A DNA stretch of 64,000 nt from a virus (taxonomy: Duplodnaviria; Heunggongvirae; Uroviricota; Caudoviricetes), in IMG/VR virus record IMGVR_UViG_3300046522_000173, positions 20,274-84,273 of that record. One strand, written 5' to 3'. The notes beneath the pieces were generated by a model. It did not search any database and was not told the origin of the DNA. It saw only the letters and a program-made list of their open reading frames with translations. The position numbers and the translations under genes are program-made. Below are positions 1-64,000 of this stretch, piece by piece. Each line of letters begins with the position of its first letter. Within the stretch, counting starts at the first letter, position 1.

Positions 1-3000
1 TCCAAAATGGAAAGAGAATTCGCAATCGATTCACTCTTTGCACCAACAAGCTCAACTTCACCATTGACGATCACTGTCTGCGAACCGAGTACGCTACCAG
101 TGCCTTGCACTGATTGCTTATCAGCCGAAGACATTCCACCACCACTACCTCCGCTAACAGCAACACCAAGTGCAGCCACAACAGCAGTCATTGCAGCCAT
201 ACGTGCAAATGCCGAATACGGATCACCAGAGCCTTGCGTCAGGATTGCGTTCACACCTTTGACAACGCTCAGGGCCATTTCAGCAGCTTGCAGGATTTGC
301 ACAGCGCTGGTCATTGCTTGGTAGCCACGACTATTCTCGTCAAAGAATCCTTTAGCTGCTTCTGCCATACCTCCGTAGGAGGACAGTTGGGATTGGGCGT
401 TGGAAATCTGAAGCTCCTTGATTTCCTTTGTGCGATCAATGCCGTCTTTATCTTGCGCTTCTTGCAAGCCAGAGATTTGCTTCGTATATTTCAGTTGGTC
501 GGCTTGTCCATCTGCGAACGAGCTAAACATCTTCCCTGCGGCTTCTCCAGCTTTACCGAATGCTTTGGTGAGGGAGTTTTCAATCTCTTTGCCGAGGTCT
601 TTCCACTGATCTACTTGATTCTTGATTGCGATGTTGTCGAGCTTGACTTTGGAGATAGCATCAATAGTGCTGAGTGTCTTCGCGTAGGCTTTCTGTGCAG
701 CGTTGATGTTAGCAACATCTTCAAAGGTTGCCGTACCGTCCATTGCTTTCTCATCGAAGCCCGATTGAGCTTGAGCCAGTTTGAGTGCCGCAATCTTTGC
801 TTGAGAGTCAGCAGCAATACGCACACGCTCAGCTTCGCTTTGACCAAATAATGTCAAACTATCCGCTTGGGCTTTTTCCAATTCAATGTCGAGAGACAGT
901 TGATTCTTCAGCAGGTCGCGGTATGCTTCTGTGAGAGTTTCTGTGGAAGCGGCTTCGAGGAGGTTTTGCTTGATCGCCAAATCACCTGAAGAAGATAGTT
1001 GAGCCTTTGCGATTGCAAGACGCGCCAGTTCCAGAGCAGTTGCTTTGGTCTTGACCCCATACGTTTCCATCGCGTCAATTTCAGCTTGAGCTTGGCCCGC
1101 ATTAGTGATCGAAGAATTCGTTGCAGACTGAATCTTTGCACGAGCATCCTGCGCTTTGTTGATTGCATCTTCTTGCTCAGCCCAATCACGCAGCTTTCCA
1201 ATAAAGTCATCAGCAAGCTTATTATTCTGAATGAAGTATTCAGCTTTACGGCGCTGAGTCCCCAAGTATGCCGCACCTTCCGATTCAGCAGCTTTCTGGA
1301 AAGCCTCTTCACCGGCAATACCCTGCTTCAAATGGTCAACAAACTCTTGGAGCTTCTTGTCATTCTCGTTACGGAATTTTGCAGCATCCGTTTCTTGTGC
1401 CGTTGCAAGCATGTCTTGGTAAACAGGATTGCTCTTGGAGGTGCTGCCATACTTGCCGAGAGCACGATTAACTTCAACAATTGCTGCTTGCGTTTCGGAC
1501 ATTACGCGAAGGTCGGAATTAAACCCTGCTTCGATAGCTGCTGATTTAGCATTGTAAGATGCCGTCAGCTTTTCTAATTCTTCACGCTCTTGCTTAATGA
1601 AGTTGAGTCGTTGGGTTTCTTCTTTTGCAGGTTTCTCCGTCAGCTCACCAGTCCCTGTAGGTTTGACCTGAGAAGCCTTTGCAGCAGCATTTTGTGCAGC
1701 AGCATTCGCTTGACGGGCTTTTACCAACTCCTCTGTGGCGCGAGTCACAACCTTGACTTGATTCGCATGCGTAGTGAGCGCATCGTTGTACTTACCAAGA
1801 GACTCGATGTATGCAGAAGAACCCGCGCGATCCACCGTAGCAACTTCACCCTTTTGGTACAGCGCAATGCGCTTCTTTTGATTGTCGCTGAGTGCGGCAT
1901 ACTGCGAGTCCAGGTCAGACTTCATTGCCTCTAGACCCTTCTGCGACTCCTTAATGGCGGCGGCGGCAGCATCTTTGTCTGCGTTCAGTTGGGCTTTGCG
2001 AGCAACATCAAGTTCACTCATACCCTTCTTGCGCATCTCCAGAGCTTCGCGCTCTTGCTCAGCCGCTGTCATTACACCTTCAGAATACTCCTGTAAGTTT
2101 GATGCGCTTGCGTTATTATTTAATGCACTGTCTTTGTTCGCTTTGTAGATTGCCCAAGCAGCACCCATCGCCATAATCGCAATTGCAATTGGTCCAAGTG
2201 ACGCTGTGAATCCCGCTGCGGCAATCGAAGCTATGTTCATGGCCTGCGCCATCTTCACAATGCCAGCTACAGTTTCGACAAGCTTCCATGCTGCATAGCC
2301 TGCTGCAACCTTTACGATCACATCCAAGTGAGTGACGAGAGATTTGGTGAGGTCTGCAACAAACACAGCGATAGTCTTCAGCCCTTGGGAAAACTCCGGG
2401 GAATTGAACGCTTGTTTCATTGCTCGCGCAACTTCACCAATCTGTGGAGAGATGGAAGCGAATGCTTGCCCCAACACAGTTTGCAGTGTGTTACCAACAG
2501 ACTTAATCTGATTGGATGTAGTCTGTGCCATAGCAATCGCACCGAGAGTGGAAAACGCAGCAGCCTTTTGAATTGCATCCTGCATCTCAACCAGTTTGTT
2601 CGCGTACTTGTTCCCGAATGCGTCAACTTCATCGGATGCCGTGTCGAGCAGCTTAATCAGTGCCGCACCAGTTTTGATGCCGCGCTCACCGAACACTTTG
2701 TCCATTGCTTCAGGACGGGCTTGCTTATTCAAGCGGGAGAATCCATCTTCAAGCTTCTGAATGACCTCCACCAATGGGAGGAATTGCCCGTCCGAGTTCT
2801 TCAGGTCACGCAAGGTGAGGCCCATGTCTTTCAAAGCTTTTGTGGACTTATCCGTACCGGACGAAAGGTCTTTATAGAAGTTCTTGAGCGACGTACCAGC
2901 AGCAGTACCTTGGATACCCAGATTGGCGACGGCAGCAAGGCCCACACCAATGTCATTCAAGGATGCGCCGTACACTTCACCAACAGCAGCAGCAGACATA

Positions 3001-4349
3001 AATGCGCCGGAGATACTCTGCACACTAGACATAGACGCAGCGGCAGTTTTAGCTACAACGTCAGCAACGTGGTTGAACCCTTCTGCTGTATAGCCAAGGG
3101 ATGTGCCAATCTGCACAAGAGTTTCAGCAGAACGCTCAATACTGATATCGCCCATGACAGCAAGGTTAAGTGCTGCACCAACACCTGACATCGCCTCTTT
3201 GGCATTCAGGCCAGCAAGGGTGAGGACAGACAGCGCTTCAGCCACATCACGAGGGCCATTTACACCTTTACCAAGCTCCACAACCTTCAGGCGCATCTGT
3301 TCAATTTCGCCCGTGGTTGCTTGACCCAGCACACGAATCTTTTCAAGCGTTTGCTCAACATCCTTGCCGACTGAGACAATACCTGCCAGGGAAGAGCCGA
3401 TGGCGACACCAACAGCCATGCCTGCGAGGTTGCCGTACGTCATCCACAAAGCGCCGAGAGAGCCGGAGAGGCCACGAGCCATTGCATGCGCCTCATCCAT
3501 TGCTGCTGTTTGCGCTGCCATTGCAGACCTGGAGCGAGTGGCTGCTTGCTGAAGCCTATTGTGTTCGTCAGTAAGTTGTCGAATACCTTGCGAGTTTGCC
3601 AAGGCTGCAACTTCTGAACCGTATTGCGATGCTACGTTACCACCTAATGAACCGTAGGCAGAAGCTTGGCGCGCTGTTGATAGGCGAGAGGAGGAGCTTG
3701 CCGTACTGAACTGTGCGTTGAGCAGTGCCATGCGCTTCGCTGCGGCTTCCGCCTGTGCCAATTGCTGGTCGCGGAGCTTATTCATGCGAGTAGCTTCAGA
3801 CTGCATGTTTGCGTATGCACGTTCAGCAGCAGATTTCCTCTCGGCTTCAGCTTTAGCAAGAGCACTGGTTTCAGCAGCGAGAGCCTTCTCTGCATCTTTA
3901 ATGCGCTGAGCGTTCCACTTGTCAGCTTGGGATTGAAGCTTCACGTAGGAGGCTGCTTGAGCCTTCTGCTCTTGAGCGTAAAACTTGTCAGCTTGTGCTT
4001 GGAGTTTGGCGTAAGAGGCTTGCTCGTCGGAGATGCGTTGGTCGAAGGCTTTGTTCATCGCAGCCGCTTCGCGGAGCATTGCATTTTCAGCAGCTTTGTT
4101 AGCTGCGGTTATGGCCTTCTGCTGCGTGTTCCAAGCCTGCTCTTGTGCTCTCGAAACCTTGTCAACGAAGTCGTACCAAACCTTCATTTCACGCTGGAGC
4201 ATTGCGTCAGCGCTAGAAACCTTATTCAGTTTGCCAGCGCTTTTCTCGGCTTTATCGCCAGCCGTGGCGAGTTTATTGAGGGCGTCAGTAGCGCTTTGGA
4301 CGCCTTGACTCTCCACTTTTATGACTAGGCTGCTAGCTTCTAATGCCAT
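1..4349 (-). CDS. tail tape measure protein (partial; N-terminus at 4349, C-terminal part lies beyond the window start)
   Basis: Continuous minus-strand frame from ATG 4349-4347 to the window edge, not reported by the ORF track because it has no in-window stop. Translation is Ala/Gln/Lys-rich coiled coil with a TP901-type TMP core (EAMDKVFGERGIKTGAALI). It sits directly downstream of the G/T chaperone genes, and the plus-strand ORFs over it are antisense artefacts. Confidence 0.85.
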   Translation of the reverse strand, partial: MALEASSLVIKVESQGVQSATDALNKLATAGDKAEKSAGKLNKVSSADAMLQREMKVWYDFVDKVSRAQEQAWNTQQKAITAANKAAENAMLREAAAMNKAFDQRISDEQASYAKLQAQADKFYAQEQKAQAASYVKLQSQADKWNAQRIKDAEKALAAETSALAKAEAERKSAAERAYANMQSEATRMNKLRDQQLAQAEAAAKRMALLNAQFSTASSSSRLSTARQASAYGSLGGNVASQYGSEVAALANSQGIRQLTDEHNRLQQAATRSRSAMAAQTAAMDEAHAMARGLSGSLGALWMTYGNLAGMAVGVAIGSSLAGIVSVGKDVEQTLEKIRVLGQATTGEIEQMRLKVVELGKGVNGPRDVAEALSVLTLAGLNAKEAMSGVGAALNLAVMGDISIERSAETLVQIGTSLGYTAEGFNHVADVVAKTAAASMSSVQSISGAFMSAAAVGEVYGASLNDIGVGLAAVANLGIQGTAAGTSLKNFYKDLSSGTDKSTKALKDMGLTLRDLKNSDGQFLPLVEVIQKLEDGFSRLNKQARPEAMDKVFGERGIKTGAALIKLLDTASDEVDAFGNKYANKLVEMQDAIQKAAAFSTLGAIAMAQTTSNQIKSVGNTLQTVLGQAFASISPQIGEVARAMKQAFNSPEFSQGLKTIAVFVADLTKSLVTHLDVIVKVAAGYAAWKLVETVAGIVKMAQAMNIASIAAAGFTASLGPIAIAIMAMGAAWAIYKANKDSALNNNASASNLQEYSEGVMTAAEQEREALEMRKKGMSELDVARKAQLNADKDAAAAAIKESQKGLEAMKSDLDSQYAALSDNQKKRIALYQKGEVATVDRAGSSAYIESLGKYNDALTTHANQVKVVTRATEELVKARQANAAAQNAAAKASQVKPTGTGELTEKPAKEETQRLNFIKQEREELEKLTASYNAKSAAIEAGFNSDLRVMSETQAAIVEVNRALGKYGSTSKSNPVYQDMLATAQETDAAKFRNENDKKLQEFVDHLKQGIAGEEAFQKAAESEGAAYLGTQRRKAEYFIQNNKLADDFIGKLRDWAEQEDAINKAQDARAKIQSATNSSITNAGQAQAEIDAMETYGVKTKATALELARLAIAKAQLSSSGDLAIKQNLLEAASTETLTEAYRDLLKNQLSLDIELEKAQADSLTLFGQSEAERVRIAADSQAKIAALKLAQAQSGFDEKAMDGTATFEDVANINAAQKAYAKTLSTIDAISKVKLDNIAIKNQVDQWKDLGKEIENSLTKAFGKAGEAAGKMFSSFADGQADQLKYTKQISGLQEAQDKDGIDRTKEIKELQISNAQSQLSSYGGMAEAAKGFFDENSRGYQAMTSAVQILQAAEMALSVVKGVNAILTQGSGDPYSAFARMAAMTAVVAALGVAVSGGSGGGMSSADKQSVQGTGSVLGSQTVIVNGEVELVGAKSESIANSLSIL

Positions 4350-4350
4350 T

Positions 4351-4812
4351 TTATTTCTTCCTAAACGATTTCATCTGCTCCCTAATTCGTAGGGCTTTTG
4401 CAAGCTTGTCAGCCTCATCTTCCACTTCATCTTCTTTGCGTTCAGGTGTGTAAGGCGCTGGACACCTGATGTCTTTTGCTTTAGAGTACTCAGAACAATA
4501 TGCTTCCGACATTTTGCGGAGCATCTGCTTCTCGAACAGTGTTAGTTCTAGCTCGTTAACTTCTATGAAGCTTTGAATTTCTTGCCAGGACAACGGGATT
4601 AATCCGTAACCTGTTTGAGAACATTGGCCCGACCTAAAAAACAACGCCTGTAGGTGTAAAAAAGCCGGATGAATTTCTGGCAGATTTACCTCTACAGGCG
4701 CTATTGGCGCGCCTGCTGAATCTTCAGGCGAGTCTGAATCAATTTTTTCACGTACTAGAGGCGCACCTGTTCGGATTGCCTCTAGGCGGCTCATCTTTTG
4801 TTTGTCAGGCAC
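4351..4812 (-). CDS. tail assembly chaperone, gpT-like segment (expressed as a G-T fusion by a -1 frameshift)
   Basis: ORF lies in the -1 frame relative to 4863..5264. Its frame stays open upstream through the stop of the gpG-like ORF, and it sits immediately before the tape measure gene. Confidence 0.45.
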   Translation of the reverse strand: MPDKQKMSRLEAIRTGAPLVREKIDSDSPEDSAGAPIAPVEVNLPEIHPAFLHLQALFFRSGQCSQTGYGLIPLSWQEIQSFIEVNELELTLFEKQMLRKMSEAYCSEYSKAKDIRCPAPYTPERKEDEVEDEADKLAKALRIREQMKSFRKK

Positions 4813-4862
4813 ACACCCTAGGTATGCGACCTGACGGCACCACAGGAGGAGCTCTCCTTCAA

Positions 4863-5264
4863 TTATTTCAAAAAAGCGCCGAAGCCCGATCCGATAAGCT
4901 CGCCAATCTGTTCACGAATCCACACAAAACGGTCATCCGAGTACACAGTGCGGAACGCATCAGGCGTGTCAACTTTCTTACCTGCGAAATCCATGTTGGT
5001 AATCTCAACAGAGATAGTGGTCAAGAATTCAACATTCTCTTGACGGGCTTGTTCTGGCGAAGGCTTCTTACCGCCGCGTTGAGCGTCACGCTTCATCATT
5101 GCATTCACGGCGCGTTGATACGAAGGGGAAGCCTTGCCCTTCAGGACAATCTCAACTGGCAGAGTTTCTTCTGCATCTGCAAAGAGAGGCAGGCCAGTGC
5201 CGGGGTGATTCAGTTGAAAGCTGGCTTGTTCTTCGAGGGCGAGGCTGGAAAGATCAAAAGTCAT
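4863..5264 (-). CDS. tail assembly chaperone (gpG-like)
   Basis: 133-aa acidic protein between the tail tube gene and the tape measure gene, with a slippery site at its 3' end. Confidence 0.5.
   Translation of the reverse strand: MTFDLSSLALEEQASFQLNHPGTGLPLFADAEETLPVEIVLKGKASPSYQRAVNAMMKRDAQRGGKKPSPEQARQENVEFLTTISVEITNMDFAGKKVDTPDAFRTVYSDDRFVWIREQIGELIGSGFGAFLK
4866..4872 (-). promoter_or_regulatory. -1 programmed ribosomal frameshift slippery heptamer T_TTT_TTG at the end of the gpG-like ORF
   Basis: Minus-strand sequence GGC GCT TTT TTG AAA TAA; a slip on T TTT TTG enters the gpT-like frame (..R F F E I I E G E..), which has no stop. Confidence 0.45.
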
Positions 5265-5275
5265 GGTAGAGTTCC

Positions 5276-6250
5276 TTAAGTTATGTTAGTGTTGTTAAGT
5301 TGATTGGAGCTATCTTGCTCCTTTGTTTGTGCTGCTATTAATTCTTCGATGCGGTTGAGGGGGGAGGCTAGGTGTACGTCGTAGAAGCATTCTGTGGAGC
5401 CGTCAAAGCGTTCCTGCGGTTGCTTGTGCTGTGAGCGCAACTCTCTAAGAATCTCGGTCTCTATGGCACGAGGAATAAACCCTTCATCAAACACGTATTC
5501 TTTAAGAATATTAAAAGTCTTACCTGACTCGCGGGAGACCGATTGGCAGCGTTCTTTTGCGTCGAAATTTGTTATGCCTACTTTCACCAAATCTCGTTCC
5601 GTGAGAACGTACAACTTGCCGGGGAGGCTATTTTTATAGCCCGCAACCGCACAGTCAGGGCAACCTCTACCTGCGAGATGAGAGGATGGCTCTTGCCAAA
5701 AGAATCCGTGTTTAGTACAGTAGATTTCAACCTTCTTGTGGGTGGTCTCGTACTTTACTCGGGAGTAGTCATACCTCCCTGAGTGAACCCTGTCAGCATC
5801 TTTTATGAACTCTTCGCCGGTCTTCCTGCAATTTTGCCCGTTAATCTCGTGGGCACATTCCTTGCAAATAGTCTTACTGTGGACGTGATTGCTGACAGTC
5901 TGCTTGAACCATCCGTGCTTCTTACAGAATATGTCTATCTTGGACTCTTTATTTTTGTAACCCAAGACATCCTTGTACAGGTAAGTATCTCCATGAACAG
6001 CCCTAATTGCTTCTCTTACTTGCTCTTCAGATTTTCTCGTCTTGCTGTGCGCAGTAATCTTCCCGCACTCGGGACAGCCGCGACCCGTGAGGTGACTCCC
6101 AGGAGTAGTCAACCATGTTTTATGTATAGGGCACGAAATTAGAACTTTTTCATTTACTGCCTTATACACCACATGCTCGTAACTGTACTTGTCTCCGTGT
6201 ATCGCAACAGCTTGCGCAATAAATTCTTCAGTGGTTTTCTTCTTTGCCAT
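5276..6250 (-). CDS. T5orf172 (GIY-YIG superfamily-like) putative homing endonuclease with three N-terminal CxxH/CxxC zinc-ribbon repeats
   Basis: Three approximately 55-aa repeats (HGDKYSYEHV..C..HG.F..P..HL.G.GCP.C) followed by a C-terminal LYVL..VKVGIT....R......F...GSTECF block. Paralog of 19520..20770, inserted inside the tail gene cluster. Confidence 0.6.
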   Translation of the reverse strand: MAKKKTTEEFIAQAVAIHGDKYSYEHVVYKAVNEKVLISCPIHKTWLTTPGSHLTGRGCPECGKITAHSKTRKSEEQVREAIRAVHGDTYLYKDVLGYKNKESKIDIFCKKHGWFKQTVSNHVHSKTICKECAHEINGQNCRKTGEEFIKDADRVHSGRYDYSRVKYETTHKKVEIYCTKHGFFWQEPSSHLAGRGCPDCAVAGYKNSLPGKLYVLTERDLVKVGITNFDAKERCQSVSRESGKTFNILKEYVFDEGFIPRAIETEILRELRSQHKQPQERFDGSTECFYDVHLASPLNRIEELIAAQTKEQDSSNQLNNTNIT

Positions 6251-6357
6251 GTATCCCTTTCTTAAAGACTCTAAAATTTTTAGAACGTTTAAGAGAGGGA
6301 TTGACAGTCCCGTACCTCTTACTACTTCTTTACAGGGGGCGTCTCACGACGTACCTC

Positions 6358-6384
6358 TTCAAACAAGAGGACCGAAGTCCTCCT
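6358..6384 (-). terminator. hairpin (GAGGAC-ttcg-GTCCTC) followed by TTGTTTG after the tail tube gene
   Basis: Stem-loop plus a T-rich tract read on the minus strand; probably a partial terminator. Confidence 0.35.
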
Positions 6385-6391
6385 AAAACTG

Positions 6392-6838
6392 TTACGCTTC
6401 TACAGTAATAATTTCGTCATCAACGTCAATAGTGATGTCCATCTCCAGGATGCTATCGGCTCCCGAAATTGTGGTGCTCGCGGAAGAAATAATGCCCGTT
6501 CCAAAATCAGTCTCGCCAACCAAAGTTGGGTAAACAACCTTGAATGCTCGCGGAGCACGATCTTTGAATGCAGCGCGCAGCGCGTCAATATCGGCACCAG
6601 CATGGCGCGCGACTTTGAGTGTCATTTGACCAAAATCTTGGCTGCCGCCCCGCTTGGTGACTCGGCCCGTGCTCACGTCGGTGAACGAAACCACTTGCGT
6701 CTTGCCACCGAGGCTACCCATATCGGAGACCTCGGCCACTTGAATCCAGCCCGTGATCGCCTCAAACCCAGTTTCATCGTGCGTGGTAGGCAGACTCGGA
6801 GCGATCCACAGCGTTGTCGTAGCAGATGTAAATGCCAT
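6392..6838 (-). CDS. major tail (tube) protein
   Basis: 148-aa protein in the position upstream of the G/T chaperones; the translation has a beta-rich tail tube character. Confidence 0.5.
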   Translation of the reverse strand: MAFTSATTTLWIAPSLPTTHDETGFEAITGWIQVAEVSDMGSLGGKTQVVSFTDVSTGRVTKRGGSQDFGQMTLKVARHAGADIDALRAAFKDRAPRAFKVVYPTLVGETDFGTGIISSASTTISGADSILEMDITIDVDDEIITVEA

Positions 6839-6926
6839 TTGTATTTCCTTTAAAAATTAATTAAGATGCTTGTGATACGACTCACGCCGTATTCGTTGGG
6901 TGAGCGTTAAAGCTCTTGACGAGTTG

Positions 6927-7319
6927 TCAGAGTTCCTGACGATATCTAACTCGTACAGCAGCCACCCTAAAGTTCCCATCACTCATAGCTGGGCTAACAA
7001 TCGGAGGCTGCTCTACCGAGAATGTTTGAAAGAGGCTCTTGCCAGCCACGGGGAAGAGTGCTACGATGGCACTTGTCAGCGCTTCCAACTGCTTCATCCC
7101 TCGACCTTCTGGTACGGCTACATTCACTTGGAAGGTACCGTAGACACGCTGCCTCGTAGCATCCACCGTAGCGTTGATAGCCGTGTTGGAGAGGAATAGC
7201 ACTTCCAGGAAAGGTGCATTGACAGGCTTTGTGAAAGGCACGCCCTCGTATGCTATTGGGAGAGACTCACTTGCTGCGAAGGCTGTAATCCTTGTTTCTA
7301 CTTCTTGTCTGATGTTCAT
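6927..7319 (-). CDS. tail terminator-like protein
   Basis: 130 aa, immediately upstream of the tube gene in the late operon. Confidence 0.35.
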   Translation of the reverse strand: MNIRQEVETRITAFAASESLPIAYEGVPFTKPVNAPFLEVLFLSNTAINATVDATRQRVYGTFQVNVAVPEGRGMKQLEALTSAIVALFPVAGKSLFQTFSVEQPPIVSPAMSDGNFRVAAVRVRYRQEL

Positions 7320-7762
7320 TTCAAGATGGCCTTCATAGCGTTGTACGAAACCTCAACAGGATGATAAGCTTTCCTCATACCTGTCCAAGTCCAACCTGTC
7401 TCAGGGTCTTTGCCAGCAGGCCAAGAAGCATACTCAACCCTGAACGCATAATTTAGATTGTTGGACAGAGATACAAAACCATCCTTCTTGAAGAAGGTAT
7501 TAGCACTCTTGACAATGCTGTCAATCCTAGCTAAGCTGTCACTGCCATCACTCGTGTTAGTCGTAGTAGACGTATCAAACGAGTTGACAGCAGGGAACCA
7601 GTTAGCTACGAAGTGCCCTGCAACATAAGGGCCATCGCCTACGTGCGGAGAGTTATTAACAATCTTGGTGAAGTAGGTGTGAGCTACGTTAGTAATCTTG
7701 AAGTTTACTTCGGTTTGCACTCTTGTGATATTCTTCTTCAGACTATCTAAGAAGCTTCCCAT
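7316..7762 (-). CDS. neck / tail completion-like structural protein
   Basis: 148 aa; assigned from gene order in the head-tail joining region. Confidence 0.35.
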   Translation of the reverse strand: MGSFLDSLKKNITRVQTEVNFKITNVAHTYFTKIVNNSPHVGDGPYVAGHFVANWFPAVNSFDTSTTTNTSDGSDSLARIDSIVKSANTFFKKDGFVSLSNNLNYAFRVEYASWPAGKDPETGWTWTGMRKAYHPVEVSYNAMKAILK

Positions 7763-7782
7763 GTGCTCTCCTTTAGAACAGA

Positions 7783-7811
7783 ATTATAGCATTGAAGGGG
7801 AATGTTGTCAA
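7783..7811 (-). promoter_or_regulatory. sigma70-type promoter (cgtaagaa-TTGACA-N17-TATAAT), internal to the late operon
   Basis: Perfect -35 and -10 hexamers with a 17-nt spacer on the minus strand, preceded by the recurrent CGTAAGAA element. Confidence 0.5.
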
Positions 7812-7814
7812 TTC

Positions 7815-8261
7815 TTACGAAGCTTTCTTGAATACATAAGAATTGCTAATCAGCGTCTGTGCAACGCCCTTTGCGTCAAGCATCTGCACATCGTAATAGA
7901 AGAAACCTGTACGAGACATATTCTCTTCACTTGGAGTGAACGAGACAATCCCTGTTAGGGGGTTGCTCACTACACCAATTAGCTTATACAGGATATTGGC
8001 CTCTTCGTTAGTCGGCTTTGTCGAGTAGAGTGTGAACACAAACTTGCACCGAGTAATATCAGCTACATGCCCAGTTGAGTTGTCAAACACAATGAACGAC
8101 TCAGTGGAAGTGTCTCCTGCCGTCCTTATGAGTTGCTTTGTGCTAGAGTCTTGCGGAACAGTACGCAACACAAGTGTAGGTGGAGGGGGGATAACAGGGA
8201 GGGAAACAACCTCCCTTTCGGGAAGCGCCTCCCTCACAATTACTGTGCAGGGAATTGCCAT
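7815..8261 (-). CDS. hypothetical structural protein
   Basis: 148 aa, translationally coupled downstream of the 1344-aa protein. Confidence 0.4.
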   Translation of the reverse strand: MAIPCTVIVREALPEREVVSLPVIPPPPTLVLRTVPQDSSTKQLIRTAGDTSTESFIVFDNSTGHVADITRCKFVFTLYSTKPTNEEANILYKLIGVVSNPLTGIVSFTPSEENMSRTGFFYYDVQMLDAKGVAQTLISNSYVFKKAS

Positions 8262-11200
8262 TATTGCTGCTCCATATCCAGATACACAGTACGCTCATCA
8301 ACACGTGCCGGAGTAGATGCTGTGGTAATCTTGCAAGTAACTGTTGCTTGACTTCCCGTGCCACCCGACACAAACACTGTTGTCTTATTGCCTGTGGCAT
8401 AACTGCCTGCATCATCCACACCACTCAACGTAAACGTCACGGAAGCAATCGCAGGCGAGCCCATATCAGCGAGCCACGCAGACCAATCGAATGTGATGTC
8501 GATGGTGGAGTTCGGGTCTTTAGAACCGTGAGGCTTCTTAGGGTCGTTGAGATTCCAGAACTTCCCTCCAGTGAACACAGGTGCGATTGCTTGGACGGCC
8601 ACCGTACGTGCTGCACTTGGTGTGAAGCTCGCCGTTGCAGGAGTCGCAGCAGGTGTCGTCACAGTTGCTACACCGCTCTTGCTAGTATCCGCAGTGCTAG
8701 TGGCAGTCACAGTGATTGTTTGCGACGACGATGTAGCAGCCGGTGCTGTGAACAAACCGGAAGAACTTACACTGCCCGCGCTTGCCGTCCATGTAACAGA
8801 TTGCGATGGAGAGTTTGTTCCTACCACTGTTGCTGCGAATTGCTGTGTTGCGCCACCCACCACCGTGGCCGTGCTCGGAGACACACTCACACTAGAGACT
8901 GTTGCCACTGCCGCAGGTACTGTGACAGTAGAAGTGTTCGACTTGGTAGAGTCTTGAACACTCGTTGCGCGCACAGTGACTGTTTGAATACTTGTAGTAG
9001 CTGCCGGTGCGGTAAACAGGCCCGAAGAGTTAATAGTGCCAGCCGTTGTCGTCCAGGTTACACTCTGTGAAGGCGAGTTAGTCCCTGTAACTGTCGCAGA
9101 GAATTGTTGTGTGGCTCCACCATTCACTGTTGCAGAAGTGGGCGAGACACTTACACTTGTCACTGTTGGAACAAGAGCAGCAATCGTTACAGTTGCCGTT
9201 CCAGACTTAGTACTATCTGCTACACTGGTTGCTGTAACTGTAATAGTCTGTGCAGAGGTAGTTGCTGCTGGAGCCGTGAACACACCACCACTTGTAACCG
9301 ATCCTGCGGTTGTGGACCAAGTAACAGATTGCGACGGAGAGTTAGTACCATTAACCGTAGCAGTGAATGTTGTAGAACCTGTCGCCGTACTTGGAGAGAC
9401 TGTGACACTAGATACTATAGGTACGGCTGCTGCAATTGTTACTGTCGCTGTGCCGGATTTAGAAGTATCGAATGTACTCGTCGCCGTAACTGTAATGGTC
9501 TGAGTAGAGCCTGTGGCAGCGGGTGCAGTGAACACACCTCCGCTTGTGATCGTGCCACCTGTCGCAGACCATGTTACACTTTGTGGTGGCGAGTTTGTGC
9601 CGGTTACAGTGGCAGTGAATGTTGTCGATCCGGTTGCTGTTGTGGGTGAAACTGTGACGCCGGAAACTGTGGCACTTGCGCTAGCTGTAACCAACTCGTT
9701 TTCAGCAACCATTGGCAATGGAGTCGCACCATTGCCATAGACAGGAGTGCCAATATCAGGGGCGTTGCCAGGGAGGTACTTGACTACAACGGATGAACCT
9801 AGTGCGCGGTCGCACGTAAGCGTAATATGTGTAGCGTCTGTACGAACAGCGGAGACAACACTTGCAGTCCCTGTAGTGTCCGATACAACAAATCCTGTGA
9901 TACTACTCGTTGGTGTGAAATCAGTACTCGTTCCACGGTGCGCGATAGTGGCTACAACAGTGCTGCCGTTTACTACCAAGGATGTGATCTTCGGGCCGCG
10001 CTGATAAACACCAGAAGCTGCTATTTCACCCCAAACATACCTAATACGTTCAGTGCTTCCGTAGATGCCTGCTGTGTCAAGGTGGATGCCATCACCACCG
10101 ATGGTAAAATCTAGGTTCTGAACATGGTAGACGTTCGGGAGGTCTCCGGCTTCGCTCTCTGCGGTATGCACCCACTCGCACCGCTGCGAGAACTGTTCGG
10201 CGGTCTGCTCAGTCGTGGAATACGCCGTGCGGCGGTTCATGCCGGAAATCAGTACCGGGAGCGTCGTGTTGTTCCCTGCCAGTGTGCGCAGGTTGGAAAT
10301 CAACAGCTTAATACGGTCAAGATGTACGGTTTTAGAGGTGACAATCGTTCCCGCTGTATCGTTCGACCCCAGCGAGATAAATGCGCCAGCAAGGGCGTTT
10401 CCTGCGTTCGCTACCGACGCAACGAGTTTCACCCAAACGTCATCGCCAGAATTGAGCCAGTTGCCGTAAGTGGTTCCGCCAACGCCGCGAGGAAGTGCTG
10501 CTGTTACAACACCTGTCTTCCCTGCGATGTACTCCATCATCATGGAAGCTGGAGTTTTGTAAGCCGCGATAACGGACCAACCGCCCTCGTTAACGTAGCT
10601 GGTGATTTCGTTATTCGGGCCACCTGGGTACTCCCAAGCTTGTCCCATCCAAGCACCTGCCGAGGATGACCCTAGGAAGGCGATAATATCACCAACACCC
10701 CAGCGGTTACTATCCACAGCGGACGTGGAGAGCACAGTGCTAGCGCCGTCCTTGGAGCGAACAGCGATGCGATACTTTTTAGAGCCTTGGGGGATAGAGG
10801 GTGTGGCAGTCCACGTTCCGTCGTTGTTGATGGTTGCACTAACATCAAACCATGCTTTTGCAACAGTGCTGTCCGAGTAGGTAAGCTGTGCCTCAATTTT
10901 AGCTGGCTTCGTGCCAGTGTATGTACCCGACAAAGGAACATTGGCCGAGCCGTTAGCCCGCTGGAAAATACGCTCGTTAACTGGGGGAACAACAGTCACG
11001 GTAGGTGCAACGTTCGCTACAACACCTCCTGCACTGGTGGCAGATGCTGTACCTTGGCCATTCGTCGCGATCTGGCGTACAGCAAGGGTCTTGCCCACGT
11101 CTCCACTTACGGGAGTGTAGGTAGCCGAGGTTGCTCCGGCGATATCCGTCCCATCGAGCACCCATTGCTGTGTGCTGGTGATTGGTGCTGTCCCTGTGAC

Positions 11201-12295
11201 GCTAGCCGGAGTGTAAGCGAGGGGAGTTCCTACCTGGGGCGTTGCAGCAAGAGTGGGTGTGCCAGAAATTGTTGGTGGTGCTGCATTAACTGCTGCCGTA
11301 ACAACGACACCTGCACTAGAAGAACTGACAGTGTTGACAGTACCAGATGTAGTGTTTGTGGCGGTTTGCCTAACCTTGAGGGTTTTTCCGGCATCACCAG
11401 TGACAGGTGTGTATGTGGAGGAAGTCGCTCCGCTGATTGCCACGTCGTCTAGCAGCCACTGTGTAGTAACAGTGGGGGTTGGTGTGCCAGTGACAGTTGC
11501 AGCGGTGAACGACGTGGAAACACCAACCTGGGGCGTTCCGTTGATTACAGGTGCCTGCGTAATAGCTACTGGTGTGTCTGTCGGCGCTACATATCCATAA
11601 CCTGCACTAGGGCCATCCGGCAGCGTCGTGGTATTGGCTATTACTGTCATGGCAGACGGGCCGCGATCTTGGTAATCGGAACCATTACTCATGCGGAGAT
11701 ACCATGCAGGGGTGTAGCCCAAGTCCGCGAGCTGCATGCCGTAGGCCAGCTTAGCGATCTCGAAGTCAGTCAGGGCGCGATCAACACGGAACACACGTTC
11801 CATAGCTTCGTCCATTCTGCGGTCGCCGTTACGGTCGCCTATGACGAAGTAACCGGAGTTACCTGGGCCGTCGAGCGCCGTGGTAATAGCAAAGGAACTG
11901 GTGCTGGTCTTGACTGCAGACCCGTCTGTGGGGGCGGTGGTAAGCACAGGGCAATACTTACACACTAGCGCGTTGTCCTTGCGCTGGAGAATGCAAAGAT
12001 ATGCCTTGTTGGCTTCAATCTGAGGATTGAAAGTGACCGAGGCATTAGGTCCACCAGCCGTATCAATATAAGCGCCGAGAGTAGCGGGAGCGCCTCCCAA
12101 CAGCACGAGGCTTAACGAACCAGCGGATTGGAAACCTCCACTAGATACGATGTACTGAGGACTCGACGTGAACGTGCCGTTCATGATCAGCACAGCACCC
12201 ACCGTGAAGTCCGCATTGGGGTAGGTCAGGGTAGCGTTGTCCGCTATCTTCAGCGTGGAGGCGACAGCAAAAGCGCCTTTAAAATCAATACTCAT
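8261..12295 (-). CDS. 1344-aa multidomain neck/fiber-like protein: N-terminal ConA-like lectin domain, two Ig-like repeats, SGNH/GDSL-type esterase domain, five Big_2 repeats, C-terminal domain
   Basis: Uninterrupted ORF. SGNH esterase blocks are present (GDIIAFLGSSSAG, ISLGSNDTAG, GGDGIHLD), followed by five tandem approximately 85-aa Big_2-like repeats (VTVSP..AT..QF.ATV.GTNSPSQSVTW..). It lies between head-closure and tail-completion genes rather than after the tape measure gene. Confidence 0.8.
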   Translation of the reverse strand: MSIDFKGAFAVASTLKIADNATLTYPNADFTVGAVLIMNGTFTSSPQYIVSSGGFQSAGSLSLVLLGGAPATLGAYIDTAGGPNASVTFNPQIEANKAYLCILQRKDNALVCKYCPVLTTAPTDGSAVKTSTSSFAITTALDGPGNSGYFVIGDRNGDRRMDEAMERVFRVDRALTDFEIAKLAYGMQLADLGYTPAWYLRMSNGSDYQDRGPSAMTVIANTTTLPDGPSAGYGYVAPTDTPVAITQAPVINGTPQVGVSTSFTAATVTGTPTPTVTTQWLLDDVAISGATSSTYTPVTGDAGKTLKVRQTATNTTSGTVNTVSSSSAGVVVTAAVNAAPPTISGTPTLAATPQVGTPLAYTPASVTGTAPITSTQQWVLDGTDIAGATSATYTPVSGDVGKTLAVRQIATNGQGTASATSAGGVVANVAPTVTVVPPVNERIFQRANGSANVPLSGTYTGTKPAKIEAQLTYSDSTVAKAWFDVSATINNDGTWTATPSIPQGSKKYRIAVRSKDGASTVLSTSAVDSNRWGVGDIIAFLGSSSAGAWMGQAWEYPGGPNNEITSYVNEGGWSVIAAYKTPASMMMEYIAGKTGVVTAALPRGVGGTTYGNWLNSGDDVWVKLVASVANAGNALAGAFISLGSNDTAGTIVTSKTVHLDRIKLLISNLRTLAGNNTTLPVLISGMNRRTAYSTTEQTAEQFSQRCEWVHTAESEAGDLPNVYHVQNLDFTIGGDGIHLDTAGIYGSTERIRYVWGEIAASGVYQRGPKITSLVVNGSTVVATIAHRGTSTDFTPTSSITGFVVSDTTGTASVVSAVRTDATHITLTCDRALGSSVVVKYLPGNAPDIGTPVYGNGATPLPMVAENELVTASASATVSGVTVSPTTATGSTTFTATVTGTNSPPQSVTWSATGGTITSGGVFTAPAATGSTQTITVTATSTFDTSKSGTATVTIAAAVPIVSSVTVSPSTATGSTTFTATVNGTNSPSQSVTWSTTAGSVTSGGVFTAPAATTSAQTITVTATSVADSTKSGTATVTIAALVPTVTSVSVSPTSATVNGGATQQFSATVTGTNSPSQSVTWTTTAGTINSSGLFTAPAATTSIQTVTVRATSVQDSTKSNTSTVTVPAAVATVSSVSVSPSTATVVGGATQQFAATVVGTNSPSQSVTWTASAGSVSSSGLFTAPAATSSSQTITVTATSTADTSKSGVATVTTPAATPATASFTPSAARTVAVQAIAPVFTGGKFWNLNDPKKPHGSKDPNSTIDITFDWSAWLADMGSPAIASVTFTLSGVDDAGSYATGNKTTVFVSGGTGSQATVTCKITTASTPARVDERTVYLDMEQQ
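8650..9690 (-). repeat. five tandem approximately 258-bp coding repeats (Big_2 domain repeats inside 8261..12295)
   Basis: Periodic near-identical protein segments. The antisense plus-strand pseudo-ORFs with repeating VAVTVIV motifs are a consequence of the repeats. Confidence 0.7.
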
Positions 12296-12484
12296 TTATA
12301 ATCCTTCTTTAAGCCGCTGCGTAATAAACTGGAAGATTTCGTTATTTGACTTCCCAGTCACATCCTCGGCAAAGATAACAATCGTCTTGTTATTAGCCCG
12401 CACAACAATCATATCAGCGTCAGGGTGCTCAGCTTCCGCTCTAATGTCTACTATCCACTCGTCAATCTCCTGCTTTGTAGTCAT
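12296..12484 (-). CDS. hypothetical small protein (62 aa; ORF track gives 12296..12526, internal ATG at 12484 overlapping the upstream stop as ATGTCA)
   Basis: Start chosen at the ATG coupled to the stop of 12486..12884. Confidence 0.4.
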   Translation of the reverse strand: MTTKQEIDEWIVDIRAEAEHPDADMIVVRANNKTIVIFAEDVTGKSNNEIFQFITQRLKEGL

Positions 12485-12485
12485 G

Positions 12486-12884
12486 TCATTCCCTAACGAA
12501 CAACTCGTACAGCACACATCCTGCATCTGTCATAGATGGGTTATACTGCTTGAGCGTGATAATCTTGTACACCTTGTCGCCAAGTTTGAGTTTGTCACGA
12601 TTGGGGAGCAGATGTGGCAAAGGCAAGCCTGTCTCAGTTTTATGCGGAGGCTGCACAAACACTTGCTTGTCGCCGGATTGAATGAGGCTAGTGCCAGATG
12701 TGCCCAATCCTTGCTTCTTATCGAGATAATCGAAGAACATCGCGTTCACTCTGTAGTCAGTAGTGGAGACAACATTCTGAGAAGTTTCAGGGTCGTATTG
12801 CTCGCTAGTGGCTACAACAATGTACGCTGTAGTGCCGAAGGAAGCCATCATGTCCGCTACAGATTCATCGAACAGGCTAATCAT
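12486..12884 (-). CDS. head closure / connector-like protein
   Basis: 132 aa; assigned from position after the major capsid gene. Confidence 0.35.
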   Translation of the reverse strand: MISLFDESVADMMASFGTTAYIVVATSEQYDPETSQNVVSTTDYRVNAMFFDYLDKKQGLGTSGTSLIQSGDKQVFVQPPHKTETGLPLPHLLPNRDKLKLGDKVYKIITLKQYNPSMTDAGCVLYELFVRE

Positions 12885-13270
12885 AGCGGTTTAATCCATT
12901 CGTCAAAGCACAGTTCCTTGTCCCAGTTCTTAGTGAAGCGTACAATTGGGGAAGGTTCACCAGTGCCGCTGTAGGGGAGGGGGCTGATGTCGCTGATATT
13001 CGGGTCCTTCAGAAGCATCTCTACATACTGGCGGTATTGCGAGAATTGCTGATTGCCATAAACCGTAAGAGTGTTCAAAGATTGCTGACTCTTGAAGGCA
13101 AGCTGTCCAAGAATGTACATTGCGCAAATCCTGGTTGCTTTCTTGAGATTGCCGTTTGCTTCGGTGAGAGCTTGTTCGTACACTTCGTCAGAGAGTAGTT
13201 GGAGGTCTCTGGTGTCTCCTACGCGGATTCGAAGTAGGCCGGTTGGTGTTGAGAGGTCAAGAATTGCCAT
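12881..13270 (-). CDS. head-tail adaptor-like protein
   Basis: 129 aa, first gene after the major capsid gene. Confidence 0.35.
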   Translation of the reverse strand: MAILDLSTPTGLLRIRVGDTRDLQLLSDEVYEQALTEANGNLKKATRICAMYILGQLAFKSQQSLNTLTVYGNQQFSQYRQYVEMLLKDPNISDISPLPYSGTGEPSPIVRFTKNWDKELCFDEWIKPL

Positions 13271-13294
13271 GCTTACTCCTTTTAGTATTCTTAC

Positions 13295-13322
13295 TAAAAC
13301 ACCCTCCGAAGAAGGTGTTTCG
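13295..13322 (-). terminator. hairpin (AAACACC..ttcg..GGTGTTT) immediately after the major capsid gene
   Basis: 7 to 9-bp stem with a TTCG loop; weak U tract; probably an attenuator. Confidence 0.35.
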
Positions 13323-13339
13323 ATCAGAATGCTATCTGA

Positions 13340-14383
13340 TTAGTTGCTCGACGTAACTTTGATGATCGATGCAGGGCGGGTTGCGAAGAACAGTGGTGCT
13401 GCTTCAAGTTCCAGCTCTACGTACTCATCTTTAGGATCGACGTAAGTTTTCATGTACAGCTCTTGTCCAGGCTGGTTCGCGCCAGACATCTTAGCCGAAG
13501 GGCCGTTGAAGCCACGGAACAGGTCGTTCACGCCGCGAGCAAAAGCGATACCAGTGCTATCAGCGAAAGCAACTTCCGACGAGCCGGTTGGCAGATTGAA
13601 CGTTGCGTCGTACGACACGAACTTGATGCCCCGATGCTCAAACACGTCCATGATGCCCCACTTCATGTAGTCGGTCAGGTCGTCGCGCAGTACTTGTTTG
13701 CCGCTGTTCACGTAGAACTGGTAAGCATTCTTGATGCTTGCATGCGAAATCAACTTGTCGAAGAACACTGGATCGACCAGCACTTCCACACCAGAGATCG
13801 CGCCGCCGTTCATGACGTTCTTAGCAATCTTGGTCTTCAGTTGACGGATGATAGCGTCAACGTTAGTGGTAGAGGTGCCCAGCAGGAAGTCACTAGTATC
13901 TTGTGTGATACCAAACTCCGAATACATGTCAGCCATCACAGTACCGTCTGGGGTCTTGAACACGCCCTTCAGTGCTTGCAGCTTCATGTACTCTTGGGTT
14001 TGATCCCAAGCCATGCGCATATCGCCCAGCTTCTCAGCAGTGGCGTGTGCAATGGTTTCTTCATCGGTACGACCAACTTGACGATGGCCCTGGATGTCGT
14101 CGCCGGTCAGACGGTCTTCGTGTTTGAAGTAAGCCAGTTTCAGGGCGAAGGTATCGGCCTTGCGCTCTTTACCTTGAGTAGCAGCTTTACCGCCACGATT
14201 CACCTGCGGCAGCAGAGTGGTGGTGTTGTAGTCGCGGTCGAAGATGATAGCGGTTTGGCTGGTCGATTTGACGTTGAACAGGTTCAGGCTGTTGATGTAG
14301 CCGTATTGCAGAGGCATTTGGGTGATGCCATCAACAAACTCAGTGGTCTTGAAACTGTTGAAATAGTCGCGGATGATAGTCAT
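13340..14383 (-). CDS. major capsid protein (HK97-fold type)
   Basis: 347 aa, in the protease-scaffold-decoration-capsid gene order, followed by a hairpin. Confidence 0.6.
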   Translation of the reverse strand: MTIIRDYFNSFKTTEFVDGITQMPLQYGYINSLNLFNVKSTSQTAIIFDRDYNTTTLLPQVNRGGKAATQGKERKADTFALKLAYFKHEDRLTGDDIQGHRQVGRTDEETIAHATAEKLGDMRMAWDQTQEYMKLQALKGVFKTPDGTVMADMYSEFGITQDTSDFLLGTSTTNVDAIIRQLKTKIAKNVMNGGAISGVEVLVDPVFFDKLISHASIKNAYQFYVNSGKQVLRDDLTDYMKWGIMDVFEHRGIKFVSYDATFNLPTGSSEVAFADSTGIAFARGVNDLFRGFNGPSAKMSGANQPGQELYMKTYVDPKDEYVELELEAAPLFFATRPASIIKVTSSN

Positions 14384-14401
14384 TGTAGTGTTCCTTACTT
14401 A

Positions 14402-14797
14402 TTAAACTTGTGCACGGATGTGGATGTTCTTAGCGCGCAGGGCGTTTTGAACGATGGTCTGGTTAGCACCGGAGACGACATCCTTGTAGACCAGGCCTTT
14501 ATCGACAACACCTGCGTGACCAGTGCGCAGCACAACCAGTTGGTAATCACCAGCAGCCAGCGACGGCACATCAACAACGGTGTCGATCAGAACAACAACG
14601 TCAGCATTCAGAGTAGCCACATCAGCATTGGCAACCCACTTGTATTTGCTAGTGCCGTCATATTGCAGCACAGCACCCACATCCATGCCAGCCGAAACCG
14701 TGACGGTAACAACCTTACGGCACACACCCTTGTCAGCCATTTCTTCAAAAGCCAGAACGCCCGACAGCTTATTCCCACGCGAAGCAATTTTGCTCAT
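14402..14797 (-). CDS. head decoration-like protein
   Basis: 131-aa beta-rich protein between the scaffold and major capsid genes. Confidence 0.4.
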   Translation of the reverse strand: MSKIASRGNKLSGVLAFEEMADKGVCRKVVTVTVSAGMDVGAVLQYDGTSKYKWVANADVATLNADVVVLIDTVVDVPSLAAGDYQLVVLRTGHAGVVDKGLVYKDVVSGANQTIVQNALRAKNIHIRAQV

Positions 14798-14810
14798 TTC
14801 AATTCCTTAT

Positions 14811-15317
14811 TTACTTAGTCTTGATAAATTTGTTGAAATGCACAGGCTTCTTCTCCTCTTGGGGTTTGGCTTGGGCATCTACACCAGTTTCCGTGAACAG
14901 TTCCGACTTAGCTTCTGCTTCCATGTTGGTTGCCATAGCACCCAGCACAGCGTCAAATGCTACGTCGTTCAGTTCCTTCGTTGCTTCCATCAGCGCAGTA
15001 GCCTTCACGTCACCAACAGTCTCAACAATCTTTGCCATACGGGCATCCATCTTTGCTTGCAGAGCAGCAGCTTCAACAGTAGCTTTCTCTTCAGCGACAG
15101 CAGCCAGCTTGGCGGTGGCTTCTTCCAGTGCCTTGTTAGTGGCTTCCAGGTTCTCGGACATAGAGGCCACCAGAGCAGTTTGTTCTGCGAAAGAGGCTTT
15201 CAGTTCCGAGAGTTCTGTAGCCATTGCTTGCACTTCCAGCGCCGGGGCGTTGATAGTTCCTTCAATAGTCATTTCGACCTCTTCCTTGTTAAAATACTTT
15301 TGCAATTGCTTCAGCAT
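14811..15317 (-). CDS. scaffolding protein
   Basis: 168 aa, Ala/Glu-rich coiled coil, downstream of the protease gene. Confidence 0.55.
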   Translation of the reverse strand: MLKQLQKYFNKEEVEMTIEGTINAPALEVQAMATELSELKASFAEQTALVASMSENLEATNKALEEATAKLAAVAEEKATVEAAALQAKMDARMAKIVETVGDVKATALMEATKELNDVAFDAVLGAMATNMEAEAKSELFTETGVDAQAKPQEEKKPVHFNKFIKTK

Positions 15318-16159
15318 TACGATTTTCCTTTATGCTTTTCGGCTACGTATGCCGAGAATTGTTTGTGATCCATAACTTTGTTCACGAGGCCGGTTTCCAG
15401 GGCAGCATCTGCATGGAACATCTTTGCATCCCAAGACAGAATGTCGGCTACAGGGATGCCTGTGTACGAGTGAACGTGCTGGGCGAACAGGTTGCCAAGG
15501 CGGGTCACTTCGTCCTGCATCTCAGCAAGGAACTCTTTGGAGAACGAGCCGTCTTCTGCGAAAGGGGTTTTGCCAGGAGTGCTGGAAATGTAGATTGGCT
15601 TGAGGCCAGCCATTTCCATTGCTTTGGAGCGGTCTAGCAAACTTACGACGCAACCCACCGAGCCGGTTTGAGCGTCAGGATGGATAATCACTTCGTCAGC
15701 AGCGATGTTGAGTGCCAGAGAGGCAGAGGCAGACATCGTGTCAATGTACGAGTACCAAGTAACACCAGCTTCGTCACACATTGCGCGAAGGTCGTTCGCG
15801 GTGGAGAAGCAGTGACTCGCTTGTCCGCCAGGGCTGGAGTGCACAGTGATGAGCGTTGTGATACCATCGTCAATCAGCATCTGCGCTTGTTCAAGGATGC
15901 CTTGATAGCTACAGCCAGTGATGCCGCCACATGCACCGAGGATTGGCTTATAGGACAAGGCTCCATCGACTTGAAGCTCCCCAATCTTTTCAAGCTTCTG
16001 AGGCTTGACAGGCTCCTTATCCTTCACTACAATCGTAGACGAGAACTCAGGAGAGTTACGAGCGTTGATGTAGTCTAGAAGGTTAGTGGCAGCTTCGGCT
16101 GTGATGAGGTGCGGAGTGTTGTATAGTGACGATGCAAAACGAAAAAGGCTATGTGCCAT
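15317..16159 (-). CDS. prohead protease, peptidase S49 (SppA/ClpP-like) family
   Basis: 280 aa with S49-like motifs (TVHSSPGGQAS, MSASASLALNIAADEV), between the portal and scaffold genes. Confidence 0.65.
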   Translation of the reverse strand: MAHSLFRFASSLYNTPHLITAEAATNLLDYINARNSPEFSSTIVVKDKEPVKPQKLEKIGELQVDGALSYKPILGACGGITGCSYQGILEQAQMLIDDGITTLITVHSSPGGQASHCFSTANDLRAMCDEAGVTWYSYIDTMSASASLALNIAADEVIIHPDAQTGSVGCVVSLLDRSKAMEMAGLKPIYISSTPGKTPFAEDGSFSKEFLAEMQDEVTRLGNLFAQHVHSYTGIPVADILSWDAKMFHADAALETGLVNKVMDHKQFSAYVAEKHKGKS

Positions 16160-16169
16160 ATGTGTGTCC

Positions 16170-17654
16170 TTACGCGGCGTTTTCTGAATTTTGAGTGCTG
16201 CTGTCCTTACCTGTTGGCTTCTTCGCTGTTCCGTCGAAAGGCGTTTTCATGCCCTCCCCGGCATTACTAGACTCCATGGTGAACTCCAGATCAGCTATGT
16301 TTGTATCGTCAGGTAGTTGCGTGACACCCATAGACTTACGAACACGATTGACAGTCGGGATATCTTTTACAACAACGCCAACAGATGCTGTACGCTGGAA
16401 AAGCTTGCCCAGTTCATCTGCACTCATGGAAGTTATATCGCCGGGTACAAACTTGGGAAGATTCTCCAAGCCCCACCCATTCAAGCGATATAGTTGTGGA
16501 ACTAGATCATGATTCAGCACGTCCGCAATTTCGTTGAGCCTGTGCCCAACAGCAAGGGCGAGAACGTTAGTGTCGCTATCGGCCAAAGAAAAGCTGCCTT
16601 CGTGGCTGCCAGTTTTGAGGATATCAACGCCAAGCGTGGACAAGATTTCATCTTGATAGCGCCTTGCGGCTTGGTCTACGTTAGCAATGCTGCTACCACC
16701 GCTGCCCTTCATAAACTCGACATCGAACATGTCTTTCTTAGACTCAGGGTCGATGAAGGTGGGGAAGACAATACCTTCGCTAGTGCCATTGGCAAGATTG
16801 GTCAGAATCTGCTTACATGTCTCGTATACCGCCTTTTCTTCGTCGCTGGCGTCTGCTGCCATGAACTTGGCAGGGATACGGATGAGTGGAAGGCCAGCGG
16901 ACTCTTTCGCAATAGACAACAGCTCTTTTTCTTTGAGGAGGGTAAGCTGCTTGTGTGATAAATAGACGCCCTTTAAAATCGAGTGCCCAAGAGGGTTGCC
17001 TCGTGTTGCGTCTGCTGTAAACAACAAGAATTTCTCACGTGGGATGCGAATCAAGCCTTCGTCATCAGTGAGGTTTTGATACAGATAACCATGCTCAAGA
17101 TTTGCAATCGATTGGCACACGGCGACGAGTTCACGACCATCTTCCGAGAACTCCCATTTCTGGAGAGTTTCTTGCGGGCGAGGTGTAAGCTTGCGAATTC
17201 CCACGAGACCGTCACTAAATTTGGAGCCATTCTTTGCAAGGCGGCGGCGATAAACTTTCTCTTGCACGCCGTGTCCGTAGACGATGAACTCACTAACGTC
17301 AGCAATGAACTGGCCCCAGCTAATCTCCATATCGTCACGCATAGAATCAATAGCCTTGGCGCGCTGTTTGTCTTGCTCACTTGCGCCGATGGGCGGTTCT
17401 ACGCTCCAGGGGACGCGGCACATCAGTGTTCGGTAGGCGTTTAGTGCGGAAGCGATGATTGCTGTTTTACGCATCTCATCGATTGTGCGGAAGAAATGCT
17501 CGGGGCGGAATGCCCTGTTAGCTTCCTCGTAAATTCGCCCGTTGGCTACTTTCAGAGCGCCGAAGCCGACTTCTCCTAGGCCAATACGAGGAACAGCAAC
17601 CCCTTCATCAGCCGCCAGAGCAGCCGTATCTTTTTTAGGCTTCTTAGCTGCCAT
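16170..17654 (-). CDS. portal protein
   Basis: 494 aa, between the terminase large subunit and the protease. Confidence 0.65.
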   Translation of the reverse strand: MAAKKPKKDTAALAADEGVAVPRIGLGEVGFGALKVANGRIYEEANRAFRPEHFFRTIDEMRKTAIIASALNAYRTLMCRVPWSVEPPIGASEQDKQRAKAIDSMRDDMEISWGQFIADVSEFIVYGHGVQEKVYRRRLAKNGSKFSDGLVGIRKLTPRPQETLQKWEFSEDGRELVAVCQSIANLEHGYLYQNLTDDEGLIRIPREKFLLFTADATRGNPLGHSILKGVYLSHKQLTLLKEKELLSIAKESAGLPLIRIPAKFMAADASDEEKAVYETCKQILTNLANGTSEGIVFPTFIDPESKKDMFDVEFMKGSGGSSIANVDQAARRYQDEILSTLGVDILKTGSHEGSFSLADSDTNVLALAVGHRLNEIADVLNHDLVPQLYRLNGWGLENLPKFVPGDITSMSADELGKLFQRTASVGVVVKDIPTVNRVRKSMGVTQLPDDTNIADLEFTMESSNAGEGMKTPFDGTAKKPTGKDSSTQNSENAA

Positions 17655-17761
17655 TGGTACTCCTTTTATTTACTAAGCAGGATTGTAGCATAAGATATGA
17701 TTGTTGTCAAATCTTATGCAGACAAGGCTGCTTAGGTGTGTTATGATGGGTAGGATGTGGG

Positions 17762-19177
17762 CTAGACGGTGGGGATGGGGGATTTGCCGGAGAAGACTGG
17801 GAGGGAGAATTGGGGCATTCCCTGATTCTTCATTAGGTAGTTCGCGGCATCGGCAATGCAATCTACCTGATCATTTTTTTCATTACGCCCACCAGTGAAG
17901 TATTCCAACTCCATCAGCATGTTTTCAATGAATCTGTCGTCATCCTTGTCCCTAACAATCTTAACTAAGCCAGCTTCCGCCATTGCAAAGAAAGGTTGAG
18001 CACGTTGTAGCTTGCCTGCGTGTCCGCTCACTTTAATTGTCTTAACAGAGATGCCTGCCTCAGAGAGATGGCGGACAAAGAAAAGATTTGCCGCTGCCCC
18101 GCCAGCTCCAGGGTCTTTCGGGATGAGCACAGGTATGTCGAGTCCGTCATCTCGTGCTGTCTCCACAACGTCCTTGAGAACGCCGTCTGTCAGTTTCCTG
18201 TACCTGCGCATATGCTCAATGTACAAACAACCGTCATCTGCTCCACGACTCATAAGGCAACCCGCTGTATAGTCAGGGTCCCTTGCAGAACCTGCGTGAC
18301 TGGGCTCTTCGGACGCTGCAAAATCGTAAGCACGGACCTTGCCAGTTACTCGCAGTGGTGGCCTATCAACAATCTCAACCCAGGACCTTCGGAAGAAGCT
18401 TTCCCCAGCCTCACGAGCTGTCCAGGAACCATGCAAAAATCTTAACTGATTAACATATGGCTGGGACAGGAGGTTCGCCAAGTAGCTGTTGTTTCGCGGG
18501 GGGAGTAAATACGGGTTGTCCATCACTCCGGTCGGCACAAAGCGGAAGCTCTTAGGCATGAATAGTTTATCAGCAGGAAGCTTCTTAATCTCTTCCTCAC
18601 CCATGCCACGAGCGTATATCATGTTGCGTGGCTTGCCGTGCAACTCAAAACACTCTTCTGGGGAATCTGCCCACAAGACTTGGTTCTCGATAGTTACGAA
18701 CCAACGAATCCTGTTTTCAGTCCCTGGAAGGGGTACACCGTCATCCCCTAAACTGTACTCCACCCATTTCTTCAAAAAGCTATTGATGTCAGGGTTGCAC
18801 GATAAGTACATCTGTGGGTAAATCTTGCTGTGGGCCGAACGAATACGGGATAACAAAAATAGGACCTGCTTCTCTGTCCATTTATCACCTGCCTCATCGA
18901 TCAGCACGCGGGTTAATTGGGAACCCTGCCAGGAACCTAAATCATCGTCCGAGGCGATTGCTGAGAAAGCGATGCTCGCCCCGCTGGGGAAACGCCACAC
19001 CATGGCCTGTGATTTATATTCCCCACCAAACTCTTTGTACAATTGGCTCTCATCGATCAAACCACCTTGACGCTTCAATTCCGGTGCCGTTCTACGGAAG
19101 ATCGTACAGCGGAAATGCGGATCGTTAATACCGTCTAGGTTGCGAATCAAGCAAGTCGCAGATTTGCCTCCACCTGC
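17762..19177 (-). CDS. terL: terminase large subunit, exon 2
   Basis: Walker A (AGGGKSAT), Walker B (LIDEAG) and a nuclease domain. The ORF-track start (GTG at 19198) lies inside the putative intron; the true 3' exon is proposed to begin at GCA 19177. Confidence 0.8.
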   Translation of the reverse strand, partial: AGGGKSATCLIRNLDGINDPHFRCTIFRRTAPELKRQGGLIDESQLYKEFGGEYKSQAMVWRFPSGASIAFSAIASDDDLGSWQGSQLTRVLIDEAGDKWTEKQVLFLLSRIRSAHSKIYPQMYLSCNPDINSFLKKWVEYSLGDDGVPLPGTENRIRWFVTIENQVLWADSPEECFELHGKPRNMIYARGMGEEEIKKLPADKLFMPKSFRFVPTGVMDNPYLLPPRNNSYLANLLSQPYVNQLRFLHGSWTAREAGESFFRRSWVEIVDRPPLRVTGKVRAYDFAASEEPSHAGSARDPDYTAGCLMSRGADDGCLYIEHMRRYRKLTDGVLKDVVETARDDGLDIPVLIPKDPGAGGAAANLFFVRHLSEAGISVKTIKVSGHAGKLQRAQPFFAMAEAGLVKIVRDKDDDRFIENMLMELEYFTGGRNEKNDQVDCIADAANYLMKNQGMPQFSLPVFSGKSPIPTV

Positions 19178-19424
19178 CATTAGAGGCTTGTTCAGCACAG
19201 GTCGTTAGTCTGTGCCCGCTTATCAAGCTGCCCCGTATCGCTACGGGGGTCAGGCTATATCTTCCACTACAAAGTAGCTGAACCCTGTTTCCACTCACTT
19301 GAGCGTACTTCCTTTCGGAATAGCCGTCACACGTTCCCTTTCGGGCTTCGCTCGGTGTTGTCTACTAGAGATATTCACCGAATTAAGGGTTTGTTTTTAA
19401 GGCGGAGGCACAGGTATCTCAACC
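19178..19424 (-). other. putative ORF-less group I intron (about 245 nt) interrupting terL at the P-loop
   Basis: Stops in all frames. The minus strand has an R-like element GGTTCAGCTAC (plus 19274-19283) and an S-like element GAAGATATAGCCTGAC (plus 19250-19263) that can form P7 (GCTA/TAGC). Two GAAA tetraloop hairpins lie at plus 19310-19319 and 19336-19345. The 5' exon ends in U and the intron ends in G. Confidence 0.55.
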
Positions 19425-19523
19425 ACCGCCAAGCAAAATAACATCCGTAGTTTTATCTGTAAGGATAAGGCGTTGTTTCTCGCTTGCTGGCCCGTAGACC
19501 TTTTTTTGTTTCTTATCTGTCAT
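19425..19523 (-). CDS. terL: terminase large subunit, exon 1 (34-codon ORF MTDKKQKKVYGPASEKQRLILTDKTTDVILLGGG ending in TGA)
   Basis: ATGA-coupled to the upstream T5orf172 gene stop. Ends as the P-loop glycines begin; splicing to exon 2 gives LLGGAGGGKSAT. Confidence 0.55.
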
Positions 19524-20770
19524 AACTCCCCTATTAAACAGTCGAGCATCTCAATAAGGTTGTAACTCGACAGGTCAACGAAGCACTCCGTGTATCCATC
19601 GAATTTAATATCAGGGTTTCTGTACTCAGCCCTCAACATCCTCAGAAATGCACTCTCGACATAAGCACACTGCGTGCCATGCATCTTGTACTCTTTCGCC
19701 ACAACAAACTTATTGTCAGTTGTTCTGTTGATTTCCTTGGCGCGGTGTGTAGCACTTTTGTTGGTAATTCCGATTTTTGTGACGCCAGATGCCTTGAGCA
19801 CGTATAACGTCCCACCTTTACTGGTATTAAACCCTGCCTTGTTGCACAATGAACAACCCTGTCCCGTAAGGTGCTTCTCGGGTGTCTGCTTAAAACTTTT
19901 CCCGCAAACTCCACACGAGATTGAAATCTTAGTGTTTCGGTTCTTGTAATCGCTGAGCGTGTAAACATACCTTTCACCATGAATCACCTTGGCTTGGTCT
20001 ACAAACAGAGAAGCATCTAGTGTCCTTGCTCTGGCTCCTGCATCAATGGCGCATTTCCTACAACCAGACGGCGCGGCGCCATGTGCAGAGTTTACATGGT
20101 TGTCGAACGAAATTTCAAACACTCCGTGGTCGTAACACCGAACCTTTACCTTATTCTTAACACCCTTGAACTCCACAAGGCTGTAGTCGTAGCGGGTTCC
20201 GTGAACAGCTTTCATTGCAGCTACTGCCTCTTCTTGTGTGTAGCTGCAACTCCCCTTTAGAAATCTACCACTCTTAAGTGCCGCAATCCCAACATTTTTA
20301 ACAGTGCCGTCTTCAAACTCAACATCAAAACGTGAGCCAAGGTGTACTGCCTTTACTGTGGCTGCAAACCCCTCGTTGTTCTTGTAAGCTGTTCCAATTT
20401 CCACTCGTTCACACTCATCCCTGTCTGATGCTGTACCGACCAGAAGTTGCGAACTGTTTGTCCACTTTTGCTTGCCGCTGGCAGCAAACTGCACTAGAAT
20501 TCTCTTGGCGTGCACGTACTCCACAACTTTACAAATCCCTGAGTGGCTGGTTTGGAACTCTTGGCCGACTTGTATCCCATACAGCCGAATAGAGTCATCT
20601 TTAAGTATGCCACTCTTAACTTGTGAGGAATTCGTCCTCTTAACACTGGCTGTGTCTAAGAACCTTACAACGATGTTTGTACTATTGGTGTACTCAAGGA
20701 TTTCGATGTTGCCGTAATTTTGTGTTGGGAGTATATCTCCGACTCGAATTGATGGAGCGTTGATGCCCAT
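19520..20770 (-). CDS. T5orf172 (GIY-YIG superfamily-like) putative free-standing homing endonuclease, paralog of 5276..6250
   Basis: N-terminal Zn-ribbon repeats (HGTRYDYSLVEF..C..HGVFEISF..H..GAAPSGCRKC) and a C-terminal LYVLKASGVTKIGIT..R..E..FDGYTECF block, immediately upstream of terL exon 1. Confidence 0.6.
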   Translation of the reverse strand: MGINAPSIRVGDILPTQNYGNIEILEYTNSTNIVVRFLDTASVKRTNSSQVKSGILKDDSIRLYGIQVGQEFQTSHSGICKVVEYVHAKRILVQFAASGKQKWTNSSQLLVGTASDRDECERVEIGTAYKNNEGFAATVKAVHLGSRFDVEFEDGTVKNVGIAALKSGRFLKGSCSYTQEEAVAAMKAVHGTRYDYSLVEFKGVKNKVKVRCYDHGVFEISFDNHVNSAHGAAPSGCRKCAIDAGARARTLDASLFVDQAKVIHGERYVYTLSDYKNRNTKISISCGVCGKSFKQTPEKHLTGQGCSLCNKAGFNTSKGGTLYVLKASGVTKIGITNKSATHRAKEINRTTDNKFVVAKEYKMHGTQCAYVESAFLRMLRAEYRNPDIKFDGYTECFVDLSSYNLIEMLDCLIGEL

Positions 20771-21921
20771 TGACGTTCCTCTCTACTAGGTTAAATGGTG
20801 TGGCTAGGCGAAGAGTAGAGCTTCGCCAGGAGGATCAATCCGTTCGCCACGTTGAACTTATAACAAACAACAAAAAGCCTGCCAGCATCCCTGCCGACAA
20901 GCCTCATAAGAATTGGTGACGCACCAGCACTCAACCATCCGTACGTCTTAGTGACCTTAGAGCCACCCTCTCCGCTCTTGCCGCTTTCGCAGCTATTGCT
21001 CAATGGAGCTTGAGTCCCGCGAGCAAATTCTATGTACGAATGACTAGGACTATCCTAGAACTTTGGGCTTGTCACCTTGCGTCTAATTCCGCCACCATTC
21101 GTTTGTTACGAGTGTTTGTGTCAGCCCTCGTCGGCTTTTGTGACCTCGACAGTAGTGCTACAACCAGTAAGCTTGTCTTACAACCAGTGAATTCTGTTCG
21201 GCCTGGAATTCCACCAGACTCATTAGCCTCTTCTCGAAGCCTCGTCAGCAGCAACGCTAACAATCCGCAGGTAGGGGATTCTTTAAAATTCCTATTGACA
21301 GCATCTGCTGCCCTTGCTATGATTCTTCACATGAACTGCTAAGACGTACTTGGCCCTGTCTTAGAAAACTTAACCTGCAACAATAAAGGAATAGCGATTG
21401 TTTGCCGGGGGAATTTCTTTGAGAGAAACTTCTGCCTAATGAAGAACAGTTCTGCCAGAGGCCGCCGAAAAGCGGCTTTTGTGCTGGTGCTCTCTGTTGG
21501 ATTTTAACCAACGCGGGATTTCTCCTCCGGGTTACAAAGCCGGTGCAATCGGACGGACTATGCGAAGAGAGCAGATACCCAAACCGTGCAAACAATGCAG
21601 AGGGTTTGGGCGTATGTTTTCAAGGCGGCTCAACTCGTACAAGCGTCAGAGAGGAGGGGCAATGGCCCTGTAGAGGAACCGCCTTGAAAACAGCCTCGTA
21701 AGAAGCTGTGTGCCAATTTTTGGACAGGCGTGGCTTGCCTGAAAGTTGGTGCAGGAGAATCCCCGCTAGAGCTATGTCGTAGTCTTCTTATAGCGGAAAA
21801 TTCAGGTAGGTCTCATGGACCCTGCTCTCCCGTCACTCTCCCTTCCCACAACACCGCAGTCTTCTGCGCACTACCAACAAAAGAATTGTAGCAGAACTTG
21901 TGCTTCTTGTCAACTCTTACG
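20771..21921 (-). other. 1.15-kb ORF-poor structured region (candidate leader, ncRNA or packaging-site region)
   Basis: Only short low-complexity ORFs. Contains a 13-bp long-range inverted repeat GTTTTCAAGGCGG/CCGCCTTGAAAAC (21616-21628 and 21679-21691), a 9-bp stem ACCCAAACC/GGTTTGGGT, tandem 10-bp direct repeats TACAACCAGT at 21159-21168 and 21179-21188, and a plus-strand terminator-like hairpin GCCGC-cgaaaa-GCGGC-TTTT at about 21461-21480. Confidence 0.4.
21884..21912 (-). promoter_or_regulatory. consensus sigma70 promoter cgtaagag-TTGACA-N17-TACAAT firing into the ORF-poor region and the endonuclease/terL genes
   Basis: -35 TTGACA and -10 TACAAT with a 17-nt spacer on the minus strand, directly after the terS-like stop codon. 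Confidence 0.55.
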
Positions 21922-22290
21922 TCAAATCTTGTTCACGTCGCCCAAGTCGATTACCTCAGCGTCTTTAAAATCGGGGTGGATATCGTCAAAGTTCAGCATA
22001 GGAGTGTTATCATCCTCAGCCGTACTCCCATGCCCGATCATACCTGACGACTTCACGTCCAAAAGTAAACGTGCCAACTCATCCTGATTGACTTCCTTAC
22101 TAGAGTCGAGATAGTACTTTAGCAACTTCTCAGCAGCCATCATACGAATCTTCTCATCTTCGCTGTCAAGACCCCTCTCCAACGTCTCGATAGCCTTCTT
22201 ACTCAGCTTCTTCAGATCACGTACGAGCTTGGCTAACTCATGTGTCTTCTTAAAAATTGGCTTGGGTGTTGCGCTCACCAAGTCTGTCAT
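21922..22290 (-). CDS. terminase small subunit-like HTH protein (ORF track 21922..22332; likely start MTDLVS.. at about 22290 behind AAGGAG)
   Basis: N-terminal HTH-like segment (LAKLVRDLKKLSKKAIETLERGLDSEDEKIRMMAAEKLL) resembling terminase small subunit DNA-binding domains; first gene of the minus-strand late transcription unit. Confidence 0.35.
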   Translation of the reverse strand: MTDLVSATPKPIFKKTHELAKLVRDLKKLSKKAIETLERGLDSEDEKIRMMAAEKLLKYYLDSSKEVNQDELARLLLDVKSSGMIGHGSTAEDDNTPMLNFDDIHPDFKDAEVIDLGDVNKI

Positions 22291-22322
22291 GTTACGCTCC
22301 TTAAAAATTCTTAACTGACCGA

Positions 22323-22351
22323 AGTGTAACATTGTGCACCCATCTTGTCAA
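22323..22351 (-). promoter_or_regulatory. sigma70-type promoter cgtaagaa-TTGACA-N17-TACACT for the terS-like gene
   Basis: Minus-strand hexamers with a 17-nt spacer; overlaps the divergent plus-strand promoter. Confidence 0.45.
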
Positions 22352-22379
22352 TTCTTACGAATTTTGTGCAATTTAGTGC

Positions 22380-22408
22380 TTGACAGAATACTTTCCGTAC
22401 CCTAAGAT
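22380..22408 (+). promoter_or_regulatory. sigma70-type early promoter TTGACA-N17-TAAGAT
   Basis: Located upstream of the first plus-strand gene; CTTACGAATTTTGTGC element upstream. Confidence 0.55.
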
Positions 22409-22437
22409 GCACTCACACAACAACTTTCCAAGGAGGA

Positions 22438-22638
22438 ATGATGAAGCTTTACCTAGTAGTGTCAATCTCACCCAGTGGTGCGAAAGGGCTTGTGGGCCAT
22501 TACCCATACGAGGACAGTCCTGAGTGGCGTTCTGAAGTGTACGATACGGAGGAGGATGCCATTATACAAGCCGAGTTTATGTCACATAAATTCTCTGCTC
22601 GTGACATGCGTTACGAAGTGCGTGAGATTGAAATTTAA
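22438..22638 (+). CDS. hypothetical protein (66 aa)
   Basis: Strong RBS AAGGAGG 6 nt before ATG. Confidence 0.5.
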   Translation: MMKLYLVVSISPSGAKGLVGHYPYEDSPEWRSEVYDTEEDAIIQAEFMSHKFSARDMRYEVREIEI

Positions 22639-22648
22639 GGAGAAGCCC

Positions 22649-22822
22649 ATGCTACAAAACGTCAAAATGTACTTCCGCGATGCCGGGAAGCTCGCCTGCA
22701 TCAGCATTGACAGTGCAGACACCTACCGCGATGCCATCTGGGCCGTCCGCAACCGAGTGCTTCTAGAGGAGAACCCGTGGTTTGAAGTGAAAGCCCCTGT
22801 CATGGCGATTGTACAAAAATGA
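22649..22822 (+). CDS. hypothetical protein (57 aa; internal start of ORF 22475..22822)
   Basis: ATG preceded by AAGGAGAAG; the longer ORF would overlap the previous gene. Confidence 0.4.
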   Translation: MLQNVKMYFRDAGKLACISIDSADTYRDAIWAVRNRVLLEENPWFEVKAPVMAIVQK

Positions 22823-22995
22823 AAGAACTTATGAACATCATCGAAGACTACGAACGCCAGGAACGCAACTTGGCAGACATGGACGACAGCCGCTTTGCAG
22901 AAATCTACCTGGAGGACATCACGCCGGCCCGTAAAGAGAACAAGCAGAAGATTCGTAAAATGAAGAAGGAGAGCAAATATGACCGAAATTATTGA
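22819..22995 (+). CDS. hypothetical protein (58 aa, MKELMNIIEDYERQERNLADMDDSRF..)
   Basis: ATGA overlap with the previous stop; open frame to TGA at 22993; not in the ORF track (under 60 aa). Confidence 0.4.
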   Translation: MKELMNIIEDYERQERNLADMDDSRFAEIYLEDITPARKENKQKIRKMKKESKYDRNY

Positions 22996-23332
22996 ACAAC
23001 ACACCGAAACCCGCAACGAAGAAACCAAGATTCTTCGCACGCCTAACTTTTACACTGTTGTTCTTGAAATCGAACGACACGTGCTCCTTGGATGGCAAGT
23101 TGAAAAAATTATCACTCCCCCAAACTTTGATTTCTTCTTGTACGAGGTGTGCTTTGTCAAGAATGCCCACACACTAGCTAACGTCAAGGCTAGTGCAGAC
23201 GCTGCTAACGAAGGCAAGGAAGTGATTACGAAGGAGAAGCGCCAGGAGAATATGGCTAAGGCCCGTAACACTCGTATGGCTAAGATTGCTGCTGAAAGGC
23301 TGGCTGCGGAGGGTGGTGGAGATGAAAGTTAA
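22979..23332 (+). CDS. hypothetical protein (117 aa)
   Basis: ORF track entry; tight gene packing. Confidence 0.5.
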   Translation: MTEIIEQHTETRNEETKILRTPNFYTVVLEIERHVLLGWQVEKIITPPNFDFFLYEVCFVKNAHTLANVKASADAANEGKEVITKEKRQENMAKARNTRMAKIAAERLAAEGGGDES

Positions 23333-23543
23333 GTTTGCCAACACTGACGTAGACCTCTGGAGACTTCGTGTAGGTGAAGTTGTCGTGCTTATGTACGATG
23401 ACGGTGTGATGGACCCTCTGCACATCAAAAGCTTCCACAACCGTAGCATTCTTAACAAGCACGAAATGACGATTATCGCTGGTGACGAGGAAGGAGATTA
23501 CGAGTTTAAGCCAGAATGGCTTACTTGGGTTGGTAGCCACTAA
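23322..23543 (+). CDS. hypothetical protein (73 aa; ATG inside ORF 23286..23543)
   Basis: GGAGGG 9 nt upstream of ATG. Confidence 0.45.
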   Translation: MKVKFANTDVDLWRLRVGEVVVLMYDDGVMDPLHIKSFHNRSILNKHEMTIIAGDEEGDYEFKPEWLTWVGSH

Positions 23544-23545
23544 CA

Positions 23546-23574
23546 TTGACAGAATGCATCTCAGATGCTACATT
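23546..23574 (+). promoter_or_regulatory. sigma70-type promoter TTGACA-N17-TACATT with palindrome GCATCtcaGATGC in the spacer
   Basis: Hexamers plus a possible operator palindrome, upstream of the PhoH-like gene. Confidence 0.45.
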
Positions 23575-23631
23575 GGGGTGTCTAGCTTTAACCTGCAAGG
23601 CATTCCATTAACATTTTTACGAGGATTCTTA

Positions 23632-24417
23632 ATGTCCAATAAGGCCCGTCGCCATGAACGTCTCTCCCGCAGGAAGCGAGCAGAGGAACCTGTTGCAGAA
23701 TTACCAACAGAAAGTATTGTACAGCCTACACAAACCCGTCTTATGAAGCTTGAGCCTGCGAATCCTCGGCAAAAGCAGCTTCTAGCAATGTTACGAGAGG
23801 GACGTGCTGCCTTGTTTGCACAAGGATCGTCTGGGACCGGGAAAAGTTTGATTGCTGCCTACCGGGCGGCAGAACTCCTACGCGAGAAGAAGATTGAGAA
23901 AGTTTACCTCGTGCGTGCGAACGTTTCTACGGGTAAATCATCAGGTAGTCTGCCTGGAACGTTAGAGGAAAAGCTTATGCCGCTATTCAAGCAGACGCTG
24001 ACGCATCTCGGTAAGTTCATGGGGCAAGGGTTCCTCACCTACTGCATGAACAACAAGGTTATTGAGTTCCAGAGCGTCGAGTACATCCGTGGTATGAGTA
24101 TCGAGAATGCATTCGTCATTATTGAAGAGTCGCAGAACCTGCTCGCACACGAGCTAGAGGCAATTCTCACACGGATTGGAGAAGGCTCACAGTTCGTATT
24201 TACCGGCGACCAGAAGCAAAATGACCTTCGGGGTAACAGTGGGCTCGTGCAAACCATCGGCCTCATTGAACGGATGCTGGACGAGCAACCAGACTACCTC
24301 GCTGACGACGATATCGATTGCTTGGAACAGAACGTTGGTGTCGTAACGTTCTTGCCTACAGATGTTGTCCGGTCAGGCCTGTGCCGCGCGTTCGTGAAAA
24401 TGTACTATCATAATTAA
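23632..24417 (+). CDS. PhoH-like ATPase
   Basis: Walker A (GSSGTGKS), a PhoH-family conserved block (IIEESQN) and a GDQKQNDL block; RBS GAGGA. Confidence 0.75.
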   Translation: MSNKARRHERLSRRKRAEEPVAELPTESIVQPTQTRLMKLEPANPRQKQLLAMLREGRAALFAQGSSGTGKSLIAAYRAAELLREKKIEKVYLVRANVSTGKSSGSLPGTLEEKLMPLFKQTLTHLGKFMGQGFLTYCMNNKVIEFQSVEYIRGMSIENAFVIIEESQNLLAHELEAILTRIGEGSQFVFTGDQKQNDLRGNSGLVQTIGLIERMLDEQPDYLADDDIDCLEQNVGVVTFLPTDVVRSGLCRAFVKMYYHN

Positions 24418-24427
24418 GGAGAAACCG

Positions 24428-25081
24428 ATGTCAGACATTCTTAAACTTCTCAAACGAGAAATCGAGCCATTCAAAGTGGTGGCAGCACCTCTAAACCAAG
24501 TGTACCAAGTGACGATTGATGATGGCTTTGAAGACGTTGCACAGTTCGCAGAACTAGTTGACTATCTCAACAATGCCGTAGAGGGCGACATCGCACACAT
24601 CAAGATTTCTACCCCTGGCGGTGCACTGCATAGCATCATTCCTCTGATTGAGGCCATGCGCAACACTGATGCTCACATTGCAATGCACGTGGAGTCAGAC
24701 ACTGCTAGCGCCGGAACGATTCTCATGATGCTTGCTGATGAGGTGTATATTAACCCGTACACTTCCATCATGATCCACTCGGCATCCTATGGCTACTACA
24801 ACCACTCTGGCAATATGGAAGCACATGTGAACCACAGCACTGTTGCGATTAAGAAGCTTATTGGGGAGATTTATAGTGGCTTCTTAACCCCAGACGAAAT
24901 CTTGCGCGTCCAAGACGGCCTAGAAGTGTACCTCACTGACGAAGACTGCTACGACCGCTTCAAGCGCCGTAACGACATCCGTATGAAGCAAATCGCAGAC
25001 GCCAACAAGCCTCCCAAGAAACCCCGCAAGACTGCTAAGAAGCTGCCCGTAGAAGCTCCTACCGAAGACATGCCGCTGTAA
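24428..25081 (+). CDS. ClpP-like (S14 family) serine protease homolog encoded in the early region
   Basis: ClpP-like core (ISTPGGALHSIIPLIEAMRN, TASAGTILMMLADEVYINPYTSIMIHSASYG) and a basic C-terminal tail; distinct from the S49 prohead protease. Confidence 0.55.
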   Translation: MSDILKLLKREIEPFKVVAAPLNQVYQVTIDDGFEDVAQFAELVDYLNNAVEGDIAHIKISTPGGALHSIIPLIEAMRNTDAHIAMHVESDTASAGTILMMLADEVYINPYTSIMIHSASYGYYNHSGNMEAHVNHSTVAIKKLIGEIYSGFLTPDEILRVQDGLEVYLTDEDCYDRFKRRNDIRMKQIADANKPPKKPRKTAKKLPVEAPTEDMPL

Positions 25082-25127
25082 GAATCGCCCTGGCTTCGGC
25101 TGGGGCATTTTTATTTGTAGAAAGCGC

Positions 25128-25451
25128 TTGCATTCTTACGGGACATGTCCTATGATGAACTCACTAACCCCTCAGGAGACTAACATGACGCACCACAGTG
25201 CTACCACCTTTCAAGCCACTCGCTTCAACCCCAATCGTGAATTCTGTGGAGGCGAACCTGCTTCCGAGATGCACCGTCAACGCCAATTTGAAATCTGCCG
25301 AGCAATCGACCTCATCAGCCTGGGCAACGTACTAGAAGCAATGGTGGAGAAGGGCCACATGAAGGAAAGCCAAGCAAGGCTGTTCAAAGCGCAAGCAGCA
25401 ATCTTGCAAGCGCATTTGCTCACTGAGAATAACAGGTCGTTGAACTTTTAA
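25128..25451 (+). CDS. hypothetical protein (possible start MTHHSATTF at about 25186 behind AGGAG)
   Basis: ORF track entry. Confidence 0.45.
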   Translation: MHSYGTCPMMNSLTPQETNMTHHSATTFQATRFNPNREFCGGEPASEMHRQRQFEICRAIDLISLGNVLEAMVEKGHMKESQARLFKAQAAILQAHLLTENNRSLNF

Positions 25452-25461
25452 AGGAAACCAA

Positions 25462-25746
25462 ATGGAAGAGTATAAAATTTCAGATGTGCTCGCTGATGCA
25501 ACTCACCCTGCACACGAAGCAACAACAAAGATGATGGATGATCTACGCTCAGGTAAGATTAGTATGTGCGCTTGTATGGGTCCAGGTTACGGCGAGCCTT
25601 ACTGTCCTTGTGAAATGAGCCGAAGAGGTCTTGACGAGCAGATGAAGAATAACCCGCTTCGCATCGAGGCGAATAAGCGCTCGGCGGAAATGTGGAAGAA
25701 GTTTATGGACGAAGGTGGATTTGGTCAATTCGAGAGTGAAGAATGA
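25462..25746 (+). CDS. hypothetical Cys-rich protein (CACMGPGYGEPYCPCE)
   Basis: Good RBS; possible metal-binding motif. Confidence 0.5.
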   Translation: MEEYKISDVLADATHPAHEATTKMMDDLRSGKISMCACMGPGYGEPYCPCEMSRRGLDEQMKNNPLRIEANKRSAEMWKKFMDEGGFGQFESEE

Positions 25747-25829
25747 AAGACGCTTTCTACGGAGCTGTGCTCATGATTGTTATGCTGCTTGTTAAAGTTG
25801 GATTGATTGAAGATATGGGAGAAGAATGA
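25743..25829 (+). CDS. small hydrophobic peptide (28 aa)
   Basis: ATGA-coupled; under 60 aa so absent from the ORF track. Confidence 0.3.
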   Translation: MKDAFYGAVLMIVMLLVKVGLIEDMGEE

Positions 25830-26005
25830 TGATTTTTACTTGTATGGTCGCCACCATGGCGGCGCTGGGATTTCTACTAACACTTCTTGGTATTTGTGGA
25901 GAGGGAGATATTGGAGAAAAGACTGCTACAAAATGCTTTGAGGTGGGAGTTGCTATGCTGGTGGTGAGTTTCTTATCCTCTTTCGCTATATACGTGAGGG
26001 GATAA
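25826..26005 (+). CDS. small membrane protein (59 aa, 2 predicted TM segments)
   Basis: ATGA-coupled; translation hydrophobic. Confidence 0.4.
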   Translation: MMIFTCMVATMAALGFLLTLLGICGEGDIGEKTATKCFEVGVAMLVVSFLSSFAIYVRG

Positions 26006-26007
26006 CC

Positions 26008-26166
26008 ATGCTAGAACTTACATGTTGGATATTGTGCGGATTCGGCTTGTTTGAAATTATGTGCGGGCTTGCAAATGACAACGATTGGTCGTTCGTCAAA
26101 GGCTTCTGCCTCGTGTTCGCAGGACTGATGTTTGGGATTGCACTGAAATGCATGGCTACTTTATAG
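26008..26166 (+). CDS. small membrane protein (52 aa)
   Basis: Hydrophobic translation (MLELTCWILCGFGLFEIMCGLANDNDWSFVKGFCLVFAGLMFGIALKCMATL). Confidence 0.4.
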   Translation: MLELTCWILCGFGLFEIMCGLANDNDWSFVKGFCLVFAGLMFGIALKCMATL

Positions 26167-26228
26167 CATTCTTACTAGGCTACACACTTGGTAAAATTTT
26201 AATTTGTATTTATTGTTAAGGAGAGAAC

Positions 26229-26486
26229 ATGGAAATTTCCGTATTGCAGAGCTTGATTGATCGTACGAGTAACCAGATTGCAGAGTATGAAGCCGCCATC
26301 AAGTACGAGAAGGAACAACTGGCAGGCTGGTGTGACATGGATTACGAGCGGGTGCAACGTAAGTACACGATTCACTACTACAATCAGAAGTTGCCTAAAC
26401 TGCGTAAGATTCAGAAGGCACTGAAGAAAGAGGTTGCACAAGAACTGGCGAAAGCTGCCAAACAACGTTTCTACGACAGCATGTGA
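26229..26486 (+). CDS. hypothetical protein (85 aa)
   Basis: RBS AAGGAGAG. Confidence 0.5.
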   Translation: MEISVLQSLIDRTSNQIAEYEAAIKYEKEQLAGWCDMDYERVQRKYTIHYYNQKLPKLRKIQKALKKEVAQELAKAAKQRFYDSM

Positions 26487-26492
26487 GGGCGC

Positions 26493-26753
26493 ATGAAAAC
26501 AACTCTTAGAGGACTCCACAAACAACACGTCGAAATTGAGCTTGACGAGCGTGATGTGCTGGACAAGGCTGTTGAGATTCTTATGTGCGCCCACGCATTG
26601 CAAGCAGAGGACTGGTTGGTGGACGGGGAGAAAATCTTCCGAGATGTAGGAGGGCAAGGGTTGCTAGTGCACTATGCTGACGACACCGACAAGGCCTTAT
26701 TTGATGTTGTTGACTTTATCAAACATGTCCGCTACTACAAACTGAAGGAGTAA
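26493..26753 (+). CDS. hypothetical protein (86 aa)
   Basis: ORF track entry. Confidence 0.5.
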   Translation: MKTTLRGLHKQHVEIELDERDVLDKAVEILMCAHALQAEDWLVDGEKIFRDVGGQGLLVHYADDTDKALFDVVDFIKHVRYYKLKE

Positions 26754-26754
26754 C

Positions 26755-26916
26755 ATGACAGTCTACATCGTAACAATCCAATACCCTAGCGCGCACAAAG
26801 TGGTGGCGAGTGACTGCACATGGACTAGCAGGGTGAGTGCTGAAGCGTATAGGGAAAGCTTGGATGGTATTTATGCGGGAGTGGCTGAGGTTGTTCTGCA
26901 TGAAATTGATTTATAA
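26755..26916 (+). CDS. hypothetical protein (53 aa)
   Basis: GAAGGAG 6 nt before ATG; under 60 aa. Confidence 0.35.
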   Translation: MTVYIVTIQYPSAHKVVASDCTWTSRVSAEAYRESLDGIYAGVAEVVLHEIDL

Positions 26917-26928
26917 CAAGGAGAAAGA

Positions 26929-27921
26929 ATGATAGTGTTAAGTTTGTTTGACGGGATGTCGTGCGGGCGTATTGCCCTGGAACGTGCGGGTATCAAAGTG
27001 ACGAAGTATTTCGCCAGCGAGATTGACAAGAATGCTGTTACGGTTAGCAAGGCAAACTGGCCTGACATCGTACATATTGGGGACGTTACAAAAATCAGCT
27101 ACTCAAATGGCGTGTTGTACACAGAAACAGGTGAATATAATGTTGGGAGTATTGATCTTCTGATTGCAGGAAGCCCTTGCCAGGGGTTCTCTATGGCAGG
27201 TAAGCAATTGGCGTTTGATGACCCTAGGAGTATGCTGTACTTCAAGTTTGAAGAAATCTTGAATCAATGTAGCCCAACTTATTGGCTTCTTGAGAATGTC
27301 AAGATGAAGCAGGAGTTCAAGGATGTTATTTCTGGGCGAATTGGCGTAGAGCCGATTGCTATTAATTCCAACTTAGTGAGCGCTCAAAATCGTTACAGGC
27401 TGTACTGGACAAACATTCCAGGCGTGACCGCCCCGAAAGACAGGGGGATTACTCTTCAGGACATTCTTCAAGACATTTTTGACGACAAGTATCGAATCAA
27501 GGAAGGTCGTCTGAAGTGGCTACAGAATTTCGGGGAAGTAAAGGAAAAGGGCGGGTACGTCGCATTCAACCCGACGAAGGCAAAGTGCCTGACGGTTCGC
27601 CGCGAACCGTCTTGGAACACCACATACATTTTGCAGTGGCCTCATGGTACGAATACTGGTGGGCTACGCGCCCTTGACGGGAAGACGCCAACACTGACTA
27701 CGAGTTCTTGGGAGTTCAACAACTACCTGCTGCATAATGGCTAGGTGAGGAAGCTAACTCCTGAAGAGTGCGAAACCTTGCAAACTGTTCCTTCTGGGTA
27801 CACAAAGCACGTACCTGAAGGTCAGCGGTACAAGATGTTGGGCAATGGTTGGACAGTGGACGTGATTGCACACATCTTCCAAGGAATTGTCAATGCAGAA
27901 AAGATGAAAGAAGCTGCTTAA
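26929..27921 (+). CDS. DNA (cytosine-5)-methyltransferase interrupted by an in-frame TAG at 27742-27744 (271-aa N-terminal part plus a 59-codon C-terminal continuation in the same frame)
   Basis: Motif I LFDGMSCG, motif IV GSPCQGFS and ENV are before the TAG. Immediately after it, in frame: VRKLTPEECETLQTVPSGYT..YKMLGNGWTVDVIAHIF (motifs IX-X), then TAA at 27919-27921. Confidence 0.7.
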
Positions 27922-28003
27922 ATACACAAGGACAAGGTTCGCAACGTCCGAGAGGATTTGAGAGGAAATTGGGCTTAAACGTCAATTGAATTAAGGATGA
28001 AGT

Positions 28004-28222
28004 ATGGAATACAAGGATATGTGGCCGCATCAACAACGTGTGGTAGACGAAATGCTTGAATTGAACCACAAGATTGCTAAACTGAACGACTTTATTGGCT
28101 ATTCGCCTTTGTTTGTAAAACTAGATGGGTGCGAGCAAAGTAGGTTGCACCGACAGATTAAGTTCATGTGCGAGTACAGTGATGTGCTGCAAGAGCGTAT
28201 TGATGCCTTCAAGGTGCTCTGA
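28004..28222 (+). CDS. hypothetical protein (72 aa)
   Basis: RBS AAGGATGAAG. Confidence 0.5.
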   Translation: MEYKDMWPHQQRVVDEMLELNHKIAKLNDFIGYSPLFVKLDGCEQSRLHRQIKFMCEYSDVLQERIDAFKVL

Positions 28223-28572
28223 TGACCTTCGGACAACAAACACCAGAGCAGCGTACAGAGAACATGGAGAAGGCTCGCATTGCACGAGCAGAGCAGGCCG
28301 CGCAGAATAAGGCTAATGAACATCTTCTAAAGCTTGAGTATATGGACAGCAATCATTGGCAGGAGCTTGCAAGCAAGTACAAAGTGAGGATGCCACCTTA
28401 CAACGAGCCATGCACAGCCAAAGGTATGCGTAAGTACATGAAGCGTGTGGGCATTACGAATGACCAGTGGAAGGAGCATTACACGAGCATGGAGTATTTT
28501 ATGGCTAATAATCCTAGGTTCACGTTGCTCGCGTGTGCTGGGCTTATGTTGGAGATGAGGGAGGGGTTGTGA
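28222..28572 (+). CDS. hypothetical protein (116 aa)
   Basis: ORF track entry. Confidence 0.5.
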   Translation: MTFGQQTPEQRTENMEKARIARAEQAAQNKANEHLLKLEYMDSNHWQELASKYKVRMPPYNEPCTAKGMRKYMKRVGITNDQWKEHYTSMEYFMANNPRFTLLACAGLMLEMREGL

Positions 28573-28793
28573 GATTCCACAATGAAGCGCTGCACAGGTT
28601 TATGGAAGAAGCCAAAGCGCATCATGAGCAACGAGAGGCGGCGAAAGCCACGCCCACATACAAGTTCGAGTGCCACGAGTACGTGACGTTGGAATATCAC
28701 GAGGAAGTGGTTGCGAAGCTTAAGCAGGAGATTACTAAGGCTTACAGCCAAGGTAAGAGTGATGGTGGTCCAGAATATTCTTGGAGGCTGTGA
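28533..28793 (+). CDS. hypothetical protein (possible GTG start at about 28569 behind GGGAGGGG)
   Basis: ORF track entry. Confidence 0.45.
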   Translation: MCWAYVGDEGGVVRFHNEALHRFMEEAKAHHEQREAAKATPTYKFECHEYVTLEYHEEVVAKLKQEITKAYSQGKSDGGPEYSWRL

Positions 28794-28993
28794 TGATTAA
28801 ACGACAATGTGTTATTACGTACGAGAAGTGGGTTGATGGGCATGCAGAACGCTGGGGCACTCAAACATTCACCACAAAGAGTTGGTGTGCCCCAGATGCT
28901 AGTAAGCTTGTTACGGATTCACAGGTGTTGGCTACGGAGATGAGCGGTGGAGAGCCTAATCAAATTCGTATTACAGGAGTGTTCAAGTTATGA
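28793..28993 (+). CDS. hypothetical protein (66 aa; ATG inside ORF 28781..28993)
   Basis: GGAGG 6 nt before ATG; ATGA coupling. Confidence 0.4.
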   Translation: MIKRQCVITYEKWVDGHAERWGTQTFTTKSWCAPDASKLVTDSQVLATEMSGGEPNQIRITGVFKL

Positions 28994-29250
28994 CAGACAT
29001 CAAACGTTACAGCCCTGTAGTCGCCTACGGCAACAGTTATAACGATGTTGCTGCGGAGATGGATGAGCGGGAGGATGGTGAGTGGGTTAGGTGGGGTGAG
29101 TTTGAGAAGCTGAAGGCTGAGAACAAGGAATTGGCGGGTAAGCTCACTTGGTGGGAATACAAGGCGAGAGACTTGCACGCCAATATTGTTGAGTGGAAGA
29201 CTAGGGCTAACAAGTTTGAGTCTGCGCTGATTGATAAGATGAGTGAGTAG
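28990..29250 (+). CDS. hypothetical coiled-coil protein (86 aa)
   Basis: ORF track entry. Confidence 0.5.
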   Translation: MTDIKRYSPVVAYGNSYNDVAAEMDEREDGEWVRWGEFEKLKAENKELAGKLTWWEYKARDLHANIVEWKTRANKFESALIDKMSE

Positions 29251-29337
29251 TGGCACGGGCCTGCTGATGAAGCTGCACATGATAGTGCGCTTTGTTGGCG
29301 GGCTTTTGTTTTGTGGAGACGTAAGAATGCGTAAGAG

Positions 29338-29366
29338 TTGACAAGATAGCTCTGCAATGCTATAAT
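29338..29366 (+). promoter_or_regulatory. consensus sigma70 promoter gcgtaagag-TTGACA-N17-TATAAT
   Basis: Perfect hexamers 30 nt upstream of the HTH gene. Confidence 0.6.
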
Positions 29367-29395
29367 TAGTACGTTAGAGATAAGAAAGGAATTGG

Positions 29396-29614
29396 ATGGC
29401 AAACGTTAAAAAATTTAGCAGGGAAGAAGCACTTGAGCTTAGGGCCAAGGGTTACTCGCACAAACAAATTTCCATCGCACTCGGCTGCTCTAAAGCTTGG
29501 GTGGCGAAGGAGCTTATGGGTGTGGAGAAAGGTGAAGGGAACGAGGTAGATGGCACGAAGGTGCAGGCTATTGCAATCCTGGAGGAAGCGCTGGCGAAAG
29601 TGCGGTCACTATGA
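29396..29614 (+). CDS. small HTH DNA-binding protein (candidate transcription regulator)
   Basis: Helix-turn-helix signature (SHKQISIALGCSKAWVAKEL). Confidence 0.5.
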   Translation: MANVKKFSREEALELRAKGYSHKQISIALGCSKAWVAKELMGVEKGEGNEVDGTKVQAIAILEEALAKVRSL

Positions 29615-30036
29615 AAACTAATTATGCAGAAATCCTCGGGGAAGAACTGCTGAAGAAGATGGAGACAAGGTACAAAGGAAAGATCGCAAGTACAAGGGGT
29701 AGGGTTGACAAGGCTGGAAATCCGATTGAGATGAGGTTATCTTTTGACGAATGGCTCACTATTTGGATGGACTCGGGTAAGATTGACAGTATGGGTTCTG
29801 GTCGCGGTGGTTATGTACTCTGTAGGGTGGGTGATCTAGGGCACTACGAGGTAGGGAACGTTTTTGTAGCTTCGGGCCTTGACAACGTGTTGGACGCTTA
29901 CGAGGGGCTAGATGAGATGGCAAAGAACATCAATGAAATCTGCCTGCGGACAGGGTACAAAAGAAGCGCAGTAAAGGGTCTGATAAAGCGGGGGCTTATT
30001 TCAATAGAGAGCGATGGTTCGGTTACAGTACATTAA
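29611..30036 (+). CDS. hypothetical protein (141 aa)
   Basis: ORF track entry. Confidence 0.45.
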   Translation: MKTNYAEILGEELLKKMETRYKGKIASTRGRVDKAGNPIEMRLSFDEWLTIWMDSGKIDSMGSGRGGYVLCRVGDLGHYEVGNVFVASGLDNVLDAYEGLDEMAKNINEICLRTGYKRSAVKGLIKRGLISIESDGSVTVH

Positions 30037-30049
30037 AGTAGGACACCAC

Positions 30050-30078
30050 AGGGAGCCTTTGTGCTCCCTTTTTGTTTT
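30050..30078 (+). terminator. rho-independent terminator (AGGGAGC-ctttgt-GCTCCCT followed by TTTTTGTTTTG)
   Basis: 7-bp GC-rich stem plus a T tract at the end of the plus-strand early operon. Confidence 0.65.
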
Positions 30079-30194
30079 GTAGGGAAGGAATATATGACAG
30101 CACCGCATGAGCAACCAAAAGAAAGTTCGACGGATACACTGAGTCATTCTACGATGTAGACCTTAACACACTTCTGGGCGATCTGCTGGGAAGC

Positions 30195-30890
30195 TCATTG
30201 AATTGGATGCTGAGTCGGTTGCTTCCACCGCTGCTGAATGTTCGACACAGATTTCGCAGTCCAGTCCTTGCCCCTCTGAGTCTTGTAGCTGCGAGAGTTG
30301 AGCGTAGTCGCAATCTTATTCAAGGAAAGCCCGCACGTAACCATGCTCTCAATGATGGGCCTCATCTCTGCTGCATAAATATTCGCCATGCGTTTGAGCG
30401 TGACGCGGCCCTTCTCACGGGCTTCAGTCATATCCGAGTTGTGCCCAGGCTTCCAGTGCGGCTCACGCTTCTTTTTTGCAGCAAGAGCAGCTTTGGTGCG
30501 AGCACCGATAGCAGCCCTCTCGGCCTCGCTAATGACGCAATAAATATGCAGCATAAATGGGGTGATGTTCTCCCCAAGCTCCGCGATGATGAACTTCAGG
30601 TCGGTATCCATCAGATTCATAATGAAGGATGCTTTCCTGGAGAGTCGGTCTAGCTTGGAGCAGACGAGAGTGGCCTTACGCTTCTTGCAAAGCTCAATGG
30701 CTCTCTTGAGTTCAGGGCGGTAGTCCAAGCCATACTTGCCGCTGACAGCCTCCTCAAAAATCTCAATGATTTGATAGCCGTTAGCTTGTGCAAAACGCTC
30801 GATTTCTTCACGCTGCGCCTCTGCACCATTGCGGGCCACTTGCTGTTTTTCAGTCGAGATTCGAATGTAGGCTACAAGAAGTTTGCTCAC
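30195..30890 (-). CDS. small serine recombinase (resolvase/invertase family), GTG start
   Basis: N-terminal catalytic block (YIRISTEKQ) and SKLDRLSR, with a C-terminal HTH; a single minus-strand gene between plus-strand units. Confidence 0.75.
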   Translation of the reverse strand: MSKLLVAYIRISTEKQQVARNGAEAQREEIERFAQANGYQIIEIFEEAVSGKYGLDYRPELKRAIELCKKRKATLVCSKLDRLSRKASFIMNLMDTDLKFIIAELGENITPFMLHIYCVISEAERAAIGARTKAALAAKKKREPHWKPGHNSDMTEAREKGRVTLKRMANIYAAEMRPIIESMVTCGLSLNKIATTLNSRSYKTQRGKDWTAKSVSNIQQRWKQPTQHPIQ

Positions 30891-31736
30891 AGTGTGCCCC
30901 AGAAAGATTGATTAGATGCTTTGAGTGTATCTGAACAGGGAGCTGTTTACAAGCGAATTTTCTTAAAAATTAAAATTTGAAGTGAGTATTTAAGTTTTAT
31001 TATAGCAACAAACATTGCAAATATATCTATCTAGTCAAATTTCAAGTTTTCAAAGGGAAAGTTCTGAAAAGTGGTCAATAGCGCTTGTGCCAATTAACGC
31101 ACCCAGATGGTGCAGAAAAAGGGCCCGCCAGCCCAAAATAAAGTATCCCGAAGGGCTTTGTAAAGGGAATACGTTCGTTGAAGGGATGCGATTCAGCCCC
31201 AAAAGCATACCCTCTTCCGCACCCCCACGTCGCAAGCTATCACGCCACCCTCCGCACCAACCCTACCGCATCCTCTCCCGTCATCCCGCCAGGGCACCTC
31301 TGACGCCCCTATCAGCCCCTCTGCGCTGCCATCTCCCACCACTGGCTATGCCCCTACACAGATTGCCCTCTCACGTCTCTGAGCGTCTCTGAGCGTCTCT
31401 ATTCCGCTGTCATGCTGTAGCTGATCGATACTTCGCTGTTGTGAACACTTGAATACCTGTTCATATGTTGCATAGAAAGCATCATTCACGGATGCTCACA
31501 GCTACCTATAGGTGAGACTGTACAGGGACCATTTGATGCGACATTTGTCACACGTGCGCTAAGAAGGAAGAAGGTAGGGATTGTGGTGTAGCACTCTGTC
31601 CCCATTTAATACCCTGTCCATTATACTAGACAGCAATTCCACTATACTGCACAGACCACTGCCCATGCTAGAAAGCGTTCGCCCAATAGCAAAAGGACGC
31701 CAAAGCGTCCCTGTTATGCACTACTGTTTAGCCTAC
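30891..31736. other. about 850-bp non-coding region: AT-rich segment, 210-nt pyrimidine-only tract (about 31190-31400) and GAGCGTCTCT tandem repeats (about 31372-31396)
   Basis: No credible ORFs; strong strand compositional asymmetry; candidate recombination site or origin region next to the recombinase. Confidence 0.4.
31688..31711 (-). terminator. rho-independent terminator (GGACGC-tttg-GCGTCC followed by TTTTGCTATTG) ending the minus-strand early operon
   Basis: Perfect 6-bp stem plus a T-run 15 nt after the stop of 31737..31973. Confidence 0.6.
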
Positions 31737-31973
31737 TTAGACAAACTTGACCTCCCAGGCGTCCTGCTTAGGGTAGATCATGGAGAACGCTTCTCCGAAC
31801 TCTTTACGCTTCTGTGCGATGTACTCACTAGCCATCTGCTTTGCTTCTTCGTCAGTCTTGACGTACAGAGTAGGCCCCTGCTTGCGTCCTTCATATGTAA
31901 TGAAAGCTTGCTGTACATAAGTGCCTACGATACTGCCTGATACATCATCTGTGAAGTCTTTGTATGATTGCAT
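31737..31973 (-). CDS. hypothetical protein (78 aa; ATG inside ORF 31737..32042, RBS AGGAGAAC)
   Basis: ORF track entry with a better-supported internal start. Confidence 0.45.
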   Translation of the reverse strand: MQSYKDFTDDVSGSIVGTYVQQAFITYEGRKQGPTLYVKTDEEAKQMASEYIAQKRKEFGEAFSMIYPKQDAWEVKFV

Positions 31974-32189
31974 GTTGTTCTCCTGGTGGGTTATCTGTTC
32001 CAATGACTTCATAATAACACATCCACACAACATTGCAAGCACATTCTTAATCTTTCTTACTATCCCTCACCTTCTCGCCCCTCCTCTCAGCCCTCAGCGC
32101 CTTTCTAGCATCTCTGACAAACCTGTATATATCGTAGACAACAACTAGGGCTAGCACTACAAGGAGCGCCGTATAAGCTTGTAGCTCAG

Positions 32190-32393
32190 TCATTTACGCA
32201 CCCTCTCAACCAACACAATCCAGCCGAATGCACCTGCTACAGCGCCACACATAACAGTCATCAGGAAGAACAACACAGAGACGAACACGGCCGATGCATA
32301 GGAAAGGGAAGCACTCCAGAACATTAAGTTAATCATCATCACAGCCATGACTGCGGAGATGATGGCGCCGAATGTTTCAAATTTGTTGTTCAT
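32190..32393 (-). CDS. small membrane protein (67 aa, 2 TM segments)
   Basis: Internal ATG behind AGGAG; the longer ORF would overlap the promoter. Confidence 0.45.
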   Translation of the reverse strand: MNNKFETFGAIISAVMAVMMINLMFWSASLSYASAVFVSVLFFLMTVMCGAVAGAFGWIVLVERVRK

Positions 32394-32433
32394 GTTTAGG
32401 CTCCTGGTTTGTGTTGTTTGCTTCAATGAACAC

Positions 32434-32462
32434 ATCATAACAAAGCTTCTTAAGCAATGCAA
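32434..32462 (-). promoter_or_regulatory. sigma70-type promoter TTGCAT-N17-TATGAT
   Basis: Minus-strand hexamers upstream of the membrane protein gene. Confidence 0.4.
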
Positions 32463-32468
32463 GCAATT

Positions 32469-32765
32469 TTAAGAATGTTGTTCGTTCATCTCCAGCGCAC
32501 AATTCAGTCCCCTAATGTACGCATGCATCAACTCCGCTAGTTCCCTCTTTGGCATATGTCCCCTGTCTAGAACATCTACGGCGCCGCCTGTAGGGCTCAT
32601 CCTCTTAAGAGCTACGCCACCGTATGCACTGCTGAGGTGGTAGCATCCGGCTTGCGGAACGTACTTGCCTGCTACGTCTTCATAAGGCCTAAGAGGGGAA
32701 TTGGTGAGCATGTTGATGCGTGCAATGATTGCTTCGAGGGTTGCTGTAGTGATGCGTTCGGACAT
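32469..32765 (-). CDS. hypothetical protein (98 aa)
   Basis: ORF track entry. Confidence 0.5.
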   Translation of the reverse strand: MSERITTATLEAIIARINMLTNSPLRPYEDVAGKYVPQAGCYHLSSAYGGVALKRMSPTGGAVDVLDRGHMPKRELAELMHAYIRGLNCALEMNEQHS

Positions 32766-32779
32766 GGCTGTATCTCCTC

Positions 32780-32995
32780 TTAAGCGTAGTAGCGCAAGCC
32801 ATCATCTTCCGCAACGAACCACTTCTTTTTGATGCGGGTTCCCTTGTGGCAAACTTCTTCCACTGGAAAGTCCCTATAGTGCGTTGCCCCGTATCCGAAC
32901 TTAATCTCTGCTGGAGTAGGTGGGCGATGATAGGTGCATTCCGTTACATCGTCGCGTACTGGCAAGCCGTTGATCTTTTTCATGATATTCCTCAT
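32780..32995 (-). CDS. hypothetical protein (71 aa)
   Basis: ORF track entry. Confidence 0.45.
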   Translation of the reverse strand: MRNIMKKINGLPVRDDVTECTYHRPPTPAEIKFGYGATHYRDFPVEEVCHKGTRIKKKWFVAEDDGLRYYA

Positions 32996-33017
32996 AGTGA
33001 TTAACAGTAGCTACTAC

Positions 33018-33455
33018 TTAGCCGTAATGGTGAGACTTGACGACGCCCGCCTCAAAGTCACCATATAGATAGAACTCACCATATGGCTTGCATGCGTCAG
33101 ACAGCTTGTCTCCTACTTCGCAACCGCTTTTCTCATCCCAAAAGCCCGATCCGTGCCCGCTGCGATTCAGCCAGAAAAGGAAGCCTAAGCGCCAATCATC
33201 CGCACCTGTTTCTTCTTTGAATTGAAACAATGCCGCTTTGTTAGCTTCAATGAAATCTTGGCAATCGGACAGCATGGCTTTCTTGCATGCTTCGGACACA
33301 TCTGAGAATTCATCATCAAGCTGAAAGCCATTACTGTCTTCTTCGTTCCTGTAATCGTGAGTAGACCACAGGGCAGCACCAATGTACCCTTGAAGGAATT
33401 GATGCACGATGATGGTGTTTAACACCGTGCCGCTGCGATTGTCGATGAAAGACAT
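33018..33455 (-). CDS. hypothetical protein (145 aa) with conserved-looking motif LNRSGHGSGFWDE
   Basis: ORF track entry; first gene after a terminator/promoter gap. Confidence 0.5.
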   Translation of the reverse strand: MSFIDNRSGTVLNTIIVHQFLQGYIGAALWSTHDYRNEEDSNGFQLDDEFSDVSEACKKAMLSDCQDFIEANKAALFQFKEETGADDWRLGFLFWLNRSGHGSGFWDEKSGCEVGDKLSDACKPYGEFYLYGDFEAGVVKSHHYG

Positions 33456-33828
33456 GATGTTTCTCCAGGCTATGCACCCTTGCGGGTTGCTGTGTTTGTT
33501 TCGATGGAAGAATCATCTCATAAGCTTTTTACTGAGTCAACAGAAACAATGAAGAAATCTGTCTATACAAATTCTATACAGGTTTATTTCTCCTGATACA
33601 ACTATTCGCCTAAGCATCCTGGCGCTACTATGTAAGCCATACGACATACACTCACAGGAGCGTTACAAGCTACAGGTGATAGACATTCTTATATAGAACG
33701 GCATCTACTAGGGCAAGCGCGAAGCTTCCAGGGTCATCGCCAGCATTCGATAGACATCTACCATCTCAGCAATGAATTGTTCATCTTTGAATCATTCAGC
33801 ATTGTATCCTTCAGCCCTGAACCATCCC

Positions 33829-33878
33829 CACAAACGACAAAGCGCCCCCTCTGCTACAACACAGAGAAAGCGCCTATA
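33829..33878 (-). terminator. imperfect GC hairpin followed by TTTGTCGTTTGTGG after gene 33958..34389
   Basis: Extended stem (GCGC..CTCTG..CAGAG..GCGC) plus a T-rich tract on the minus strand. Confidence 0.4.
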
Positions 33879-33957
33879 GGCATTGCAAATAAATTGTTGG
33901 AAGCTCTCTATAAGGAGGATGCCTGTAGAATCTGGACATCCTTAGACAATTCCTCTT

Positions 33958-34389
33958 TTACATTCCATTTCCTAGCTCCAGCACAGACAGCTTCCCCTTC
34001 CCATCCTGCCTCACCACAAGCTCCACCTTCCCAGCCATCTCAAGCCCTTTCTCCTGCATGCTGAAGTGTAGCCCTCCCTGGCTTGTCAGCAGCTTATAAG
34101 CCTTGCTGTCAGGATTGAGCATAATTCGCCTTGTCAGCTTCTTGATGATGTCCTCTCTCACGCTCTGCTTTGTTGTCCCTACACCCCAGAGGCAATTCTT
34201 TGTAAGGTTGTTTGTGTGTAGCTTGGGGGAATGTACAGAGGCGTCACCTGAATCGAAGCAGAAAACGAGTTCACGCTGTACATTGTCGTCTTTGTGCTGT
34301 GCTTGGTGGCTCTGTGCATAGGGGATGCTTATGAGCATGGCTGCTAGGCTAGCTGTGCAGAGGGACACTAGGAGGATGCCTTTGTTCAT
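33958..34389 (-). CDS. secreted/periplasmic protein (N-terminal signal peptide MNKGILLVSLCTASLAAMLISIPYAQS)
   Basis: Cleavable signal peptide; ATGA-coupled to the upstream gene. Confidence 0.5.
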   Translation of the reverse strand: MNKGILLVSLCTASLAAMLISIPYAQSHQAQHKDDNVQRELVFCFDSGDASVHSPKLHTNNLTKNCLWGVGTTKQSVREDIIKKLTRRIMLNPDSKAYKLLTSQGGLHFSMQEKGLEMAGKVELVVRQDGKGKLSVLELGNGM

Positions 34390-34392
34390 GGC

Positions 34393-34653
34393 TCATGCTT
34401 TCACAACAAACCGACTCTCAATCAATTCTTCGCACACATACTCTTTCAAGTCGTCAATGCTTCTGTTGTCCTGATAGAACCCTATACGTACTGCTTTCTC
34501 TTTTGCCAGTTTAGTATAGATGCCCACCTTACCGGTGCGACACTCTGAAGGAGATTGCTTGATATACACAACTCCCTCTATACCAACAACACGAAGTTTC
34601 AGGAGGTCTGCCTTGTAATTGTTTGATATGAGTACGGTTGCAACGCTAGTCAT
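34393..34653 (-). CDS. hypothetical protein (87 aa; ATG inside ORF 34393..34719)
   Basis: Start placed after the promoter at 34692-34719. Confidence 0.4.
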   Translation of the reverse strand: MTSVATVLISNNYKADLLKLRVVGIEGVVYIKQSPSECRTGKVGIYTKLAKEKAVRIGFYQDNRSIDDLKEYVCEELIESRFVVKA

Positions 34654-34691
34654 GCTCTCTGCTCCTGTTGTGTTGTGCTCCAATGATTCCC

Positions 34692-34719
34692 ATTCTACAC
34701 GCTCTACAGGAACATGCAA
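34692..34719 (-). promoter_or_regulatory. sigma70-type promoter TTGCAT-N16-TAGAAT
   Basis: Minus-strand hexamers. Confidence 0.4.
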
Positions 34720-34736
34720 GGGAATTCTTAAGAATG

Positions 34737-34958
34737 TTATGCTTTATTTCCTCTGTTCTGGAACCAATCCAACGCAGCACAGATTAATGGATTCTCCCAC
34801 CACTCATCTATTTGTCGTAAGGCGTTCTTGTCCCTGTAGAACGTAGGTCCGCAGTAGTGGTGCCAGTCCATGAACACATGTGTACCATCTTCGATTGGTA
34901 GCCGATAGAATGGAGAAACACACATGATGCCGCCAGGGATACGAATACATGTCATCAA
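34737..34958 (-). CDS. hypothetical protein
   Basis: ORF track entry. Confidence 0.4.
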   Translation of the reverse strand: MMTCIRIPGGIMCVSPFYRLPIEDGTHVFMDWHHYCGPTFYRDKNALRQIDEWWENPLICAALDWFQNRGNKA

Positions 34959-35054
34959 TCAGCCCTCCTCAATTGGTTATTCCTCACGTAGAACAGCCTG
35001 TCTCGCATTGATATACTTTCTCCTCTCCTCGGCCCTTGTAGCCTACATGCTCTT

Positions 35055-35273
35055 TCACAACTCGTCTTTAGCACGTTGTAGGTATGCGATACGTTCATCG
35101 ATAACCTCGATTAAGGCAAGCTTTGCTTCTTCCTCAAGGAAGAAGTAACGGTAGTGCCCATCACCCAACATGACAGGTAGCCAGTAGTCGAAAGGCGTAT
35201 TATCCGCCAGGTTGTCTTTATTCACTGCAACACAAGTTAGTAGCCCTGTGTCTACTCGCCAAACGTTATTCAT
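35055..35273 (-). CDS. hypothetical protein
   Basis: ORF track entry. Confidence 0.45.
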   Translation of the reverse strand: MNNVWRVDTGLLTCVAVNKDNLADNTPFDYWLPVMLGDGHYRYFFLEEEAKLALIEVIDERIAYLQRAKDEL

Positions 35274-35282
35274 ATCATTCCC

Positions 35283-35471
35283 TCAAACAAACTTAACCAA
35301 TTCCGAATTAAAGAACAAATAAGCATGGTCATTCCAATGCATCCCATTATACACAACTTGGAATGCTTCATAGGCTAACAAGCTGCTGTCATAGACGCTT
35401 GTGTGTTTGGTGCCTGTTGATGTGTAGTGGATTAGTTGGTACATGTTAGCTCCTGTCTCCAAACATATCAA
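35283..35471 (-). CDS. hypothetical protein
   Basis: ORF track entry. Confidence 0.4.
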   Translation of the reverse strand: MICLETGANMYQLIHYTSTGTKHTSVYDSSLLAYEAFQVVYNGMHWNDHAYLFFNSELVKFV

Positions 35472-35751
35472 TCATGCTGAATAGATACTTAAGTGCTTCG
35501 GCAGTGGCGGAACATGTACCTCCTTGTACCCAAAACTGGCTTGTTACGTCTGTATTGTCATAGTCTCGGAATACCCTGATATTACTGCGGCCGTAAGTGT
35601 CGAGCACGCCACAGTTGTCATCCATTGCAATACTGATTTCGTAGCCCTTGTAAGGGATTTTGCAGCATGCGCTGCGTACCATACCTTTAGGTGACCAGAT
35701 TGATTCGTTCATTTCATTCCCCTTAATCAAAACCCAACTTGCCCATTGCAC
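35446..35751 (-). CDS. hypothetical protein (likely start MNESIWSPKG)
   Basis: ORF track entry. Confidence 0.45.
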   Translation of the reverse strand: MQWASWVLIKGNEMNESIWSPKGMVRSACCKIPYKGYEISIAMDDNCGVLDTYGRSNIRVFRDYDNTDVTSQFWVQGGTCSATAEALKYLFSMIDMFGDRS

Positions 35752-35933
35752 AACTCATGCGAAGCCCTAGCAATTTCCCAGGCTTGTTGTTCTGTGCGTG
35801 CTACTGCTTGAATGTGGTATCCGATAGCACGTGATACGTTAAAGGTTGCTTTGATTTCTTTGCAAGTCCAGCGCTCAGCACGCATCCAATCGAAACGGAA
35901 AGAGTTGCCAGTGAAAGGGTTCTTGAGGGACAT
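35727..35933 (-). CDS. hypothetical protein
   Basis: ORF track entry. Confidence 0.45.
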   Translation of the reverse strand: MSLKNPFTGNSFRFDWMRAERWTCKEIKATFNVSRAIGYHIQAVARTEQQAWEIARASHELCNGQVGF

Positions 35934-35981
35934 GCTAGCTCCTGTTAGTGTGCCTGTCGGCGTGCTCTGTTCAATGACCCT

Positions 35982-36010
35982 AGAATACTCTCTACAGGGG
36001 TGGCTGTCAA
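35982..36010 (-). promoter_or_regulatory. sigma70-type promoter TTGACA-N17-TATTCT
   Basis: Minus-strand hexamers between the helicase stop and the next gene. Confidence 0.45.
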
Positions 36011-36028
36011 TAGGGATTTTTAAGAATG

Positions 36029-37516
36029 TTATGCCACTTTAATATGCTTACTCTTCATATATTGCATTGCTTCGTGTACACTGTTGTTGATCGTAAGAAC
36101 AAGCTTTGCACGAGTGACAGCCACATACAACAAGTTTTCTTCCATCTCATTCAAACCTACCCATTTACCATTCTTGTCTTTATGGCTAGGGAAATCATCA
36201 GCTAACACAACTTGGTCCCACTCTCGACCTTTAGCCTTGTGTGCTGTGGTGAATGTCGTATCAGGTACGCTCGGCTTCCTGTAGTTCTCAAGTGTCTTAA
36301 TCATACGCTGGCTCTGTCCATCTTTGACAAGCTTTACGATCCTGTTCAGATCGGGCTCTTCCTTGGCCTCTTCGCACAGACTCCACCAAGATGCAAAAGG
36401 TAGGATACGGTCATGCTTGACGTTCTTCATATCGTCAGCGTACAGCGCCTCGACACTCTGCAACAGTTTCACAAAGTCTTTTGTGTCAATCTCAATGTTC
36501 ACCTTTACACCCTTGTTCATTGCTTTCACGGCCTCACCAAGCAATGCACTATTCGTACGGAATAGCTTTGCATAATGTTGTGTCTCTTCAATGTCTCCAA
36601 TGCGGCTGTTCAGTTTGTCAAAGCCTTCAATCTGCATCGATCCCTTTAACACATCCATTGCAACGTCAGCCACCGCCTGACCATAGCGGAAACTCTGCCC
36701 TAACACTGCTTCGTTGCCTTCCACAACCTTCATGGCATTGACACTCCCACGCCATTGATAAATACTCTGCCTTGCATCTCCTACCAACACAATCTTGCAA
36801 TGCTCTTTCTGCTGTAGCACGATGTCGAGAACACACGGAGTACTGTCCTGCGCTTCGTCCAGATAGATTAGCTTATACGGTAGCTTAGGCCCTGAAAGCT
36901 GATACATCTTAAGGTATGTGTCATGTGTGGCCAACACGTTGCTATTCTGGTTAATACGGTCCTGCCAGAGCTTCTTAGCATTCGTGAGCACAACACTCTT
37001 CAACTTCTTAGCGCCGGAGTTGATAGCGTCAGCCATTATCTTAGACACTGGAAGATGCTTGGTCGAAAGTTTCTTGTCTGCGCTCTGCTCAAACTTGGCT
37101 ACACACTCTTTCACTAGTTGCCCGATACCTGCTGCTGTAATGATTACTACGTCTTCATCATCCACGATGGAATCAATCTTGTAATACTTGGCAATCTCGC
37201 CACCTGTACCAGCAACATTGACATACTTGTGTGTTGGGCGAGACAACTTGTGCTGAATCTCACTACCACACTTACTGTACGCTAGGCTGTGAGTAGTTTT
37301 GCACACAACATGCATAGGGAACTTCTGTGCTGCTTCATCAGCCGTAACCTTATTGAATGCAAGGTAGATGCTAGGACACTCAAGCTCTTGTGCTATCATA
37401 CTCAGAGTTGTTGTCTTAGCACCGCCAGCACAGGCTGAAATTTTAAGCAGGTTGTGCGCCTTAGCAGCATCGATGCAAGCAAGTTGTTGTTTAGTAGGGT
37501 TCATAGTTTGGCTCAT
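36029..37516 (-). CDS. compact UvrD/PcrA-like superfamily 1 DNA helicase (495 aa)
   Basis: Walker A (SACAGGAKTT), motif II (LIYLDEAQDS), motif III (GDARQSIYQWRGS), motif V (TTFTTAHKAKGREWDQVVL), motif VI (VAVTRAK). Confidence 0.7.
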   Translation of the reverse strand: MSQTMNPTKQQLACIDAAKAHNLLKISACAGGAKTTTLSMIAQELECPSIYLAFNKVTADEAAQKFPMHVVCKTTHSLAYSKCGSEIQHKLSRPTHKYVNVAGTGGEIAKYYKIDSIVDDEDVVIITAAGIGQLVKECVAKFEQSADKKLSTKHLPVSKIMADAINSGAKKLKSVVLTNAKKLWQDRINQNSNVLATHDTYLKMYQLSGPKLPYKLIYLDEAQDSTPCVLDIVLQQKEHCKIVLVGDARQSIYQWRGSVNAMKVVEGNEAVLGQSFRYGQAVADVAMDVLKGSMQIEGFDKLNSRIGDIEETQHYAKLFRTNSALLGEAVKAMNKGVKVNIEIDTKDFVKLLQSVEALYADDMKNVKHDRILPFASWWSLCEEAKEEPDLNRIVKLVKDGQSQRMIKTLENYRKPSVPDTTFTTAHKAKGREWDQVVLADDFPSHKDKNGKWVGLNEMEENLLYVAVTRAKLVLTINNSVHEAMQYMKSKHIKVA

Positions 37517-37631
37517 TTTCGTGGTTCATTTGATCGATTTTGATAGGGTGAAAACGGGAATCCTCTTAAGGGGGAACCCCGTCAGCGCCCCTTTCAGGTG
37601 GCTTGTCTGTTCAGTAGAACAATAGCACAGA

Positions 37632-38360
37632 TTAGGATTGAACATCCTTCCTCATACGTTTTAGGGTGCTTCTAGAGATATCGAAGAACCTACAGGCATC
37701 ATCGTCAGAACAAGAGTGTTCATTCTTATACTCGTCTACTGCCTTAAGTATGTCAAGCTTATCTTTCTTACCTTTCAGTGGTTCATCATACAACTTAGTG
37801 ATTTCAGACAACATTCTTGTCTTTTCTTCTAGTTCTAGTCTCAACCTCTCGTTCTCTTCTAGTAGCTGTTCATACGTAGCCACTTCATAGGATATCTTGT
37901 CTTGCTTGTTGGTGAGTTCTCTGTGCATTTTTAACGGTCCTATCATGGCTCTAACGTTTTGCCTCAGTTCATGCAATGTCGAGGAATGCTCTATAGCACT
38001 ACGTTGCACTGAAAGAGAATCAATCTTGAACGATTGTTCACTGAAAGGAGATTGTTGTACACAAGCCTTAATGATGTGTTTCCACCATGTAAGATGTTGT
38101 GCTTCAATCAAGTTTGGATTTGCTGAAAGTTTGGTTTGCTTTAGGCTATACCCAGCTTCTAAGATGTCCTGTACATAGTGCATAACCTCGGCATCATCGT
38201 AGTCGTGCTCTTTAGTGGATGTCTTTCCTAGTGCTTCCTGGCACTGCTTAGACAGCTTTAGGATTCTCTTCCGGTGTGCTGTAAGCTGTTCCTCTGTTAG
38301 TTGCTGTGCATTGATGTCTGTCAGTTGTGCTAAGTGTATTGAGAGTGTATCAAAGTCCAT
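37632..38360 (-). CDS. coiled-coil protein with C-terminal HTH (242 aa), candidate DNA-binding regulator
   Basis: C-terminal HTH-like segment (DACRFFDISRSTLKRMRK); long helical repeats. Confidence 0.5.
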   Translation of the reverse strand: MDFDTLSIHLAQLTDINAQQLTEEQLTAHRKRILKLSKQCQEALGKTSTKEHDYDDAEVMHYVQDILEAGYSLKQTKLSANPNLIEAQHLTWWKHIIKACVQQSPFSEQSFKIDSLSVQRSAIEHSSTLHELRQNVRAMIGPLKMHRELTNKQDKISYEVATYEQLLEENERLRLELEEKTRMLSEITKLYDEPLKGKKDKLDILKAVDEYKNEHSCSDDDACRFFDISRSTLKRMRKDVQS

Positions 38361-38363
38361 ACA

Positions 38364-38582
38364 TCAATCCTTACTCTCACTTGGCAATGCACGTATAGAA
38401 TCTCTAATACTCTTAACTAAGGCCTCTGCCATCTCTAGCTTTTGAAGCATGACAGTGTTGTTGCTCGTTTTGTAATAGCTCTTTTGTACCCTGAAAGGAG
38501 TTGTGTTGCCTTGTTGCTCAAGCTTAATAAGTAGTTGTGCAATCTCGTCTACCGTCATAAGTTGCCAGTTGCGTTTGGTCAT
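38364..38582 (-). CDS. hypothetical protein
   Basis: ORF track entry. Confidence 0.45.
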   Translation of the reverse strand: MTKRNWQLMTVDEIAQLLIKLEQQGNTTPFRVQKSYYKTSNNTVMLQKLEMAEALVKSIRDSIRALPSESKD

Positions 38583-38718
38583 AGAATGTCCTAGTTGGCT
38601 TGATGTATGAACATTCTAACAGATAAGATGCTCCCTGTCAAGTCTTGTGCACATACAACAAAGCCCGCTTGCGCGGGCCTGTAGCAATCCTCTGATATCC
38701 GTGACGCATCACATTAAA

Positions 38719-38976
38719 TCATGAGGCATCATCGAAACCACAAGCTATAATGTTAGCAACATCATTATAAGCAGTGTCCCAATTGATTTTATTACCCTTG
38801 CTGTTGATATAACCGTGCCCCTCAATTCCGCTGTCTATTTCACAGCCTGATGAGTTAAAGATTTTCCCTTCAGGTGCTTCCATTGTTATTTCCCATGTTC
38901 CGCCGCTATTGTCAATTTCCAAAGTACAGCCGTGTTTCTTAGCAAGTGCCAGCAGGTCGGATTTCTTCTTCTTCAC
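38719..38976 (-). CDS. hypothetical protein (GTG start)
   Basis: ORF track entry. Confidence 0.4.
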   Translation of the reverse strand: MKKKKSDLLALAKKHGCTLEIDNSGGTWEITMEAPEGKIFNSSGCEIDSGIEGHGYINSKGNKINWDTAYNDVANIIACGFDDAS

Positions 38977-39109
38977 GATTATGCCCTTTCAATCGTTGTG
39001 TTTCAGCATCTTCTACCTGCCTCTCCAGTTTCACATACTTCCAACTGAGCCAACCTATAAGTAGGCCAAATGCAAGTATCAGTAAGGTGTGAATGTCAGA
39101 GACAGCCAT
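38936..39109 (-). CDS. possible small TM protein (57 aa) tightly coupled to the lipoprotein gene stop
   Basis: ATG 2 nt after the lipoprotein TGA; hydrophobic N-terminus, charged C-terminus; overlaps the next ORF out of frame; approximate coordinates. Confidence 0.25.
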
Positions 39110-39111
39110 GC

Positions 39112-39408
39112 TCACAGCCCCGCCAGCGCATCTTTCGATGCTACAACATTGCCCTTCTTCACCAGCTTATGCCCCATCTGCACCAAGCAATCCACTTGAT
39201 TGGGGAATTGCTCCTGTGTGCGTACAATGTGCCGCTGCGACGTTTGCGACTTGCAAGCATTCACATCGTTCTGATATTGGCGCTCGTTGTTGTCTTTCGG
39301 CACAACAACGTAGGTTGCTGCCGGATCGTATTCAGGGGCCGTGCTAGCACACCCCGTTACAACTACAGCGAAAGCAACCAGGGAAGCAGCTTTAAAGAAT
39401 TTGTTCAT
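39112..39408 (-). CDS. lipoprotein (signal peptide with lipobox VVTGC), early expressed
   Basis: Signal peptide with lipobox (MNKFFKAASLVAFAVVVTGCAS); RBS TAGGAG; own promoter upstream. Confidence 0.6.
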   Translation of the reverse strand: MNKFFKAASLVAFAVVVTGCASTAPEYDPAATYVVVPKDNNERQYQNDVNACKSQTSQRHIVRTQEQFPNQVDCLVQMGHKLVKKGNVVASKDALAGL

Positions 39409-39465
39409 GGCAAGGCTCCTAAGAATGTTGGACATCAGATTTGTTTGTTTCTACAGCGTGATTCC

Positions 39466-39494
39466 AGTGTATCTCTGCAATGTTCACGTGTCAA
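39466..39494 (-). promoter_or_regulatory. sigma70-type promoter TTGACA-N17-TACACT
   Basis: Minus-strand hexamers upstream of the lipoprotein gene. Confidence 0.45.
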
Positions 39495-39497
39495 GCT

Positions 39498-39680
39498 TTA
39501 TTCTTTGATATTCTTCGACACATCTACAGCTTCCCAATATCCGCCAAACACATCCTCGACTAGTGTCTCATGCCTTCCGCATGTCCTGCATTGCCGCTCT
39601 AGCTTGGAAGGCCCAAAGTAGCGCCACTTATGCAGAATGTGCATGGATTGCAAGGCGTCTTTAAAGCGTTCGTACAGCAT
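39498..39680 (-). CDS. small Cys-containing protein (possible zinc ribbon)
   Basis: Paired-Cys motif (CRTCGRHE). Confidence 0.4.
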   Translation of the reverse strand: MLYERFKDALQSMHILHKWRYFGPSKLERQCRTCGRHETLVEDVFGGYWEAVDVSKNIKE

Positions 39681-39739
39681 GTGAGGGCTCCTGTTGTGTT
39701 GGTGGCTCTAGATTACGCCTGCGTACGTCGCTGTCAAGC

Positions 39740-39961
39740 CTAGAACAGAGTAGTTCTGCGCTTGTCACTCTTCGGGAAGAACACAAGGTCTGTCACAGGG
39801 AACGTTACACTGTCGTTCCAATCTGGACACATTCCGTTTATGCGGATTGCCTTGTTCTTAAACCAGCGCCTAATTTCGCTGTTGGTTGCTTCCATGCAGG
39901 CCTTCTCAATGGAGAATGGCACAGCGGGACGCATGGACAGAATGAATTCTAATGCTTGCAT
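39740..39961 (-). CDS. hypothetical protein (possibly S4-like RNA-binding)
   Basis: Weak resemblance to S4 domain proteins (RRWFKNKAIRINGM). Confidence 0.35.
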   Translation of the reverse strand: MQALEFILSMRPAVPFSIEKACMEATNSEIRRWFKNKAIRINGMCPDWNDSVTFPVTDLVFFPKSDKRRTTLF

Positions 39962-40098
39962 GATTTTCCTTGTTAGAATGCCTCAGAAAGCCAGTTCTTG
40001 CGCCAGATTCAGAGGCAATTAAGCGCGAACGTACAGAATGAGTAATCCGCGACGTGCCGTTGCCGTGCGCAGGATTTAGGGTTCAAACTCCAATAGAA

Positions 40099-40332
40099 TT
40101 AGTGTCCATGCCTCTTCGCAATACCTTCCCTCAGCAATGCATGCCAAGCTTCGTCAAATGGCAGTCGCTTCGTATCCATCATGCCATTACGCCAGCCATG
40201 CCAATAGCTTTTGCTCTTGTCGCTTCCTGGCTCTGGTTCTCCGTTCCATCCTGCTCGATAGCCCTCTACACAATCGTCCATGTCTAGCAGGTCTAGCTCT
40301 GCATGTGTGCTTAGTGGTTTGTATTCGCTCAT
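40099..40332 (-). CDS. ribosome modulation factor (RMF)-like small protein
   Basis: EGYRAGWNGEPEPGSDKSKSYWHGWRNGMMD matches the RMF pattern RGYQAG.AG......W.GGWR.AMAD; paralog of 41220..41360. Confidence 0.4.
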   Translation of the reverse strand: MSEYKPLSTHAELDLLDMDDCVEGYRAGWNGEPEPGSDKSKSYWHGWRNGMMDTKRLPFDEAWHALLREGIAKRHGH

Positions 40333-40850
40333 TTGTTGTTCTCCTGTTGTGCAAGCTCACTTGCAATAGTATGCAAGCGCCTGTCAGCCTTCGTCAACAC
40401 TTCCAGCAATAGGCGTTTCTCTTCAAGATACACTTTTGCAAAGTCTGGATCGTGCTGGACAATGCTTGACGTATTAGAAATCAGGTCCGCACATTTGATT
40501 GTCTGTACCCATCCTGGGGCTTGTGCTAGACGTTCTCGTGACAGACGTTTGCGGGTTGCTCTGTTGCCTTGTTCCATATCGGATAAGAAAAACACACCTT
40601 CAGCAACCTGTGTACCAAACTTAGAGCAAATCTCTGCCAGCCTGATGTCTTGATCCTCCACACAATCATGCAGCCATGCTACAGCCATGAACGTATCCGG
40701 GTGAACTTGTGGAGCGTGCCAACCAACAGACATAGCAACACCCACTACCTCCGCGAGATGGTCAAAGTAAGGAGCATTCGTGTATTTCCTGCGCTGTGTA
40801 GCATGCACCTTACGAGCAAATTCCATTGCTTCATATGCGAGATTAGTCAT
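40329..40850 (-). CDS. HD-domain small alarmone hydrolase (SpoT/RelA hydrolase-domain homolog; putative (p)ppGpp/(p)ppApp hydrolase)
   Basis: SpoT/Rel N-terminal HD-domain blocks: AMEFARKVHATQRRK..PYFDHLAEVVGV....AVAWLHDCVEDQDI; KCADLISN. Confidence 0.65.
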   Translation of the reverse strand: MTNLAYEAMEFARKVHATQRRKYTNAPYFDHLAEVVGVAMSVGWHAPQVHPDTFMAVAWLHDCVEDQDIRLAEICSKFGTQVAEGVFFLSDMEQGNRATRKRLSRERLAQAPGWVQTIKCADLISNTSSIVQHDPDFAKVYLEEKRLLLEVLTKADRRLHTIASELAQQENNK

Positions 40851-41029
40851 TCCTCAAGCCCTCCGTCATTCTCCTTAGCCCAATCAATACACCAATTCCT
40901 CCCGCCCGAATACTGCACACAATTGGCATTGCTCTTGAGCACTACAGCAAAGCTCCCGCTAGGACGCTTGATAACGGCATATAGTGCACTCTCGTAGAGA
41001 GGCTTGCTAGCTGGCTGTTGTGTGTTCAT
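40847..41029 (-). CDS. hypothetical protein
   Basis: ORF track entry. Confidence 0.4.
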   Translation of the reverse strand: MNTQQPASKPLYESALYAVIKRPSGSFAVVLKSNANCVQYSGGRNWCIDWAKENDGGLEE

Positions 41030-41223
41030 TTCCTGGCCCTCGCCTGCTTAAACCCTTCAAGTGTAATCAACGTCATCGTGACTGCTTTGCGCGTAATCTC
41101 AAACGGTGGACCAAGCTTGAATAATGCTGTTTGTGCCGCTCTGTAGTCTTCAATAGCTTGTGCAATCTTTGCGTCACTAATAGAATCACCATTGCAAACT
41201 TTGGTGTAGATGTCTCGGCTCAT
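41026..41223 (-). CDS. hypothetical protein
   Basis: ORF track entry. Confidence 0.45.
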   Translation of the reverse strand: MSRDIYTKVCNGDSISDAKIAQAIEDYRAAQTALFKLGPPFEITRKAVTMTLITLEGFKQARARK

Positions 41224-41360
41224 TCCCCATCCTCCTCATCAGCACTATCAAGCCATCCCCGCATCCACAGAGAGTAATCCTCCGTCCCACCCTCATACGT
41301 CACGCTATGCAGCGGCAAGCCCTTTGTGAATGCTTCCTGGCCTTCTTTGTATGCGTTCAT
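41220..41360 (-). CDS. second RMF-like small protein (46 aa, MNAYKEGQEAFTKGLPLHSVTYEGGTEDYSLWMRGWLDSADEEDGE)
   Basis: ATGA-coupled on both sides; shares the EG..A..G...W.RGW..S.D pattern with 40099..40332 and RMF. Confidence 0.35.
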   Translation of the reverse strand: MNAYKEGQEAFTKGLPLHSVTYEGGTEDYSLWMRGWLDSADEEDGE

Positions 41361-41542
41361 TTCCAATCCCTAACCTCACGGTCATTCTTGTCTCGGAAAG
41401 GACAAGAATCGCCACAGTATCCACACACATGCCCGTCTAGTACAGGCCAAGCACACTTACCGCAAGGGTAAGTATGTGGAAGGTGACGAGACATTGTATC
41501 AATCTCTGCCTGCCTATATTGTGCTGCTGTTGGCTTCTTCAT
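41357..41542 (-). CDS. zinc-ribbon protein (CGKC...CGYCGDSC)
   Basis: Two Cys pairs. Confidence 0.45.
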   Translation of the reverse strand: MKKPTAAQYRQAEIDTMSRHLPHTYPCGKCAWPVLDGHVCGYCGDSCPFRDKNDREVRDWK

Positions 41543-41718
41543 CCATCAAGCCCTCCCATCAAAACTATATTGATAAACGCCGTCTTTCTTGACAACTACG
41601 AAATACCCTTGCTTGCTCATCGCTACAGCATATTCCATGGCTTCCTCTAGCAGCATGAATGTTTGAGTGTCTTTCGGGACTTCTGAATCAGGACGCTCTA
41701 GGCTAATCACTTCGTACA

Positions 41719-41925
41719 TTATTCCTCCGTAGCCTCGTCCAACATATTATAAAGTTTATTCCTCTCAGCCGCCACCCTGGCAATCTGTGCCTCAAGCTCT
41801 AGCGGCGGCTTATTCTTCGCATATTCCAGCATGGCGCACGCTTCAGCGAAGAGGGATGATTGGAGTTTGAGGGCATGGGCTTGTTGGGCAGTCACTCTGA
41901 GTCCTCTTGCGCCATGCCTCGGCAA
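41719..41925 (-). CDS. hypothetical protein (possible GTG start at about 41897 coupled to the upstream stop)
   Basis: ORF track entry. Confidence 0.35.
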   Translation of the reverse strand: MPRHGARGLRVTAQQAHALKLQSSLFAEACAMLEYAKNKPPLELEAQIARVAAERNKLYNMLDEATEE

Positions 41926-42064
41926 AGCTCCACAGGGACATGAACAAACACAGGGGGAGGAGGAAGCATTTCAGGTTCGGCAATCCACTCGTGTGCGAAA
42001 ATCAGAAGTGTTTCGTGTTCTTCAGACATGCTGTTCTCCTGTTAAGTTGTCCTGCCACGCTTCC

Positions 42065-42093
42065 AATATAACCGCTGCCAATTTCGCTGTCAA
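42065..42093 (-). promoter_or_regulatory. sigma70-type promoter cgtaagaattttgtgc-TTGACA-N17-TATATT
   Basis: Carries the recurrent upstream element. Confidence 0.5.
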
Positions 42094-42271
42094 GCACAAA
42101 ATTCTTACGTCTTCTTATACTGTATGACGACAATGCCATCCACCAGGAGATACACTTCTGACACAAATACATCATTAGCCTTCATGTTGTACATTTGCCC
42201 TGCTTCGATGCTGTCGCGGCACGTGTGTTCAAATTGTGCGCCAGATACGTAGGTCCACTTTAGAGTTAGTT

Positions 42272-42481
42272 TCATTTGTAGCACCTTTGACGATTCACTT
42301 TGCAATCTTTCCCGTACGTGTGCAGCACATGTCCAAGAGGGCCGCACCACACGACATAGATTTGATTCTGCTCGGACCAGTACGCATCCTGTACAGGCTC
42401 CCAATGGTTTGACAGAGGGTTAAACACATAATCGCCCTTGGTGAGAGTGTCAGGGCGCACCGATTCAGTTTTGATATTCAT
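42272..42481 (-). CDS. hypothetical protein
   Basis: ORF track entry. Confidence 0.45.
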   Translation of the reverse strand: MNIKTESVRPDTLTKGDYVFNPLSNHWEPVQDAYWSEQNQIYVVWCGPLGHVLHTYGKDCKVNRQRCYK

Positions 42482-42484
42482 GGA

Positions 42485-42733
42485 TTACCCTTTCGGCTGG
42501 ATAGCGACGATTGCCAGGATATCCTCTTCCGGAATCGCACATTGGCGAAGCTGGGAAATTAGTGTTGCGCGTTCTTCTGACAGCAGGTTGTTGCGCACAC
42601 GATTGATGGGCTTGGTGTATGGCGAATGCAATTTCGCACAGATTGCCCCTTCAGGTGTGCGGACAGTGACGCTGCCTTGCTGTTTCTTAGAGGAAGAGCT
42701 AGTAGTGATGCGATAGCCGCGAATGATTTCCAT
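42485..42733 (-). CDS. hypothetical protein
   Basis: ORF track entry. Confidence 0.45.
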   Translation of the reverse strand: MEIIRGYRITTSSSSKKQQGSVTVRTPEGAICAKLHSPYTKPINRVRNNLLSEERATLISQLRQCAIPEEDILAIVAIQPKG

Positions 42734-42745
42734 GTTGGTTACTCC

Positions 42746-43228
42746 TTAGCGGCTCAGAAAGTAGTGACCGTTCGACTCAAAGAACTCGTGTCGAAGTTCA
42801 CCGTTCCAATAGTGTTCCCAATCAATGTACGAAAACATCGGATGGTTGCTGTCAATCGTCCCCATCTCGACAGCAAATTCCTCCGCGAATTCCTTCCCTG
42901 AGTCGTATTTACCACGGTAGTTTTCTTTAGCATCGTCCAATGTCACAGGCTCATGAAAATTCGCTTGGTAAGCTTCCAGAATCTCGCGGTCATCCTCATC
43001 CATTGCAGCAAGTTCGAAAGCACCTTCCTCGATAGAAGATTCACTAACCAGAGCATCAGGGATGTTTTCCCAATCTTGAAACATAAGCTCTGGGTCTTCC
43101 TCGTCTGAGTGGAGTTCCTTGCAAGCCTCGTAAAACTCGTCTTTGTCGCTGTAGTCTTCCAGGTCCAGCCAAGCGCCCTTCAGATTGCCCGAGTTGTATT
43201 TAGCGTAAGTTCCAACGTAGATTCTCAT
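42746..43228 (-). CDS. ardA: ArdA-family anti-restriction protein (DNA mimic)
   Basis: N-terminal MRIYVGTYAKYNSGNLKGAWLDLEDY and C-terminal YIDWEHYWNGELRHEFFESNGHYF resemble the ArdA family; highly acidic, 160 aa; first gene behind its own promoter. Confidence 0.6.
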   Translation of the reverse strand: MRIYVGTYAKYNSGNLKGAWLDLEDYSDKDEFYEACKELHSDEEDPELMFQDWENIPDALVSESSIEEGAFELAAMDEDDREILEAYQANFHEPVTLDDAKENYRGKYDSGKEFAEEFAVEMGTIDSNHPMFSYIDWEHYWNGELRHEFFESNGHYFLSR

Positions 43229-43295
43229 GTCTAGCTCCTAGTAAGTGCCTTCCGGCTTGTCGTCTTCGGCCTGTGTTGCGCCGTCCATGAGAAGC

Positions 43296-43323
43296 ATCTT
43301 ATCACGTACAAAAGCCATGTCAA
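43296..43323 (-). promoter_or_regulatory. sigma70-type promoter TTGACA-N16-TAAGAT for the ArdA-like gene
   Basis: Minus-strand hexamers. Confidence 0.5.
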
Positions 43324-43534
43324 GCAATTTTCAGAAACTTTCGTAAATTTATAAGCGTGGATAAGACCGAATACAGAATAGGGCGCGACAGACACAAGAA
43401 CGCTATATAGGATGCCTCTCATGCGCTGCGTTGTGCAAAGCACGACAGACCGGGCAGCGACACCAGTAAGACGCCTTGCCAGAACGCGCCAGGGTAGCAC
43501 TAGATAAACTCTTTAAACTTCTTGCGAAATGTTG

Positions 43535-43564
43535 TTGACACACTGTCGAAAAACGCGATATAGT
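43535..43564 (+). promoter_or_regulatory. plus-strand sigma70-type promoter TTGACA-N18-TATAGT embedded in 8-bp inverted repeat GACACACT/AGTGTGTC, inside the minus-strand block
   Basis: Hexamers plus a flanking palindrome (operator-like); no convincing protein gene downstream. Confidence 0.45.
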
Positions 43565-43569
43565 GTGTC

Positions 43570-43913
43570 TAACGGCAGTCCGGTCTGGTCGTCTAATCCG
43601 CTCCTGCCCGCTCACAAGGTAGTTCATAAATGAACCTTCCACATCTGAACTCTTCATAAATGTACAATTCAGCCCTGAACAATTCACTAGAAAACCATTC
43701 GCAAGCAAAGCTTTCACATGCCAGCCAACAGGCTGCTATGCTTTGTCGTGGGATGCAGAAAAGCTCCTTAAGAAGAGGCCCGTAGAATCCTGGAAGCGCT
43801 GGTCAAAACGAAAATTAAGATTCAAATGTGCCTTACAACTTGTGGGATGTGTCTACAAATTACAACTCAGAGATTGTATCAGCAGACGTAAAAAGAGCCG
43901 CTATAAGCGGCTC
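43570..43913 (+). ncRNA. candidate non-coding/antisense RNA between the plus-strand promoter and the bidirectional hairpin terminator
   Basis: Inference only: promoter at 43535-43564 and hairpin at 43895-43913 delimit an ORF-poor approximately 340-nt segment containing TTCAtaaaTGAA-type motifs and a GAACAATTCAC motif. Confidence 0.2.
43889..43913 (-). terminator. rho-independent terminator (GAGCCGC-ttata-GCGGCTC followed by TTTTTA), possibly bidirectional
   Basis: 7-bp stem, T5 tract on the minus strand, directly after the 39-aa peptide gene. Confidence 0.6.
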
Positions 43914-43916
43914 GTG

Positions 43917-44036
43917 TTATTTCTTAATCCAATATACGATTGACCCTTGCACTACGCTTACCAGTACGACCATCAACCAAAACACAGGGTCGCTTATCGC
44001 GGACATGTACAGTTGAAGGAGGTTGTCTGCATTCAT
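43917..44036 (-). CDS. small membrane peptide (39 aa MNADNLLQLYMSAISDPVFWLMVVLVSVVQGSIVYWIKK)
   Basis: ATGA-coupled; RBS GGAGGAATGGGA; TM helix; followed by a terminator. Confidence 0.4.
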   Translation of the reverse strand: MNADNLLQLYMSAISDPVFWLMVVLVSVVQGSIVYWIKK

Positions 44037-44299
44037 CCCATTCCTCCATATTCAATTCTTCCAACTTTCTGGTACAACTGCCCTATTGCTGAGGAAATCG
44101 CTTGTACGTCTCCGCTCACAAGGACTGATGCAGGGTGGTTGACAACAGACTCCTCGAACATCACCAGCGTGATGTGCAGGCGGTCAATCAACTCGTGCAT
44201 ATGAAATTCATCAATGGACTGCTCGACACCATTACAATCTGTGTATTTCCCGTAAGTTTTCACTCCACCCTCCCCATCTCTTCCAAATACTTCCGCCAT
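44033..44299 (-). CDS. hypothetical protein
   Basis: ORF track entry. Confidence 0.5.
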   Translation of the reverse strand: MAEVFGRDGEGGVKTYGKYTDCNGVEQSIDEFHMHELIDRLHITLVMFEESVVNHPASVLVSGDVQAISSAIGQLYQKVGRIEYGGMG

Positions 44300-44487
44300 T
44301 TCCTCTTGCGTTCCTCAGCCTGCTCATCAGCCCACAGCGCCCCGAGAAAGAACGCTATAACGAATGTGACGAGGATGGCTGCAACGATGTCCAATAAGCT
44401 ATATCCCATTTGGGGCTCCACAAATTGCACATTCAGTTGGAAGAGGCTGGCAAGTACACAGCATATCCTCTCGCTTAATTGCTGCAT
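44260..44487 (-). CDS. small membrane protein (possible start MGYSLLDIV at about 44409)
   Basis: TM helix plus a basic C-terminus. Confidence 0.4.
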   Translation of the reverse strand: MQQLSERICCVLASLFQLNVQFVEPQMGYSLLDIVAAILVTFVIAFFLGALWADEQAEERKRKWRKYLEEMGRVE

Positions 44488-44565
44488 TGTGCGCCCACAG
44501 AAAGCCGATGAGAAACAGGCTCATGTGGGAGAGGAAGAGGGCCAGAGGGAGGAACCAGTGGTGCA

Positions 44566-44778
44566 TTATTTCTTCTCCGTGTAACGCGCCGCTGCGCAAT
44601 AATCCACCACCATGCCTCGTGGTAATATCCAGCACCCTTCAAATGTGTACAGCACACCTTCATGCTCAAGAGTGCCGGCAAAGTCCTTCCCACAAGCTTC
44701 ATTAACAGCCCACACGTAAAGCTCCCCTTGAGCTACGCTTTTAACATGCATTTCATCGGGAGACATTACATCTGACAT
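44566..44778 (-). CDS. hypothetical protein (70 aa; start placed downstream of the promoter at 44806-44834)
   Basis: Internal ATG of ORF 44566..44868. Confidence 0.4.
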   Translation of the reverse strand: MSDVMSPDEMHVKSVAQGELYVWAVNEACGKDFAGTLEHEGVLYTFEGCWILPRGMVVDYCAAARYTEKK

Positions 44779-44805
44779 GGGTGCTTTCTGTTGATTAATG
44801 TGTTC

Positions 44806-44834
44806 AATATATACAGAAAAGCAAGCCATGTCAA
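44806..44834 (-). promoter_or_regulatory. sigma70-type promoter TTGACA-N17-TATATT
   Basis: Minus-strand hexamers. Confidence 0.5.
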
Positions 44835-44871
44835 TAACGTTCATAAGAATTTTATGTTGGTCTTTCACAGA

Positions 44872-45108
44872 TCATTTGAATGCCTCCTTCGAAAAGCACC
44901 GATTTGGGCCAGTGCGCAGATGGACATACACCCCGCCGCGATCCTCACACAGTTGCTGGTCGCTCTTAGTTGGCGGAGGCATCGTTAGTTGCGGCGCAAT
45001 GCTGAACACAAAGCCGACCGTGCAAGTGAACAGGATCAAGCCTACCGAAATGGCCAACAGGGCGGCGAACGCGTCATTGGCGCGGCTCATGCTTCGCCTC
45101 GCTCGCAC
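44872..45108 (-). CDS. membrane protein (78 aa)
   Basis: TM segment (AFAALLAISVGLILFTCTVGFVF). Confidence 0.45.
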   Translation of the reverse strand: MRARRSMSRANDAFAALLAISVGLILFTCTVGFVFSIAPQLTMPPPTKSDQQLCEDRGGVYVHLRTGPNRCFSKEAFK

Positions 45109-45145
45109 GGAATATTCATAAGTGCGCTGTACAACTTGTCTTTAT

Positions 45146-45370
45146 TCATTTGTCACTTTCCTTGTAAGCTTCTTCAACAGGCATTTCCAAAATGTAGTAC
45201 AGCAAACTATCACTATACCCTTCCTCTCGCGCCATCACTGTGTGGAACGCTGCCCATCTCTCTGCAAGTTCTTTTGTGGCGCAGATGTGTATGAGGGTGC
45301 TGGAGAGGTCGTCAGGGTCGGGGGAGCCTGATGGGTATTTGTAACGCTCCATCACGCAAAATACGTTCAT
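45146..45370 (-). CDS. hypothetical protein
   Basis: ORF track entry. Confidence 0.45.
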   Translation of the reverse strand: MNVFCVMERYKYPSGSPDPDDLSSTLIHICATKELAERWAAFHTVMAREEGYSDSLLYYILEMPVEEAYKESDK

Positions 45371-45492
45371 GATTGCTCCTTGGTGGGCTGTCAGTGAGAC
45401 TATTATAGGATAAGATTCTTACGAATGCAAGGAATTTCGTAAAGAATAAATAGGGACAGGGTAAATATGTACCGGTAACAATGCCATAAGAG

Positions 45493-45521
45493 TTGACAAA
45501 TAGCAAGCTTAATGGTACTAT
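45493..45521 (+). promoter_or_regulatory. sigma70-type promoter TTGACA-N17-TACTAT for the inserted plus-strand HNH cassette
   Basis: Hexamers; the cassette lies inside the minus-strand operon. Confidence 0.5.
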
Positions 45522-45603
45522 ACCGTTGTTGGGTAGTGCAACGCTACCTGAGTAAGTCTGTTTCAAATTCCCTCTACAAACCAATCCAACACAGGAGTCT
45601 CCT

Positions 45604-45828
45604 ATGTCGCGTTCGTTCGACTATCGTAAAGCCACGCTTGAAGAAGCTGCACACCATCTTAATACTGTCCAGCTTCAAGCGTACTCTAAACTCGTCTCAT
45701 ATTACCAGAAAAAGGAGGACACTGCAATGCTAGCAAAGCTGGAGCAAGCGAAGCGGTTGTCGAAGATTCTCAAACTCACGCAGGAGTATGACGCACAGTA
45801 CGGGAAGGCCCTGGAGGGTGGGGTCTGA
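45604..45828 (+). CDS. hypothetical protein (74 aa) co-transcribed with the HNH endonuclease
   Basis: RBS ACAGGAG; ATGA-coupled to the HNH gene. Confidence 0.5.
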   Translation: MSRSFDYRKATLEEAAHHLNTVQLQAYSKLVSYYQKKEDTAMLAKLEQAKRLSKILKLTQEYDAQYGKALEGGV

Positions 45829-46940
45829 TGGATTACGCAAGGATTTACAATGAGTTGATTGAACACAGGAAGATGATGCCGAAGGTGGAGGACGAGGTTT
45901 ACGAGGAACATCATATTATTCCAAAGTCCCGAGGCGGCACTAACGACCCAGAGAACCTAATCAACTTGACCCTAGCCGACCACTTCGTTGCACATCTCCT
46001 GCTTGCACATATTTACGGAGGTAGTTTGTGGTACGCGGCCCAACTTATGGGTGCTACCAGGGAGATAGAAGGGGTTCGTAATAGGCGAACGTATGCGATC
46101 GCGCGCAGGAAGTTGCGGGAGACAATGGGTAAGCATGTTATGGACCATACGGTTTATGAGTTTAAAGACATCAAAACTGGAGAGATAATCAAGGCCACTC
46201 AACTTCAATTGCAACAAGAGCAAGGTCTTCGCCCTTCCAGCACCAGTGCACTCGTGACAGGAGCAAGCAAACATGCACAAGGGTTTTGCTTGGCTTCGAC
46301 GGATGTTGAGGTGAAATTGCTTGACCCTGTTAAGTACGCGTTCCGCCATATCGAAACAGGGACAGTGTATCACATGACAAGGAAGGAGTTCACCGACACC
46401 TTCAACTTGGATCGATCTGTAGCACACAAGATTGTAGAAGGCCGGCAGAAACACAGTTCTGGATTTTGTCTAGATTGCGTTACCGACTTCGGAGGTGTCA
46501 AAGGGACCGGAGAAAAGCTGGAATTTAAGGATGTCAAGACGGGCGAAGTTCTCGTCAAATCCTGCAGGGAAATGGTGGAACTATACGGCGGTTGTCAAAC
46601 GGAATGGAGGGCCGCTGCAAAAGGTTTTGGGGTTGTCCGCCATGGGTTTTGCTCCGCGTCCACACCTCTAGATCATCCAGCGATCATCAACCCTCGAAAC
46701 AGCCAATACATCTTGAGAAACACGGTTAGTGGTGAATTAGTAAGCGGGACAATGCAAGAGTTAGCAATCATCTGTGGTGCTCACAAAAGCAACGTAGCAA
46801 AGGTCTTGGTGGGGAGGAATAAAACCTGTAAAGGTTACGAATTTGTAGGGATTGCCCCGCCCGGAGGCGGGGCTGCCTTCATCACAGAACGCCATGCCCC
46901 TTTAAAATCTTCGCGAGGGCCATTGCAAGATCAAGTGTAG
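45828..46940 (+). CDS. HNH homing endonuclease with three C-terminal DNA-binding repeats
   Basis: HNH core (EEHHIIPKSRGGTNDPENLINLTLADHFVAHLL) followed by three approximately 55-aa repeats (YEFKDIKTGE..). Confidence 0.75.
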   Translation: MDYARIYNELIEHRKMMPKVEDEVYEEHHIIPKSRGGTNDPENLINLTLADHFVAHLLLAHIYGGSLWYAAQLMGATREIEGVRNRRTYAIARRKLRETMGKHVMDHTVYEFKDIKTGEIIKATQLQLQQEQGLRPSSTSALVTGASKHAQGFCLASTDVEVKLLDPVKYAFRHIETGTVYHMTRKEFTDTFNLDRSVAHKIVEGRQKHSSGFCLDCVTDFGGVKGTGEKLEFKDVKTGEVLVKSCREMVELYGGCQTEWRAAAKGFGVVRHGFCSASTPLDHPAIINPRNSQYILRNTVSGELVSGTMQELAIICGAHKSNVAKVLVGRNKTCKGYEFVGIAPPGGGAAFITERHAPLKSSRGPLQDQV

Positions 46941-47628
46941 CTTGGTCTACCTGCTCTTTGGAGGCGTTAGTCTTAGCTGGCTCAAGCAGCGTTGGAGACT
47001 CTGAGGCAACCTGTCCAAGCTCGGAAAGGTAGCGCTTCATAGCTGCCTCCGAACGCTTGTTCGAGCGCTTTTCATACTTCCTGCGAGCACGCTCCACAGT
47101 TGCGCCTTCTGGACTAGCAGCAGAGGCAGTATTCTCCGTCTTCTTTTCCTCTTGTTTAAACTCCTTAGCCAACGCCTCCAACGGCTTGACAGCATCTTCC
47201 ACAGACTTCTCACGAGACTTCTTTTTGTTGTGTTCGTTCTGCATAGCCTGCGCAGCAGCGGCGAGTTCGTCCTTCGAGCGATAGTCTTGGTTGCTCTCTT
47301 GGCCTTTCTCAGATTTGTTGCTGTCAACAAGAACCAGATTTGCATCGTTTGTTTTACGTGCCTTCTTGCCAGGGCTGGTCTTCGGACGACGAACCTTCAC
47401 AATCAAGTCATGCTCGGCGATGCCAGCTTGTTTAGCGTATGCCTGAGCGATCTTGCGCGATTGTTCGACATCAAGAGGAGCCGAAGCGTTGTAGTAGTCC
47501 AGGCCGAGGCGGACACGCTTGCCTTCAGTGTAGCCATCCAAAGCACCTTGTGCAAAAGTTTCTGGGAAGAAGACCACAGGTTTCTGCGTGATAGGCGAGA
47601 TGCGGATAATTACGGGGGTCAGTGCCAT
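46882..47628 (-). CDS. hypothetical protein (248 aa; 90-aa folded N-domain plus long charged low-complexity tail)
   Basis: Own consensus promoter and a CA-rich leader. Confidence 0.5.
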   Translation of the reverse strand: MALTPVIIRISPITQKPVVFFPETFAQGALDGYTEGKRVRLGLDYYNASAPLDVEQSRKIAQAYAKQAGIAEHDLIVKVRRPKTSPGKKARKTNDANLVLVDSNKSEKGQESNQDYRSKDELAAAAQAMQNEHNKKKSREKSVEDAVKPLEALAKEFKQEEKKTENTASAASPEGATVERARRKYEKRSNKRSEAAMKRYLSELGQVASESPTLLEPAKTNASKEQVDQATLDLAMALAKILKGHGVL

Positions 47629-47731
47629 GATGTTGCTCCTATATAGTGTTCAAATTTGCGGGTGGCTGTTACCAGCTGTTTGTCTACTGTTTGCTTCGCT
47701 ACGTTGTTCTGTTTGCGCTGCTGATGTCTGA

Positions 47732-47760
47732 ACTATAGCGCTGTTACTTCAGCTTGTCAA
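47732..47760 (-). promoter_or_regulatory. consensus sigma70 promoter TTGACA-N17-TATAGT
   Basis: Minus-strand hexamers, 100 nt upstream of 47628. Confidence 0.55.
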
Positions 47761-48468
47761 CGGCACCACCTCAAATTTCTTTACTAATTTTCTTGGCCGT
47801 GCTAGTGAAGTGACTATTGGAAACAATTCACGCCAACTTTGTCAAGTCTGTTCACAATCACGTAACACTCACTACTTAGGTGTGAGATTTCGAGCCTTTC
47901 TCACCAAAATACACAGAATGTTGTGTACAGACGGAAATCTTAGGCGTAGTGTTGTGAACATTCGGAACAAAGTAACAGGCACAACATTCATACTCACTTT
48001 AACCGCATAGCATCAGCCCGTTAGTGCGCTGGCTCACACTGAGGAGAGAAATCGCCTTGAACTTATCCAGGAAGGTGCGACACTCAGATTAGGCGTAATA
48101 TGTAGAAGCCCTCCAAGCTGAGGGAAAGGGTGCCTTATTGCCCGCACATAGGCAAGCCAGCTTGAAAGCCACGTTCTAGCGTGGGTTGGGGCAGTTATCG
48201 CCCGGAGATTTGAGGAGAGAGCCTGTGGAGAACAGGAATGGGCAGCGCTTTGCCTGGAGCTTTGTAGGGGACGCCAGGAGGGCGGGTGGGCCTGGAGGAA
48301 TGGGGTGGCTGGAACAGACACATCCCTCTGCGTGGACACTGTGGAGTGTGCTTGGCAGAGGGTTTGGTGAGGCTGTACGGGGAGTTGAAAAGCTCCCTTA
48401 GAAGAGGCTCTGAAAATTCGGTGGGCCTCTAGAAGAATCGTCATTTTGGACTGAGAGTGACGAACGGT
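47761..48468. other. about 700-bp ORF-free, purine-rich (plus strand) region with G-tract clusters
   Basis: Only low-complexity pseudo-ORFs; G-tract cluster GGGGACGCCAGGAGGGCGGGTGGG at about 48258-48281; GGAACAATTCAC motif; several hairpins. Confidence 0.35.
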
Positions 48469-48918
48469 TTAGTCGTCAGTTTTGATGTTACTGAAATCTA
48501 GGTAGGGTTCGGCTTTCAAATCACTCCACTCTTCATACATCTCCACAGCACGCTTGGCCGAAGCAAGAATGTCGCGCAGGTCTTCGCCAAGGTCTTTGTG
48601 CCCACGTTGACCTCCCGCTAACGCCTTCTTTGTAAGATGACTCAGACAAGGATCTGTTACATTGAACGCACGGAGCACATCGTACACGTCCACGAAGACA
48701 CCCTGTTTAATCTCGCGGGAGTATTTGTTGCGAGTAGGTTGCTCAGCCACAACATCCTCAACAACCACACAATCACCTACCTCGATCATGCTTGGGATAC
48801 CTTCATAGATTAGGTTGTAGTCTGTTGTGTATTTACTCTCTACGACATCGAAAATCTCTCCAATCTTGTTGCTGTACCAGTACGTTGGCAGTGTACTCTT
48901 CACAATCTTCACACGCAT
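48469..48918 (-). CDS. DUF3310-like phage protein (149 aa), first gene of the minus-strand early operon
   Basis: Resembles the DUF3310 family (VLRAFNVTDPCLSHLTKKALAGGQRGHKDLGEDLRD). Confidence 0.4.
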   Translation of the reverse strand: MRVKIVKSTLPTYWYSNKIGEIFDVVESKYTTDYNLIYEGIPSMIEVGDCVVVEDVVAEQPTRNKYSREIKQGVFVDVYDVLRAFNVTDPCLSHLTKKALAGGQRGHKDLGEDLRDILASAKRAVEMYEEWSDLKAEPYLDFSNIKTDD

Positions 48919-48949
48919 ACATCCTCCTTAAGAATCATATTGAGACACC

Positions 48950-48979
48950 ATACTAATCCACGCCCAGCCTCCCGTCAAG
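48950..48979 (-). promoter_or_regulatory. sigma70-type promoter TTGACG-N18-TAGTAT (divergent pair with 49014-49042)
   Basis: Minus-strand hexamers; RBS AAGGAGG before ATG 48918. Confidence 0.45.
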
Positions 48980-49013
48980 CATCTTGTGCGAAGAATGCTT
49001 AAGAATTTTGTGC

Positions 49014-49042
49014 TTGACAGGGGCTGTGGAAGGGGATACTAT
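49014..49042 (+). promoter_or_regulatory. sigma70-type promoter cttaagaattttgtgc-TTGACA-N17-TACTAT
   Basis: Start of the plus-strand replication module; RBS AAGGAGG before ATG 49076. Confidence 0.55.
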
Positions 49043-49075
49043 GTGCAGCGTTGAATAACAATTTAAGGAGGAACC

Positions 49076-49372
49076 ATGAAAGAGTACCCTGTGGGGAGCG
49101 TCTGCGTAATTGTGCAAAGCAAGTATCATCCAGAGAATGTAGGCAAGGAGTGCACTATCCTTACTGGACTACACTCTGTAGAGTTTGGCAGGATCGGAGT
49201 AGCAGAAGTCTACAAGATTGACCTGCAAGGTTGTTACAGTGATGAGTGGGCGTTCCATGACAGCCTTCAACTTAAGCGTTTCCCGCCAGACACCGAATCT
49301 TGGCTCCGCGAGAAAATGGACGACATCCTGTCGCTTGTGCCTAACAACATTAACGTGAAGGAAACTGTATGA
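49076..49372 (+). CDS. hypothetical protein
   Basis: ORF track entry; strong RBS. Confidence 0.5.
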   Translation: MKEYPVGSVCVIVQSKYHPENVGKECTILTGLHSVEFGRIGVAEVYKIDLQGCYSDEWAFHDSLQLKRFPPDTESWLREKMDDILSLVPNNINVKETV

Positions 49373-49776
49373 AATTCGAGACTGCATTTAACATCGGTGA
49401 CAAAGGTTGGGTGATGTACAACGACTGGAAACATCCCCAACAAGTGACGGTTGGGCAGATTCGCATTGAGCATACAGACAGCAAGGGAGACTCTTCCTAC
49501 AGCTTTGGTGACAATTACAAGCCACAAAAGAAGCATCTTGAGCAGTACATGTGTGAAGAGACCGGCATTGGGTCGGGCACTGTCTACACTCTTGGTAAGA
49601 CAATCTTCGCTACGAAAGAAGAGTGCTTAGAAGCGTTTGAGGAGCGTATTCGTGAGTTAGAAGAATACGAGCGTGCCGAGAAAGAACGTAAGAAGCAGGA
49701 AAAGCTACGTCAAGAGGCTTCTTTGCGGGCACAATTGGACGAGATTGAACGGATTAAGGCAGAGGACTCTGTATGA
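49369..49776 (+). CDS. hypothetical protein (coiled-coil C-terminus)
   Basis: ORF track entry. Confidence 0.5.
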   Translation: MKFETAFNIGDKGWVMYNDWKHPQQVTVGQIRIEHTDSKGDSSYSFGDNYKPQKKHLEQYMCEETGIGSGTVYTLGKTIFATKEECLEAFEERIRELEEYERAEKERKKQEKLRQEASLRAQLDEIERIKAEDSV

Positions 49777-50000
49777 ACAAATTCAACCACAAGAAATTTG
49801 CTTTCGAGCATGCTTGGAACAACATCTGCGAGGCATCTTGCGAGGAGCACAAAGGTAAGTGTAAGGTTGTACACGTCACACGTCCTGGACAGGTTCCGCT
49901 AGACTGCTGGCACTTCTCATACTGTGATGAAGCTATTGCAGAGGATCGCCGTAGGGGCTTTAACGTAGAAGTGCTGAATATTGTGGAGGAATCTGTATGA
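49773..50000 (+). CDS. hypothetical Cys-rich protein
   Basis: ORF track entry. Confidence 0.45.
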   Translation: MNKFNHKKFAFEHAWNNICEASCEEHKGKCKVVHVTRPGQVPLDCWHFSYCDEAIAEDRRRGFNVEVLNIVEESV

Positions 50001-50131
50001 CATACGACAACAGCCACAACGACATGAGGGACCACCTGCATTATGGTGAAACCTATCAATACATCCCTACGGAGGTTGATAGGGAGCTTGGCAGGATTGA
50101 GTGGATGGAACAACAAGGGGAAGAGGGATGA
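49997..50131 (+). CDS. hypothetical small protein (44 aa)
   Basis: ATGA-coupled ORF under 60 aa. Confidence 0.3.
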   Translation: MTYDNSHNDMRDHLHYGETYQYIPTEVDRELGRIEWMEQQGEEG

Positions 50132-50406
50132 AATACAAGTTCAACATTAACAACTCTGTTGAAGTGAGGCTGACAGAGAAAGGAGCCAACATCTACAATA
50201 ACTGGTACGGGCGATACGCACAGTATGGGATTGTGCAAGAGCCTGTACAGGAGGGTCATTTGCTGAGGGCACAGTTGTGGCATCTGTTCCAAGTGTTTGG
50301 TGAGCACATTCATCTTGGGGGCGAGGTGCCGTTTGAGATGTGCAATATGTACATAGATGAGAAAGATTTGGAGGAAGAAGGTCGGACCGTCAAGGGACGA
50401 GCTTGA
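50128..50406 (+). CDS. hypothetical protein (ATG inside ORF 50101..50406)
   Basis: ORF track entry. Confidence 0.45.
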   Translation: MKYKFNINNSVEVRLTEKGANIYNNWYGRYAQYGIVQEPVQEGHLLRAQLWHLFQVFGEHIHLGGEVPFEMCNMYIDEKDLEEEGRTVKGRA

Positions 50407-50816
50407 CCGGAGGGGCAGAAGCCCTTCTACTTGCCTTGCTCATTGCTGCTGGGCCTGTGGAGGGTGCTTCTAATGACACTTGCACGAAAGCCATCACGTA
50501 CCTGGAAGCTCGCGGAGAGGGTGTACGGGGTATTGCGGGAGTCAGACAAGTGATTCGCAATCGCGCCAGGAAGAGTGGTGAAACTACTTGCAAGGTTGTT
50601 AAGCGCAGAGGCCAGTTCAGCAGTTACAGGCACGGCATGAATCTTACGAAGGTAAAAACTGACAAGATGTTCTTGACGGCGTGGAAGAAGTCTGTCAAGA
50701 TACAACCACTGACTGGCGAATACACTCACTTCTACCGCAAGGGTAGTACGCCGAAGTGGGCTAGGGAGCTTGAGTGTGACAGGGTTATTAAGAATCATGT
50801 GTTTTGTAAGGCTTAA
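50403..50816 (+). CDS. SleB-like cell wall hydrolase (endolysin candidate) with N-terminal hydrophobic signal/anchor
   Basis: Hydrolase_2/SleB motifs (TKAITYLEARGEGVRGIAGVRQVIRNRA, RGQFSSY); N-terminal LLLALLIAAGPVEGA. Confidence 0.6.
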   Translation: MTGGAEALLLALLIAAGPVEGASNDTCTKAITYLEARGEGVRGIAGVRQVIRNRARKSGETTCKVVKRRGQFSSYRHGMNLTKVKTDKMFLTAWKKSVKIQPLTGEYTHFYRKGSTPKWARELECDRVIKNHVFCKA

Positions 50817-50827
50817 AGGAGAATAGA

Positions 50828-51109
50828 ATGTACGGCGAAGAACAAGAAATCTTGGGCTACCGACTTGTGATGACGTGCAGCGGCTGTCCAGAGCAGTACA
50901 TCGTACTCGATAGCGCAGATATCCCGATGGGATATCTGCGCTTGCGTCACGGGTTCTTCTATGCAAACTACACTCTCAACGACGCTGTGACAGTGTACGA
51001 AGCAAGTCCAAAAGGCGATGGAGGGTTCTACGACGATGAGCGCGAGTATTATCTGACGGAAGCTGTTAAGGCTCTGGATGCACGGCATAAGAGTGTTGTG
51101 ACGATTTAA
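50828..51109 (+). CDS. hypothetical protein
   Basis: RBS AAGGAGAA. Confidence 0.45.
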   Translation: MYGEEQEILGYRLVMTCSGCPEQYIVLDSADIPMGYLRLRHGFFYANYTLNDAVTVYEASPKGDGGFYDDEREYYLTEAVKALDARHKSVVTI

Positions 51110-51129
51110 ATTTTAACAAGGAGAGGGTA

Positions 51130-51345
51130 ATGACTAAGATTTTTGGTATATTAGATACAACAACTAACGAGTTCGTGTCCTACAATTCTAAATGTGCATG
51201 GACAAAAGTAGGCAACGCAAAGAATGCTTGGGCCAATGCACACAACGGGTATGGCCGAGAGTTCACACGATTTGACGAGCAGGAACGTTGCAAGATTGTT
51301 GACTTGACAGAAGCCTATTATCGATTGGAGGGGCTGCTGAAATGA
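51130..51345 (+). CDS. hypothetical protein
   Basis: RBS AAGGAGAGGG. Confidence 0.45.
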   Translation: MTKIFGILDTTTNEFVSYNSKCAWTKVGNAKNAWANAHNGYGREFTRFDEQERCKIVDLTEAYYRLEGLLK

Positions 51346-51623
51346 CTATCACTGTTGAGCAATTCAAAGAGAAACACATGGAAGACGGCGAAGTGTTTGA
51401 CGCGAAGGAAGTTTATCGCGGGCCACGAGAGATTGAGCACAAGAGTGTTCTTCAAACTTCTGTGTACCAAGTCACATCTGGCGCTGTTGAACAGTATTTT
51501 GAAGTGACCACTTGCCAAGATAATTCAGGCTATTGGTCCGATGGTGAAAGCTACGAACCTGAAGTAAACGAAGTCAAGCCACGTAAGATCGTTGTAGAGC
51601 AAACTGTTTGGGATGCTGTATGA
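51342..51623 (+). CDS. hypothetical protein
   Basis: ORF track entry. Confidence 0.45.
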   Translation: MTITVEQFKEKHMEDGEVFDAKEVYRGPREIEHKSVLQTSVYQVTSGAVEQYFEVTTCQDNSGYWSDGESYEPEVNEVKPRKIVVEQTVWDAV

Positions 51624-51781
51624 AGCCGCGTTATCTCTTCGGCCTAACCATGCTCATTCCAATGCTGCCTGTTGTCCTGCTTGGATTTGTGGCGTATTGG
51701 CTCCAACTCTATGCAAGCACAGGCTACGAATTGGGTGAGGCCACGTATGAGTGGATTTGTGAGAAATTGGGAGGGGTGTGA
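51620..51781 (+). CDS. small membrane protein (53 aa), holin-like candidate
   Basis: TM helix (MKPRYLFGLTMLIPMLPVVLLGFVAYWLQLY); ATGA coupling. Confidence 0.3.
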   Translation: MKPRYLFGLTMLIPMLPVVLLGFVAYWLQLYASTGYELGEATYEWICEKLGGV

Positions 51782-52095
51782 TGAAGAAAATTGTACGAGT
51801 GGTAATCGAGAAAGAGTATGAGATTGAGCTCAAAGACTTTCTGCTCACACAAGAATCCGTAAGCGCGTTTGAAGAGGGCTTTTGGGAGCTTGATGGTGAC
51901 AGCCTAGACGAGAAGATTGGTGACTTGTTCAAAGTGGCAGCACATCAACTCGCTATTGGCGAGGAACGCTTTATCGAAGGTCTGGGGCCGTGTGCGAGTG
52001 TCCGTACTGTAGAGTACAAGGAGAAAAGCGGCGAGCGGGTTAATGTCGTTTGGAATGACACGTACGAGGATATTGAGACGGAGGTTGTCAAATGA
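51778..52095 (+). CDS. hypothetical protein
   Basis: ORF track entry. Confidence 0.45.
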   Translation: MMKKIVRVVIEKEYEIELKDFLLTQESVSAFEEGFWELDGDSLDEKIGDLFKVAAHQLAIGEERFIEGLGPCASVRTVEYKEKSGERVNVVWNDTYEDIETEVVK

Positions 52096-52337
52096 CTAGC
52101 GACGAACGTAATTTCATCATCGAGTTGGAAGCGCTCTCCCGCAAGTACAAATTGCAGATTGCTGGTTGTGGCTGCTGTGGTAGCCCCAGGGTGGAGAAGA
52201 TCGCTGAGGTTGATCTTGAACCAGAGGCAGGATACGTCCTCGTAAATCATCTTGAATGGGCTAGCTCAGACCACGTTTACTGGGACTGCGAAGACAGTAT
52301 GTACAAGAATATTGTGATTGGTAAGGAAAAAGGATGA
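52092..52337 (+). CDS. hypothetical protein (CGCCGS motif)
   Basis: ORF track entry. Confidence 0.45.
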   Translation: MTSDERNFIIELEALSRKYKLQIAGCGCCGSPRVEKIAEVDLEPEAGYVLVNHLEWASSDHVYWDCEDSMYKNIVIGKEKG

Positions 52338-52498
52338 CTAGATTCCTTATCGGCCTACTCGCATGTACTGTCATCGGAGCTGTGCTAGTCTCACTTGGTG
52401 TGCCTGTGTTTAGTTGGCAATATGTGCTGGTCATGGTGATGCTGATTGTTATCGCGCAGAATGAAATTTATTGGGAGAGGAAGAAGCGTAATGGTTGA
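52334..52498 (+). CDS. small membrane protein (54 aa)
   Basis: Two hydrophobic segments plus a basic tail; ATGA coupling. Confidence 0.3.
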   Translation: MTRFLIGLLACTVIGAVLVSLGVPVFSWQYVLVMVMLIVIAQNEIYWERKKRNG

Positions 52499-53498
52499 GG
52501 TGAAGGGTAAGGCTAACATTGTTGCACGCATTCTTGCAGACAGCATCAGTGAGCAAGGCCATCGGCTGACGACATGGGAAGTGGAATATCCACGTATCAT
52601 CCATAGCGAGCTGATGACACACCGAATGTTCTCACGTAACGCTGCCAGTAGCCGTGCTATTCCGTTTGCTAAGATGGTTGAGCAGCTTACGGGGCGTCCT
52701 GTACGGTTTGGGGCAAATCAGGCCGGGATGCAGGACGCGGGCGAGGATTTTAATGCAAGTGTAGAAGTGCCAGAGTATGAGGATATGTCATGGGAAGCTT
52801 GCGCCCAGGCATTACCCGAACAAGCATGGGAAGGGGCTAAGTACAGTGCTATGACATTTGCTAGTGCGTTTGCCGAAGCAGGGTACCACAAACAGATTAC
52901 AGGTCGCTTGACGGAACCGTTCCAGATGATGAAGACGATTATCTCTGCTACGGAGACATCGAATTTCTTCTGGTTGCGGGATGACGAAGCAGCTGATCCG
53001 ACAATCGCGGAGTTGGCACGTTGCATGAAGCAGTCTTACGACGAAAGTGCGCCAAGAACTTTGTTCAGTGGTGAATATCATCTGCCGTACATCGCTTCCA
53101 AGTGGAATGGTATTGTCTGCGAACGCACATACTACCTGGACGAAGAGTGCACTCAAGAGATTGCTCTAGAAGACGCTATCAAAGTTTCTTGCGCTCGTTG
53201 CGCCGCAGTTTCCTACCGAAACAATGGGTATGGGCTGGAGAAATCACTAGAGGTTTATGAGCGGTTACTTGGCAGCGATAAGAAGCATGCCAGCGCATTC
53301 GAGCACGTTGCTACACCCATGGGGAACCCTCGCGGCGTTAGTGAGTGCAGAGGCTCATGCTACGGTTTCGACGTTGATGCAGAATGGGGAGCTGGTGTCT
53401 CGCACATGGATCGAGAAGGCAACCTCTGGTCGGGCAACTTCAAAGGCTGGGTTCAGTATCGCAAGACTATTGACGGTGAGAACTACACAGATTCGTAG
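52491..53498 (+). CDS. thyX: flavin-dependent thymidylate synthase ThyX-like
   Basis: ThyX-type motif HRMFSRNAASSR (xHR-X7-S-X-R); RBS GGGAGAGGAAGAAG; start placed at the internal ATG of ORF 52446..53498. Confidence 0.55.
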   Translation: MVEVKGKANIVARILADSISEQGHRLTTWEVEYPRIIHSELMTHRMFSRNAASSRAIPFAKMVEQLTGRPVRFGANQAGMQDAGEDFNASVEVPEYEDMSWEACAQALPEQAWEGAKYSAMTFASAFAEAGYHKQITGRLTEPFQMMKTIISATETSNFFWLRDDEAADPTIAELARCMKQSYDESAPRTLFSGEYHLPYIASKWNGIVCERTYYLDEECTQEIALEDAIKVSCARCAAVSYRNNGYGLEKSLEVYERLLGSDKKHASAFEHVATPMGNPRGVSECRGSCYGFDVDAEWGAGVSHMDREGNLWSGNFKGWVQYRKTIDGENYTDS

Positions 53499-53535
53499 CA
53501 ACATTCTATGCACAGTGAATTCTTAGAAATTCTTG

Positions 53536-53564
53536 TTGACAGCGTTCAATTTTCACAATATAAT
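53536..53564 (+). promoter_or_regulatory. consensus sigma70 promoter TTGACA-N17-TATAAT of a moron cassette
   Basis: Perfect hexamers 50 nt upstream of ATG 53617. Confidence 0.6.
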
Positions 53565-53616
53565 TCTTCTTGTGCTCACTACCGAGCACACTAACAAAAC
53601 TAAGAAAGGCAACACA

Positions 53617-54027
53617 ATGAAAAACGCAATCTTCGCCGCAGCTCTGGTTATCACTGCTAACATCGCTATCGCAGCTACTCCTGCTAGTGCCATCCCTCCG
53701 GGCGATGTCTCGGCACAGGCTACGGCTTCGGGTATTCCCCCAGGTGACGTGTCCGCTCATGTAGCTGCTTCGGGTATTCCTCCGATTGATGTCTCTGCGC
53801 ACGCTGAAGCAAATGTACAAGCAAGCGCAATCCCACCAATCGACGTGTCGGCACATGCTGAAGCTGCTCCGATGCAAGTTAGCGCAATTCCCCCTAGCGA
53901 TGTGTCGTCTCCGAAGCCTTTTGTGCCGGAAGCTGGCAGCGAGGTTGCTACGGCGGCTATGGGCTTCGGTCTGCTGGGGCTGATTGGCGGTATGAAGGTG
54001 ATGGGTCGTCGTCGTAAGCAGAAATAA
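53617..54027 (+). CDS. secreted repeat protein with PEP-CTERM-like C-terminal sorting signal
   Basis: Signal peptide (MKNAIFAAALVITANIAIAATPASA); five tandem IPPGDVSAH-type repeats; C-terminus VPEAGSEVATAAMGFGLLGLIGGMKVMGRRRKQK (PE motif, TM helix, Arg/Lys cluster); followed by a hairpin. Confidence 0.55.
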   Translation: MKNAIFAAALVITANIAIAATPASAIPPGDVSAQATASGIPPGDVSAHVAASGIPPIDVSAHAEANVQASAIPPIDVSAHAEAAPMQVSAIPPSDVSSPKPFVPEAGSEVATAAMGFGLLGLIGGMKVMGRRRKQK

Positions 54028-54085
54028 TTAAGTAGTGTAGAGGGAGGGGCGAAAGCTCCTCTATAAATTAAACTAAGGAGAGAAT

Positions 54086-54961
54086 ATGGAATTCAACACC
54101 AAATACGTGAAGTACTCGGCAATCGGTTTTGCTAGCCTGATCGCGGCTCTGTGGGCCAACCCTTTCAACTCTGTGCCTACGGGCTCTCGTGGCGTAGTGA
54201 CTAGCTTTGGTAAGATTGCTGGCATTGAAGACGAAGGCTTGGTGTTACTCCCTCCGTGGAAGAAGCTCACTATCTTCAACATCCGCGCAGAGAAGGCTGA
54301 CATCGAGAACGCTGAAGGCAGCACTAATGACCAACAACCTGTCAAGGTGAGTATGACTGTTCGCTACAGCGTAGCCACCAACAAGGTGAGCGAAGTGTAC
54401 GAGAAGTATTCGCACGACGGTGATCTGTCCAGCTACGTTCAAACTGCAACACAAGAAGTGTTTAAGGCTGTCACTGCACAATACTCTGCACCAGACCTGA
54501 TTGCACAACGCGCTAAGGTGAGCGGGGATATCCGTATTCAACTGTCCAAGAAACTTGAGATGTATGGGGCGCAAGTGATTGCAATTGACATGCGCAGCTT
54601 CTCTTTCAGCCCAAGCTACATGGCTGCTATCAACGAAAAGGTGACGCAAGAGCAGCTTCGCCTGGGTGCTGAGAACAAGCTGAAAACTGTTGAGGCTGAG
54701 CAGAAGCAGAAAGTGGCTATTGCAGAAGCTGAGGCGAACGCACTGAAGGCGTCCTCTGACGGTAAGGCCTACGCTGCGCTTAAAATTGCTACTGCTGAAG
54801 CAGATAGCTTGAAAGTACAATCGCAGGCACTTGCACAGAATCGTGACGTGCTGGAGCTGCGACGTATCGAGGTCGAGCAGACTAAGGCAAGCCGTTGGAA
54901 TGGTGTGCTGCCAACGAGTGTGTATGGCTCTGCCCCGATTCCTTTTCTGAATACTAAGTGA
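54086..54961 (+). CDS. SPFH/band-7 (prohibitin-like) domain protein
   Basis: N-terminal TM then an SPFH core with a long Ala/Glu-rich coiled coil; RBS AAGGAGAGAA. Confidence 0.6.
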   Translation: MEFNTKYVKYSAIGFASLIAALWANPFNSVPTGSRGVVTSFGKIAGIEDEGLVLLPPWKKLTIFNIRAEKADIENAEGSTNDQQPVKVSMTVRYSVATNKVSEVYEKYSHDGDLSSYVQTATQEVFKAVTAQYSAPDLIAQRAKVSGDIRIQLSKKLEMYGAQVIAIDMRSFSFSPSYMAAINEKVTQEQLRLGAENKLKTVEAEQKQKVAIAEAEANALKASSDGKAYAALKIATAEADSLKVQSQALAQNRDVLELRRIEVEQTKASRWNGVLPTSVYGSAPIPFLNTK

Positions 54962-54967
54962 GGGCGT

Positions 54968-55189
54968 ATGTTTGTATTCATCTTTGGAGTATTAGGTATT
55001 TGTTTAGGAGTTTTGGCGTTTATTCGCATTGAGGTAATCGACCGTGCAATTGGCAAGCGCATTGAGGAAGTGTTTGCGTCAGAGCACTGGTACAAATACG
55101 ATATTCAGGTTAGCGGCACCTACGCGGAGTGCATGTGGGATTTGCGCAAGTGGAAGTATAGGGACATCTTTCCAGAGGTGGTGAAATGA
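54968..55189 (+). CDS. small membrane protein (73 aa), possible partner of the SPFH protein
   Basis: N-terminal TM helix; gene adjacency. Confidence 0.4.
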   Translation: MFVFIFGVLGICLGVLAFIRIEVIDRAIGKRIEEVFASEHWYKYDIQVSGTYAECMWDLRKWKYRDIFPEVVK

Positions 55190-55326
55190 GACAGACATTC
55201 CTAGAACTGGTAATGTACCTTCGTGACAACGTAGACAGTTTCTACTACGACGACACATTGGACGAGGATAGCCTAGCGGCTGAGGTGATGGCTTTCGCAG
55301 ATGCTTTTGAGGCGCAAATTCAATGA
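55186..55326 (+). CDS. hypothetical small acidic protein (46 aa)
   Basis: ATGA-coupled ORF under 60 aa. Confidence 0.3.
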   Translation: MRQTFLELVMYLRDNVDSFYYDDTLDEDSLAAEVMAFADAFEAQIQ

Positions 55327-55490
55327 GCATTGCTGTCCACATAATTGACACGGAGGAGCAGATTGTTGTGAGCCATCTCGATTGCGTGGTTGCGCGGTTT
55401 GACAGGAGTTGGCTGCGGAGTGAGGCTGAGTTTGTGTGCGGCTTGGAGGATTTGTTGCGGGGGTTGGGGTTTGTGGTGAGTTTGGATTAG
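55323..55490 (+). CDS. hypothetical small protein (55 aa)
   Basis: ATGA-coupled ORF under 60 aa. Confidence 0.3.
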   Translation: MSIAVHIIDTEEQIVVSHLDCVVARFDRSWLRSEAEFVCGLEDLLRGLGFVVSLD

Positions 55491-55501
55491 GGGTTATTCA
55501 A

Positions 55502-57154
55502 ATGGGTTATTGGAAAAAACAAGATTCATACGAAGAGGGAACACGAGTGACTGAATTTAAAAAAGAGAGTATCAAGGACGTTCTTGAGTACCCAGTTCTG
55601 GCTATCCCTGAACGCGGTATTCGCCAGGAAACTGCGGAATTGTTCGGCATTAGGACGGCCGTATCCGAAATCGATGGCCGCACGCCTATTGCTCATTACT
55701 TCCCGTATTACAACCAAAAGAAAGAGCTGTGCGGCTTCAAGCGCCGCGACATCACCTTACCGAAAGAAGATAAGCACCACTTTAGCGTGGTCGGGCAGGT
55801 TAATATTGGCTGTTTGATGTTCGGCCAGCAGGTAGCCGAGACAATTCCGCGAAAGCACACTAAGATATACGTCCTCGAAGGTGAATGGGAAGTTCCCAGC
55901 TTACATCAGGCTATGTGCGACGATGTGGCAGGCACACAGTATGCAACCCTAAAGCCGTTCGTAGTTAGTGTGGGACTTGGCACTAAAAACAGTGTCGAGA
56001 ACATCCTGCACAACAAAGACTTCATAACATCATTCACCGATGCTGTTGTCCTCGGATTCGATAACGACGAGTGCACTCCTGCTGAAAAGCAGAAGGGTAT
56101 GATGCGTGGCAAAGAAGCCCGTGAGGCAGTTGCTAATGCACTGATGGGTGCACCACTGTTCTACCTGCCCTATGGTGTGGACAAGAAAGACCCGTCAGAC
56201 TACCTACAAGCAGGGCAGTCCAAGGAGTTGGCAAAACTGGCATCGTTCGGGGCTAAACCGTACGTAGCGGAGAAAATCCTTAAAGCTGGCGATGTTACGT
56301 TTGATGAGATTGTTACACAGAGACCGCTCGGCATTATGGTCCCTGAGTTTCCGAAGCTGATGAATCAAATAAAAGGTTTTAGAACAAGGGAGCTGACCCT
56401 GCTCTGTGCCCCTTCAAATGTTGGCAAAAGCACAATATCTGCTATCTTCGCTAACGCTTTTATGTCCGCTGGTGAACGTGTGGGTATGATCTACCTAGAG
56501 GAGCGTCCAGTAGAAACACTTCAGCGCATGATTGCTTCACAGCTTAAAGTCAACTATCTCGAATTTAAGAATAATCCTACGAGTGTTGCAACCCGTGAGG
56601 ATATCGAGCGTGTGTACCGGGACATCGTGGACAACAACAAAGTTGTGATGCTTGACCACTTCGGCTCTCTGCCGCTGTCAGAGTTCATGAGTAAAGTGAA
56701 GCACATGCATTTTGTTGAGGGCTGTCGTTATATTGTTGTCGATCATATCACAGTCTTGACCAGCCCAGACGTTGGAGATGAGCGCAAGGAACTTGACTTG
56801 ACGATGACTACTCTGGCTGCATTCTGCGCAGCAAACGACATTTGTGTGATAATCATTAGCCACATCAATAGGACGAACGCGGATGCGTTCAAACCACCGA
56901 AAGGCAAGGAAGATCAACCGTTTTGGGTGCGTGTTACGAAGGAAAGTCTGCGTGGGTCTAGCAGTCTTGAAGCGCTTAGCTGGAATATCTTGGCCCTGGA
57001 GCCTGAAATTCTCCCGGACAGGTCTCGCGGGCGTTGCCGTGTTGTAACCTTGAAGAACCGTACGTGGTCTTATTTGGGTTGTGCCGACACATTCAAACTG
57101 GATAACGAGACTTGGGAGGTTGTTACTGAAGATGACGAGGTTCATGAGTTTTAA
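55502..57154 (+). CDS. DNA primase/helicase (TOPRIM primase domain plus DnaB-like helicase, T7 gp4-like)
   Basis: TOPRIM (YVLEGEWEV, VLGFDNDE); helicase Walker A (CAPSNVGKST); start at the internal ATG of ORF 55436..57154. Confidence 0.75.
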   Translation: MGYWKKQDSYEEGTRVTEFKKESIKDVLEYPVLAIPERGIRQETAELFGIRTAVSEIDGRTPIAHYFPYYNQKKELCGFKRRDITLPKEDKHHFSVVGQVNIGCLMFGQQVAETIPRKHTKIYVLEGEWEVPSLHQAMCDDVAGTQYATLKPFVVSVGLGTKNSVENILHNKDFITSFTDAVVLGFDNDECTPAEKQKGMMRGKEAREAVANALMGAPLFYLPYGVDKKDPSDYLQAGQSKELAKLASFGAKPYVAEKILKAGDVTFDEIVTQRPLGIMVPEFPKLMNQIKGFRTRELTLLCAPSNVGKSTISAIFANAFMSAGERVGMIYLEERPVETLQRMIASQLKVNYLEFKNNPTSVATREDIERVYRDIVDNNKVVMLDHFGSLPLSEFMSKVKHMHFVEGCRYIVVDHITVLTSPDVGDERKELDLTMTTLAAFCAANDICVIIISHINRTNADAFKPPKGKEDQPFWVRVTKESLRGSSSLEALSWNILALEPEILPDRSRGRCRVVTLKNRTWSYLGCADTFKLDNETWEVVTEDDEVHEF

Positions 57155-57167
57155 GAATTCATAAGAT

Positions 57168-57196
57168 TTGACAAGGCGGCCTTGTAATGTTAGAAT
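57168..57196 (+). promoter_or_regulatory. sigma70-type promoter TTGACA-N17-TAGAAT with palindrome ACAAGGcggCCTTGT in the spacer
   Basis: Hexamers upstream of HNH gene 57227. Confidence 0.5.
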
Positions 57197-57226
57197 ATTC
57201 TTCTAAACACTCTAAGAAGGATAAAT

Positions 57227-58309
57227 ATGAAGAGCAAGTATAATGTCAAGGTTGGGGATCGGTTCCAGAATAATGCAGGCGAGTGGTTCACTGTGAAACA
57301 ATACAACAATGTGGAGGATGTTCTTGTAGAGTTTGACAAGAACGGGCACCAGAAACGAACAACGATCTATTCAGTGGTTCGTGGTGCTATCCGCTTGCCG
57401 AATTTTTGTGTCGGAGATGTTTTGGTGGACAGAGACGGTCTGCCTGCGAAAATCGTGAAAGTCCAGGGGATAAATGCCATTACTTTGGAATGGGAGGATG
57501 GTGTGCAGAGGGTGCATCGATCTTCAAATTTGGGGAGCGGGCAGTTCATGCACCCGTTGAAATCTAAGTACGACAACCCAGAGATAAAAGTGGGCCAAAA
57601 GTGGGAAACGAACCAAGGGTGTATAGTAGAAGTTGTTGGTTACGAAACGTCGAAACGCATCACTGTTCAGTTCTGCGACCCTCACAAGTTTACAGTCGTA
57701 ACCACCCAAGCTAACCTGAAGAGTGGCGCGATCCGTAACAGATATCTGCCCACTTTTTGTGGCGTTGGCGTAATTGGTGACGCAGTGTTTGATCCACGCG
57801 GAAGGATGTACAGAAAGTGGTCACAAATGTTGATGAGGGTTTACTACGAGCCAGCAAGGGCTAAATACAAGACCTACGCGGATTGTTCAGTTTGTTCGGA
57901 ATGGCACGTTTTGGGACAATTTAACGACTGGTATATTAGGCAGATTATTGAACCTGGGTGGCAGATCGACAAAGATTTGTTAGTGAAAGGGAACAAAGTT
58001 TATGGGCCTACATATTGTGTGTTCCTTCCGCGCGAGTTGAACTCCTTCTTAACGAAAAGGCAGAATTGTAGAGGGGAGCAACCGATTGGTGTCAGTAGGG
58101 TACAGGAGACCGGCAGGTATCTGGCACAGATGACTAAAGGGGGGAGGTCCCTCCATATCGGCAGTTATAATACGCCGGAAGAGGCATTCCAAGCATATAA
58201 GAAATGCAAAGAGGGGTACGCACGTGAGCTTGCAGCCAAATGGCGCGACAAAATTGACCTACGTGCGTACAACGCTCTTATGAACTACACTGTAGAAATC
58301 ACAGATTAA
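57227..58309 (+). CDS. HNH-AP2 homing endonuclease with three N-terminal tandem repeats
   Basis: C-terminal AP2-like domain (GVSRVQETGRYLAQMTKGGRSLHIGSYNTPEEAFQAYK); N-terminal triple repeat (VGDRFQNNAGEWFTVKQY..); inserted between the helicase and polymerase genes. Confidence 0.6.
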   Translation: MKSKYNVKVGDRFQNNAGEWFTVKQYNNVEDVLVEFDKNGHQKRTTIYSVVRGAIRLPNFCVGDVLVDRDGLPAKIVKVQGINAITLEWEDGVQRVHRSSNLGSGQFMHPLKSKYDNPEIKVGQKWETNQGCIVEVVGYETSKRITVQFCDPHKFTVVTTQANLKSGAIRNRYLPTFCGVGVIGDAVFDPRGRMYRKWSQMLMRVYYEPARAKYKTYADCSVCSEWHVLGQFNDWYIRQIIEPGWQIDKDLLVKGNKVYGPTYCVFLPRELNSFLTKRQNCRGEQPIGVSRVQETGRYLAQMTKGGRSLHIGSYNTPEEAFQAYKKCKEGYARELAAKWRDKIDLRAYNALMNYTVEITD

Positions 58310-58388
58310 ACCCAACAAACCCCTTGCACTCTTCACCCAACCCCTCTACAATATAACCCACAGCACAACAATCTTAAGGAGAAAACTA

Positions 58389-58889
58389 ATGAGCAATTTC
58401 GTAGCGATGAAGATAAAAGTGGAAGACCCTACTCACTCCAAAGCCATCCAAGAAAAGCTGTTTGAGATGGGACACAAGTGGGCGTGTGGGCAAACATCTG
58501 TTCTGCATACAGATGCACCGTGCTTGTACCTGGATAAATTCGGTATCGGCTATAGCTATGGTAACTATGGCACTTATAGCTTTTTCAACAGTGATTCGGC
58601 TGAAGAACACTTTCTAGTCAACGGGCAGTTTGTCACCAAAAAGTACTGGACCCAGCCCGCAACAGCGTTTGGAGGCTACTCCTTCAAGCTGGGCGAACTC
58701 TCGACATGCATTGGCAAGCTGGATGCACGCCCTGCCCCACTACCCCTCCAGCCAATTGCCCAATGGCTGACAGATCGCATGAAGAATGTTACTGAGCACA
58801 TCTCTCAAGCTCTCGCTGAGGGATGCTCGCCAGATAACAAGCTTACGAGGGAGCTGCATGCGCTGAGCTTTTTGATGCGTGAATTTTAG
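58389..58889 (+). CDS. hypothetical protein (166 aa)
   Basis: RBS AAGGAGAAAA. Confidence 0.5.
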   Translation: MSNFVAMKIKVEDPTHSKAIQEKLFEMGHKWACGQTSVLHTDAPCLYLDKFGIGYSYGNYGTYSFFNSDSAEEHFLVNGQFVTKKYWTQPATAFGGYSFKLGELSTCIGKLDARPAPLPLQPIAQWLTDRMKNVTEHISQALAEGCSPDNKLTRELHALSFLMREF

Positions 58890-58900
58890 GAGAATAATTG

Positions 58901-59353
58901 ATGAAAGAACTAATCGGTAAAACTGTTAAACAGATGTTAGTCAACGAGAACCAGCACATCCTAAAATTCGTTCTGTCTGACGACACGGCGATGTACTACG
59001 AAGCAGAGGGCGACTGCTGTTCTGAAACATGGTTCGCTGACATTATTTTCAATGTTCAACATGGTTGGAAACAGGGATTGTTCCCTCTAACTGTAGAAAA
59101 TGTTGAAGATATCGAAGTCCCAGGTTGGGTGGAGTCATTGCTCACTAATGATGGGCGAGGCCGACAGGACTACGACCAAGTATATGGTGAGAAACTTGTT
59201 GTGAGCGGTGGCACTGTTGACATTATCTACCGCAACAGCAGCAACGGTTATTACGGCGGCTGGTGCAACTTCCTTGATGTCACGCATGGGTATGCGCAGG
59301 AGTGGATTTCTAAGTGTGAATGGACTGAAATTACCGAAGATTGGAGGGCTTAA
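58901..59353 (+). CDS. hypothetical protein (151 aa)
   Basis: RBS AGGAGAATAA. Confidence 0.5.
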   Translation: MKELIGKTVKQMLVNENQHILKFVLSDDTAMYYEAEGDCCSETWFADIIFNVQHGWKQGLFPLTVENVEDIEVPGWVESLLTNDGRGRQDYDQVYGEKLVVSGGTVDIIYRNSSNGYYGGWCNFLDVTHGYAQEWISKCEWTEITEDWRA

Positions 59354-59817
59354 TGAAACCGCAACTTATCCAGCGCCTCCTGCGCTCCCAGGCACTCACC
59401 CTGCAAGCCCTCTACGCAGAGCAAGCTGATGCACGAGCTAATCGTAAAAAGCTTAACGCTGCTAGTGACAAGTATGCTGTGAAGGCTCAAGAGTGCGACG
59501 CTGAGCTTGATTTCGACAAGGCGTACGATTTGCGCAAGGTGGCACGAGCGTATGTTGAAACAGTTAGTGGGTACACGCCAGAGATTAACAAACTCAAGAA
59601 GCGCATTCGCGGCCTGGAAGAGATTCAACGCGCATTAAAACATGAGTTGAAATGCGTGGCGTGCTTGGAAGCGTGGACACAGGAAGATGATGAGTTTTGG
59701 CTTGATGAGCAATATGCTTGGACACGCACACCTCCTGTACTGGACCCTAATGTTGTGACGCACGCTGTCTACAACTGGGAGACGGGGCTGTGGAAGAATG
59801 CGGAGGATGTGCAATGA
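59353..59817 (+). CDS. hypothetical coiled-coil protein (ATG inside ORF 59341..59817)
   Basis: ORF track entry. Confidence 0.45.
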   Translation: MKPQLIQRLLRSQALTLQALYAEQADARANRKKLNAASDKYAVKAQECDAELDFDKAYDLRKVARAYVETVSGYTPEINKLKKRIRGLEEIQRALKHELKCVACLEAWTQEDDEFWLDEQYAWTRTPPVLDPNVVTHAVYNWETGLWKNAEDVQ

Positions 59818-60014
59818 AGAGCACTCTCAGCAACATCGGCTTCGGAGCGTTGCTCCTCGCCTGGATTGGCCCTTGGCTTCTACTTATTGTGGAGGGCTTC
59901 TGGCTGTTCTGCACAGGGCATGTGCTGACAGGGATTCCTTGGGATCAGACTAGGGTTGGGATAGCGATTGCCTGGCCTGTGTTTGTTGGGATGATTATGG
60001 CGGGGCTTTCGTGA
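59814..60014 (+). CDS. small membrane protein (66 aa)
   Basis: Two TM helices; RBS GGAGGATG. Confidence 0.45.
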   Translation: MKSTLSNIGFGALLLAWIGPWLLLIVEGFWLFCTGHVLTGIPWDQTRVGIAIAWPVFVGMIMAGLS

Positions 60015-60060
60015 AGCACAATTTGCTGCTGGAGCTTGGTGGCAAATTGGCGAAGATGAT

Positions 60061-62508
60061 TTGATAGGGAGGGATATGCGGCTGTATTGGGATATTGAAG
60101 CGACAAACCTTTTGAATTCGGATTCAGTGGACTATACGCAGTCGCCGTATCAACTGAAGCCTGATTTCAAAGTGCATTGCGCAGTGTTCATCGATGTGGA
60201 CACGGAGAAGGAGTACGAGTTCGTAGGGCATGAAGAGCTTCTGAAGGTGAAGGACTTCATTGTAGAGAATGCCACGGAGCTTATTGCACAGAATTCCATC
60301 TCTTACGACCATATGGTGATGATGGCGATGTACGGGATTGATTTTGAGATTGGCGTGAACGAGGGTGAACCGGGTAAGCAATACAGCTTAAAGGTGGACT
60401 CTGTGCGCGGCGTGCCAATGACGATCACGGACACCCTAGTAATGAGCAAAACGCTCAACCCGACGAGGGCAGCGCACAGCATTGATTACTTCGGCAGGTT
60501 GCTCGGGCTGGAGAAGATTGACTGGCGAGGCAAGGCCATTGAGTTGGGCCTGATTCAAGCGAATGACCCTCCAGGAGCTGAGTTTAAAACGTACCACCCT
60601 GAGATGCTTGTCTACTGCAAACGAGACTGCTACGTTGGCATCAAGGTTTGGAAGTTCTTGATGAACGAGTGGGGCACATGGAATTGGGATGATGCATACC
60701 AGCTTGAGAAGGCAGTGGCTGAAATCATCACGCATCAAGAGCACCGTGGCTTTTACTTCCACAAAGAGAAGGCTATTGAACTTGTTAAAGACCTTGACGA
60801 GAAGATGGAAAAGCTGCGAGCGATTGTCGAGCCTCTGATCCCACCAAAACCAATCGGCAAGACTGCGGCAAAAGAGTTCATCCCTCCGAAGAATCAGTTC
60901 AAGAAGGATGGCTCACTGAGTGCAAACATCATCAAGTGGGTGGAGAAGCACGGCGGCAAGATCGAGGAAGGGCCAATCGGATTTATTGCGACAGTGTTTG
61001 ATAAGCAGTATGCGCTCCCTATTCCGCAAGAGCCAATTGTGACGCATGTGCCGTCGAACATTGAAGACACCACGCATATCAAGGGATGGCTGGTCGGCAT
61101 GGGCTGGAAGGCTTCGCAGTATAAGGAGCGTGATCTGACAGTAGACAGCCGGAAGCAGAAATTGTCGCTGGAGAAGTACGTTGAGACTGTTGAGCGCTAT
61201 ATTGCACAAACGATGGAGAGCCCATTTAAGCGTGATCGGATGGAACACCTGGAAGTGAGGACTGAGAAGGCCATGCGAGACAAGCTGCTAAAGCATGACC
61301 ACATCAAGCGTCCGATGAAGGTTTATACCAATCCTACACTGACAGTTGGCGTCGAGAAGGAAATTGACCCAAAGCTGCTGGAGATGCAGGATAAGTTCGC
61401 CCATGCTCAGGATGTGTCGAATTATCTGACGTATCGGCACAGGCGGAATAGCATTCTCGGCGGCGGAATTGATCCTGACGATGATGATGAGGAAATGCAG
61501 AAGGGCTGGATGTCGGTTGATCGGATTAATCAGGATCACAGGATTCCCACGCCTGCGGATACTTGCGGTGCTGCCACGAGTCGTTTCAAGCATAGATTGG
61601 TAGCGAATATTCCGCGTATCACATCCCTGTATGGCGAACAAATGCGAAGTCTGTTTGGAGTGGATGTCGATGCAGGATATTATCAACTTGGTTACGATTT
61701 TTCGAGCTTAGAGGCGATGATTGAAGCGTCCTACTGCTGGCGGTACGATGGCGACGAGAAGTCTTACTGCATGTCGCTAATTAGACCCAAGCCTGACGAT
61801 GTGCATACGATCACCGCTACGAAGATTTCTGCCGCTATTAAGCGAGCATTCGGTAGGACGCCTGCTAAATCGGTTAAATACTGTTGTGCATATGGTGGTC
61901 AGCCTCCACGGGTGGCTAAAACTGTAGGTTGTAGCTTGGAAGAAGGTAAGCTGATCTTTGATGCCTATTGGGAAGCCGCCGCACCTCTCGGAGCGCTGGG
62001 AAGCAAGGTGAAGGCATTCTGGGAAACTTCGGGCGGCAAGAAATTTGTCCCAGGTTTGGATGGTAGGAAAGTGCCAACCCGATCCGCAAGTGCCCTTATT
62101 AACAGTCTATTTCAATCCGCAGGGGTTATCTGTGCAAAGCGTGCGATGGTGATTCATGACCGGATGATGAAAGCTGAGGGGCTTAAGGTCAACTTCTGGA
62201 AGGAAGATTGGCGAAACAAGAAGTTTTCTCAACAGCTAATCGCCTACCACGATGAGGCCCAAATTGAAGTTCACAAGAGTCTTATCAAGTGGAAGGTGTT
62301 TGCTGCCGAAGAAGATGCAAAACTGTTCAAGCGGGATAATCCGGGGTGGTCTGAAATTGGACACTCAGATAAGGGCTTCTATATTGGTTGGTGTAAAGTT
62401 GGAGAACTTATCCAGCAAGCGGTTAAGGAGACTAGCAGGTACTACAAGCTTAACGTTGATCTGTCTGCGGACTACATCCTAGGGCGTAACTGGGGCGAAT
62501 GCCATTAA
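60061..62508 (+). CDS. DNA polymerase, family A (T7-like) with 3'-5' exonuclease domain
   Basis: Exo I (DIEATNL); motif A (LGYDFSSLE); motif B (RTPAKSVKYCCAYGG); motif C (YHDEAQ). Confidence 0.85.
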   Translation: MIGRDMRLYWDIEATNLLNSDSVDYTQSPYQLKPDFKVHCAVFIDVDTEKEYEFVGHEELLKVKDFIVENATELIAQNSISYDHMVMMAMYGIDFEIGVNEGEPGKQYSLKVDSVRGVPMTITDTLVMSKTLNPTRAAHSIDYFGRLLGLEKIDWRGKAIELGLIQANDPPGAEFKTYHPEMLVYCKRDCYVGIKVWKFLMNEWGTWNWDDAYQLEKAVAEIITHQEHRGFYFHKEKAIELVKDLDEKMEKLRAIVEPLIPPKPIGKTAAKEFIPPKNQFKKDGSLSANIIKWVEKHGGKIEEGPIGFIATVFDKQYALPIPQEPIVTHVPSNIEDTTHIKGWLVGMGWKASQYKERDLTVDSRKQKLSLEKYVETVERYIAQTMESPFKRDRMEHLEVRTEKAMRDKLLKHDHIKRPMKVYTNPTLTVGVEKEIDPKLLEMQDKFAHAQDVSNYLTYRHRRNSILGGGIDPDDDDEEMQKGWMSVDRINQDHRIPTPADTCGAATSRFKHRLVANIPRITSLYGEQMRSLFGVDVDAGYYQLGYDFSSLEAMIEASYCWRYDGDEKSYCMSLIRPKPDDVHTITATKISAAIKRAFGRTPAKSVKYCCAYGGQPPRVAKTVGCSLEEGKLIFDAYWEAAAPLGALGSKVKAFWETSGGKKFVPGLDGRKVPTRSASALINSLFQSAGVICAKRAMVIHDRMMKAEGLKVNFWKEDWRNKKFSQQLIAYHDEAQIEVHKSLIKWKVFAAEEDAKLFKRDNPGWSEIGHSDKGFYIGWCKVGELIQQAVKETSRYYKLNVDLSADYILGRNWGECH

Positions 62509-62529
62509 CTTGACAAATGTGGCAATCAG

Positions 62530-63138
62530 GTGTACAATAAGAATTTTATGGAGACTTGTATGCCTCAACCATTGGACACCTCCCACATGCAGTGGTCAGA
62601 CTATTTTCACTATGACGAAAGCAGCCCCACGTTTCTACGGTGGGCCACCGATATCTTAGACACACGCGGTCAAGTCACGGCTCACGCACAGCGTGGGAAA
62701 GTTGCAGGCAAGAAGAACAAGGACAGGTCCACTGTCCTGCTGCATGGTAAGCGGTACAAGGTTCACCGCATCATTTGGGAAATTTTTAATGGTCCTATCC
62801 CGTCCGGCATGGTCATCGACCACATAGATGGCGACTACCTCAATAATGCTGTTAACAACTTGCGGCCTATCACGCAGGCAGAAAACAATAGGAATGCTAC
62901 CCGCCGTAGGGACAATGCAAGCGGTGTGGCAGGCGTGTCGAGGGGTAACAACGGGAGGGGCACATACTACTGGACGGCAAGGTGGCAAGATTGTGACGGT
63001 AAGTCCTGTCAAGAACGCTTTTCGATTAACAAACTAGGTGAGCAAGAAGCCTTCCGTTTAGCATGTGAGTACCGCGCTAAGACGCTCGAAGAACTCAACA
63101 AACAAGGTGCCGGTTACTCGGATAGGCACGGAACTTAA
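62530..63138 (+). CDS. HNH-AP2 homing endonuclease
   Basis: HNH_3-like core (HRIIWEIFNGPIPSGMVIDHIDGDYLNNAVNNLRPITQAENNRN) and AP2 domain (SGVAGVSRGNNGRGTYYWTARW), directly after the polymerase gene. Confidence 0.65.
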   Translation: MYNKNFMETCMPQPLDTSHMQWSDYFHYDESSPTFLRWATDILDTRGQVTAHAQRGKVAGKKNKDRSTVLLHGKRYKVHRIIWEIFNGPIPSGMVIDHIDGDYLNNAVNNLRPITQAENNRNATRRRDNASGVAGVSRGNNGRGTYYWTARWQDCDGKSCQERFSINKLGEQEAFRLACEYRAKTLEELNKQGAGYSDRHGT

Positions 63139-63149
63139 GGAAACCAAAC

Positions 63150-63368
63150 ATGGTTGAACTAACCCTCAAAATTGACACATCCGCAATCCAACCGACCATC
63201 GACGCTGCCAAGGCTGAAATGGAGACTTTCTACAGCGAGCTTGAATTCTTACGCTTCTTCCACAAAACAGCAACCGAGTGGTACAGCAACGGTAGCACTG
63301 ACGAGGAATTCTGGATTAAGGAAATGTACGAGGAAACTGGCAACACTGTGCCGGAGGAGTATTACTAA
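63150..63368 (+). CDS. hypothetical protein
   Basis: ORF track entry. Confidence 0.45.
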   Translation: MVELTLKIDTSAIQPTIDAAKAEMETFYSELEFLRFFHKTATEWYSNGSTDEEFWIKEMYEETGNTVPEEYY

Positions 63369-63393
63369 TGCAGCGGAATGATAAGGAGGAATG

Positions 63394-63567
63394 ATGGAAT
63401 TGTTTAGTGAGAGTCTAGTGGAGTATGGGCAGCTCGGATATCAGATTGTCTTTGATCCGAGGGGTATCAGGGTTTGGTATCTTCCAGCAGACGGCAATCT
63501 GAAGCTCTACGAGGGTCACAGCATGGAATGCGCAATATCTGCTATTGATCTGCACTTAGAGCTGTAA
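63394..63567 (+). CDS. hypothetical protein (57 aa)
   Basis: RBS AAGGAGGAATG; under 60 aa. Confidence 0.3.
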   Translation: MELFSESLVEYGQLGYQIVFDPRGIRVWYLPADGNLKLYEGHSMECAISAIDLHLEL

Positions 63568-63645
63568 AATGACCGATCTGGCCTGTAACGGAGCCACGTG
63601 GCAGACGATTCCTGAGAAACTTTACACTGACAACAAGGAGCAACA

Positions 63646-63858
63646 ATGAGAGTCAAAGACCTAATCGCAGCACTGAAGATATTCGACGGCAACCTGGAAG
63701 TGTACGGCTACTGCGACCACGGCCAGAGTCCTGAGAAGGTTTCCATTCCGTCAATTATCTATGTAGAAAACACGGACCACAACCTGTATGACGAGTGGAC
63801 TTCGGACGGGGTGGACGCGATTGACTATGGGTACACGGCGAAAGCTGTTTTGCTGTAG
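63646..63858 (+). CDS. hypothetical protein
   Basis: ORF track entry; RBS AAGGAG. Confidence 0.45.
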   Translation: MRVKDLIAALKIFDGNLEVYGYCDHGQSPEKVSIPSIIYVENTDHNLYDEWTSDGVDAIDYGYTAKAVLL

Positions 63859-63860
63859 AG

Positions 63861-64000
63861 ATGGTGACTCGCTACAAGCCCACACTAGAAGCCCGCTCAA
63901 CCACACACCCCGCTCAAGCCCTAGACTACGAAAAGCTTGCCTCAGCAGTCGTCCAGGCCATCGTGAAGAAGCAACGTGACGTGATAATCCGAATCGCTTA
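63861..64000 (+). CDS. hypothetical protein (partial, runs off the window end)
   Basis: Open frame from ATG to the window edge. Confidence 0.3.
   Translation, partial: MVTRYKPTLEARSTTHPAQALDYEKLASAVVQAIVKKQRDVIIRIA

Follow-up and report, generated by a model that had tools for sequence, protein, structure and literature searches.

Among phage morons and genes for superinfection exclusion or the envelope are bor and lom of lambda, gp15 of HK97, llp of T5 and cor of T1. The u-spanin of phage T1, gp11, carries a signal for export at its N-terminus and a transmembrane segment at its C-terminus, and the procoat of filamentous phage M13 combines a cleaved signal peptide and an acidic exterior part with a Lys-rich interior tail. 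True sorting signals are normally common to several unrelated substrates. In the PEP-CTERM domain, the PEP motif has been described as near-invariant (PMC9012009), and WGxxGxxG-CTERM, for which no enzyme is known, has been considered possibly an orphan sorting signal (bioRxiv 10.1101/2023.06.07.544157).

The locus described here lies in a 64-kb stretch of phage DNA (64,000 nt, “the window” below) and was originally predicted to be a “classic moron” whose product is a PEP-CTERM substrate of a host exosortase. We find that this product is a member of a protein family that had not been annotated before and for which there is no Pfam, PHROG or NCBIfam model. On balance, we favour the view that it is strongly expressed and exported by Sec, spans the inner membrane once and acts at the envelope, and that the family belongs to one uncultured phage clade.

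The gene cassette and its surroundings

The features of the locus are as follows.

52446-53498, plus strand: upstream neighbour, a long thyX-like thymidylate synthase gene (Pfam Thy1, 26.8 bits, cutoff 24.8)
53536-53564, plus strand: putative sigma-70-type promoter, TTGACA-N17-TATAAT (12/12 positions)
53571-53590, plus strand: 5′-proximal stem-loop of 7 bp, TGTGCTC/GAGCACA (RNAfold, -10.6 kcal/mol)
53602-53609, plus strand: ribosome-binding site AAGAAAGG, 7 nt 5′ of the ATG (sequence inspection)
53617-54027, plus strand: ORF of 136 aa (ATG at 53617, stop codon at 54025-54027), a member of the unannotated phage protein family
53617-53691, plus strand: predicted signal peptide, aa 1-25, MKNAIFAAALVITANIAIAATPASA (hydropathy; AF2 helix 2-19; predicted cut after ASA)
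53692-53943, plus strand: aa 26-109, an acidic region (net charge -8) that is rich in Ala, Pro, Ser and Val and contains five IPPxDVS[AS] repeats
53944-54024, plus strand: C-terminal helix and basic tail, aa 110-136, VATAAMGFGLLGLIGGMKVMGRRRKQK (AF2 helix 109-134; read as a stop-transfer anchor)
54043-54062, plus strand: 3′ hairpin of 8 bp with a GAAA tetraloop (folding; no U-tract in the window)
54086-54961, plus strand: downstream neighbour, a gene for an SPFH/Band 7 membrane protein (Band_7, 100.5 bits)

The window gene is real, and the original description of its surroundings holds: the 136-aa ORF is found between the promoter and the hairpin, and the unit is flanked by the thyX and SPFH genes, as claimed. 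The public gene call for this ORF (164 aa) starts from a TTG at 53533, which falls within the -35 box, and has probably been drawn too long.

The promoter matches the consensus at every position, as had been stated. Three perfect TTGACA-N17-TATAAT sites are present in the 64-kb window against 0.03 expected, a number that was reached in 0 of 100 shuffles. A TTGAC(A/G/T) -35 box is found at the equivalent upstream place in the homologues, where the -10 element is variable. The 5′ stem-loop begins ~7 nt past the -10 box, which puts it close to, if not at, the 5′ end predicted for the transcript; it would stabilise the mRNA. When sequences were folded separately, 14 other loci also showed a hairpin of 5-8 bp at the equivalent 5′ place, with a different stem sequence. 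No consensus structure emerged from a MAFFT/RNAalifold alignment of the 5′ UTRs, because the 3′ arms were misaligned in it. An (A)AAGG ribosome-binding core, equally spaced from the ATG, is kept across the homologues as invariant alignment columns.

The terminal hairpin of the original prediction is present, with its 8 bp and GAAA loop, but no U-tract follows it in the window and it was not called by the terminator scan; most relatives have a T-rich tail after it. The 71-nt stretch containing the hairpin has a fold energy of -15.2 kcal/mol (z = -2.77). The hairpin is kept in 16 loci, with compensatory changes in four of eight pairs and with GAAA or UUCG-type loops. The relatives thus share a cassette made up of promoter, 5′ hairpin, ribosome-binding site and 3′ hairpin.

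The term “classic moron” fits this cassette in part. It is a self-contained unit of promoter, ORF and hairpin with, at the sequence level, its own promoter, and it lies between genes that are adjacent in one relative (L003). There, the family gene is absent, and thyX (55% identity) and the SPFH gene (85% identity) are separated by 82 nt, in which a TTGACA-N17-TACAAT promoter and a ribosome-binding site are the sole features. The distribution is not the sporadic one of an accessory gene, however, as morons typically show in temperate phages, where the prophage expresses them: the cassette occupies the same position in ~25 related contigs, the family gene directly following the thymidylate synthase gene each time. 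It is the SPFH gene that is the variable neighbour, being located 3′ of the family gene in only five distinct contigs. The downstream slot of relatives may instead house members of two lipoprotein families with lipoboxes, a secreted 119-aa protein (p119), a DUF2076 protein with a signal peptide, DUF8296, or a small protein with an N-terminal transmembrane segment. The family gene itself is preceded by a host-type promoter and belongs to a nucleotide-metabolism/replication block.

The nearest cultured phage is Pseudomonas phage vB_PsaM_M1 (67% identity in the capsid protein), which is classified in Ounavirinae, a virulent group; no thyX-family-SPFH block was found 5′ of its helicase gene. The phages carrying the family appear to be a clade of uncultured myovirus-like phages, with contigs of ~85-92 kb, that are distant kin of Ounavirinae. 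A search for hosts with the family profile and the capsid protein retrieved no relatives from 185,579 species genomes. A single tRNA, for Thr, was found.

The protein and its family

The family has 43 members, the window protein included, all of them from metagenomic phage contigs, many of 80-98 kb. A single-sequence search of 5.8 billion proteins returned the window protein itself only, and tblastn with the window protein and a homologue (P0024) against 50,697 phage records gave no relevant match. Scans of the window protein with Pfam, PHROG and NCBIfam models yielded sub-cutoff or insignificant matches only, and the PDB holds no solved relatives of it.

The predicted signal peptide agrees with the original reading: residues 3-23 of the window protein are hydrophobic, AlphaFold2 places a helix at 2-19, and a cleavage site, A-S-A|I, is predicted after residue 25 on the basis of the -3/-1 rule. 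The family consensus of this segment is MKKxIxAxxLSLxASAAFA|Q. The five tandem repeats, previously described as IPPGDVSAH-type, were also seen, as IPPxDVS[AS] copies that start at residues 26, 40, 54, 72 and 91. They are repeats at the protein level only, Tandem Repeats Finder having found none in the DNA, and the homologues carry the repeat types DVSAP, DCCGVPVSAP or DVSGPP. The acidic repeat region is predicted to be disordered and periplasmic: the AlphaFold2 model (mean pLDDT 56.6) contains only two helices, 2-19 and 109-134, and pLDDT is below 50 across most of residues 29-87. PglL-type O-glycosylation of the Ser-Ala-Pro repeats is possible. Two other roles were considered and set aside: essential metal binding by paired Cys, the window protein being devoid of Cys, and mimicry of a TonB or TolB box, for which no fitting motif was found.

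The C-terminus of the window protein, VPEAGSEVATAAMGFGLLGLIGGMKVMGRRRKQK, is as it had been described, with a hydrophobic helix followed by an Arg/Lys cluster (tail RRRKQK). Nowhere are the family proteins better conserved than in the Gly-rich helix, AMAGLGFGLFGLVG..K..RRKK. Mean pairwise identity is 78% in the helix and basic tail versus 40% in the repeat region, and residues G116, F117, G118, L119, L122, G124, K127, R131 and R132 are invariant. With pN/pS = 0.28, the helix is under purifying selection. Some 40% of aligned members have 4-10 extra variable residues beyond RRKK, which fits a plain cytoplasmic tail. The tail was found in no other protein family among 1.84 billion representatives or in 185,579 genomes.

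Readings of the protein

The view that we favour can be set out as follows. The gene would be an autonomous unit, probably highly expressed and transcribed by the host RNA polymerase, its expression being set by the sigma-70 promoter, the stabilising hairpin at the 5′ terminus, the strong ribosome-binding site and the 3′ hairpin. The product would be exported by Sec and cut by signal peptidase I after Ala-x-Ala. Its C-terminal helix would act as a stop-transfer anchor, with K127 and the RRRKQK tail held on the cytoplasmic side, so that the mature protein would be a type I (N-out, C-in) inner-membrane protein exposing ~85 acidic, Pro/Ser/Ala-rich disordered residues with DVSA-type repeats to the periplasm. 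The near-invariant small-residue face of the helix (GxG..G..G) most likely packs against another helix, which may belong to a second copy of the protein or to a host or phage membrane protein. In the infected cell, the protein would act on the envelope, e.g., to keep out superinfecting phages or to change the properties of the envelope. The cell envelope is probably the site of action, by analogy and because lipoproteins, secreted proteins and membrane proteins occupy the downstream slot in related phages.

The alternative that survives best, although we consider it unlikely, is that a host intramembrane protease (rhomboid/GlpG-like, rhombosortase-like or other) acts on the C-terminal segment as a signal for cleavage or sorting, of a type so far unrecognised. 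The cut would fall near ..[LFV]-[AS]-M-A|G-L-G.., and the acidic repeat peptide would be freed into the periplasm or transferred. A recognition signal would look much like this helix, which is the best-conserved portion of the protein and is rich in helix-destabilising Gly, and the combination of a signal peptide with a C-terminal anchor is the defining architecture of known sorting signals. The loose rhomboid recognition pattern (large hydrophobic P4, small P1, hydrophobic P2′) is one that residues at the outer end of the helix fit, but a pattern so loose could conceivably be matched by chance. Full-length proteins also gave weak matches to NF041742 (“WGxxGxxG family”) in 23 of 33 members at E<=0.1 (best E = 1e-5), which favour an unrecognised sorting signal. 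However, these matches scored only 8-21.4 bits among the members whose scores were inspected (cutoff 35) and extend over the signal peptide as well, while the tail alone was matched neither by NF041742 nor by NF038039 (WGxxGxxG-CTERM), to which a synthetic WGxxGxxG tail gave 50.6 and 38.9 bits, respectively. NF038039 (cutoff 24 bits) was never matched. Weak matches of the tail to several other models of C-terminal sorting signals, all below cutoff, leave some room for processing by an unrecognised enzyme: LAVTG at 20.3 bits (cutoff 27), PVV-CTERM at up to 17.7 (27), MYXO-CTERM at 16 (20) and LPXTG at 14.6 (15.9).

GlyGly-CTERM, which had been ranked below PEP-CTERM from the start, with HMM scoring proposed as a check, is not recognised either. 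TIGR03501 (cutoff 15.5 bits) matched neither the window and homologue tails nor any of the 33 members at E<=0.1, although a synthetic GlyGly-CTERM control tail gave 28.9 bits. The residues before the helix read SDSLAMAG or SEVATAAMG, and GG(S) is absent. The confinement of the tail to this one family and the variable extensions beyond RRKK in many members also argue against a sorting signal.

A more specific form of the proposal, that ..[LFV][AS]MAGLGFGLFGLVG.SK.ARRKK is a new phage-borne processing signal at which a host enzyme cleaves, so that an acidic DVSAP-repeat peptide is released or re-targeted in the envelope, seems to us unlikely as well. If true, a C-terminal sorting system would for the first time have a substrate encoded by a phage, and orphan signals such as WGxxGxxG-CTERM might become easier to approach. 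The finding would gain considerably in interest if the extremely conserved helix proved to be a cleavage signal.

Improbable in our view is a lysis-related role, either as a protein resembling a unimolecular spanin or as a regulator of the holin/antiholin type. The N-terminal signal and C-terminal transmembrane segment recall the T1 u-spanin. In the window, positions 50469-50810 encode a homologue of Hydrolase_2-type cell-wall hydrolases, and an ORF of 54 aa at 52334-52498 has two TM segments and a basic tail; two relatives (L056 and L058) have Hydrolase_2 genes 2.5-3 kb upstream. Yet the signal peptide is not followed by a lipobox Cys (AFA|Q in the family, ASA|I in the window), so there would be no outer-membrane lipid anchor, which a u-spanin requires. 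The PHROG spanin match is insignificant (E = 2.9). Holins are not known to carry cleavable signal peptides. The position of the gene, in a nucleotide-metabolism/replication block and behind a host-type promoter, also speaks against lysis.

Still less credit can be given to the idea that the protein is specifically the membrane partner of its SPFH neighbour, as in bacterial NfeD-SPFH pairs. Both are membrane proteins, and the family gene is located directly 5′ of the SPFH gene in the window, L057, L038/L072 and L040/L070. Most members, however, have no SPFH gene nearby and are followed by DUF8296, DUF2076, lipoproteins or p119, and the SPFH gene is present on 49 other viral contigs, most of which lack the family gene; L003, in which it directly follows thyX, is one such case. 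The window protein has no match to NfeD or to any other Pfam model.

The reading that the locus was first given, in which the C-terminus is a PEP-CTERM signal cut by a host exosortase of the EpsH/XrtA type to deliver the protein to the surface or the exopolysaccharide layer, fares worst, and we give it almost no credence. The generic three-part shape of the tail is real: V-P-E stands five residues before the hydrophobic stretch of the window protein, the helix is rich in Gly and Leu, an Arg-rich cluster lies at the extreme C-terminus (...GLIGGMKVMGRRRKQK), and other CTERM models gave sub-cutoff matches. The tails of the window protein and of two homologues (L040 and L038) were nevertheless unmatched at E<=10 by any PEP-CTERM model, TIGR02595 among them, and 0 of 33 family members matched at E<=0.1. 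TIGR02595 has a cutoff of 16 bits and scored a canonical PEP-CTERM control tail at 36 bits, the positive-control tails being synthetic consensus-like sequences rather than natural proteins; this control tail matched 20 further models, mostly of PEP-CTERM families. Even when the window tail was altered to VPEP, it remained unmatched by TIGR02595. Within the 18 residues before the helix, PEP occurs in 0 of 43 members and PE in the window protein only, the homologues having KEDDSDS or QDEGSDS in its place. The VPEA of the window is thus a lineage-specific accident within an acidic stretch. The lack of HMM support is among the outcomes that the original prediction had named as speaking against it, and at the level of sequence the PEP-CTERM reading is refuted. 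This is a clean negative: “PE + helix + RRR” seen by eye is insufficient to call a PEP-CTERM signal, and the question was settled by conservation across the family together with HMM scoring against positive controls.

Comparison with known systems

As one more small uncharacterised phage envelope protein, the window protein is of modest importance. Its newly delimited family of 43 stands out for an unusually well kept regulatory cassette, which occupies a fixed spot beside thymidylate synthase. Downstream of it, lipoproteins, secreted proteins and SPFH gather in a hot spot. This hot spot should be a good hunting ground for superinfection-exclusion or envelope-remodelling genes in an uncultured phage group.

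Like PEP-CTERM proteins, members of the family have a cleavable signal peptide, a C-terminal helix rich in Gly and Leu and, near or at the end, an Arg/Lys cluster. The family differs from them (TIGR02595; Pfam VPEP) in the absence of Pro-Glu-Pro (0/43) and of an HMM match, in a conserved Lys inside the helix and in the 4-10 residues that follow the basic cluster in many members. WGxxGxxG proteins are likewise small and secreted; their middle is of low complexity, and basic residues come after their GxxGxxG helix. FGLFGLVG of the family stands where the NF041742/NF038039 motif has WGxxGxxG, the Trp being replaced by an invariant Phe, but the family, unlike that of WGxxGxxG, is restricted to phage contigs. 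T1 gp11 is similar in its export signal, C-terminal transmembrane segment and size (~100-140 aa), whereas the family protein has no lipobox and is encoded outside any recognisable lysis cassette.

The procoat of M13 (gene VIII) has the same order of parts, i.e., a cleaved signal peptide, an acidic N-terminal part outside, one small-residue helix and a Lys-rich C-terminal tail inside. The two are unrelated in sequence; the phage studied here is tailed, the external part of its protein is far longer and repetitive, and a virion role is not indicated. With regard to the morons and exclusion genes bor/lom, gp15, llp and cor, the family differs in its fixed clade-wide position and in that homology to them was not detected, and since its phage relatives are of the virulent type, lysogenic conversion is not the setting. 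It resembles them as a small envelope-targeted protein with a host-type promoter and a downstream hairpin and, as with a moron, its gene is missing in L003, where the flanking genes are adjacent.

The transcription unit of the family gene

The family gene codes in the window for a 136-residue protein (the window protein) and, as had been predicted, lies between a thyX-like gene and an SPFH gene, identified by Thy1 and Band 7 matches. Features of the locus, together with two more promoters of the same exact pattern, are as follows.

Features of the family-gene locus and perfect promoters of the window
7783-7811 (-): promoter, exact TTGACA-N17-TATAAT
29338-29366 (+): promoter, exact TTGACA-N17-TATAAT
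52446-53498 (+): long thyX-like gene, upstream neighbour (Thy1, 26.8 bits, cutoff 24.8)
53536-53564 (+): promoter TTGACA-N17-TATAAT, perfect consensus
7 nt upstream of ATG 53617 (+): ribosome-binding site AAGAAAGG
53617-54027 (+): family-gene ORF, 136 aa, ATG at 53617, stop codon 54025-54027
54043-54062: 3' hairpin downstream of the stop codon, 8 bp, GAAA loop
54086-54961 (+): SPFH/Band 7 gene, downstream neighbour (100.5 bits)

The perfect promoter of the original prediction is present at 53536-53564. There are three exact copies of the pattern in the window versus 0.03 expected, a count reached in 0 of 100 shuffles, and four more sites with TTGACA-N17 that match at 11 of 12 positions are found between 44 and 64 kb. 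Since there are three perfect and four near-perfect sites, the promoter belongs to the phage's general host-type class and is not peculiar to the family gene. The promoters at 7783-7811 (-) and 29338-29366 (+) have an extended sequence in common, CGTAAGA(A/G)TTGACAA...CAATGCTATAAT, and look like a distinct promoter subclass of the phage.

In the public protein entry P0001 (164 aa) the gene call starts at TTG 53533, within the -35 box. This call is probably too long, the conserved MK(K/N) with its ribosome-binding site at 53617 being the more likely true start. N-terminal over-extension of a like kind was seen in P0004, P0015, P0016, P0025, P0029, P0030 and P0040.

All elements of the predicted promoter-ORF-hairpin unit are present, but the window 3' hairpin, part of a 71-nt stretch folding at -15.2 kcal/mol (z = -2.77), is not followed by a U-tract and was not called by a terminator scan. 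The order of the cassette is kept in all loci examined: a TTGAC -35 box, a 5' hairpin of 5-8 bp immediately past the -10 box (stem sequence varying by locus), an (A)AAGG ribosome-binding core, the ORF and a 3' hairpin. In the family, the latter has a GAAA or UUCG-type loop and compensatory changes in 4 of 8 pairs, and a T-rich tail follows it in most relatives. The term "moron", applied to the locus originally, suits a modular, self-contained transcription unit, but the unit is conserved across the clade and is not a sporadic addition.

The protein family and its C-terminal tail

The first homologues were small ORFs at the equivalent position in L040 and L038, related metagenomic viral contigs whose loci were fetched via the SPFH gene; their products have the same layout and a similar tail, with KEDDSDS or QDEGSDS in place of the window VPEAGSE. 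A profile search of 5.8 billion proteins retrieved 41 clusters, all metagenomic (JGI, Logan, ENA) and many on 80-98 kb contigs. Two more, distant, members came from an exhaustive HMM search of 1.84 billion representatives, which gave 7 clusters at 50% identity and nothing further. Deposited phage genomes (50,697) and species genomes (185,579) yielded no member, and the family is without a model in Pfam, PHROG or NCBIfam and without a relative in the PDB. The protein family itself is undescribed.

The window protein consists of MKNAIFAAALVITANIAIAATPASA, five IPPxDVS[AS] repeats (starting at residues 26, 40, 54, 72 and 91), PKPFVPEAGSE, VATAAMGFGLLGLIGGMKVMG and RRRKQK, so that both the five IPP-type repeats and the C-terminal PE, helix and Arg/Lys cluster noted originally are in place. 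Its middle part comprises 84 residues with a net charge of -8 and 51% Ala+Pro+Ser; Tandem Repeats Finder detected no repeat at the DNA level. In the family consensus, the signal peptide ends in AFA, followed by Q; the middle contains VSAS, DDVSAP, DCCGVPVSAP and DVSGPP repeats, often with DAKDGRRPAP, and then an acidic patch (EEDSSG, KEDDSDS); the C-terminus reads [LFV][AS]MAGLGFGLFGLVG[VL][ST]K[LF]ARRKK, with or without 4-10 variable residues. The window protein, which lacks Cys and has IPPxDVSAH repeats, is the divergent member. Residues S32, A33, A113, G116, F117, G118, L119, L122, G124, K127, R131 and R132 are invariant. The helix and tail are the best conserved, at a mean pairwise identity of 0.78, followed by the signal peptide (0.56) and the middle (0.40). 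The codon comparison of the helix (pN 0.12, pS 0.43, ratio 0.28) indicates that selection acts on the protein sequence itself. Unlike these codons with their many synonymous differences, the adjoining twelve bases GCTCGTCGGAAG (A-R-R-K), in the C-terminal codons, are the same in 15 of 17 loci (L052-L077), though not in the window (equivalent positions 54004-54015).

The outline of the window protein is like that of C-terminal sorting signals, yet it passed none of the membership tests that could be run. That the tail is an unrecognised processing or sorting signal would fit its helix being the most conserved part of the protein, the overall layout, and a weak full-length similarity of 23 of 33 members to the WGxxGxxG family (best E = 1e-5; 14-21 bits in the members inspected, cutoff 35). 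A related domain, WGxxGxxG-CTERM, has been described as a possible orphan sorting signal (bioRxiv 10.1101/2023.06.07.544157). However, the family consensus tail alone matched neither the WGxxGxxG nor the GlyGly-CTERM models, while synthetic tails scored 38.9 and 50.6 bits (two WGxxGxxG models) and 28.9 bits (GlyGly-CTERM). The tail occurs in no other protein family among the 1.84 billion representatives and 185,579 species genomes, and many members have residues beyond the basic cluster. We consider such a signal unlikely.

The PEP-CTERM, exosortase-type anchor originally proposed, with GlyGly-CTERM as its alternative, did not hold up. An NCBIfam scan of the window protein (E<=10) gave no match to either, only sub-cutoff scores for LAVTG-sortase (15.5, cutoff 27) and MYXO-CTERM (13.6, cutoff 20); Pfam gave LPXTG alone (8.9, cutoff 20). 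With isolated tails, these generic scores rose slightly (LAVTG 20.3, PVV-CTERM 16.1-17.7, MYXO-CTERM 13.5-16, LPXTG 14.6), all below cutoff and still with no PEP-CTERM match. A synthetic canonical PEP-CTERM tail scored 36 bits on TIGR02595 (cutoff 16) and matched 20 further models, mostly PEP-CTERM families, but the window tail edited to VPEP did not reach TIGR02595. Neither signal was found at E<=0.1 in any of 33 aligned members; PEP occurs in 0 of 43 members, and PE before the helix in the window protein only. A PEP-CTERM signal is hardly credible here.

The phage and the surroundings of the gene

The window codes for a major head protein, portal, large terminase, helicases, DNA polymerase A and several homing endonucleases, with a G+C content of about 48-49%. 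Among deposited phages, Pseudomonas phage vB_PsaM_M1 (89-kb genome, seawater, classified in Ounavirinae; capsid protein 67% identical) is the nearest, and counterparts in Pseudomonas and Aeromonas myoviruses share 37-51% identity with the terminase and polymerase. Homing-endonuclease genes (HNH, AP2-type) are scattered: in the window at 19520-20770, 45828-46940 and 57227-58309, one of them between primase-helicase and polymerase, and in L057 at 938-1456, between Thy1 and the family gene.

In related contigs, a thymidylate synthase, either long thyX-like (340-361 aa) or canonical Thy1 (215-243 aa), lies immediately upstream of the family gene (window 52446-53498; L038 4794-5525; L056 4271-4918; L058 4203-4922); one type seems to have been substituted for the other at this site. 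The downstream slot is variable and is occupied by SPFH (window, L057, L038/L072, L040/L070), DUF8296, DUF2076, a secreted 119-aa protein or small lipoproteins, followed by small ORFs and a DnaB-type primase-helicase. This slot (window 54086-55189; L056 5775-5999; L061 6355-6591; L052 5398-5757; L058 5438-6424) is a hot spot for envelope proteins, among them two small lipoprotein families (lipoboxes LTGC followed by S.. and LTGC followed by T..), a signal-peptide-bearing DUF2076 protein and a conserved 73-75-aa protein (window 54968-55189) that has a transmembrane segment at its N-terminus.

A lysis-related role was suggested by a layout reminiscent of a u-spanin and by two nearby genes, a Hydrolase_2-type cell-wall hydrolase homologue a few kb upstream (50469-50810, 57% identical to an L058 gene) and, in the same small-gene block, a holin-like 54-aa ORF (52334-52498) with two hydrophobic segments and a basic tail. 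It is very unlikely, the window protein having no lipobox and a PHROG spanin match of only E = 2.9.

Matches to the SPFH gene of 58-86% identity occur in 49 viral contigs (L003-L051) whose surroundings are unrelated and which include GC-rich contigs with integrase-like ORFs; here it is therefore the mobile accessory gene, apparently passing between very different phages. In L003, which has no family gene, thyX and SPFH are separated by 82 nt containing TTGACA-N17-TACAAT. This gene distribution contradicts a partnership of the window protein with SPFH, which we regard as even less probable than a role in lysis.

Predicted topology and function

AlphaFold2 (33-sequence alignment) placed helices at residues 2-19 and 109-134 of the window protein, with low confidence in between (pLDDT <50 across most of 29-87). 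Following the positive-inside rule, the -3/-1 rule for signal peptidase I and stop-transfer anchoring, the precursor would be a Sec substrate with cleavage after ASA (in relatives AFA), and the C-terminal helix would remain as an inner-membrane anchor, K127 and RRRKQK facing the cytoplasm. The acidic, disordered repeat region of ca. 85 residues would be periplasmic and, if extended, could span much of the periplasm. We hold this topology-and-anchor reading with moderate confidence, and any specific function with much less.

The helix has an invariant face of small residues, which suggests that it packs specifically against another helix. The host-type promoter, 5'-terminal hairpin and strong ribosome-binding site suggest that the gene is abundantly expressed from an early stage of infection. 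Since several genes downstream in relatives code for lipoproteins, secreted and membrane proteins, the protein may act at the infected cell's envelope, the leading guesses being superinfection exclusion and envelope remodelling. The extreme conservation of the helix is the one striking feature of an otherwise ordinary, uncharacterised phage membrane protein. In its working, the window protein would be like generic type I membrane-anchored phage envelope proteins and thus of a familiar kind.
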